This document shows positions 1 through 63,994 of a DNA stretch of 63,994 bases, in pieces. The stretch covers positions 25,377,543 to 25,441,536 of the forward strand of contig JAUZTB010000076.1 in the NCBI GenBank assembly GCA_034780895.1, written 5' to 3'. Source of the stretch: Rhynchobatus australiae (lineage: Eukaryota). The position numbers and the translations under genes are program-made. Every line of letters starts with the position of its first letter. The first letter of the stretch is position 1. Under the pieces are notes generated by a model. That model was not told the DNA's origin. It did not search any database and saw only the letters and a program-made list of their open reading frames with translations.

Positions 1-264
1 ACTCTCCAACTGACTGGTCCAAAAACTTCTTGCATCCTTTATCTTCTGTTGATGTAAGCACACCACACACACTACTGTATCTTAAAGGGACATTCACCAT
101 TAGTAACCTAGTTCATAACACAGATACTTCTCACATTAAAGTAAACACACTTCAACCCATCCAACTGACTGCAATTTTTCTCATTCAACTGCCTATCCTT
201 CCTCTCAGTCTTTCTGCATGCTGCATCTACTTGTACACTAAATGCACAACCTCTGACCTATCAC

Positions 265-413
265 TTAGGTTCCCAGCCCCCTGCCAAACTAGTTTAAACC
301 CTACCCAACAGCTCTTGCAAACCTGCTCGCAAGAAAATTGGTTCCCCCTCCAGGTGTAACCCGTCCCTTTTGTACAGGTTTTACCTTCCCCAGCAGAGAT
401 CCCAATGATCCAT
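265..413 (-). mobile_element. CR1 LINE ORF1 C-terminal (SGNH esterase-like) fragment
   Basis: Minus strand reads DHWDLCWGR*NLYKRDGLHL, typical of the CR1 ORF1 end; a similar sequence lies near 30850. Confidence 0.7.
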
Positions 414-983
414 AGATATTTGGCAAGGCAGAGGCTGATTAGGGATACTCATCATGGCTTTGTGCAGGGGAAGTCCTGCCTCACTAATTTGATGAAGTTT
501 TGTTTTGAAAAGGTAACTAAGAAGATTGATGAAATCAGGGCAATGGATGTTGTCTATATGAAGTTTAGTTGAGGCATTTTACAAGGTCCCACATTATAGG
601 CTCATCCAGAAGGTGGGAAAGAAGGTGAGCTGGTTGATTGGATCCAAAATTAATTTTGTAAGAGGAGGCAGAGGGTGGTTGTCGAAGGATGCTTTTCTCA
701 TTGGAAATCTGTGATTAGTGGTGTACTGCAGGTATCAGTGCTGGGGCCCTTGTTGTTCGTGATGTATATTGACAACATGAACATGAATGTAGGAGGTATG
801 GTTAGTAAGTCAGCAGATGATACAAAAATTGGTGGCATTGTGTATACCAAGGAAGATTATCAAAAACTACAGCATGATTGTAGAAAAGTTGGGGAGAACA
901 TTGGCAGAATCCTGACAAGTGCAAGGTGATGTATTTTGGGAAATCAGATGGGGTAGGGGATATACAGTAAATAGTAGGGAATG
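414..983 (+). mobile_element. CR1 LINE ORF2 reverse transcriptase fragment (runs into gap)
   Basis: HGFVQGKSCLTNL, SGVLQVSVLGPLLFVMYI and SADDTKIGG motifs, with stops and frameshifts. Confidence 0.9.
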
Positions 984-2058
984 NNNNNNNNNNNNNNNNN
1001 NNNNNNNNNNNNNNNNNNNNNNNNNNNNNNNNNNNNNNNNNNNNNNNNNNNNNNNNNNNNNNNNNNNNNNNNNNNNNNNNNNNNNNNNNNNNNNNNNNNN
1101 NNNNNNNNNNNNNNNNNNNNNNNNNNNNNNNNNNNNNNNNNNNNNNNNNNNNNNNNNNNNNNNNNNNNNNNNNNNNNNNNNNNNNNNNNNNNNNNNNNNN
1201 NNNNNNNNNNNNNNNNNNNNNNNNNNNNNNNNNNNNNNNNNNNNNNNNNNNNNNNNNNNNNNNNNNNNNNNNNNNNNNNNNNNNNNNNNNNNNNNNNNNN
1301 NNNNNNNNNNNNNNNNNNNNNNNNNNNNNNNNNNNNNNNNNNNNNNNNNNNNNNNNNNNNNNNNNNNNNNNNNNNNNNNNNNNNNNNNNNNNNNNNNNNN
1401 NNNNNNNNNNNNNNNNNNNNNNNNNNNNNNNNNNNNNNNNNNNNNNNNNNNNNNNNNNNNNNNNNNNNNNNNNNNNNNNNNNNNNNNNNNNNNNNNNNNN
1501 NNNNNNNNNNNNNNNNNNNNNNNNNNNNNNNNNNNNNNNNNNNNNNNNNNNNNNNNNNNNNNNNNNNNNNNNNNNNNNNNNNNNNNNNNNNNNNNNNNNN
1601 NNNNNNNNNNNNNNNNNNNNNNNNNNNNNNNNNNNNNNNNNNNNNNNNNNNNNNNNNNNNNNNNNNNNNNNNNNNNNNNNNNNNNNNNNNNNNNNNNNNN
1701 NNNNNNNNNNNNNNNNNNNNNNNNNNNNNNNNNNNNNNNNNNNNNNNNNNNNNNNNNNNNNNNNNNNNNNNNNNNNNNNNNNNNNNNNNNNNNNNNNNNN
1801 NNNNNNNNNNNNNNNNNNNNNNNNNNNNNNNNNNNNNNNNNNNNNNNNNNNNNNNNNNNNNNNNNNGCTGTGTTTATTAAACAGTACGGGCCCCTCCTTT
1901 TCTGACTTCACGTTGACATGCCACATGTTCCTTATTTTTGAGGCTTCCTTTGTTTTTAGTTGGTTAAGTGGCAAAAAGTCAAATCCATTTATTAAATTCA
2001 ACCCAAAGTAGTAAAATGGCTGTTAACCCCCAGTTAGGCTTTTCAGGAAGCCAAACAT

Positions 2059-2150
2059 AAACAGAAAATGTTTGAAGTACTTAGCAGGTCACGCTGCCTA
2101 GCATTTTCTGTTTTTTATTTTAGATTTCCAGCATCTGCAGTTTTTTTTTG
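2059..2150. mobile_element. Inverted fusion of two Penelope-like element termini, ribozyme part absent
   Basis: aaacagaaaatg...gcattttctgttt inverted pair followed by agatttccagcatctgcag, the terminus seen in the other copies. Confidence 0.6.
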
Positions 2151-2732
2151 ATTTTGAAGCTGGACATCTTTTTGAAGTTGATGCTCTGAGAAACTGAATA
2201 ACACCAACTGCTAAATCAATAACTAGCCTACTTTCAGAAACATCTGTCCAAAGTCCATTTTCCACCCTTGCCCCTCATGTCATCTGGTGGTTGGGTGTTC
2301 AATAATTCCTTTGAACTCCCCTCTGGCTATCTGAGAGTGTTTAATTTGAGACTAGTGGAATAGAATGTTGGGCTACCCTTTGGGTTTTTTTTATAGCTCA
2401 GTGGAATAGATTAGTGGACAGCCGCTTGGTTACAAGGGAGCTCAATGAACAAGTGCGTATATGAGTGCAGTCTTTCAGTTCCGAATGAAGTTGGAGGAGC
2501 TGAGAGAGGGGCTGTGAAGTGCAAGCTGGGACAGAGACTGAAGGAAGATGTAAGTGGAGAGGAAACTAAAAGAGAGAGAAGATTAGGAGTGCATGCATGG
2601 TATGCAGTAGAACATGGTTTCCAGTTGTCCTGGATCCCCTTACCATTGGACTAATATCTCGTCTATCAAGACTATATAGTACCTGGTGGGCAATGGCAGA
2701 ACTGGAATGGAAGCAACTCATCCTCAGCCTTG

Positions 2733-4090
2733 TATTTAACATCACAAAACACGGCCATTTGATCCTTTGATTCTGCAACTGTATTTTTGTCCTCGGGGCT
2801 AATTCCATTCTTCTGTTCAATTCTCATATTCTTCAAAATTCTGCCTAAGAGGAAGAAGTTAATCTGCACTGATTCTGTGTATGGTTTTATCTTTAGTAAT
2901 AAATCAGAAATGAGTCCAGAATGTCATTCAGACTGAGAATAGATGGGGCCACAAAAATCTTATTTTCTCAACGCAATACAGGCTAGTCCTGCCAGATGCT
3001 TAACAANNNNNNNNNNNNNNNNNNNNNNNNNNNNNNNNNNNNNNNNNNNNNNNNNNNNNNNNNNNNNNNNNNNNNNNNNNNNNNNNNNNNNNNNNNNNNN
3101 NNNNNNTTAACAATCAATGCAAGTTATCTGATGAAAGAAAAACACTGATTATAACTATGTAATGGTTCATTATCAATTTCTCTTCATCTTCATCCATTTG
3201 ATGTATTGCTTATTGTAGTTTCTATTGACTGTGATCTCCTATCCTGAGATTCACACTTTTATCAATAAGAAATCAACAGTATTAGCTTGGGAAATTAAAG
3301 CTGTGCAAGTGTTTACCACCAAAGTAGATAGTTCTTTAGAAAATTAGGCTACCCTCACTTCAGCTTCGTAGTTTATTGTTTATGCATGCAGTCATGGAGT
3401 CATACAATATGGAAATGGGCCTTTTGCCCAACTGGTCCATGCTGATAAAGATAGCCACCCAAGCTAGTCCCATATATCCATTTGTGGTGTATATGCTCAA
3501 GGTATTTTTGTATGAGGTTAAATCTGGGTATGTTTGCATTGATTAACATTGAAAAGTCTCCATCAAGGCTTATTTGTTAATGTTGTTCTTCAACCATGAG
3601 GAAAAACAAATATCTCTTCTCATAAACTAAAATAAAAATTGCAAATGTATCCATCCAGCTTGCCAGTAAACCAGTAAATATGTTGTATGTTTAAGACAAT
3701 ATTGTAATTTATAGTTTATGGACAACATAACTTGAGAGTTTGCATGATAGCTTCTTAGGACATTCTGCAGTAATCACAATAGAAGTTTTTTGTTGCTTAT
3801 CTGGTGAAGTTACTGCAAATCAACAAGAACAAGTTAGGAAATGGAAAGTTCAGGAATTCTGATTCTTCAGGGAGATGGATACACAAAAATCATTTAAAGT
3901 AACAATCCTAATTGTTAAGATCACAGATTCTTTGGTATTATATTCTTGGCATTATATTCAGCTGCACAGAGAAAAAAAGAGGAATTTTGAAGAGTATGAG
4001 GAGTGAACAGAAGAATGGAATTAGTCCAGAGGGCAAAAATACTGTTGCAAAATCAAAGGATCAAATGGCTGTGTTTTGCGATGTTAAATA
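2733..4090. repeat. Long-range inverted repeat: 109-bp arms at 2733-2841 and 3982-4090
   Basis: Ungapped reverse-complement match with 10 mismatches in 109 (hand count). It explains the near-identical peptides in ORFs 2672-2869(-) and 3912-4148(+). Confidence 0.95.
3390..3480 (-). mobile_element. CR1 3' end fragment
   Basis: agtcatggagtcatac...ggtccatgctga...caagctagtccca, matching the CR1 3' ends at 27816 and 35817. Confidence 0.75.
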
Positions 4091-4629
4091 TAATGGTTTT
4101 AAAACATTGAAATTACAAGAAAGAAGGGGATGTACTTCTAGAATTTAGGAACATATTGGAGTGGATTTGGAAAAACTAATGCATTTTCAGCAATGAATAG
4201 ATGCCAAAATATGGTTATAAAGAGTAATGATTACACAAAGTAATTTTATATTAGAATATATGTTTGGTACTATAACAAAGGACCACAGGAGTTTTAATAA
4301 AGATAGAGGGCTGACAGATGTTTGCATCAGATAATGAATCATTCAGAATGATTATCAGATTGCATCCAGATGATTTATTCAACATGTAAATTCAGGTTAC
4401 TTTCTACACTCTGTGATTATAGCATGAAGTTCTGAGGCAGTGTTGTCCTTTTGTTTTGCCAGTGGAGGGTACTGGAAGGATGCTCTTGTGATTCATGTAT
4501 TGTGATTATACTGGACAATTAACAATGTTGAAGTAATTGTTGCGAGCTTATTCTGTCATAATTGCCTGTTAATATCTGAGGAATAACATTACAATACAAC
4601 GATGAGCAGAGGAAATTATAGTGTGTTTT

Positions 4630-5125
4630 GATAGCATCACGCAGCACTGAAAGAGACCAATCGGCCCATTGTTTTTGTGCCAGTGAAAGAATTAATTATC
4701 TTTTATCCTTTTCCAGTTGCCTTGTATATATTTTCTTTTAAAATATTCAATGTCCATTTCACTTTCAGGTAGTGCACTCTATATTATAACTCCTGGGTAT
4801 TTTTTTTCCCTGTCAGCTGTTTTGTTAATTAGCTTAAATCAGTAGCTACCGATCCTGTTGCCACAGGAAACATTTTGTCCTTTTTTATTCTGTCAAATCT
4901 CTTCATGATCTTAAGTACCACTATAAAAGCTGTCTTTCATCATTTCTAACTCTAAGGAAAAGCAACCCTAGCAAGGGCAACCCCAGCTTCTCTTGTCTCT
5001 GTAAGTAACTGAAGTCTTTCATTCCTGGTGCCATCGTAATAAATCCCATCTACAATCTTGCAATGGCTTTGACATTCCTCCTAAAAGTGTCCTGCCCAGA
5101 GTTGGCTATGGTATTCCAGCTGTGT
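4630..5125 (-). mobile_element. Degenerate CR1 3' region
   Basis: Diverged similarity to other CR1 3' ends (cagcactgaaagagaccaatcggccca; tgcccagagttggctatggtattccagctg). Confidence 0.55.
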
Positions 5126-5169
5126 TGTAATATTCTGGATGAAATACTGTGTCAAGACCCATCTTTACT

Positions 5170-5412
5170 TTCAGGTGGATGCAGAAAAATCCTATGACAC
5201 TATTTAAAAGAAAAGCACTGTTCTGATTAGATTTATCTCTCAACTTCCTTTACTGAAATAAGTGATCTGATCACTATGGCTTTGCTGTTTATGGAGTCTT
5301 ACTGTAAAAATAGATTACTAGATTTTCTGTATGAGAGTAATTACTATAATTCAAAGTTTGCTTTGTTGTAACATTCTTTGGGATATTCTGGAGTGAAATG
5401 GATGATATAAAT
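5170..5412 (+). mobile_element. Deu-domain SINE (SacSINE1/AmnSINE1-like), partial
   Basis: tcaggtggatgcagaaaaatcctatgacactatt...ttgctgtttatggagtcttactgt...ctttgggatattctgg...atataaat fits the Deu-domain and tail consensus. Confidence 0.7.
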
Positions 5413-6292
5413 ACCCTGCAACTTCAAAGATGTATATTCGAACAAATCAATTCACCAATTTTATCTGCCAGTTATTAGTTTGTTTCGTCCTTCCATTCAT
5501 GTTTTCTTGATGTCTGCCTCTCTTCAGAAGTAACCATGTTGCTTATTTTAACACCACAAGTAAACTTTATCGTATACAATGTAGTATAGCCAATGCCATC
5601 CAATGAGGGGCACAAATGTATGTCTCTTCAATTTAGTAAATAGCAACTCACTCATCCTTGCTGCATTTTGTTCTGTTGCAGTTCTTGTAGGCACAATGAT
5701 TTTTTTCTTAATTCCATGGATTTAAATTATGTTAACAAACCTCTTGAAAGGTATTTGATAAAGAACTGCTTGAATATACAGATATACAGCATCAACCACA
5801 CTCCCTTCATGAACTCTCTTCCATTTGCCTTTTACAGAATAGTACAGGGTTGTATTTATTAATTAGCACTTGGAAATGCCATATGGATTAATATTGTGTT
5901 AATTTAAAATGGAGTGAGTGGGATATGGTGTTGGAGGAGAGATGGAGATATGGTTAAATGATCTGGAGCAGAGAACATGAGAAACCTTTTACTTGAGGGT
6001 TATGAGGCAATGCAATCCACTACTTCGGTCAGTCAGTGAACCAGAGATTATTTCAGTAATAGATTACATATGTAATGTAAAAAGGGTAAAGTAGGGTGCA
6101 TAGGATGAGGACTACCATTTGCATCCCTGATGAATATCAATCACAGAATAATCTTGTTTCAGTGTTGTAATGTCTGAATGTTAGGGTAAATGGGATTTCA
6201 AATTCTTATCCTTGAAACTAGAGTGGGTGGATGGGTGGGATGGTGGTGGTAGTTGAAATGACAGTGGTACATGAATTTTACCTGTGAAAAAT

Positions 6293-6845
6293 GAAAACTT
6301 ATTTATATAGTGCCTTTCAAGGCCTCAACATGCTCCAAATGGTTTCACAGTTAATAGTTTTTTTTGAGATGTATGATGTAGGAAATGAGGCAGTTAATTT
6401 GCTAACCACAACAAGATTTCATAAAAAGCAATACAATAATGGCTAAATAACCTTAATGATTGTGAAGCAAACAAATTACAGATTTGAAATAAATAATATT
6501 TGAAATGTGCAGAACCCCAAAAGCCATTCAAAGCAGAATAGCAATCAAGTAATCTGATAGCTGTTGCAGAGCAATATCACAGTAAGCAGATAGTTTACCA
6601 CTGTTGTTATAGTTTGATGGATAAATATTAGCCATGGTGCCGAAAAGAACTCCTGGTTATTTCAAGTGGTGCCTTAGAATCTTTTCCATTGGCATGAAAG
6701 ATAAAACTGAATCTCTATTTAGGTGGCACATTTGGCGGTGCCAAACTCCCTTTGTATTGCTCAGGGGTTTGTGTTGGAATCCTTGAGAGTGTCCTGAGTA
6801 TCTTTCTTTCTCAGTCAGTGGTGAAAATGACACTGGGCTCCCAGC
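6293..6845 (-). mobile_element. Deu-domain SINE
   Basis: Reverse complement of the same consensus (acttatttatatagtgcctttca...gataaatattagcc...gtgccttagaatctttt). Confidence 0.7.
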
Positions 6846-7607
6846 CAAGAGGATTGAGGTAGAGGCAGCACAGTGGCACTATTTCCCTGTCCTTCCATCT
6901 GTCTCTTTTTTTTCCCCTGTGAGTTCTTGTTACCTTTCAGAGCAGGTGGGTAGGCTTTCACTCTATCATTGAATTTTTTTTCCCTTATTTCTCCTTATTC
7001 CCCTCTCTCTCCTTTCCCTTGTTCCTCTCTTCCTCTACTTACTCTTTGCTCTCTCTCTCTCTCTCTCTCTTCCTTTCCCTCAATCACTCCTGGTGTTTTT
7101 GTTGCCCATTTAATCACAAGACAGCAACTTTGAGAATTGCTTGTCATTGGCAGGTAGGTAGCTTTTGTTCCTTCGTCTCTAAATTAATCCAGACTATCGA
7201 AACAACAGGAATAGAGGGGGACAGTCCAGCAGCTATGCAGGGAGGGGATGGAAAGTGGGGTGTCTGATGTCCACGGTAAGGTAGCAAGCTGAAAGTGGCC
7301 TATTTTGTGATCTTATCAATGATTGGGCTTCCTGAATGAGGATAATGACCTCAAATAGGATTACAACATCAAGTGATATTTATGGCACTGAAGAAATCAT
7401 TGTGACATTTTGCTGAAGCTTTATTTTGAGCACCAGATTCTTTGATATTTACTCAGTATTAAAATTCCATGCTGTGGAAAACTTGCTTGTACAAGTACTT
7501 TTGCGCCTCAGTGGATTTGTTTGTATTTTACATAGCTTTACATGACTTTGGTTTGCATTGAGTCCATAATGCAGTTCTTTACCTGTGGCAAACCTCACAG
7601 TTAGCAT

Positions 7608-7875
7608 ATTGAACGGTTCCCTTATACAATGAGATGGACGAGGACCTCACGATCTACCCTCTTGTGAACTTGCACCTTATTGCACTGCACTTTCTCTGTA
7701 GCTGTGACACTTTATTCTGTACTGTTACTCTTTTTACCTGTACTACATCAATGCACTTTGTACTAACTCAATGTAACTACATTGTGTAATGAATTGAGCT
7801 GTACGATCAGTTTGTAAGACAAGCTTTTCACTACCTCGGTACTAATGACAATAATAAACCAATACCAATACCAAT
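7608..7875 (+). mobile_element. Rex1/Babar LINE 3' UTR
   Basis: Same 3' UTR as the Rex1 copies at 17520 and 26771; ends in aataataaaccaataccaatacca. Confidence 0.85.
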
Positions 7876-10041
7876 CTCAAGGACTGCTAATGAGTCTGTG
7901 CATCAATTCCTCTGCCTTCCCCCTAGTATTGTATCTTATGTAACCACTTCAGGAAAGAAAGCCAAATGGATTTTGTCCCATCATGCTTTCAATGGTTCAT
8001 CTTGTTTGTAGTCTTGGAGATGACACTCAACTTCAAATTTTACTAAAAGCTTTAATATTGCAAACAAATTGCAAGTTTCAATTTGAATTTTTTTCAGGGG
8101 ACTAGAATGTGTTATGTTTTGTGTACTCATAACAATGGTGCCCAGCTGCAGCATTATCCGATAATAACCCAGTGATAAATACTGAAATGTTTTCACTGCA
8201 AAAATGTATAGAGTGATTATCCACCTTTATTTGCCACCTTTAAACCAAGTTTATAATTCATAGATTTTATGATGGTGAATATCCAGCTTCTAGTCTGTAA
8301 ATAAAAAGAAATTTTTGCTGTATTGCAGATAAAATATTATTAAATTCACTGCCAGCCAAATTGAAAGGGAAGGAATTTTATGGTTTTTTAGAAAAGATGT
8401 ACAAATTTATTTGATTAGCAATTAGTAAGCAGGTTTCTTTACACCCTCCTTTAATTTGGATGTTATCAGTTGCTTTGCTCAAAGCAATTCTGTCCATGTA
8501 ACCGATATTGGAAAAATCCTTTTCCTTCTAAATGAATTCTCTATTCATGGTTCACTTTCAAGATAAATCCATACCTAATCCAAGCATAGAATTGAAATGG
8601 GCCAGATCACTTCCCATTCAGCACATTATCTAGACAATATTTGGATGTCCAAGCATAAAATGCTCGCCAATTATTCATGTTTTTCATTTTTCAGCGCACT
8701 GAATTTTGTCAGTCATCTTTCGTTCAGTTACAGCTTCTTGTAAAACATTGTATTTCATATAATGAAGTGTTTTAATTTAGATTCAGTTGCAGCATGAATA
8801 ACCAAATGAGGTGACGTTCTGCAAGTATTACAGATCGATCACATTTAATAAACGGTCTGCAGAAACCTTGATCTAAATATATTTTTATTGGCAAATGTCA
8901 AAAGTAAGGAGATTATGAGCTTAATAGCTTTCATTGTAGAAGCACTAGTTTCATTTTAATGTTCTCTTAGAACTTTAACAGTGGAGGAATTTGTTCCATG
9001 TATGTGTATAAAGAAAAAGATATATATATACTGGCTGCTGTGTGTTCCTACATTTTTATCTTTCACACCAAATAATCTTGACAAACTGTGTGTTTAAGAT
9101 AACTTTTGGTTCTACATCACTTGGTAACGTAAATACTACACAGATGTAGTTAGAAAAACAACTCAAAAATACATTCACTATCATATTTATAATAGCAAAA
9201 CAGAATTTAAGATAGTAATTTGATATCTGGTTTTATATGGTGAATATAAGTTGGTTCTGCATTTTAGGATAACGTTTGAACAACTTAATTTGATTACTGC
9301 CTTGAACTTCCCTAAGAAGTATTGATTTCCTTGATGTAGTACAGGGAGAGTTCTACTACAGAATACGCAGATATTACTGATTCAAAATTCAATTGCTGGT
9401 CTACAGTACAGCAACACCTGCAAGTTTAGAACCTAAATTTACTTCAAGTCCTACCAAAACAGAATGAAGCTAAAATCAGTTGGAGTTTAATTGTACAATT
9501 ATATTTATTGCACATTGTACAAAATCTTGTAACAAATAATATTTAATATAGTAGTATGTTTTAAATCTAATGTATTCAAAGTTCCAAAAATTACTGCAAT
9601 TTTTCTATATTTTAATGATTTTTTAATACATCTCATCATTGAGCTGAAGGCTATAATACTTTTTTAAAAAAATGCTAAATCTTTAGGTTCATTTCTTCAT
9701 TGTGTAAGAGTTCTATTGCTGGGTCTAAATTGTTGGAAAAATGGTTACATAGGAATTTTTGAGGAGGCCTCCCTATGAAGATGTATATCAATGTTATCAT
9801 TTGTGTTCTTATTTCAATGTTTAAGTCACCGATATAGTTTGTTTCAGAAAAATGTTGAAAGTTATTTCTGTTAAGATTATAAAACAGGAAGCAGCATTGC
9901 AGATTTCCCATTCAGTGGATCTTTAGCTGTTTGGATAGTAGCTTGGCTTAAACTTATCTCCATAATCTAACAACTATCATAAGAGCTTAATAAAAAGGCT
10001 TGTACTATAATAGAATCAAACTCTTTCCCTTTTTCTCTTAG

Positions 10042-10114
10042 GCTGCCAGGACAATGCCAGTACTTGGGTCTGCCAGTCCCTGATTACTTCAAGAAGTGGA
10101 TTAATCTCAAAAAG
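10042..10114 (+). CDS. ERI3: Internal coding exon of ERI1 exoribonuclease family member 3 (DEDDh 3'-5' exonuclease)
   Basis: Pyrimidine tract and TAG acceptor (ctctttccctttttctcttag), then a 73-nt exon reading G|CTG CCA GGA CAA TGC CAG TAC...AAT CTC AAA AAG = (M)LPGQCQYLGLPVPDYFKKWINLKK, then donor AAG|gtactt. Matches my recall of vertebrate ERI3 (MLPGQCQYLGLPVADYFKQWINLKK). Too short for the ORF track. Confidence 0.93.
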
Positions 10115-13084
10115 GTACTTTGAGTAGCAGACATCGTTTTCAAGGATGAGGTCTTAGAGATGCTTAATGGCCAATCCTATTTACATTGAAATGAGGAGCT
10201 GATGGCTCTAAGCCTGGTTTTATTCTGATATTGGGATTTTCTTTTTGTGTCAGAGCTAAATAGGATATTATGTACAATCTGAACTCAGAAGTTTCTCTCA
10301 TAGCTGTCTTGTAAGCATGTGTTGCCTTTGGGGTAATCAGGAAAAAATATTATGTCCTTACAATCACTGGGTTTAGGAATATTAAAATGTCTTGGTGCAT
10401 ATGCAGTGTTATTTTGATTGGTATTTTAACCTTTGACTAGCCTATAAAGAAATTCTCTCTTCAAGCCAATATTACATTGCTGAAATTTAATTCAGAAATC
10501 ATACCAGATAATAGGAAGACAGATAATGTATGCATGAAGGATATTATATTTGGTCTAAATGCAGAGAGGCCAGGACTTTGTACTTGAATAATAGCCCAGA
10601 GTGACTTATAATCTGCCGGCGAGAAATACCTTACTGTCAGTGTAGAAAGGAGAACTCTTAAATCAGTGAAGAATAAAAAAAAACTTGAAAGTGAGAGGAC
10701 AAAGGCACAGGTCTTCCATTAACCCTTAAATTATCTACTTTTGCACTTTTTCAGCAAGTTTTTCCTCCAGTACTCTGATACTTCCGTTTCCACCATCTAT
10801 CATTATATCTACAATTTTGGCTTTTGTTTCTAAGGGCATGACTAGACTGCAGCATTATAATGCAACATCAACCATCTGACCTTTTACTTGACTGTGCAGC
10901 TTTTGCTTACAATGTACAGCATTTTTCTTTTATGTATTTCAAAAGGCAATCAGTGTGGTCTTATAAAAATAACAAATTAGTAGTTTTTATATAGAATGAT
11001 CAATATTATAATCTGATGTAATTTTTTACTCTTTTTTAAAATAATCCCTTCAGACATCATTGTAAAAGGTTTAATACATTATTAACAATGTATAGACTTG
11101 TGTTGCTTGAGTTCAGAATTCTACAAATTCAACAGAGTCCAGGAAGCAAATCACCTACTATTCTGTTTCAGTTACTAATTATTTTTACTTCAACCACTAG
11201 TTCAGGTAGTTTTTTTGGACATATGCCCTATGGTGCATAAAGTAGCAGTTTGCTGATGACATAATTCAATTGCAAAAAAAATCTGATTCAAAAGTGATTT
11301 GCTTTTTTTTATTCAGTTCTACTTCTGAAATTTTTCTGCAAAAAATGCAAAATATTTAAAATGTTTAAGTAATGCAGTATCCTTCAAGTACTAAGATAAT
11401 TGCAAGTAACTCTATTTTTTGTACAGGCTGCCNNNNNNNNNNNNNNNNNNGTACATGCACAGAACCAGGAAGAAGATGGCAGGATATCTAGATATTTGTC
11501 ATTTTGAGAGAGATCAGCAACATTGGTACTCCTTTCTGCCCCAGTACCATTACTGTAAAATATCTGGTCAAGGGAATTGATCTGCAGGATAGTAGAACTA
11601 ATGGGACTAAAGAAATTGATAAGGCACTGTGAGATATTTGTTTGCAACTCAGAAGCTTGTCGAGAAGCATTATTTTCTGATCTGAAATTCCAACCATCTA
11701 GGTTTCATGAAGGAGGGAGAAAGTGCCTTAGGGCTTACCTTAAGCGGAAAATATTTCTTGAGCCAGTACAAATTTAAAGTGGATTTCAGCTTTGCAAAAC
11801 CATTTAGTATTTCATCTCTTAAAATATTTTCTTAGGTGTAATTGAAAGTTACCAGGTTAGTTCCTACTGTAACATGGAGAGGACATTTTTGTTTACTTTA
11901 TTATCTCCAAATGTCTCTGTGCTGAAGAGTTCATTAACCAGAATGCTTAACAATTTGTAAAGAATAACTTCTACCTTATACTTAAAAAAAATTGTAATGT
12001 ATTTGCTTATATTTAACTCAGCTTATGACTAAATATGAGTTTTGTATTAGTAAGTGCCCCCTCCTTAACCCTCCAATGTTCGTCCTTTCTCATCAACCTT
12101 TCCTGAATATTGACTGGAGGTTGACTCTGTCGGAAAGGGTCAGCAGCTGCATAATAACGTTGAGATGAGGAAGGCACTGAGCAGAGTCCTGATTAACATA
12201 CAGCCAAGGGAGATAAGAGGGAAGAGCTTATGTGTCACTTTGCAGATGGCAAGCATCTGTTTTGACTACAAATTTGTAACAGTGAGATCCAGGAATTGCT
12301 TAGGCAAGGGGTAGGATTTGTCAATAGCTTGATGTTCCTTACGTACACAGCCAGCTAGCTTGAAAGAACACAGTACAAATCCCAAGTTAATCACCTACAA
12401 CTTGTTTTCTTGTACGATGGTGATCAAAAGGTTGTAGGTTGTGTTTGTTTTTAAAATGACTTCACATTAAAAAGCACATGGCAATCACATAGAACTACAT
12501 TTTTATTCCTACAATGTGAATAAATATAATTATCTAAACATATCAGATATAGAGATCTTTCCATCACTCTCCCTCTCTCATTTTCTCTCTCGTTCTTGCT
12601 TTCTGTCATCCAAGTTCTCTCTCTCTTTCTCTCCATCCGTCCATCCATCTACCCACTAGTATATAATCTTAACAGTTACTCAATAATCTTTTCTTGAGAT
12701 GTGTTTTAAAGAAGTAATTGAGAAGATGCATTTGATTACCAGTGCGGGATCAAAGAGAACCCAAATATCCTCAAATAAGTGATGAACAAAGGATGAAAAG
12801 TTTGGGATTTGTGGAGGCAGTGATATGGATGGTGTCATAGGTCCAGGCGAGATTGCCAGTTTGGAGAATAATGAGAATTTTATTTTTAAGATATTGAAAA
12901 TTTGAAGTCATTGGGTAGGGTAGTGGTACTTGGTGGAGATAGCATGAATACAGCGGCATACTAAATGTAGTAAAGTTTAAGTATAGTAGAGAATTGGAAA
13001 CCTAACAGGACACCATTATGCTAACTTAATATCTTCATATTATTTTTTGAATTGACTGGGCTTCAATAGTGTCCTTTTAACGTA

Positions 13085-13415
13085 ACAGATCAGCACAGAA
13101 GCAGGCCCTTCAGCCCATCTAGTCCATGTGGCCTGTTTTTCTGCCTACTGCCATCTACCTGCACCTGGACCATAGCCTCCTATGCATCCCTCATCTATCA
13201 CTGATCCAGACTTCCCTTAAATGTTAAAATTGAACCCGCATCCACCACTTTTGCTGGCAGCTCGTTCCGCACTCGCACCACCCTCTGAGTTCCCCCTCAG
13301 ATTTCCTTTTAAAGATTTCACCTTTCACCCTCAACCTCTGACCTTTAGTTCTAGTCTCACCCAACCTGAGGGGGAAAAGCCTGCATTGCATTCACCCTAT
13401 CTATACTCCCTCATT
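13085..13415 (-). mobile_element. CR1 3' end
   Basis: cagcacagaagcaggcccttcagccca...ctggcagctcgttcc...ttcaccctatctat. Confidence 0.75.
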
Positions 13416-14734
13416 TGACAAGTCTATCAAGCATCATCATTATCATCGCTTTTGTTAGGCTTATAATCTTGCAATGAGATTAGTAAATCAGAGCAGTATA
13501 ATATGTGTTCTTATATCATGACTACTGGCTGAAAACTGCTTCTGTCCCTTTTACTGAATAGAGCAGTATTTTCTTTTAGTATTTGCTTCAGGGCACAAAG
13601 TTTATTATTTATTAATGCCAATCACTTATATTAAAATAAATGACGAGTACTAAGGTTGAATTTTTCTTAAGAAAAAGAAAATACAACATTGGTCCTGTTT
13701 GTAACTCTGGTTAAGTGTTGAAAAGGTGAGTGGAGAAAAGGCAAGTTGGAATCTCATGCCTGCCTCTGGAAATGAGAACCTGACTTCTGAGTTTCTGCAC
13801 AGAATTGCTGCACAACTTCTCATATCATTCTCATTTGAAAGTATGTATGTGCACAAAGAACTTCTGGGCACTTGCTCTTGTCATGTGCTCAGTAGAGTGT
13901 GTTAAATTATCAAACAGTTTGATGCCAGTTTCCTTCCTGCAAGGAAATAACCTGATTGACTTTAACTGGCCACCTGCTACATTTTCAGCAGGTGGTTAAG
14001 GTAATTCACATGTAAAATCTAAAATTTGCACAGATTGAAAGATTATGAATTATTTCACTCAATGCAGATCTTCTTAACCACTTGTTTGATGCAAATATTT
14101 TTTCTTTGTTAACAGTCAGCTATTGATGGTATGGGAGAATGAAATATTTTTCACATTTAGCATTCAGCACTGACAACAAGTATCTTCTAGTCATGGGACA
14201 GCAACACTTTGTATTTTATGCATGGTTTTTGTCATTGTAAAGCATCATAGGACAGTCACTGAAGAGAAGCTGTTTTTGAGCAGTATAAAATACCACATAG
14301 TATTATTAAAAGTGTTAGGAGATGATACAGGAGAGAAAGAGAGATGGGGGGAAAATATGTGGATTATTGGAGGCTATATCACTGGCATATTGTTGCAATT
14401 ATGTGTTAATTCCAACCTTAAAATAAATCATTGTCTACTGCACCATTTTATCATCTGTATTTCCCACATCACTTATTCTACCTTTTTGGAAGTTATCTTT
14501 TTTGTTATTGACTCCTGAGACTGTAAACCAATCTCAATTAAAGACTGAGACAGATAAAGGATGCATGGCTTTCATCAGTGATGAAATGATCATTTGACTT
14601 CATTGTTTCATCACATATATCCTGAGAACAACTTTTCATAACAATGCCTTGAAATAACATTGCATNNNNNNNNNNTCTTTTAATTTTAATTTGCCTACCA
14701 CTATTTCAACGTACATCATTCAAAGTGGCTGGAT

Positions 14735-17648
14735 ATTTACTGAGACTGCTGTGTGCTATGTCACACTGAAACGTGGCTTACACCTTCATCTGAATGTGCC
14801 ATATAACCTGAGGGCTTTTCAGTCCACTGAATGGACCACACAGCATCCTCGGTCAAAGTTAGAGGCAGAGGGGTCTGCTTCTTAATCAATAACTCATGCT
14901 CAGAAGTGACAGTCCTGGTGAGCTCCTGCTCACCCAGCCTGGAATATCTAACGGTGAAGTGTCGACCATACTACCTGCCACAGGAGTTCACTTCAGCTAT
15001 CCTGATGGCAGTCTATATCCCATCCAAGACGAACATGAAACCTGCACTCATTGAACCATACTCTATGGTCAACAGCCTTGAAGCAGGATACCCTGAGTCC
15101 CTCTTCAATATTGCAGGTGAGTTCAACCAGGCCAACCTCGAGTGTATTACCAAAGTACTACCAGCATGTCTCCTGTCACACCAGAGATCCTAACACCCTT
15201 GGCCATTGCTATACAACCNNNNNNNNNNNNNNNNNNNNNNNNNNNNNNNNNNNNNNNNNNNNNNNNNNNNNNNNNNNNNNNNNNNNNNNNNNNNNNNNNN
15301 NNNNNNNNNNNNNNNNNNNNNNNNNNNNNNNNNNNNNNNNNNNNNNNNNNNNNNNNNNNNNNNNNNNNNNNNNNNNNNNNNNNNNNNNNNNNNNNNNNNN
15401 NNNNNNNNNNNNNNNCAATAACAGTACAGAGCAAAGTGTCACAGCTACAGAGAAAGTGTAGTGCAATAAGGTGCAAGGTCACCACACGGTAGATTGTGAG
15501 GTCAAGAATCCACTTCATCATATAGGGAACTGTTCAATAGTCTTATCACAGTGGGATAGAAGCTGTCCTTAAGCCTGGTGGTATGAGCCTTCAGGCTCCT
15601 GTATCTTCTACCTGATGGAAGAGGAGAGAAGAGAGAATGACCCAGGTGGGTAGGGCCTTTGATTATGCTGGCTGCTTCACCAAGGCAGTGAGAGGTAAAG
15701 GCAGAGTCCAAAGAGAACAATACAGGTGTTCCCAAACTGGAAACCATGGATGAACCAGGAGATCCACTCCTTACTGAAGTCGAGGACTGCTGCATTCTAA
15801 TCAGGCGACCCTGACCTTTACAAGAAATTGAGATACCTCCATAAAGCTATCAGGAATGCCAAGAGACAATACCAGTTCAAAATAGAATCCCAGAGCAGTC
15901 GTCAATTGTGGCAGGACTTGCATGTAATAACAGGCTACAAAATGAAGGCGGGCAGCACAGTCAACAACAGTGCATCCCTCCCTGATGAGCTTAACACATT
16001 CTATGCATGTTTTGAGCAGGAGGGGAATGGTTTGTCATCACCCACCCTGACAGCCTCCAATGCAACTGAACCCATGGTCACCATCAAGGACAAAAGATCA
16101 GTCTTCCAGAGAGTGAACCCGAGGAAAGCATTTGGCCCGGATGGTGTCCCTGGCCGTGTGCTCAGATATTGTGTTGATTAGCTGGCGGGGTATTTGCAGA
16201 TATATTTAACCTCTCCCTTCTTTAATTGGAGATGACCACTATCATCCCAGTACCTAAGAAAAACAAGATAACATGCCTTAATGACTACCAACCGATGGCT
16301 CTGACATCTACTATCATGAAGTGCTTTGATGTGTCATTTGACACATCAACTCCAGCCTCTTGGAAAACCTCAACCCACTGCAATTCGCCTACCACTGAAG
16401 CAGGTCTACAGTGACGCCATCTCCCTGGCCCTACACTCATCTCTGGAGCATCTGGACAGTAAAGACACTTACGTTAGACTTTAGGTTATTGACTTCAGCT
16501 CCACCTTCGATACTATAATTCCAAGCAAACTCATCACCAAACTCCGAAACCTGGGACCTGCAACTGGATCCTTGACTTTCTGACCAACAGACCACAATCA
16601 GTGAGGATAGGGAGCAATACCTCCAGCATGATCATTCTCAACACTGGTGCCCTACAATGCTGCATCCTCAGCCCTCTACTCCCTATATACTCATGACTTC
16701 ATGGCCAGATTCTNNNNNNNNNNNNNNNNNNNNNNNNNNNNNNNNNNNNNNNNNNNNNNNNNNNNNNNNNNNNNNNNNNNNNNNNNNNNNNNNNNNNNNN
16801 NNNNNNNNNNNNNNNNNNNNNNNNNNNNNNNNNNNNNNNNNNNNNNNNNNNNNNNNNNNNNNNNNNNNNNNNNNNNNNNNNNNNNNNNNNNNNNNNNNNN
16901 NNNNNNNNNNNNNNNNNNNNNNNNNNNNNNNNNNNNNNNNNNNNNNNNNNNNNNNNNNNNNNNNNNNNNNNNNNNNNNNNNNNNNNNNNNNNNNNNNNNN
17001 NNNNNNNNNNNNNNNNNNNNNNNNNNNNNNNNNNNNNNNNNNNNNNNNNNNNNNNNNNNNNNNNNNNNNNNNNNNNNNNNNNNNNNNNNNNNNNNNNNNN
17101 NNNNNNNNNNNNNNNNNNNNNNNNNNNNNNNNNNNNNNNNNNNNNNNNNNNNNNNNNNNNNNNNNNNNNNNNNNNNNNNNNNNNNNNNNNNNNNNNNNNN
17201 NNNNNNNNNNNNNNNNNNNNNNNNNNNNNNNNNNNNNNNNNNNNNNNNNNNNNNNNNNNNNNNNNNNNNNNNNNNNNNNNNNNNNNNNNNNNNNNNNNNN
17301 NNNNNNNNNNNNNNNNNNNNNNNNNNNNNNNNNNNNNNNNNNNNNNNNNNNNNNNNNNNNNNNNNNNNNNNNNNNNNNNNNNNNNNNNNNNNNNNNNNNN
17401 NNNNNNNNNNNNNNNNNNNNNNNNNNNNNNNNNNNNNNNNNNNNNNNNNNNNNNNNNNNNNNNNNNNNNNNNNNNNNNNNNNNNNNNNNNNNNNNNNNNN
17501 NNNNNNNNNNNNNNNNNNNTATTCTGTTATTGTTTTTACCCTGTACTACCTCAGTGCACTGTGTAATGAATTGATCTGTATGAATGGTATGCAAGATAAG
17601 TTTTTCACTGTACCTTGATACAAGTGGCAGTAATGTACCAATACCAAT
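14735..17648 (+). mobile_element. Rex1/Babar LINE, long degenerate copy (APE + RT + 3' UTR, two gaps)
   Basis: APE: GVCFLINNS...LEYLTVKCRPYYLPQEFTS...VYIP...GEFNQANL. RT: [45 protein letters not shown]. 3' UTR ends taccaataccaat. Confidence 0.9.
15416..15712 (-). mobile_element. Rex1 3' fragment nested antisense inside the Rex1 copy
   Basis: Minus ORF FSPLPSGRRYRSLKAHTTRLKDSFYPTVIRLLN plus 3' UTR, lying between the host APE and RT segments. Confidence 0.85.
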
Positions 17649-18659
17649 TTTCAAACCCTTTCAGAATAATGAGGATCATTTTAGGGATATTCTCTCATCG
17701 CCCTTAGTAATTGAATATAACAATGTCTTTCATCAGATTTTCCCAATGATGTGTTATCAACAGTAATGGAGTGTTTTTGCCATTGACCAATAGCTTGAAT
17801 TTGAACTTGAATGACATTTTTTAATGATGTATAAGAATTGAAAGGTGTACAATCAGGAGCTGAATTGTGATTAAATAGTTTATAATTCTAGTGCATAACC
17901 TTAGTTTTCTAATTCCTAATCTCAAAATTAATGGTTCAATGTCAAAACAATCTACTTATCTTGTTCACTAATAGTGTGATTGATATGAATTGTTAAGATT
18001 TGGAACAATTTTATATCATAGCTAATATATCAAAAAAGTGCTGCAAATAATAACAGTATGTAAAACAAAAAAATAATTTAACAGGAAAATATTTAAGGAG
18101 TCAAATAGACATACCCATAATAAAATTCTATAATCCAATACTGAAGTCTGAGCTATTTTAAAAACTATTCTCTATAAATAGCTGCAGTGAAGATGCACAA
18201 GGTTACATGCTGGAGTGGGTTGACTTCAAGCTGATTTAAAGGACTCTGCAATTGTCTGCTGCTTTAATCATCTTTTTGTCCTATAGCCATAATAGATTTA
18301 TTTTAAAGAAGGTTAGTTAAGCGGTTCATAATGGGGATAAGTGGTGAGTCAAAATAAAAGGTACACAATTTAACAACTAAAGCTCTTCAGATAAAGACCT
18401 GTTCAAACTATAAAGATCATTCTGTATTTTGACAGCTATTGAATCTTCCATGGTTTGCCAGAGGACTAGTAGAAGTCATAAGGCCCTTCCACTGTGTGGT
18501 GTTTAAAAAATTGCTTTTGTCTTAAATATGACTTTTAGCTACCTTGTCTAGCTATGGCAATTAGTGGAATTACTGCAATGGTAATTAGATGTAGGATGAA
18601 AAAAGAAAAAAAGTGTAAATGTTTGAAAGTAAATCTGTTTCATTGTTTTATTTCAGAAA

Positions 18660-19030
18660 ATTGCTAAATCCTGCAAAATGGAAAGAGGCCATTCAGCCTA
18701 ATGTATCTGCACTGGCTCTTGAAGTATTTCTCTAGATGGTCCCACCTTCTTGCTGCTTCACCATGCACCTTCAGTTCTTATTCTTCTTCTGTTCCTTTTA
18801 AGAAAGTGACTATTTCTACTTCCATCACATTTTATATCATAACCTATCATTTTGTCAATTATCTTAGATCACCCTTTTGTTATTGAATTATGTACCAGAG
18901 GAAACATTTTCTCCTTGCCTACTTTATCAAGATCCCTCATAATTTAGAAAATCTTTATTATATTTTCTTTTATCCATCTATGTTGTAAGGAGAAGAATCT
19001 TGGCATCTGCAATCTTTCTACGTAACTGAT
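18660..19030 (-). mobile_element. Degenerate CR1 3' region
   Basis: ggaaagaggccattcagcc...ggaaacattttctcc...ccctcataattt pattern. Confidence 0.55.
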
Positions 19031-19204
19031 TTCACGTTGCAGGAATTTTTCTGGAAAATCACCTCTCTGTTAACTTAAATATTAGTGCAGTTATTAATTT
19101 GATATTTTGTATTAATATGTTATATTGTTATGTCTAGATTAATGCATTCCTGCTAGTGAATTCATAACAACAATTCATCCAAACAGTAATTGAAAATAAA
19201 AAAA

Positions 19205-19413
19205 ACTGCAAATGCTAGAAATCTGTGCTGGAAATATTCAACAAGTCGGGCAGTATCAGTGGAGAGAGCAGCAGAATTAACATTTCAGGTTAATGGCCCT
19301 TCATCAGAATCAGGACCATTTTCTCATGAAAGGTCATAAATCTGAAATATTAGGTTTGTCATCAAAGTTGATGCCTGACTTATTGAGTATTTCCAACACT
19401 TTCTGTCTTAATT
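19205..19413. mobile_element. Inverted (head-to-head) pair of Penelope-like termini
   Basis: tgctggaaatattcaacaagtcgggca...cccttcatcag is followed by its diverged reverse complement ctcatgaaagg...tgcctgacttattgagtatttccaaca. Confidence 0.75.
19274..19311 (-). ncRNA. Minimal type I hammerhead ribozyme motif (intact core)
   Basis: Minus strand GAUU-CUGAUGA-AGG-GCCAUUAA-CCU-GAAAU-GUU/AAUU; stems I and II pair by WC or G-U. Confidence 0.6.
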
Positions 19414-19454
19414 CCTCCATACAAATTGATTTAATCCTTAAATCTCCAAGTATA

Positions 19455-19747
19455 TTACGACTGCCTCAGCCCTAGCAACCTGGGTTCAACCTTGACCTCC
19501 AGTGCTGTGTGGAGTTTACACATTCTCCCTGTGATAGTGTGGATTTCCTCTGGGTGCTCAGTTTACTCCTATGTCCCAAAGACCTGTGAATTATCCACTG
19601 TACATTGTCCTCAGTGTTTCGGTAGGGGTGGTGACAGAATCTGGGGGAATTTGTTAAGGATATGTCAGATTTGTATAAATGGGTCCTCAATGGTTGACAT
19701 AGACTTGATGGGCTGAAGGACATTTGAGTCTTGCAGACTCTGACTCT
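19455..19747 (+). mobile_element. V-SINE (HE1-like): tRNA-derived head, V domain, CR1-type tail
   Basis: B-box-like gggttcaacctt; V domain tggagtttacacattctccctgtg...ggatttcctctgggtgctcagtttactcct; tail gacttgatgggctgaagg...ctctgactct. Confidence 0.8.
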
Positions 19748-19850
19748 TTTTTAAAAAAAAAGTTGCATTTAATTCTATAAATTTGTTTCCCATGTACTGC
19801 AAAAAAGATTTTTAAATTATTTGCCTGAAATTTATACTCTAATCATGAAT

Positions 19851-19967
19851 ATGTGTGTGTGTGTGNNNNNNNNNNNNNNNNNNNNNNNNNNNNNNNNNNN
19901 NNNNNNNNNNNNNNNNNNNNNNNNNNNNNNNNNNNNNNNNNNNNNNNNNNNNNNNNNNNNNNNNNTG

Positions 19968-20002
<35 letters not shown>
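19851..20002. repeat. (TG)n and (CA)n microsatellites flanking a 100-N gap
   Basis: Directly visible. Confidence 0.9.
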
Positions 20003-20004
<2 letters not shown>

Positions 20005-21244
20005 ATGTGTTCTGTATTACTTTTGGACTTAAACTAGGTTGAGTTATATCAATTCAATATTATGATGGGAAGTCCTCCATTAAAGGTCACTGCTTTAGAC
20101 TATTGCAGCACTTCAACCAGAAGAGATTTTGCAAAATGCAGTCACTCAATAAAAGATGATAATAATATAGTGGGGAATACATAGGGAAGCAGACTGCAAA
20201 TACAGTAAGATGATAATGGGAGATTTTAATTTTCACACAGACTGGGAGAGGCACAACAGTTTTAGTTTGTGAAAGCAAACTTTTCTCGAACTAACAAGGG
20301 TACATGTTTACTGGATTTAGTGATAAGCAACTAACTAGAGTTAATTAACGATCTGACAGCAAGGGAACATTTTGCAAAAAGTTGAGTTTGTTTTTGAGAG
20401 GCATAAAGGAGAGCCAAAGCCAAGGTTTGTACTTTTAGTAAGATAAACTTCAAAGGGATCAGAAATTAATTAAGTTTAAGAAACTGTATAGAAGTACCAG
20501 TGGATAAACACATAGACTTATAGTGAAAAGTACCAATTAAGTACTTGTAAACCTTTGCAGACCCCTAGAAGGCAAAGGCTGCACTTAAGTAGTTAGCTTG
20601 CCATGGTCAGCAAATACAGGTCCACCCCAAATTACGAATGCCTAATATGTGGACAGCCCATGCATACAAGCAAGCATTTGGGAAACTAGCAGGATGGACT
20701 TACTGGCTGCAGCAGGGCTGCAGGCATCTTCTGCTGGGTGGGAATGGGGCACCACCACCACCTCTCCCCTCTGCCACCACCATCAAGCAACAACAATTGG
20801 GAGGCGGGTTGAATCGAGCAGAGCTGGGAGCACTGAGTATGCTCACTCACTGAGTCAGTGAGGCTGGCTGGCAGCTGTCTTTCCCATGCCAGCTCGCTTT
20901 CCTGTTCACAGCTATTCTTGTGAACCACTAATTTTCTTCAGTTCCTCAGTCTCACCTCAACCATGGTTCTCTAATGTGTCTGGCAAGTTTTTGTGCCACC
21001 TTCTGAGAAGACAGACGTGAAATATTTGTTCATTTCTGACTTGTGAACAGTTTGCGTTACAACAGTCCTGTAGAACAGAAGCCTGTTGTAACCTGAGGCT
21101 GACCTGTAACAAAAAGCCTTAAAAAGAAATGCCAGAAAAACAACAGGCGAGTTGCAGGCGAGTAAGAAGTGGGGGGAGAAAAGGGAACATAGCAGGGGAT
21201 AACAATAGGGAAATAAGTAATGAAGATAATGAATGATGATGGGA

Positions 21245-21995
21245 GACACGAGACTGTAGATGCTGGAATCTGGAGCAACAAAGAAGATACTGGAGGAATT
21301 CAGCGGGTCAGGCAGCATCTGTGGAGAGAAATGGATAGTCGACATTTCAGGTTGACTCTCTTGATCAAGACTGAAANNNNNNNNNNNNNNNNNNNNNNNN
21401 NNNNNNNNNNNNNNNNNNNNNNNNNNNNNNNNNNNNNNNNNNNNNNNNNNNNNNNNNNNNNNNNNNNNNNNNNNNNCATTTCAGTTTGACTCTCTTGATC
21501 AAGACTGAAAGACAGAGGGGGAATTGCCAGTATAAAAAGGTGAAGGGAAGGAATGGATCAAGAGCTAGGTGGATCAAGGTGAGGAGGGGTGATAGGCAGA
21601 TGGAGGAGGGGAGAGTGGAAAACGTGACAGAGGTTGGGGGGTGATAGGTGGAGGTGACAAAGGGCTTCAGATGCAGATAGGACAGGAAGGTGGAGCATGG
21701 AATCAAGTAAGGGAGGTGGGGAGAGCAGATAGGGAACAGTGGTGGGAGGGGAACCAGTGGAAGGAGTGTGTTGGTGATGAGCAGTCAGAATGGCTGGAGG
21801 AGGGGAAAGAGAAAAGGTGATGGGTTGAGTGAAGAAGTGGGTAGATCAGGAGGAGAGAGAAATGTGGCAGGGGGAGCAGTTTACCTGAAGTTGGAGAATT
21901 CAATGTTCATGCCATTGGGTTGTAGACTACCCGGGTGGAATATGAGATGCCATTCCCCTAGTCTGTGTTTAGCCTCACCCTGGCAGTGGAGGAGA
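21245..21995 (-). mobile_element. Penelope-like element 3' part (ORF C-terminus, purine/pyrimidine-biased UTR, terminus with mutated hammerhead)
   Basis: Minus ORF LLHCQGEAKHRLGEWHLIFHPGSLQPNGMNIEFSNFR fits the C-terminus of the Penelope GIY-YIG domain (LIxxLGTLxPxGLN). Terminus gatgctgcctgacc...ccagcatct is present. 21477-21510 duplicates 21343-21376 across a gap. Confidence 0.8.
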
Positions 21996-22189
21996 CACAT
22001 GGAGTACACACATTGAATAATAAATGGGGAACTTGGTTGATTAAAGTGAGATAGAGGTGAATATATCATGAACAGCAAGCTAGGGGTACGTTGTATCCAT
22101 TTTCACAGTGGCAGATAAGATCAAAGTATCAATGTTACAAGCCAAACTATAATAGTAAGGAATGGAATTTAATATATAAAAATAAAAAT

Positions 22190-23265
22190 TTGTTCCTTGA
22201 CTCTCACCTCTCAAGGACAGTCACACTCACCAACTCAAGATGCCCTGGGAAAACTGAAATCATCGACATCAGAGGGAAAATGCTCTAATAATTAGAATTA
22301 AACAATGCACGTGGGAAATATTTGTGGTTGTTGGAGGTCAATCATCTGAGCCATTGCTGCAGGAGTTCCTCAGGATTGTTTCCCTTCCCCAACCCATTTT
22401 TAGCTGCTCTTTCAAAGATCTTTATTCCTTCATAAGCTCAGAAGTGGGAGCATTTACTGATGATTGCACAATATTTGATTCCATTCATAACTCTTCAGAA
22501 AATGAAGCAGCATATGCCTGCATGCAGCAAGACTTAGATAATATTTAGACCTGAGCTAAGGAGTAGGAAATCACATTCATGCAACAATAATGCAAGGCAA
22601 TTACCATTTCCAACAAGAAAAGTCTTGCCATCAACCCACGACACTCAGTGGCCATGCCTTTGCCAAGACCACTGCCAACAGCATCCTTGATACTTCCATT
22701 GTCCAGAAATTCAACTGGATCAGCTGCATAAATACTGTGGCTACAAGGACACATTGGGGGCTGGGTATCACGTGCCAAGTTACTTGCATCCTGACATCCT
22801 AAAGCCTTTGTGCCATCTACAAGGCACAAACTAGTAGGATGATGGAATGTTGTCTACTTACTTTGAGTATACTTCAAAAACACTTAAGAAGCTTAATGCT
22901 CTTCAGGGATAACCCTGCTGGATTGGCACCCTATCCACCTCCCTATGTATTTATTTCCTTATCACCATTGCTGCACTGGGTACTATCTACAAAATGCACT
23001 GCTGTTACTCGCCAAGGTTTCTTCAACAGCATCTCATACCCACTCAGGAAACCAAGGGCAGCAGTTTCATGGGAACACCACCATCTGCAGGATCCTCTCC
23101 ATGTTGCACACCATCCTGACTTGGAAATATTTCACCATTCCCTTATTGTCATTGGGTGTAAAAGGCTGAACTCCCTCCCGAACAGCACTATGGTTCAGGA
23201 AAGTGGCTGTCCACCACCTTCTCAAGGGAAATTCAAGAAGGGCAATAAATACTGGTTTTGCCTCT
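22190..23265 (+). mobile_element. CR1/L2-group LINE RT and 3' end (probably the tRNA-headed family)
   Basis: VVVGGQSS...IFSCSFKDL...VGAFTDDCTIF...MQQDLDNI; 3' end ccaccttctcaaggg...gggcaataaatactgg. Confidence 0.8.
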
Positions 23266-23289
23266 GACAAATGAATTAAATAACTATTC

Positions 23290-23625
23290 TTAAATACTTC
23301 TCAGTGAATGTACTTCTGTAATGACAGCCAGTTTTCACGTGGTGAGCTCCCACGACCAGCGACATAATAATGAGCACATAACCTATTTCCGTATGGTGAA
23401 TTTGGCAGGAGACTGAGTATATTCTCTTTGTTTTTCTTCCAAGCAGTGCTTTGCGACTTGTTACATCCTTTTGAAGGAACAGACAGGTCCTTGGCATAAC
23501 ATCCCACCTGAAAGACAGCAACACTGATAGAGCAGCATTTCCTCGGTCATGCAGTACAGGTTCAGCCCAGATTTTTCTGTTTGAGCCTCTGAACTTCGAC
23601 TTGAAACCAAAACCTATTGACTCAC
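23290..23625 (-). mobile_element. Deu-domain SINE
   Basis: gagctcccacgaccagcgac...aacatcccacctgaaagacagcaac...gcagcatttcctcgg, reverse complement of the Deu-SINE consensus. Confidence 0.6.
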
Positions 23626-24104
23626 AAACATAACTAATTGAGTCCTAGCTGACGACTGGAAGTAAAACAATTGTAGTGGAGGAAATAATGGAGAGCTTCT
23701 TTCATCTTCCATTGAGAGCCAGCTAAATGGATGCATAATTGGCTTGATGGCAGGAAGTAGATGGTGACAGTGGAAGACTGGAACCCTGTGACTAGTGGTG
23801 TGGCACAGGGATCAGTGCTGGGCCTGTTGTTTGTCATTTAAATTAACGATTTGGGTAAGGTATGATTAGTAAGTTTGCTGATGAAACTAAAATAAGTGGT
23901 ACTATTGAGAGTGAAGAAGGTTATCAAAAGGGGATTTTGATCAGCTAGTTAAGTGGGCTAAGGAATGGCAAATAGCGTTCAATTCAGTTAAATGAGGTGT
24001 TGCATTTTAGAAAGACAAATAGAGTACGACTTTTACAGTGAATGGTAGGGCCCTGTAGAGTTTAATAGAATAAAGGGACCTTGGAGTCCTGATGACGGTT
24101 CTGA

Positions 24105-24188
24105 TCTCTTTCTTTCCAGTCCTGATGAAGGGTCTCGGCCCGAAACGTCAACTGTTTATTTCCCTCCATGGATGCTGCCTGACCTGCT
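24105..24188 (+). mobile_element. Penelope-like element terminus inserted in CR1 (runs into gap)
   Basis: tctttccagtcctgatgaagggtctcggcccgaaacgtcaactg...gatgctgcctgacctgct, near-identical to the reverse complement of 41105-41186. Confidence 0.85.
24117..24154 (+). ncRNA. Minimal type I hammerhead ribozyme motif (best copy, sense to ERI3)
   Basis: CAGUC-CUGAUGA-A-GGGU-CUCG-GCCC-GAAAC-GUC/AACUG. All core residues present, GUC cleavage triplet at 24147-24149, palindromic ACGU stem III, one C-A mismatch at the base of stem I. Confidence 0.75.
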
Positions 24189-24920
24189 NNNNNNNNNNNN
24201 NNNNNNNNNNNNNNNNNNNNNNNNNNNNNNNNNNNNNNNNNNNNNNNNNNNNNNNNNNNNNNNNNNNNNNNNNNNNNNNNNNNNNNNNNNNNNNNNNNNN
24301 NNNNNNNNNNNNNNNNNNNNCATGCTTGACTTCATCAGCCAGGGCATTGGTATAGGAGCTGGGATGTTATGTTGAAATTGTAGAAGATGTTGATGAGGCC
24401 ACACCTGGGGTAAAGTGTATAGTTTTGGTTACCCTGTTATAGGAAAGAAGTCATTAAGCTGGAAAGGGTGCAAAGAAGATTTATGAGAATGTTTCTGGGA
24501 CTCGAGGGCCTGAGTTTTAGGAAGGGGCTGAATTATAGGCTAGGACCTTAGAGCATAGGAGACTGAGGGGGACCATTATAGAGCTGTATAAAATCATCAT
24601 AAGGCTAAGGTGAGAGGGGAAAGATTTAAAAGGGACCTGAGGGTCAACTTCTTCGCACAGAGGGTGGTGCATATATGGAACGAGTTGAGGCAGGTACAAT
24701 ATATTTGGACTAGAACATTGATAGGAAAGGTTTAGAGAGATATGGGCCAAATGCAGGCAAATGCGACTAGTTTAGATGGGCATCTTGGTTGATATGGAGG
24801 TGTTGGGCTGAAGGGCCTGTTTCCGTGCTGTATTTCTTTATGACTCTATCCAAATGCCAGCAATCTCCTCAGATATGTTGACTTTTACCCACCTAAGTGG
24901 GTGAAATTTGAGGGCTCCCG

Positions 24921-37100: not shown

Positions 37101-39490
37101 NNNNNNNNNNNNNNNNNNNNNNNNNNNNNNNNNNNNNNNNNNNNNNNNNNNNNNNNNNNNNNNNNNNNNNNNNNNNNNNNNNNNNNNNNNNNNNNNNNNN
37201 TAATTCAGAGGTTTTATTCTAGTACTTGAAGCCATGGCTGTGAATGGCTCATGTAGTATAATGTAAATAAATGCAAAGTAATGTATTGAGGGATAGGAAA
37301 TGGGCAGAGGATTACAAAATTAATAGAAAAATATTGACCAAGGATCTTGGGGTCAGGATGAATAGATCCTGCAAGACATTATCCTGTGTCTGGCAGCTAT
37401 TTAAAAAAGAATTTGTGAAGTTTAATGAAGAGGAATGAAGACTAGATCAAGGGAAGTAATCCTATCGTTTTGCAGAAAAATAGATAAAGGGCCCAATTAG
37501 AATATTGTGTGCAGTTTTGGAATCTGTTTTCTAGAGTCACCAGTGTTTCATCAGCATTTCTGTCTGGCCTGTAGCACATCCTCCCACCTCATTATTTCTA
37601 GCAAAACAGAAAAGCGGTGATGGTGAATAGATTTATTGTTTTTATTCTCTGGGGTAGCTAATGATTTTAATTTTTTTCTTGGTGGGAGCATATTTTGAGC
37701 TCTTTCCCTTTTTCTTTGCTCTTTTTCTGTAGACAAGGTTGGGGTTGCTTTGAACTTAGTAACTGCGCAAAATGAATGATAGTGAATCAATATAATTTGG
37801 GCTGATGATTTTGTATGGCCTTATTGNNNNNNNNNNNNNNNNNNNNCATGAATTTACAGTATATCTGGTTTCCTTACCTAAACTCTGTCCGCAATGTTAA
37901 TTGTGGTGGTGAACGGTATTGAACTGTCAGTACTAATTCTGTTTTGCTTTTTATCCTTTTTTGTGACGATGCAAAAAAATATTCAGAATTTGATATTAAT
38001 GCATTTGTCGCAATTCAGTGTTCATCCATTAGCAGCTGCTGTTAGAGGAACAAAATGAGCATGAGTGCATTTGATTTGTTGCTTTTGTTTGCTGGCAGAG
38101 CTTTCTTGATTACTTATCATTGGGGCAAAAGTTTGAAATATGCTCCAATGAGAACAGGGTTAAGAGAATTTGTCCATTAAGCTAGTTCCTGCATTTTTCA
38201 AGTGTGAGTGTTACCTGAGGCAGAAGATTTGAATTGCGCTCCACTGATGCTGCCTTATTTTCTCATAATGCTGGTCCTACTCTTTAGCATGTGTCTGTTA
38301 ATGTGGCTGCACCCAGAGATACACAAAACACCAGACAAGTTGAATTCATCAGTTAGAATCATGTTCACAGCAGTTAGCTCCAATTACCAAAAAGAAACAA
38401 GTGATTATTATAAGAATATATTACAAGAGTATGTTGAAGTTGTATTTGGCTGCAGGAAAATTCATAGCAGTATATACCTTGCTGTACAAGGTTTCTGGAG
38501 GAACTGCGCACATTTTTAAGATTTAAAATAGTAAATAATACTTTGTTCTTTGGTCGTCCTAATGTACATTAGCCAATGACTTTCTTTGTGAAGTGTAGCC
38601 ATCACTGTCAGGTGCATAAAAGCAGTTTACACTTTACATACACAAAGGTAGCACCACAGTTGTACATCTTATCAAAAAGAAATCTAATTTTAGGACCCAC
38701 TATTTCTGAACAACTCTAGGGTGGGATGATTAAAACTCCATTATTGCTTAAAGAAATAACTGTTCATAAAAATAAATAATCCTACAGCAAATAATGAGAT
38801 AAATCCCCTTGTTCTAATAGCCTTTAACTTACAGTTCCCAAAGGTGTGACCACAGAGATAATAGCCCTAATCATGTTGGCTGGTAGCTTCTAGTTCCAGA
38901 GGAATTGGCTCATTGTCAGGCATTTGCACTTCAGGAAGTGTCAAGACTATGTATGTGCAGTCAAATGCAGAAGTCCAAGGCTTCTTGAGGTTCAGACACC
39001 GGGGTACCTAACTGACTACCCTTGCATTGAGTCCAGTGGCAGAACAGTGACTTTTGAAGAGAAATTTGGATGAAATGTGCATCTGGTCCTCAGCTTTACC
39101 CTAGGGAGACCTGACCCTATTTATTTGAAAGGGATCAGCAACCCAGTGGAAAATGGTAAGTGCCTTATTACTTTATTGTACTTTATTGTAATCTTTTTAA
39201 AAAGCTAACAAATCATTGTGTTTTTAAATTTATTTCTTTTTTTATTACTTAAATTCATTAACAGTTTTGTTTCTGACCATCAGAGACATTTAAGAGCTGC
39301 TAAGGAGCCTTTTACAGAGTTTGACAGCTTGTGATCAATCAAAGGCTGTCATTGGAGATCTTGGGCACGGCCTTGAATTTCATTGCCTGAGGTCTACTCA
39401 TTGTCCTCATTCTANNNNNNNNNNNNNNNNNNNNNNNNNNNNNNNNNNNNNNNNNNNNNNNNNNNNNNNNNNNNNNNNNNNNNNNNNNNN

Positions 39491-39705
39491 GTAATAAGTA
39501 TGGGGTATTAAGGGGGTGGGTGGGGGAAGGGATGGAAAAGACAAACAAAGGAAGAGAAAGCATTGGGTGGACTGTTGAGAGTGGGAAAGGAACACAGAGA
39601 GAGTGGGTAACCTGAAATTGGAAAATTCAGTGTTCATGCCATTGGACTGTAGGCCACCCAGTGGGATATGAGGTGCTGTTTTTCCAAGTCTGTGTTTGGC
39701 CTATT
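39491..39705 (-). mobile_element. Penelope-like ORF C-terminus fragment
   Basis: Minus strand MNTEFSNFR, homologous to 21881-21990. Confidence 0.75.
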
Positions 39706-41037
39706 TCAGGTAACCCATTCTCCCTATGTTCCTTTCCCAGTCCCACCAGTCCACCCAAGTTCGCGCTCTCATGGAATTAAGTAAAAATAAGGCAAGCAAG
39801 CTTCCCAGTGATTATCTGCTCAGAAACAGCACTGACAGCAAAGACACAGAATGTATTCTGAATAGGAGATTACAGTGTCATTTACCAAAAGCAGCTTGGT
39901 AGCACTCACAGTGATTGAACTGGCCAATTCCTGAACTGGACCTATGGTAGATGATGAGAAACAAACCGAAGAAGAAAACAATTGAACCTTGTTCTTACCA
40001 AATCGGGTCATTTCAGCTAAAAAAAAACAATGAAGGGCCAGCAATTTATTTCCAAATCAGGGTGTAGGGCTTTCAGGGGAAAGCGATCCAGATGGTGAAG
40101 TGTGATGTCACTTAATGATCATAAGTCAAGAGATCTGCCACTATAGAATACCCAACCTTTGAGGAATTTGAAGATACTAACTTGGTCGCACATTCAAGTA
40201 GTTGGTTAGTTCCACTTCTTGGAGATGGTCAACGCTTATTACTTGATGGCATTAATTTTATTTGGCACTTTTGAGCCCAATCCCAAATGTTGTCCTTTCA
40301 AATCTGTTGCTTATGGCCCAGAGCACCTCATACATGTCCAGTTTTCAGCTGCAGGATTTGTTCTGAATCTATTCTAGTTAGCAATTTGACAGTAGTACAC
40401 AACACAATCAATGGTGGACATACTTAGTGTGAAGATTCTCAATGGGGGGGCCGATGAATCTGTGACCTAATTTGGTAAGAACAAAGTTTAATTATTTTCT
40501 TCTTGCATTTGTTTTTCACCACTTGCCATAGTTCCATTTCATGAATCGGCCAGCTCAATCATTTATAGTTTACCAAGGCACCCATGGCAACTGATATTGA
40601 AGTCACCTGTTCAGAATGCATTCTGTGCTCTTACTATCAGTGCTGCTTCCAAACAAGTAATCAGGGAGAGGTTTCCTTGCCTAATTTTGACTTAATCTCA
40701 TGAGACTTCATGAGGCTCAAAGTGAAAATGTTGAGGACTCCCAAGGCAAGCCTCTCCTACTATTCGGTGACTTCTGGTGGGTCTGTAAAGACATTAGCAC
40801 AGGATGTATCCAGGGATTGTGAAGGATGATTCTATGCTAATGGCTCAAATATGTCATTTTGTGATTGTAGCTGTCATGCTGTTGCTTAACTAGTCTGAAG
40901 GACAGCCCTCCCAAATTTGGCATGATGCATATTTGTGAGGGGAATTTGCAGTGTTGACCATGCTGGATATGTCCTTGACATGGTTGAATCTAATATCTAC
41001 ATTGATGCCAGGTGGTGTATCTAGTTTTATTCTTACT

Positions 41038-41553
41038 GTAGACATAAGGGAGACTGCAGATGGTGGAAATCTGGAGTACCACACACAAAATGCTGGAGGA
41101 GCTCAGCAGGTCAGGCAGCATCTATGGAGGGAAATGAACAGTTGATGTTTCAGGCCGAAACCCTTCATCAGGACTGGAAAGAAAGANNNNNNNNNNNNNN
41201 NNNNNNNNNNNNNNGTCCAGGTGAGAGGGGGAAGGGTTAGTGGGGGAGGGGAGGGGGATGAAAAGGAGCGATGTGAGAAGCTGAGAGGTGATAGGCGGAA
41301 GAGGCAAAGGGCTGAAGATGGGAGGAATCCGGTAGGAGAGGGCAGTGGACCACAGAGAAAGGGGAAGGAGGTGGGGAGCAGATGGGCAGGTCATGACGGT
41401 GGGGGAGGGGAAAGAGAAGGGGTAAATGAGTCAGAGGGATAAGGGAAAACAAGAGGGGTGTGGTGGGAAAGAAGGGAGTGGTTATCGGAAGTTAGAAAAA
41501 TTGAAGTTCATGTCGACAGATTGGAGACTACCAAAGCAGAATATGCGATGTTC
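41038..41553 (-). mobile_element. Penelope-like element 3' part with a 12-bp target-site duplication
   Basis: ORF-end remnant (MNFNFSNFR), purine-rich tract and hammerhead terminus; tttattcttact at 41026-41037 and 41554-41565. Confidence 0.85.
41139..41176 (-). ncRNA. Minimal type I hammerhead ribozyme motif (antisense to ERI3)
   Basis: CAGUC-CUGAUGA-A-GGGU-UUCG-GCCU-GAAAC-AUC/AACUG. Core intact; stem III palindrome broken by a CpG-type change. Confidence 0.65.
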
Positions 41554-42456
41554 TTTATTCTTACTATGTTTTGTTTTAATGGTTTAAAATGATAGGGTGG
41601 CTTGCTGGTCCATTTCAGATTGTAATTGAGACTCAATGTCATACTGTGGGTCTGGGATCATGTATATGCCAGACCATGTAAGAATGCCCGATTTTCATCT
41701 TTAAAGGGTATTAGCAGTACAGGTGGATTTTTGTAACAATCCATTTATTTCATGATCACTCTTTACTGATGCTATCATTTTAATTAATTAACTTATTTTA
41801 AATTCACCATCTGTCATACAGGGATTAAAACTCTCATTTCTGAATTATTAGTCCAAGTCTCAAGATAGCTATTTGCTATCCTGTCCTCTTCTATTTTAAG
41901 TAGTACCTGAATTATACTTAAATGTGTTACTCTAGAAGTGGTGGAGATCATGAATTACTGAGAAATATGGACTTAAGAGTGAACAGTGTGATTTGTTTGT
42001 TGGGGGGGGGGGGAGTTTGCTACCAAGCCCCTTTCTTTATTCTGACTGCATATTGAATTCTACTTCCAAGGGACTTGCTCAGATTTTGTGGGTAAGGTTA
42101 GCAGTAGCAGGTCCACATAGGACTTTTTATATTTCCAATTTAAGTGACATCAAGTTAGAGCAAGAAAGTGGAGTTGAAGCCAAAGATCCAATCTGTTGTG
42201 ATCCTATTGAATGGAGGAGGAGATCTGAGTGGCCTTAATCTTAATCTTGCTTTATTTCTTATGTTCTTGTATTCTTATTCCTGCATGTGCACTATTAAGC
42301 ATGGTAGGTACAAAACATGCGGGCTGTCCTTCACCATGCTTTTCCCAACTGACCCCTGACTCTGAAGTTATTATGGAGGTAAGGAGTGAAGCACAAGGTT
42401 ACAACAATCCCTTGGCACTTACCTGGGGAATCCTCATGCAGAGACTACACCTGGTT

Positions 42457-42900
42457 GAAAATAAAACTGAAAATGCTGATAGCACTCAGTGGATCAGGCA
42501 GCTTCTATGGAAAGAGAAACATTCAATGTTTTAGCTCTGGGAACCTGCATCAGAACTGGGAAAAGGAAGGAAAAGAGAAACTATTGAGGATGAACAGGGC
42601 AAAGGGGACAGATAGACATCCTGCCGAGCAGAGGAACACTTCTTCAAGTTTGCATTCCTGAAAGAGAAGTGGCAGTGAACTCAACAGTAAATTAAATAAA
42701 AAAAAACTGCAGGTGCTAGAAACCTTAATTAAAAACAGGAAATGCTGGAAACACTCTGTGGGTCAGGATATGCGGAAAGAGAAACAGTTAACAGTTTGGT
42801 TCAGATTTGGGACCCTTCATCAGATTTGAGAAAGGTTAGGCATGGTGCAAGAAAAATGTCTGCATATGTCTGAATAGAGAGGGACAGCAGCAAGGGACAA
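42457..42900 (-). mobile_element. Tandem pair of older Penelope-like termini with degenerate hammerheads
   Basis: Two direct copies (aaatgctg...tcagg...gaaagagaaaca...catcaga) at about 42457-42560 and 42705-42830, with a possible ORF-end remnant between them. Confidence 0.65.
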
Positions 42901-43036
42901 AGGTAAGTTTTGGGTAATTTACATCTTCTGAATTTTTAGGATGTGCTTTTATCAGTGTTATTTTTAAACATTTGATTCATAGTATTTGAATATTTTTGAA
43001 TGTCATTCAAAGCTGTTGGGTGGTTTATCAGCCACC

Positions 43037-43200
43037 ATGGGAGGAAACCAGAACACCCGAAGGAAACCCACACAGACACACGGGGAGAACGTACANNNNN
43101 NNNNNNNNNNNNNNNNNNNNNNNNNNNNNNNNNNNNNNNNNNNNNNNNNNNNNNNNNNNNNNNNNNNNNNNNNNNNNNNNNNNNNNNNNNNNNNNGCCAC
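43037..43200 (-). mobile_element. V-SINE fragment spanning a gap
   Basis: tgggaggaaaccagaacacccgaaggaaacccacacagacacacggggagaacgtaca is the V domain reverse complement. Confidence 0.8.
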
Positions 43201-46162
43201 AGTTTTTATTTTGATCTGTGGCCAGGGCTTGCTCTTCTGACCTGACTACCACAACCCCACCCCTTCAGCCACCAAACACTTTGACAACACGATAGCATTT
43301 GCATGGGCAAAGCCCTGCTATTGTGTAGGGGTTCACCGATTGATACCTTTATTTTATTTCTCAGTTGCTCATAAATCCTTTCTAAATCATCTTTCTCCCC
43401 TTGCTCCAGTTGCTCAACCAAGAGAATCATTTGTAACAATCTTAAAGTATTCTGTAGTGCTTCTACTGCCAGGCAGTCAGTAAAAACTTGCATAAACTTT
43501 AAGTGAGGTTCCTCATGAGGAAACTTAGCAACCAGCATCAGGTAAATTCAGCAGCTCTGCGGTGTGTTAGTCAAAGCAAGGCCTACAACAGAGCAGCCTA
43601 AATTTTCCAACCAAGCTATTTCATGTGTACTGTTTGGTGCAATGACACTATTCAGTTTGTCTTGGTACTTTTCTTACATTTTTGGCTTCGGAGCTGTGCT
43701 ACCTGATTTTTTTTTTCCTTAAACAGCAAAGCTACATCAATGACACTGCTCCTTCTGTCACTGGCTGCATATACCACTGGTTTATTCTTTTAATGTACTG
43801 GTAATTTTATAAAAATGGCATATAATTGGCATCCTTAATGGTCTTGTTTATCTTTCACATGGGTATTAAGCACTGAATAATTGCTTTTATTTAGCATCTA
43901 TTCACAATATATTGTGTCTTTATTTATAATGTTCAATATTGCAGGACAAATATAAATGTAGTAGAAAAAAATACTTGAATGCTGCAGGTGTTTGGTTGTT
44001 TAACTCAATTGACACTTACAATAATGTAGAATTTGCTCTGATGCAAAAAAAACAGTTTTTTAGAAGTTTAAAAAAAAACTGATCATAAGACCATTTTACT
44101 TGTACTCTTGATTGAGCTCACAGTGCATGGAGATAGCTGATTATATGTTTCCATCTTGCACGCTGCAATGTAATTTCAGAGTGTGCTCAGTGTATGAATG
44201 TAATAGTAGCTGACTCGCATGATGTTATGTGTCAGAATATTAAAGGCACTAATGGAAAAGCTCCCAGATTCACAAGGGGACACCATTTCCACAGATGTTT
44301 CGGATGGCTAGTCACTAAACTAATGGGGCAGAATCCAAAACCATGGCAAAAGAGGCTGGATGAAAATGAAAAGGGAGATGAACAGTGCCCATTGGAAGTC
44401 ACATTTAAAATTAAATACTTTTATTGGGATCTTTCTGCAGATATGGAATATTAACAATAGTACAAGGCAGTTGTGTCAGGATAGCAATTGCTTATCAGGC
44501 TTTATCACAGAATATGAAACTGTATCACATGAAATCCAACAGTAGCTGAATAGATATGCCAATTCATTTTGAACGTCTGCTTTGACAAGCTAGGCTGCTC
44601 TTGTTGAATGGCATTGGTAAATGTGAGCTTCCTTGCGCATTTCCTTTTCTCCCGTTTTCTTTACTAAGCCTTTCTTATAAAATTGAAAAAGACCTAGAAT
44701 AAAAGTAATACCGGTTCAAGTTTTTTTTAAATGATAAGAGGGAAAGGTATATGAAGGCTTGTTTAGATAACATTAAGATAGTTATTGTTGGTGGAAGCCT
44801 GTGTGAGATATAAGCTTCGAACCCTGATGACATTCTCCCTAATACAAGTGTTTAATATTTGATGTATTGGGATAAATAGGATCTCTTTTGAATCAAATTG
44901 AGTTCCTAAGTAAGAATCTATTACAGGATGAATTCTGTGATTTGACAGCAAAGTGGGCGATGTTATTCTTGACTAGTTACTGCAATCGGCTTTCAGTTGA
45001 GTTAGATATTTTTTTCTGTGCTTGAGTAAACACAGCTTATCCACTGCTGCATTGAAGACTGTCTGCTACAGCAAGTGTTGAAATTCAGAGAATTTGCCCA
45101 GCGATTCTTTCTCTTACATTGTTTCTTCTAAAATGAATGATAATCATTTTTTAAAGTTTTTTTTAAACAGTTCAACTGTTAAGCACATTTACCATTGTGG
45201 ATGAATTGTTTTATTTTAAACAATAGTTTTAGGTATATTCGTTATTTTAAATTGGTCAGGTTAGTGAATGGAAGAGCATAACAATGCAACGTGCCAGTTG
45301 TTTTTGTACAGTTGTCATACCATTTTCATTTTATTTTAACCACTTTTTTTCCATTTTTTTAAAAAATGGGTCCCAGGATTGAATTTGAGAATACTCTATT
45401 TTCCCAATAACTTTCATGCCTTTTACCTATCCTTTTTGGCTTGCTGGCAATATAATCATGTGAGCTTGTATAATATAAACTTTAAGAAAGTGCAATCAGG
45501 TGGGCATCCTTTTCTTTTGTTCCTGGTAGAGGATAATAATAGTTGCTGTTCAATAAATTCCAGATTATTTCTGATTATTATTCTTGGGATATGAGCAGCG
45601 AGTAAGCAAGCGCACATTATTTTCAGCATTTGTTTGTCCTGCAACAGTGATGTGGGGCCTGTTTCTTGAACCACTCTATTCTTACAGTGATGTTAGGTTG
45701 GAATCTGTCGAGCAGAAAGTTGTATGCATTGAAAGCCACATTTTCCCCAATTCTCCCTTAACATCCCAGTATGTCATCATATTCTATATGTTAATAAGTA
45801 GACATAATGGGGTGTTCTTCTGATGGGGGGTCCCAATTCTTTACAATTTAAATAAATGACTAGGATGAAGGTACTAAGGACATGTTTATTAAATTTGCTG
45901 ATGAAAGTAGGTTGTGAAGAAGACATAAGGAATTTTGTGGAGTATAACGTGGGAAAATTGTCTACTTTGGCAGGAGAAATAAAGGAGAACTTAATCAAAA
46001 TGGTGAGTGATTGCAGAGCTCTGAGATGCAGAGGGATCTGGGTGTGCCAGTAAATGATTTGCAAAAAGACTTGTAAACATATACACCAAATAATTGGAAA
46101 AGTTAATAATAATATTGTCTGTTGCAAGGTTAGTCGAAAGTAGTGAGGTTATGCAGTAATAC

Positions 46163-46295
46163 AAAAAAAACTGCAGGTGCTGGAAATTGAAAGAAAAACA
46201 GAAAATGCTGGAACTTCTACCTGAAATGTTAACTCTGTTCTCTTTTCACAGATGGCACTTGACCAGCTAAGTATTTCCAGTATTTTCTGTTTTTG
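46163..46295. mobile_element. Inverted Penelope-like termini (only the 3' half of the hammerhead kept)
   Basis: ctgcaggtgctggaaa...aaacagaaaatgctgga / cctgaaatgttaactc...tccagtattttctgtttt. Confidence 0.7.
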
Positions 46296-46632
46296 TTGTA
46301 ATGAGATTGTGCTGTAGTTATGTCTGGAATGCTGTGTATGGTATTGGATTCCTTATTCAAGGAAGGGCGGAAATGCTTTGGAAGCAGTTCAGAGAAGGTT
46401 ACTAGATTGATACCTGGAATAAACAGGTTGTCTTATGAGGAAAGGGTAGACAGGGTAGCCTTGTATCTGCTGGAGTTTAGAAAAATCAGCAGTGTCTTGA
46501 CTGAAATATATATGATCTTGAGGGAGTCTTCCCAAGGTGGATGGAGGAATCTAGAACTTTTTCAGAACTACAGTCACTTTTTAAAACTACAGGCTCACCC
46601 ATTTCAGACAGAAGTGAGGTGATTTTTCTTTT

Positions 46633-46933
46633 AAAGATATCTTTATTAGTCACATGTACATCAAAACATAGTGAAATGCATCTTTTTTTTTGCATTTTGT
46701 TCTGGGGGCAGCCCACAAGTGTCATCATGCTTCTGGGGCCAAAGTAGCATGCCCACAACTTCCTAACCCAAACATCTTTGGAATGTGGGAGGAAACCAGA
46801 GCACCCGAAGGANNNNNNNNNNNNNNNNNNNNNNNNNNNNNNNNNNNNNNNNNNNNNNNNNNNNNNNNNNNNNNNNNCCGGGTCACTGTCACTGTAAAGT
46901 GTTACGCTAGCTGCTACACTACCATGCCTGCCC
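46633..46933 (-). mobile_element. V-SINE with tRNA head and Rex1-like tail
   Basis: Reverse complement of 27304-27462 plus head ggcaggcatggtagtgtagcagctagcgtaacac. Confidence 0.8.
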
Positions 46934-47244
46934 AAAGTTTGCTCAGAGTTTATTGAGTCTTCGGAACTCTCATCTTCAAAGGAGGTGAAAGCAGAGTCTT
47001 TAAGTATTTTTACAGCATAGATCGATACTTGATAAGCAACTAGGTGAAAAGTTAAATGTGAGCTGAGGTTCTAGTCAAACCAATCAAGATCCTATTGAAT
47101 GGAGGGACAGACTTGAGGGGCTACGTTTCCTACGCCTGTGCCTAGTTCAGATGTTGGTAAAAGTTTAGAAATTTGTGAAAAAGTTCTGATTAGCATTGTT
47201 CTTACATGAAATGAATAGTCGGAATAGGATGTAGCTGTTATTGT

Positions 47245-47540
47245 CAAAGCTAGCACTTATGGCTCATGCCTAAGTGCCTTGGAGCAAGTAGTGCTGAGCC
47301 ACTTTCTGTAGACATGCATGGATGGCTAGGTCACATTAGAAGAAGTTAAGAGTCAACAATGTTTTATAGAAGACACATAGGCTTCACTGGTAAAGATGCC
47401 AGTTTCCTTCTCTGAAGAACACTGATAAAGCAGATGGCTCTTATGACAGTCTAATAATTTCATTATCACCATTACTGATATCAGTTTTCTTTTTATTCCA
47501 TATTTACTGATATGAAGTTTATGTTGCCCAGGTGCCATTA
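47245..47540 (-). mobile_element. Bipartite SINE-like element: LINE 5' UTR joined to LINE 3' tail
   Basis: 47245-47308 resembles the reverse complement of the LINE 3' end at 23199-23262; 47325-47540 resembles the 5' UTR at 41590-41820. Confidence 0.55.
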
Positions 47541-47562
47541 AAAATGTTACTGGTTCATTGGG

Positions 47563-49260
47563 AGGAATGGTGATGCAGTGGATTTTTACTGCACTTGCAA
47601 ACTAACAATCAAGAGACACAAGTTCAAATCCTATCATGGCTATGGAATTTAAATTCAGTTAATTAAATAGTCTAGAATTTAAAAAATATAAACTGAATCT
47701 TAACAATGGTGACCATAAAACTACCAAACTGCCTTACAGTCAGTATTCTGTCCCATTTAGCGCTTATTTGATTTGGCTCTTGTGTAAATCCAGGACCAAA
47801 ACAATGTGGTTGACTCTTCACTATCCTCTAAAATGGCCAAGCATTTATATTTAAAATAAAATCTTCTATCAAAATGCAATGAGAATTAAACTGGGTGGAC
47901 TATTTGACATCAACTACAATATTTAGATACAGAAAAATGCTCCATGTCTTTGTAAAGCCCATCTCATGAGCATACAGGGATTACTGTCAAAATTCAGAGA
48001 GTGTTCATCCAAATTTGCCAGGCACCAGCCTGACATTGTCACACTCCCATATCTTATGACCACCATCCAACCCTTGACCATTACAATCCATAGGTATGTT
48101 CTTTCTTGTCAGGGAAATACACCCATAAGAAGAAGCAGTAAACAAGCAGGAAGAAGTAATTTGGGAGTTCTCAATATTGACCTCAGACTATGTGAAGTCT
48201 TATGCTATCAGGTCAAAAAAGGACAAGGAAACCTTGTACTAGTTATCACCTACCATCTACCTTTTGAGTAATAAATTGGTACACCTCCATGTTGAATAAC
48301 ACTTGGAAGAACACTGACATGAGTAAGAGCACAATGTATGCTGGCTGAGGGATTTAATTGCCCCACCAGTTGCTTGGTAGCTTTGACTAATGACTAAGTT
48401 AGCATCCTTAAGGATGTAACTACCAGTCTTGGTTTGCAGTATTTGGTGAGTCGCTAATCTCCCTGTTCCAGATGTATCTATTCATGACAATGTTAGTAGG
48501 GGTGACTACCACACTTCCTGCAGTCAAGAGAAAACCTAGGCTTCACGCAGAGGATATACTTCACTTTTGTTTGGTGCTACTGCCATTGCTAAATGGGGGA
48601 TAGACATAGAGCAGATCTGGCAGCTCAGAATAGGTTATTTGTGGGCACTTTGGGCTTTCAGCAGCAGCAGCAGAATTCGGTTCCATCATGATCTGTAACT
48701 TTATAACTTGCTTATACCCCTTACTCTACCATCACTCTCAAGCCCTTGCACCAATCCTGGTTCAATAAAAAGTGCAGAAGGGAATGCTGGGAGAAGCATC
48801 AGGTGTACCTAAAAATTTGCTGCTAAACTAAAAAAGCTGCATTGTGGGCCTTTATCCATCCTAAGCAGTGAAAACAGTATGCAATAGGGAGAGCTAAGTG
48901 AAGCTAACTGTAGTCCAGTATACTGTACATCCTGTTGTGAATGGTGACAGAGGCAGGCTCCAGGAGCTTTCCCAATCTCAACAATATTATAGCTCAAAAC
49001 AAGTGCTAAAGACAACACTGAAGCATTAACAACCATATCCAGCCAGAAGTACTGTGTAGATTATCAATTTCACCTTCCTCATGAGTTCCCCACTATCACA
49101 GAAGCCAGTTTTTGACAAATTCAGTTCACATCATATAGTGTGAAGAAATTCCTGAAAGCCCCAGATGCCGCAAGGGCCACAGACCATATAATGACCTGGT
49201 TGAAGTGCTGAAGGTGACAGTTTAGATCTTGGTACCTTTAGCCTTGCAGTTCCAGCATAT
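47563..49260 (+). mobile_element. LINE with a tRNA-like head, 5' UTR and degenerate APE-RT ORF
   Basis: A-box-like tgatgcagtgg (47571-47581) and B-box gttcaaatcc (47622-47631); ORF 47966: SIQGLLSKF...QPDIVTL...YVLS...LGVLNID...GNLVLVITYHLP is an APE N-terminus; later ccaatcctggttcaat (PWFN) and aagggccacagacc. Confidence 0.7.
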
Positions 49261-49627
49261 TTAGAACCTCTGCTGATATCCACTGATTTGAATGCTGGAG
49301 AAAGGCTGCACAGGATTAGGTTAAATGTTTTTGATATTTTAATTGTTTGAGTTTATTTGAATAGTTTTAATTGTTTTAATTACATTTTTTCTTGAATTTT
49401 TAATAATTTTTAGAATTTTTTTCAGATTTAGAATGATCAGAGACATTCACCAAGGAACAATACAGTGATGTATCAAAACCACTGGTTAGTCTCTGGCTAG
49501 CTGTCGAAGTTTTTTTTTCCAGCAATTTTCTGCCTAGATATTGGTCTGAGCCCCTCGTGATTAGATTCGTGCAGAAGGCCTTACCACTGGTGTTGGAGCC
49601 AGCTTTGTCTCTGAATTTCTCACCAGG

Positions 49628-49682
49628 GAATGTGAAAAATGAAAGTGCTGTTCAGAATGTGAAAAATGAAAATGCTGTTCAG
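49628..49682. repeat. 27-bp tandem duplication
   Basis: gaatgtgaaaaatgaaa(g/a)tgctgttca x2. Confidence 0.9.
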
Positions 49683-52600
49683 AGATCAGCAGCAAGCTTG
49701 AGCAGGTTGATAAGTAATGAAGTTGTTGAATTAAACAATCAGGCATAGTTTTTGGCATAACTTTCACAGCTGATTTTAACATCAGTGACAAATTTGAAGT
49801 TTCCCTGCAAAACCAAAATCTAGGAGAATATCGCAGTATACATCTGATTTAAGGTAATCTGAATTTAGAGCTTTAAAACACCCATGACTGAAAACAGTGG
49901 CAGCAATTATTACAGCAAATGCAGTTAATTAATTATTACAGTTAGTGCAGATAAGGAGGTGCTAAGATGTTTTGGGGGTCAGGTAACTGACACATCAGTT
50001 GCATATGGTAAACTCTTTTTTTTTCCCTATCTAATTTCCAGATCAATTAAACATAGATGGCTTCAAAGGAGACTTATATACAACCTTCAATAAGTAATTT
50101 AATGTACAAAGACAGCCTTCATAGTAACTCCAGCAATTCCAAATTAAATGAAAGAAAATGCAGATATTTCTGCTCATCTGCCTATATTTTATGTGCCCCA
50201 TTATGACTCTTGGGAGTCATTTCTGAGCACAGAAGTTGTGGCAGATGAAGGAGTTTTTTTATTATTATATAAGTTTTGTTTTAGATTGCAGCTTTGCACA
50301 TTTCTCCATTAAATGTAGTATCTGGTAACATGCATTCTTTTATCTGCAAAAATGGAAGTTAGTATGTGTCGTATACAAGATAGAGGAGGAACATAAGCAA
50401 TTAGAAATGCAACCTCAGATTGTTTATGGACTCTTTAAAGGTTTTATTTTTAAACAGGATATTTGCATCATAGTTAAGTGATTATGTTCTTGAATCAAAG
50501 AACCCAGGAACTAATTCATTCATAATGTTTTGGAAGGAGAATTTATTATATTTATCCATTTCTTGTTTATTCTCTATACCAAGTAATAAAAGGACCTAGG
50601 ACATTATCTGGATCTCCAACGATGCTGAGGTACAATCTGTGTTTCCTATAATGGTCCCATCAGTCACTTAAGAATCCACAAAACCAAAGTAGAAGCAAGT
50701 CTTCTTCAATCCCAAGGGACTCCCTAAGAAGAAGTAAGACTACCCGCTTAAAAGAAAACTAAGTTTGTATGGTATATAGTCCTTGAATACTATACATTTC
50801 TTTGCATACTGAATACCAGTTGCTATAACTGACTGCCAGAGCTACAGTTATTGATAATTCCTTTCTGCTATACAGGTGTCTATTCACACCAGTCCCACAC
50901 CAAACTGTGGCCATCCCCTTGGATTGAGAAACTGGCCCATGCTCAAATCATAAAAACAATTAAAATATTTGAATGAAGTCCTGACATTATTCTTACCTCT
51001 AAGTGTGCCTTTGTTTGATTTTTTTTGCTATAACTTTGCTCCAATGAAGAGTACTTGAATATGGCGAAAGAAAATAATGTCTATTCCAAAAATATTGAAC
51101 ATTTTACTCTGAGATTTGAAATTGCTCTTGTGCAGTTTAGGGGAAGAAATTGGTCATTAAAGTGCAAATACACAGGGATTTCTGAAATTAGAACAGGAAA
51201 TCGGCAGGTCAGGCAGAATCCCATTGTATCAGGATTTTATGATAGTTTAATAAATGTTTTGTGATGATATTCTGAAATGGTTTTGAGTGAATGGTCAGCA
51301 GCCAAGTACAATGCAACTGATCTCACAGATCTGCTTNNNNNNNNNNNNNNNNNNNNNNNNNNNNNNNNNNNNNNNNNNNNNNNNNNNNNNNNNNNNNNNN
51401 NNNNNNNNNNNNNNNNNNNNNNNNNNNNNNNNNNNNACAGATCTGCTTGAATTTCAAATATTGTGAAAATTCATGTTATGCAGAGGATGCAAATTTGAAT
51501 ATCAAGAGATGTGCAACCTGAAAAAAATTTCCAATAAACTGAGTTTAGAAAAATCATTTAAAGGGTAGAAATTAGGCTCTGGCATTTGATTGCTTGGAGA
51601 GGAATGTGACAAACAACAGTATAAATAGCCACCATTCTTTTAGGTGGGCAGAAAATGCCTGGTGGAGTATCTAGAATTGAGGGAAGGGGAAAGTTCCTGA
51701 AGGCTCAGAAGTGAATATATGAGGAGAGAGCTTAAATATCTGAAGGCAGGACAGAGACTTGATACAGAACTTCCTCAAAGGGGTGGAGCAATATTAAAAG
51801 CAGAAGTTTATAATTGATGAATTAACAGTTTGAGATCAGGGACCTGAAGTGCCTTCTAGACTTATAAGCCCAATGGCTCCTCAAATACCAAAGACCAGTT
51901 CCAGTGCAGGAAGAAGTTTAATTACCTCACCAGTGTAGCTGGGGTAAAATACTTCTTCCATATGATTCTTCCCTCTTTGTATGGAATGTAGAATACTTAT
52001 TCACTGTGTGCTTCCTCAAACAAATCTTTCTGAGACATTTTCAGAGACTGACTTGGTTTGTAGATTGGTGGAAGATTCCTGAAAATTAGTAGTATTTTTC
52101 TTTGGTGTAGCTTTGCTCTGCTTAGTCATACCATTTCTTAATGCTCCTGTTCTGCATCATTATAAGGATGTAAAGAGGAATGCCCTCTGAAACCCCATGA
52201 AAGAAATCTGGGAAGAAAAAGATTGAAGCTGCAGGAAATCTGCTTGCACAATTCTTTCTCAACGTCATGGCATTTTATTTCAATTGTGTTTCAGACAAAG
52301 TTTATGGATATTCAGAACCTCAGAATTCAACCAATTCCTAGTCTGACAACTTATGCAAGTGGCTTAACCTCATTTTCTACAAGCTTAACTTGGGTCAGCT
52401 ATAAATCTACCATAAATAGTTCACTTCCCACACATTTTACTACAACAGTCCTTGCCCTTGTTATCCTAGCATTAGCACACATGCACTACTTTGGAGTTTA
52501 GCTTGTATTTCAGAAGAGACTTAACTGATACAGCTACTTTGCATTTGACTTTTGGTCACTTTGCACTGGAGCTACATCATTCCTACACCAAAACTAAGTT

Positions 52601-55600
52601 TGAATTTGCAGTTTTATGAATATAGTAGTTTGGGACGTAAGCCCAAGTCAGGGATTTGTGGTTGGTACTGCTGGTAATGTATCATAATATGAGCTTAGAG
52701 CTTGATGCAAGCACAGAACAGTTATATTTAGAATGTTCAACCTATCCTGACATTGCACCTCAGTCCCGACAACTCTCTTATTTGCTGCTATAGACTATGG
52801 ACATGGCAAACTCTAGTGGCTGATGGTCTTTTCCACTATGCTTCCTTGTTAATAGCTTTATTTGAAGGGTGCCCCTAAGTGCCAAAGAGCCTGTGCTCTG
52901 CCATTTTGAACATCACAACCAAGCTCTTTTCTGTGAGCGAGGATCTCACTGCTCATGTAGACATCTTTTTCTACCTGCTCCTTCTTTAGAATCTTCTATT
53001 TTCCAGTTGTTTTATTCTTAAAGCTGTGGTACCATTTTGGTACCTTCAAAAAAGACCTAGTTTCTCCACAGAGCAGTCACGTTCTGGTGAAACTAATGCT
53101 TCCTTTCCAAGTACAATAGACCTGGAAAAGGAGTTGCAATGTTTTATTCCCTGCCCACCAGGTGATGTGCACTTAGGAGTGTAATTACTATTTGAAAATT
53201 AAGTAGTCTGCATTAATGCAATAAGTTGCCGTTCCAGCTGCATAGGATGCAGAGAGCCACTTTTCTTCATGAAGAGACATATGGCCTTTTCATGTTTTGT
53301 TGCGAAGCCATATTTTGTGTACAAGGAAGTACAAGCCTAATAGGAAAGATGAAAAGTTTAAATGTATGAGCATTAACTGTTTATCCAGTACTTGCCAATA
53401 CGTTGACATTTGTCAGTTGCCTAATACTGTGACATTTCTTTCTCACTTAGGTAAGCTTTTACCCCATTTCTCAAACAGCTTACTTGAGAATCTTGTAAAA
53501 AATATAGTAAAATCCTTGATGAAACTCTCTTTCCATCTCCACAGATTTTGACTGAACTGCTAAGTTCATCATTTTCTGTTATGTCTGAGTTTCCAGTATC
53601 CACAACATTTTACATTATTAACCCTTGATTACAATTTGATCAAAACATTTTCTTAAAATTTAATAGCAATTATTATAAAGCCTGCTATCTCATATAATTC
53701 AAGACATAGTAGCCAGAGAAAGCAATATAATGATATTGAAACTGTGCAGCTCCTATAAAATACATCCTGTCATTTTGTGGAGATTTGTGATTACTGCTTT
53801 CAGCCATTTGGAGTGGGAGTGGGAAAGGGTTAACACCATGTAAAATGCAGCCAGTCTCTTTAAGCCTTGTGATTGCATGGCTTTTATAATGGGTCCTGAC
53901 AATTGTGCTGAAGGTATTTGATTGTCAAAGGCATTTGTGTGTGTCTGCAATATGTCCACATTCATTTGCAAACCTTCAGCGTTAGTGCACCACAGTTTCC
54001 CAGTTAAATATAAGTGGCCTCACCTCAAACAGATCAATATTCCTGGCACTTCCTCCAAAACTAAGGGAAATATTTTATTTTAAAAATCAATTCCTTAAAA
54101 TGTTTGAATATGCATGAGTATGTATTTGACCTTGAGAATTGAGTGATTTTTGTTCAGAGCTTTGAAGAATGAACAAGCAGTCTCTGCAGAGAAAGAATGC
54201 TTCAGAGATGCAAGTCGTGGACTATTTTTACAACAATAATTCATGCAAGTTGCATATCTGCAGCCACACTGATTACTCTGATACTTAAAAAGAGTAAGAA
54301 TTTTAATATTTTATTGCATTTAAATACAGCTTCGCCCTGTTGTAAAAATAAAGAATCTGGTCATCCTGCTCTCTACTTTTGATTATCCTTTTTGTGGTAT
54401 TTTGATGCTAATCAGTGCTTTCTTCCATAGTTTTTTTCTCCAAAGGCTGCATAAGTACTCAGGATTGGTCAGAGAATTTGTATTCCCTCTTCTTGTATTC
54501 ATTATCTAAAGTCAAATCAAGATCCTTCTATGGTTCCTCGTGGCTTAAGTATTCAATTAGATTCTAATCCAAGATGGTTTGAATTGATGATGGATGGAGG
54601 GAAGGCACCCTAACATCCAAAACTCACTGCCAGTTAAAATTCTATTTAGATTTTGCAGTTTTTTCCCAGCTTTGAGAAGTCAAGAGTTAAATTCAACAAC
54701 CCCAAAATATTGATGTCTGATAGTTAACCAGTTCCACCCACACATGCTTTATGGTTTAGTTTGTTTTGATCAATTCCATGGAGACCAACAAATGCAATTT
54801 GTTTTGTGGATAAATCTACCTTAATGTTATTTAGGGTGCAATGTGTGGATCAGGTCCAATGCACATTAATAGCAAAATGCCATACAAAATCCACTGAAAC
54901 ATTTTCAGCACTTATTTGCAAAGTACAAAAGAGAATTCAATAGGAAATAAGATATTTGACCCAAACTGTGTACAGTGGCATCTATTTCTCACATGAATAG
55001 CTTTTTTTCACATGAATAACTTTTGTTTTCCACTCCTGTATTCACGCAAACTTTTTTTTTGATTGATTATTGACATTGGATAGTTTTGAATGTACAGGAA
55101 GGATTGCATTGTTTTGAAAGCAGGTCGGGGTTTAAACTGGGGAAGCTGACTTCCATAGTTAATTCCAGCATATTAAGCAGCATACAAGCAAATCCATTTG
55201 CAAACTAATGTAGTCCATTTGAATATATTAATTGAGCATACTAACATGGCTTTTGCAAATTAATTGTGGTCCATGCATTTTTGAAATTTCTTGGAATTTC
55301 AAGGAAACCAATGCAGTTAGGAACCTTGAAGACTGTAAAATATGCCCATACATACTGATACCAAAATAGTGTTATCAGCAGTGTCACACAACACTTANNN
55401 NNNNNNNNNNNNNNNNNNNNNNNNNNNNNNNNNNNNNNNNNNNNNNNNNNNNNNNNNNNNNNNNNNNNNNNNNNNNNNNNNNNNNNNNNNNNNNNNNNNN
55501 NNNNNNNNNNNNNNNNNNNNNNNNNNNNNNNNNNNNNNNNNNNNNNNNNNNNNNNNNNNNNNNNNNNNNNNNNNNNNNNNNNNNNNNNNNNNNNNNNNNN

Positions 55601-56054
55601 NNNNNNNNNNNNNNNNNNNNNNNNNNNNNNNNNNNNNNNNNNNNNNNNNNNNNNNNNNNNNNNNNNNNNNNNNNNNNNNNNNNNNNNNNNNNNNNNNNNN
55701 NNNNNNNNNNNNNNNNNNNNNNNNNNNNNNNNNNNNNNNNNNNNNNNNNNNNNNNNNNNNNNNNNNNNNNNNNNNNNNNNNNNNNNNNNNNNNNNNNNNN
55801 NNNNNNNNNNNNNNNNNNNNNNNNNNNNNNNNNNNNNNNNNNNNNNNNNNNNNNNNNNNNNNNNNNNNNNNNNNNNNNNNNNNNNNNNNNNNNNNNNNNN
55901 NNNNNNNNNNNNNNNNNNNNNNNNNNNNNNNNNNNNNNNNNNNNNNNNNNNNNNNNNNNNNNNNNNNNNNNNNNNNNNNNNNNNNNNNNNNNNNNNNNNN
56001 NNNNNNNNNNNNNNNNNNNNNNNNNNNNNNNNNNNNNNNNNNNNNNNNNNNNNN

Positions 56055-56935
56055 CGCCAATCATTTCTATCCCAAGACATCAAGAGTTCCTTGTGTCACT
56101 TTCTTAAGCCCAAACATTATCTTCAGCTGCTTCCTCAATGAGCTTCCTCATTGGCCAATTCCATTTGCAACTCTTCAGAAAATGAAGCAGCCCCTGCCTG
56201 CATGCTTGAAGCCCTGGACAACATTTCAGGCCCAATCTAACAAGTATCAAGTATCATCTGCAGAATAAAAGTCCGTAGTAATCACCATCTCCACCAAGAG
56301 GGAGTCTACCAATCTTTGACATTCAATGGCATTACATTGCCAGATTACCCATCATTAACATATTAAGAACCTGGCTACCCTTTGACCCATGACTGAACTC
56401 CTGTCTCTCCAAACCCCTCTTCCCACTCCCCCCCCTCCAATCTAAATGTACGTGTCAAAATTTGATGGAATACCTCCAATTTCCCCAGATGAGTGCAACT
56501 TCTAAAGCACTCAAAGGCCAATGCCATTTAGGTCAAAGCAGCCATTCACAATCCTAAACATTCATACCCTCCACCACTGCTGCATCGTGACTGCAGTTTG
56601 TACCATCCTCAAAATGTACTGCAGGTACTTGCCAACTCTACTCCAATAGGACCTCCTAGATGCACAAAATCTACCTTGAAGAAGAACAAGGGTAGCTTGC
56701 ACAAAGGAACACTATCATATTCAGGTTCCACTCCAAGTTAAGAATCATCCTGACTTGGAAATATATCTCCACACATTTCATTGTACTTGAAGCCTGTAAA
56801 TCCTTCCTCAGCAATGTTGTAGGACAGTCTATGTCAGAAAGATAGCAAAAGTTCAAGAAGACGTTTCACCTCTGCCTTCTCAAGGGCATTAAGGGATGGG
56901 CAATAAAAGCTGATCTGCCAGCAACTCTCACATTC
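56055..56935 (+). mobile_element. CR1/L2-group LINE RT and 3' end (same family as 22190-23265)
   Basis: cttcagctgcttcctcaatgagcttcc, catcctgacttggaaatat and ccttctcaagggc...gggcaataaa are shared. Confidence 0.8.
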
Positions 56936-58669
56936 TGCAAATAAGAAAAACGTCATCTATGTGCTTTCTTGCCTACTTTTCTGCTACCAAGACCACTGAT
57001 TGTCAGCAACATGTCCTCTGCAACCGTTAGTTACAAGATTTCTGTTCTTTGCTCTCTTCCTGCAAGTAGAGAAAGAAGAGAGGGAAATCCAGAANNNNNN
57101 NNNNNNNNNNNNNNNNNNNNNNNNNNNNNNNNNNNNNNNNNNNNNNNNNNNNNNNNNNNNNNNNNNNNNNNNNNNNNNNNNNNNNNNNNNNNNNAATCCA
57201 GAAACTATTTAATATTGCAGTTACTAGCTTAAAAAAAATCAAATATGCCACACTGGTTTCCTCACATTGCTTTTGGGGCCCCTGTGCCTCCAGCTCCCAG
57301 TGTCTGTGAAAATAAAGCTAAGACTGTAACTTTAATCCTATTGGTAAATTGCATAGCCTCAGAACTTCAGGCAAAGAAGTTTATTCTGCCTTAAGTTTAA
57401 AATATATTACATTTCATTTTGCATCAATGGCTCCTCATTCTTCACCCTCCAACTGCTGATTTGTTTCCGTTTACTATATCCCACCCATTAATAACTTTAA
57501 AATCCATCATACAGCCCTTTGATTTGTGCCCTACTGAGGTCTCATTTTTTCAAATATTACAATGTATTTTTGTGTCCTCCTGCCAGGCAGCAACCCAGTC
57601 TTTAATGGGTGCTGTTAGCTTTCATATTCTTTATGTAATGAGGATTTTACGTGCAACTTAATCCATCCTCCTCGGGGTTTAGTGGGGTACATTGGACAGG
57701 GGCAGCATTGAGAGTCACAGTACTGTACATCAATGAAAAAAAAGTCTATTGATCTATCAGGAAGAAAAATAATTAATTAGGTTCAGTAATCTTGCTCTCT
57801 ATTCATTCTCCATTTAAATGCTATCTTATTCCTCATTTTGTCCTGCATGTCCTTGCCAACCAGCTGATCTTTTTCCTCCCCAGTCTCTTGACTTTTACTA
57901 TAAACCAGTAATCAATATTAAAAATGTCAAAAATCATTGTGGTTGCCTTAAAATAGCTAATTTGTTTAATGTATGTATGTACGATATGTATATATGATCC
58001 ATTGTAATATCTGAATAACTGCCAAGTGACAGTAATACCCATTCAGTATAATTTTTTTTGCACCAAGATCATGTTGCAGTTGAGAATTGAAAGGAAACAA
58101 ACATTTTACAGTGATGTCGTTGAAATCCTTATTCCATTCATATCTNNNNNNNNNNNNNNNNNNNNNNNNNNNNNNNNNNNNNNNNNNNNNNNNNNNNNNN
58201 NNNNNNNNNNNNNNNNNNNNNNNNNNNNNNNNNNNNNNNNNNNNNCTGTGTTTAGTTCCTGTTTAAAATATTGCAAATTTCATTTAAATCTGTCCTTTTG
58301 TGGTGCTAGTCATAACTAGTTTGTGACTTCACCACTGATGCAGGTGAGCTCTTATCTATAAACTATAACCTGCAGATTCTCTCCATGTATTCTATATATG
58401 GCTATATCAGAGCATTAACATTTTTAGTCTTTTAGTTTAATTTTCTTTAGTGTTCTGTGTTTATGTGCTCCTATCTATTTTAGTAAATCATAAATGATAC
58501 TAAATCATCAATTATTGATTTAACTTGTATTTGTGCAGCATTTATCTCCCTTGTTGATGACAGTTCAGTAATATTCAAAAAAGATTACTTCTACTCAAGC
58601 AGCTAAAATATATATCTCATTGAAGGTAACTTTGCATATGAGAACCCAGAATCAATTCTGATTTTATTA

Positions 58670-58920
58670 TCATGTCCTACAGCTGACTGTTGGTTGCTAA
58701 CGATCATAGAATGTCAGCGACAATCTCAGTCTGTGACTTTTCATCAGCTNNNNNNNNNNNNNNTTACTGCCCACTGCACAGACAGAGCCAGCTGCAGTCA
58801 AGAGGCAGTAATTTAGGTGTTTAAGCCAAGCTGACAGCCTTTATGTCATGGTGGGTGACAGTGCATATTTGACACGGTACAGCTGTATATTGTGCGAGGT
58901 GAAGAATGTGATGCCATTTA
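58670..58920. promoter_or_regulatory. Candidate enhancer (E-box/TALE/RFX motif cluster)
   Basis: CAGCTG at 58680, 58789 and 58880; TGACAG at 58832 and 58856; GTTGCTAAC near 58694. Confidence 0.35.
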
Positions 58921-59929
58921 TCTTATTTTCATACATTTCTTAGGCACGGTTGCTCTATTCATGTGTGCGTGGGGGAGGGTTCTCTCTTTGCTTAGTGAAA
59001 AGGAAGGACTGAAGCATCCCTGTAGGCCAATTGCGTATGACTTTTTTCATTTTATATTCATAGTATTGGTAAAAAAAAATGCTAGAGATACCCAGTGTAA
59101 ATTAGTTCTGCTTTGGAACAGGTCACCGTGTAGTTAGCACATGTTTAACATGTGTTTCAGTCACTTTTTAACTCTAAGACTGCTTTTGTAAATTCAAAGC
59201 AATATTAGGCTGTGATTTTAAATCCTTGTTCATCTGTCTTCATGTCAGAACTGACGTGCATCAAAATTTTTAGTGCAATATTATTTTCTTTTTCTGTGCT
59301 GTTAGTAATACCTTATTTAATATCAATGTGGGTTACAAATGCTGAATAAGCAGTGAATTCACAGCATGTGAATTCAAGCTTCTTGCATGGGTCAAAGGAT
59401 GTGGGTCGCAGTACTTGGCCATGTGCTGCAGATCTATGTATTTGGTTAACATTTGTGACATATGTAGGACTGTTCATCCATTGCAATTAATTGCTAAAAT
59501 TCAGTATTTTCATTTCATAAATGTCTTACATATTCAATTTTTCCCATGCCCTTCTTATTATTTTTGAAATCTGTTAAATATCCTTTCACAGACATACCTT
59601 TATGCGTTATGGAAATGGAATGTAAACTATGTATTCTAAATTGCTACTCAACAGGATTTATTCTCACCCTTTTCACATTTGCAGAATTGGTCTATTCAGA
59701 ACTATACATACACCTAAATTCCTCATTATGAGAAAATCTTTGATTTGTGTGTTAAATTGAATATTGGAATAGTATTTCACGTATATTCCTCAAACTGCCA
59801 TATGCAGTAATGGATTTGTAAATGCACATCCAATCTGTCATTTTGAGAAAATATATCAGTAGTTAAATCTATAATCAGCTGTTAAACATAAACCAATGTG
59901 CCATATTTATCCCATTAGATCATTTTTCC

Positions 59930-60420
59930 TGATTTCAATTTACTTTAGAATTCAGCCAGTTCAGAAGTACTTCTTCTGAGACCAGGTACGTTATTTCATT
60001 CTGCTCTGTGCCCTTGCTACATGCTTTTTTATTCACCAGATGGGTTTTAAGAGGACAGGAAATCATTTCCCAAATATGCTGTGGAATAAGCTCTGCCTGT
60101 TTACATTTCGAATCCCCATTATTAGACCTGTGTCGTTTATCATTACAAACCATTATCACGGCTGATCGGCTGCTTTGTTAGCCCCTCCGCTTCCGATGCA
60201 CTCTGCTCCTTGAAGATTAGCTTTATAAACCACGGCTGTAAAAGGGAAAAGGCGACAATCTCTTCATAGGAGAGCAACCTGATTTGTTGAGCTGGGATAA
60301 AAGTATGAGTCATTCTTCTTATAATATTATGCTTATCTCTGCATAATTTTACAATTACCCTCATCAACAATGAGCTAATTCTGAACTGTTTCATGATCTT
60401 TTCGTCACAGCATGTTGTGA
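59930..60420. promoter_or_regulatory. Candidate conserved non-coding element
   Basis: Repeat-free, complex sequence with locally retained CpGs and Fox-like (TGTTTAC), homeobox-like and AP-1 (TGAGTCA) motifs. Confidence 0.35.
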
Positions 60421-62289
60421 TTATTGGTCACCAGGGTTTAGAGATTGCAATTAGTACAGTAATCAGAGGTTAACTGTGGATGCTAAAGATTTAGGGGAGA
60501 TTTCTGTTGTTGGGTGTCTTCTAATAATGCTGCTTTCACTCTCAGCACAAAGTGCACAATCTCATTGCCAGAATGTTGGAATGATTTTCACACAGAATTC
60601 TTAAGATCAAACATTTAAACCAGGACTTTGCAAACAGGCCAAGGATCTCCTGAAATATTTCCTGTGTAATTGTGGCTCACAAGTAACTGAGGTGTTTTTG
60701 TAGCAGATTGCTATGTTGAATGTACCACTCAACATATCTGGACACATGAGGAGAAAGTTGATCAACCTGAAGAAAGTGTTCTGTGAGACTAGTGAATTTA
60801 GCGAACTGTTTCTGACCCAAGTAGTCATATCAAGAATAACATTCTTAATCTTGTTACTTTGTGGTGGACAGCATTTGCCTAAAATTAGCTTAATTTTCAT
60901 CTTTTTTTAATGCTCATAAAAGATGGTTTAAACCAGTGTACATCACATTAGTGATAGTTTCCTGGTGAAATTGTTCACATGACAAAATTGGATAGACCAC
61001 TTCCACGCATGCGTCACGTTTGCACGGTTAATGACATTATTATTCACTCTGTGCTCATTTTCTTCCTTACTGACGGAAGTTGGAGTTTGAACTTGCAACC
61101 TGCAACCTTGAAACTTTCTCAGCACAATTAGGATCACATCATGCTACTTTGTTGCCTTTATCACTATTTAAATGGATGCTGCTGACATCAGGAGACCCAA
61201 ATGAGCAGTTTAAAAACTTGCTGAGAGATGCTCAGTCACCTTTCAAGACTATAGCTTATGCTAAAACTTACGGGGATTGCTTTCTCCAGTATTTTGATGA
61301 TGACTTACTCATTCAGTGGGTGCCTCAAGGGTGATAGCATTGTCAGCATGCCATTAGTAACCTTTCTAGTTGAGTCACGGCTGGGTGTGCAGCAAACAGT
61401 AGCTATACCTGTGTCACCTACCTCAGCACAATAAAACATGTGATTTGACTTAAATAAGGATACATTTCAAAAGCGATGATGTGTTCAGAATTGTTTATAA
61501 CAACAAAAAAATCAAATAATACCAAAATTGATGATCATTACATTGGGAGATGAAATTTAACAGCCTTTCCTACTTCATTACCTGTTATGTGGGACTTGCA
61601 GTCCTATCATTACATCACAGTGTTTCCTTTTGTAGCGCCTGGAAGGGTGCACCCTTGCCCTTTGATGACCTAGGAAAAGCTCTTGTCTGACTTAGGCCAG
61701 TTTCATTTCGACTGCTGCCCAGGGTCAAATAAGGGAGCAGTCTGGAAGGGGTAGCTGTGAGACATGTATGGGCATGTCACTACTGAAGAGGATAGGGTAA
61801 GAAATGGCTTGGTTTCGACAACAGTTTCCGGATCCTGCACACCAGATGACACCTCAGGGGACCAGGAACACAACAGTGTAATGATCTGCTGGCAACCAGA
61901 CTGGTAATCCACTATTTCAACCTCCAGACCTGGAGTGGAGCCAGCTCTCACTCTGAATCAAAGATGTCTATTCACGGCAGTCTTCAGTCTTCTTGGAATC
62001 ATTTCTTACAATGTAGACTAAAAAGAGGATTGAATGTGTTTGTAGTTAGGTGGTGTATGGCATGTCACAGCTCTCGCAGAAGAGAGATGAGTTCTTTCAT
62101 CCCAAATCTCTACTCTAAATGAGAGTTAACTGCTCATGAATGGCATCCCTCTGTTGTTTGAGGACATTCAGATGCACCCTAGTGGCACATTGCTGTTCCT
62201 TTAAGCTCCATGTGGAGAGATCAGAGCTCCATCTAGATAAGGATTAGACTGCATAGGAACAACAAGATTTTGCATAACCACTGTCTGAC

Positions 62290-62650
62290 TCTACAACAGC
62301 TGTAATCCAAATCAGTAGATGCTGCATGCTCGGATTATTGCCAATCCCCAGTATTAAATTGTGTGTGACCAGAGTTTGATATGATCCAGCTGAAATTGGT
62401 CCTCAAGAGGACACCAAAGATCCCATAGGACAGTATAAAAAGTCACCAAGAACTTCTTTGAATGTCCTAGCCAATTTTTTTTGTTTAACCAACATCATTA
62501 AAGCAGATTAATTGGTTATTTTATGAGCACAGTTTGTGGTACCTTTCTGTGTACAAATTAGCTTGTGTGCTTCCAAGACAAGAGCAATGACTATGCTTCA
62601 GAAGTATCAGTTTTTACAGTAAAACTCTTTGGATGTCCTGAGCCAGTGAA
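62290..62650 (+). mobile_element. Deu-domain SINE
   Basis: aaagatcccataggacagtat...gtcctagccaa...accaacatcattaaagcagatta...gtttgtggtacc...ctttggatgtcctgag. Confidence 0.75.
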
Positions 62651-63994
62651 GAATAGGCCCAACCAACACCACCAAAACAAATTAAGTGAAATGAAACAAA
62701 AGAGAAAATAACTGGAAATAAAAACAGCCTGTGAGGCAGTCCCAGCATAGCTCATTTTTCCTATTAAGCATCTGACATCACTCAGTTTATTTTCATTAAA
62801 CTGTAGCCCTGTCGTTTATCCTCCATGTCCAACCCATTTATTGTCAGATCTTTTTAATAAATTTTGAACAATCCTGTACATTGTTCTCTTCTGACCACTT
62901 GAGGCACATCAAGAACCATGAGTAGATGCATTTGTGGGGAGACTTTCTACATCTTTAATTGTCGTCATTATTTAAGAATTATCACAAATTGTTGAGCACT
63001 TTGAAAGTGCTAGGCTCTTAATGGCATATGCAAATTACATTATAGTTGATCTAAAGTAATTTTTTGTAGTCTAATTTACTCCACAGATTTTGAGTACTAT
63101 ATTCTTATAATGTATGTCTATTTGTCTTTTGACATGGTTCAGCTCCCTATGACTTTAGCCAGATGTATAAAAATAATTACTAGCTCTATGACTTGTGGAA
63201 GCATTTTCTTTTCAAATGAACAATGTAATCAAACAATTTTGTTCTGCGCAAAGCAAATGGATTATTAGTTTTTAATCATAAGTGGATGTTGTTGGGATGA
63301 CTAGTGAAAAATCTGCTAGCATCAAAGTTTGAATTATGCTCAGCTGTTTACTTAATAAAAATACTGTTTTATTTTGAATGCTTAAATGACAGATTGCGAT
63401 TTGTGATGACTAGTGAAACCCTTGTACTATGCAGATGGATAGTGAAACATCTTATTCAAAGGACATTTGGTGTGTCCTTGCTGAGGCAACTGCCTGTCAA
63501 GACAGGAATGCTGCCCATCCTTCCATTACTTAAGCTGGACACCCTTTTGCCCAATTTCAGCTTTGAACTCTGTTTCACATTTTGATGTTGTAATTTCAGA
63601 AAACTTTTCAGGAATGTATTTGTCCCCCACTAATAACTCTCAAAACCTGTTTCGCATCTTTGTCAATCAAAGCATTCTGTTTTCTCATGATAATAACATA
63701 TTGCAATTAATTTGCATGCAAATTAGTTTAATTTGAAAATGGACTTTACCCAATAAACTGAAGGCTTTAACATTATGAAGCCATAAAGGGTTTAATTGTT
63801 ACATTGTTAAGGTTTAATGATTTTTAATTAGATCTAATTAACACATGTAAATATAAATGGTCACAGTATAGATATTTTTGCCCATTTAAAGCTTTTGTAA
63901 AATCTTTATCTATTAGATTTTTTCAGGTGATTTTATGGATTTAAAATTAAAGAAAATCAATAAATGTGCAAAATATTCTCTGTGTGACCAAATC

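Follow-up and report, generated by a model that had tools for sequence, protein, structure and literature searches.

A probably inert minimal hammerhead motif from a Penelope-like element terminus in an ERI3 intron of Rhynchobatus australiae

Introduction

Penelope-like elements (PLEs) of metazoans carry minimal hammerhead ribozymes (min-HHRs; Cervera & De la Peña 2014, PMC4209133), and such motifs have been reported for the Neptune, Poseidon and Xena elements of fishes (PMC4209133). The ray family described in this study has in common with the published min-HHRs a type I layout with a short helix I, an extra nucleotide before G10.1, a G10.1-C11.1 pair, palindromic positions 15.2-16.2 without a loop 3, and an occurrence mostly as solo copies from truncated PLEs. 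It differs in helix II, which has 4-5 bp in the ray family and 7-8 bp in the Schistosoma min-HHR, and in abundance, with about 4x10^5 fragments and 1,480 intact motifs in the ray against 4,000-9,000 descriptor hits in PMC4209133, the counting methods being different. In the same source, a single Schistosoma min-HHR gave no cleavage and dimers gave low cleavage; among Xenopus dimers, one of nine cleaved and eight did not (bioRxiv 2026.07.22.740005).

Two groups of PLEs are closest to the element studied here. The EN+ PLEs of the Neptune clade (PMC8557442) share with it a C-terminal GIY-YIG domain with an internal Cys pair, a CX2-5CxxC linker, partial-tandem and inverted termini, an optional tail of 30-40 bp, and a hammerhead in the pLTR; the linker finger characterises both Neptune and Nematis (Craig et al. 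2021, PMC8557442 / bioRxiv 2021.04.23.441226). PAc, a Poseidon element of Anolis carolinensis (PMC11167929), belongs to a different clade from the Neptune-type ray element. It resembles the latter in having its hammerhead at the pLTR-ORF junction and in having genomic 3' ends of two classes that lie shortly inside the ORF. The PAc ORF starts at stem II, so that the cut falls 26 nt inside it, whereas in the ray family the predicted cut lies 22 nt before the ATG and leaves the ORF whole. The PAc hammerhead cleaved only with its own protein, no RNA-seq reads ended at its cleavage site, and its cleavage was dispensable for insertion in vitro (PMC11167929).

Hammerheads are also known from introns of amniote genes (RECK, C10orf118/CTCL, DTNB), and like the motif reported here they are of type I, intronic and in sense orientation. 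Unlike it, they are conserved across species and cleave as monomers, whereas the motif in ERI3 is young and multicopy, has no stem III and carries a mismatch at its cut site. Non-LTR retrozymes have a type I hammerhead related to PLE termini, as does the ray family, and are present in the one chondrichthyan sampled (bioRxiv 10.64898/2026.07.22.740005). A search of the literature found no paper devoted to the PLE hammerheads of cartilaginous fishes; supplements may list such families.

Results

We analysed 63,994 nt of the R. australiae genome (contig JAUZTB010000076.1 of assembly GCA_034780895.1, positions 25,377,543 to 25,441,536; hereafter the window), in which an earlier note had proposed a PLE hammerhead at positions 24117-24154 of the plus strand. 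Inspection of the sequence agreed with its account of a hammerhead core, a 4-bp stem II, a loop-less palindromic stem III and a C-A mismatch. The arms of stem I are 24117-24121 (5') and 24150-24154 (3'), with the mismatch C24121·A24150 at pair 2.1-1.1; CUGAUGA occupies 24122-24128 and is followed by an extra A at 24129, stem II pairs 24130-24133 with 24138-24141 around a 4-nt loop, GAAA occupies 24142-24145, the palindromic ACGU 24145-24148, and C17 is 24149, which places the predicted cut at 24149/24150. The core boxes CUGANGA, GAAA and UH are thus present in type I order, together with the G10.1-C11.1 pair of helix II and an extra nucleotide between the core and helix II; there is no helix III or loop 3, and 15.2-16.2 is palindromic. 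The 2.1-1.1 pair adjoining the cut site is closed (C-G) in the majority of the family and open (C·A) in this copy.

The proposed identity gained support from a minimal-hammerhead descriptor, whose single match in a 254-kb region was this motif, scored as mismatched at 1.1. Since the same descriptor returned only one match in 20 dinucleotide shuffles of 870,778 nt, the motif is more than chance. In 76 blind stretches of 10 kb it gave one intact match. By itself, the loose box pattern was weak, with 5 matches in the window against 1.85 expected. An Rfam scan of the window returned no hammerhead family at E<=1. Rfam hammerhead models are not expected to fit a motif without stem III. One contig of run X1 spans the upstream junction of the copy with zero differences; X1 possibly comes from the same DNA source and is therefore not independent.

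The sense orientation that had been assumed within ERI3 was confirmed. Ray and shark ERI3 proteins placed a coding exon with AG/GT ends 5' of the motif at 10043-10114 and the next exon at 70572-70670, outside the window; both are on the plus strand, so the motif lies in sense within an ERI3 intron of about 60 kb. An upstream exon, 29 kb 5', matched solved ERI3 structures at E 5.8e-18. The best protein matches indicate a ray-like cartilaginous fish. Two coding exons of ERI3, the one between LTGI... and LPGQ... and the last, did not turn up in the 254-kb region (window -38 kb to +164 kb), and are possibly hidden in N gaps or located further out; scanning the window by words for ERI3 exons gained nothing. 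The 3' end of ERI3 was not located, and a sense family copy at about 84.1 kb may fall in or outside the gene. The mapped ERI3 span contains 18 copies of the family, 9 sense and 9 antisense, and thus shows no sense-strand depletion (9/18), a comparison of low power. A second sense copy, 13.7 kb upstream of the window, has intact core boxes, mismatched stems and a different palindrome. The statement that the motif is the only core-intact copy transcribed with ERI3 consequently holds inside the window and by the strict descriptor, but not by core boxes alone over the mapped gene.

The motif belongs to a very abundant family. Its first 33 nt occur in 208 exact genome copies (reversed control, 0), and a profile of the terminus of about 94 nt found 142 matches in the 76 blind stretches (646,665 non-N bases; reversed sequence, 0), which scales to about 4x10^5 fragments genome-wide, a rough figure in which inverted pairs are counted twice. 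A degenerate pattern in which core boxes, stem II, palindrome and stem I base are all required, with A or G allowed at 1.1, matched 1,480 places in the genome; the core boxes were kept in 12 of the 77 blind copies that span the core. The window has 11 family termini, 4 sense and 7 antisense. Among them are the closest sister (41083-41176, minus strand, antisense to ERI3; 94% identical, with two CpG-type changes) and an older, longer fragment (21282-21994, minus strand) that retains the last ORF codons (21994-21884), a pyrimidine-rich UTR and a decayed hammerhead terminus. At 19225-19405, two older termini stand head-to-head in inverted orientation, one per strand, as is typical of PLE insertions. 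Sequence is duplicated on either side of 100-N gaps at 21343-21376 and 21477-21510, and a perfect inverted duplication adjoins a gap at 19852-19985; with similar pairs in L009 and L010, these look like assembly artefacts. Elsewhere in the window (35001-35271), an 89-nt unit is repeated three times in tandem at 97-98% identity.

The PLE origin that had been proposed for the terminus is now backed by a linked RT/GIY-YIG ORF. In sister copies, the end of the RT, a linker Zn-finger and a GIY-YIG domain lie upstream of the terminus on the same strand, and a UTR of about 270-560 nt separates this ORF from the hammerhead motif. Among 30 ORF-bearing loci, the terminus was found downstream on the same strand in 16, and most of the remaining 14 stop in gaps or at contig ends; an inverted terminus stood upstream in 5 of the 30; inverted termini are described for PLEs (PMC8557442). 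Ray relatives of the ORF have YIDD, a CX4CxxC linker and a GIY-YIG domain with an internal Cys pair (P0044, P0045, P0047), and the linker finger occurs in decayed form in locus L002. Pfam detected GIY-YIG in 3 of 4 ray relatives at E 5e-4 to 2e-3, just below the curated cut-off, and PF00078, often with PF01541, in full-length relatives of the ORF; it found no match in the decayed ORF pieces of L002. By its linker motif and host group, rather than by an RT tree, the element would most likely belong to the Neptune clade. Stops interrupt most of the 77 ORF matches listed, none of which was shown to be full-length and intact, and no intact full-length copy of the element was recovered; two copies 2.2 kb apart at C42 were considered as a full element and rejected, as an N gap lies between them.

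The 5' end of the ORF adjoins the terminus. The terminus runs into the ORF in 5 of the 21 loci that reach the ORF 5' end (L173, L167, L164, L172 and L171), and in the tandem copy L173 an ATG 22 nt past the cut opens a single frame into a conserved PLE N-terminus. This ATG corresponds to window 24172-24174; by comparison with L173, the first codons of the ORF are thus at 24172-24188 in the ERI3 intron, the remaining ORF being absent. The 3' ends of 29 close copies fell into two classes 35-40 nt apart (11 and 12 copies; 6 were cut by gaps), which fits the optional PLE tail of 30-40 bp (PMC8557442) and internal initiation as in PAc (PMC11167929).

The copy itself is a 5'-truncated terminal fragment (pLTR end) at 24096-24188 of the plus strand, which runs into an assembly gap. 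As sister contigs diverge at 24097-24105, only about 20 nt of the element is left upstream of the ribozyme. The fragment splits an older interspersed repeat, with an upstream half at 23900-24084 and a downstream half with a decayed reading frame at 24321-24850, both on the plus strand; this repeat is a LINE, which we take to be CR1-like. The second partial copy that had been noticed at 24085-24095 is present at the 5' junction, where it repeats the stem I/CUGAUGA segment; its first bases match the host LINE, and this 11-nt duplicate is likely a microhomology by-product of the insertion, a mechanism that we infer. The gap at 24189-24320 comprises 132 N. In other LINE alignments, the segments that flank the insertion are 54-60 nt apart in four of six, and 46 and 18 nt apart in the other two; judged against this spacing, the gap likely contains about 70 nt of remaining terminus and about 55-60 nt of host LINE. 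If the gap size is right, these segments fill the 132 N and leave no room for a second ribozyme unit. One hammerhead-bearing unit is visible (24096-24188), the content of the gap being deduced from its size, and a non-LTR retrozyme was rejected on these grounds: tandem hammerhead units would be needed, one unit is seen, and the gap size fits terminus plus LINE. Contigs of a related organism (X2) give no cover across the insertion junction and so have no bearing on its presence or absence there. A second young copy (L051:6220-6500) is followed by the LINE stretch that the window copy interrupts (window 24085-24320); the shared stretch beside two young copies is possibly a target preference or a coincidence.

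The mismatch at the base of stem I was traced to a minority form. With the rest of the sequence identical, the genome holds 218 exact copies with G1.1 and 41 with A1.1, and G accounted for 68% at 1.1 by depth in the X1 contigs. Three CpGs lie on 11.1-G12, 15.2-16.2 and 17-1.1; because all three show TG/CA forms among 20 young-type copies, A24150 likely reflects the loss of G1.1 by CpG deamination. When the base that follows the cut is mismatched, hammerhead cleavage is at least 500-fold slower (review PMC3138052). In the predicted monomer fold of the ERI3-intron copy, U4-G8 is paired with the cleavage strand and A24150 adds a pair to this inactive hairpin; the hammerhead-like fold is predicted to lie 4.1 kcal/mol above the hairpin, against 2.2 for a natural G1.1 copy. 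Given the real flanks (24070-24188 or 24000-24188), the hammerhead stems had a predicted probability of <=0.014. Homodimer co-folding produced an extended duplex and no double hammerhead for the ERI3-intron and natural G1.1 copies alike and is therefore non-discriminating. No compatible dimer partner was found among the nearby copies examined: the 24085-24095 fragment was rejected because it has no stem II or GAAA/UH strand, and the sense copy at -13.7 kb because its stem III palindrome differs and it is about 38 kb away. The suggestion that the mismatch and a missing partner may silence the motif thus gained weight from the minority A1.1, the predicted inactive hairpin and the failure to find a partner.

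Finally, we asked what the family retains. Across the 77 blind copies, conservation was 0.84-0.89 in the core columns, against 0.70 at the free N7 and 0.55 in loop II. The earlier note had looked to conserved boxes and covarying stems genome-wide; the boxes are conserved, and of the stems only pair 2.1-1.1 covaries (C-G 21, U-A 18 in 67 copies). Over the same 67 aligned copies, helix II was paired in 83%, and the structure as a whole was above slid-register controls (71.5% vs 19-39% paired) but not above shuffles (67/500 for the covariation score, 183/500 for percent paired). Pair 2.1-1.1 gave 27 CG, 28 TA, 15 CA and 10 TG in 80 of 90 rows (p=8e-4, a value that is not independent of relatedness), and subfamilies defined on the 3' part alone switch it between C-G and U-A; this covariation reflects very few events. 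As whole-structure covariation does not exceed shuffles, the case for selection on the fold is limited to the conserved core columns and this one pair. The palindrome 15.2-16.2 is CG in sisters, with CA/TG decay.

Discussion

Taken together, these data make it very probable that the motif is the min-HHR of a very abundant Neptune-type PLE, located in its terminal repeat, and that the copy in the ERI3 intron is a 5'-truncated, likely inert fragment. The motif is a real and ordinary member of the min-HHR class of EN+ PLEs. That the ERI3-intron copy is probably uncut is argued by its lack of a stem III of its own and of a partner, by the mismatch beside the scissile bond and by the predicted inactive fold. 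A point on the other side is that the copy is unusually well preserved, being the sole descriptor match in 254 kb. In an active tandem element, two motifs would pair via the ACGU palindrome into a double hammerhead, probably with help from the element protein, and would cut multimeric element transcripts into units. Reverse transcription would start slightly inside the ORF and would in most cases stop early, which would scatter short pieces of the terminus; one such fragment would have inserted into the older LINE, then likely lost G1.1 by CpG deamination, and would now be spliced out with the intron, uncut.

An alternative holds that in this family the motif has ceased to work as a ribozyme, or never did so, and is conserved for another role at the UTR/ORF junction, such as a splice acceptor region, protein binding or a reverse-transcription signal. 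It would account for whole-structure covariation at shuffle level, for a subfamily with C in the A9 column (17/17 members; 86 exact copies), for PAc insertion in vitro being independent of hammerhead cleavage (PMC11167929), and for the fact that most copies have a pyrimidine tract and YAG ahead of the ATG. Against it, the hammerhead boxes, the free N7, the G10.1 pair, the 15/16 palindrome and the compensated 2.1-1.1 pair all fit the published min-HHR consensus, and we regard it as unlikely. It leaves the verdict of an inert ERI3 copy unchanged.

Slightly less likely still is a low level of ERI3 pre-mRNA cutting helped in trans, by the element protein or by another family transcript that pairs with the copy via ACGU; such cutting would be a side effect with no selected role. 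The ERI3-intron copy has its core boxes, its stem II and 4 bp of its stem I intact, the fragment retains the downstream terminus, the genome offers 1,480 compatible copies, and protein-assisted cleavage is known for PAc (PMC11167929). Such help would nevertheless have to overcome the 2.1-1.1 mismatch and an inactive fold predicted for monomer and homodimer; moreover, among the 77 ORF matches listed, which mostly contain stops, none was shown to be full-length and intact, and the PAc site in Anolis RNA-seq had no reads ending at it (PMC11167929). Were it true that solo intronic copies cut host pre-mRNA with the element protein, the family would offer a tractable test of retroelement ribozyme domestication.

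Co-option of the copy to regulate the biogenesis of ERI3 mRNA, in the manner of the amniote intronic hammerheads (RECK, C10orf118), has in its favour the sense orientation, the best-preserved copy and sole descriptor match of the 254-kb region, and the amniote precedent (PMC6155905), but is extremely improbable for a young copy that is near-identical to hundreds of dispersed copies, nested in another repeat, altered by a decayed base, devoid of stem III and part of a family that is evenly split in ERI3 between sense (9) and antisense (9). A domesticated ribozyme of the RECK type (compared with PMC6155905, PMC3088659 and PMC10761166) was rejected as there is no stable helix III for monomer cleavage. 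That this copy is special or likely to matter to ERI3 is thus not supported: it is one of about 4x10^5 fragments and one of 1,480 intact motifs, its base has decayed, and the strands are balanced at 9/9.

For the probably inert PLE fragment, the significance lies in the family rather than in ERI3. As it stands, the finding extends the PLE min-HHR class to another cartilaginous-fish family and is of little importance. CpG decay would disarm solo copies, with a CpG each at G12, at the stem III palindrome and at the cut site. The cut 22 nt before the ATG, the acceptor-like signal at the ATG and the core variant bearing on the extra base could be useful for PLE mechanism; the literature examined, as far as the available text of those sources extends, did not yield a cut before the ORF, the pyrimidine tract with YAG at the ATG or the C core variant.

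The core variant is the subfamily with C in the A9 column, which has a shorter stem I and 86 exact genome matches (for example, L062:5213-5275 and L076:3460-3522) and is a candidate natural variant of the hammerhead core. The A after the A9 column is 0.95 conserved. Because this subfamily departs from A at A9 while the next A is so conserved, the extra base, which had been placed after A9, may instead stand between G8 and A9; otherwise, the core of the C subfamily may be altered.

The family also has a pyrimidine tract and YAG before the ATG, with CAG or TAG in 63 of 135 copies; the window copy has TGG (24155-24174; family columns 38-58). From its sequence this signal resembles a 3' splice site, and a sense copy with YAG that lies in a host intron could serve there as a cryptic acceptor. 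The idea of an obligate acceptor ahead of the ATG was not supported, as TGG occurs in the subfamily of the window copy and in 3 of 5 tandem junctions, and a splice donor judged by eye at the stop codon of the ORF was weak. It is conceivable, though very unlikely, that the element has a 5' leader intron with the hammerhead at its acceptor end, with splicing and self-cleavage as alternative fates, and that the element protein would switch on about 1,500 intact solo copies, including that of ERI3; if true, this would amount to a genome-wide, transposon-triggered layer of intron cutting in host transcripts. Two ray proteins annotated as mucin-2 and chitinase-domain protein isoforms (P0046, P0049) contain the element ORF, which suggests exonisation or mis-annotation.
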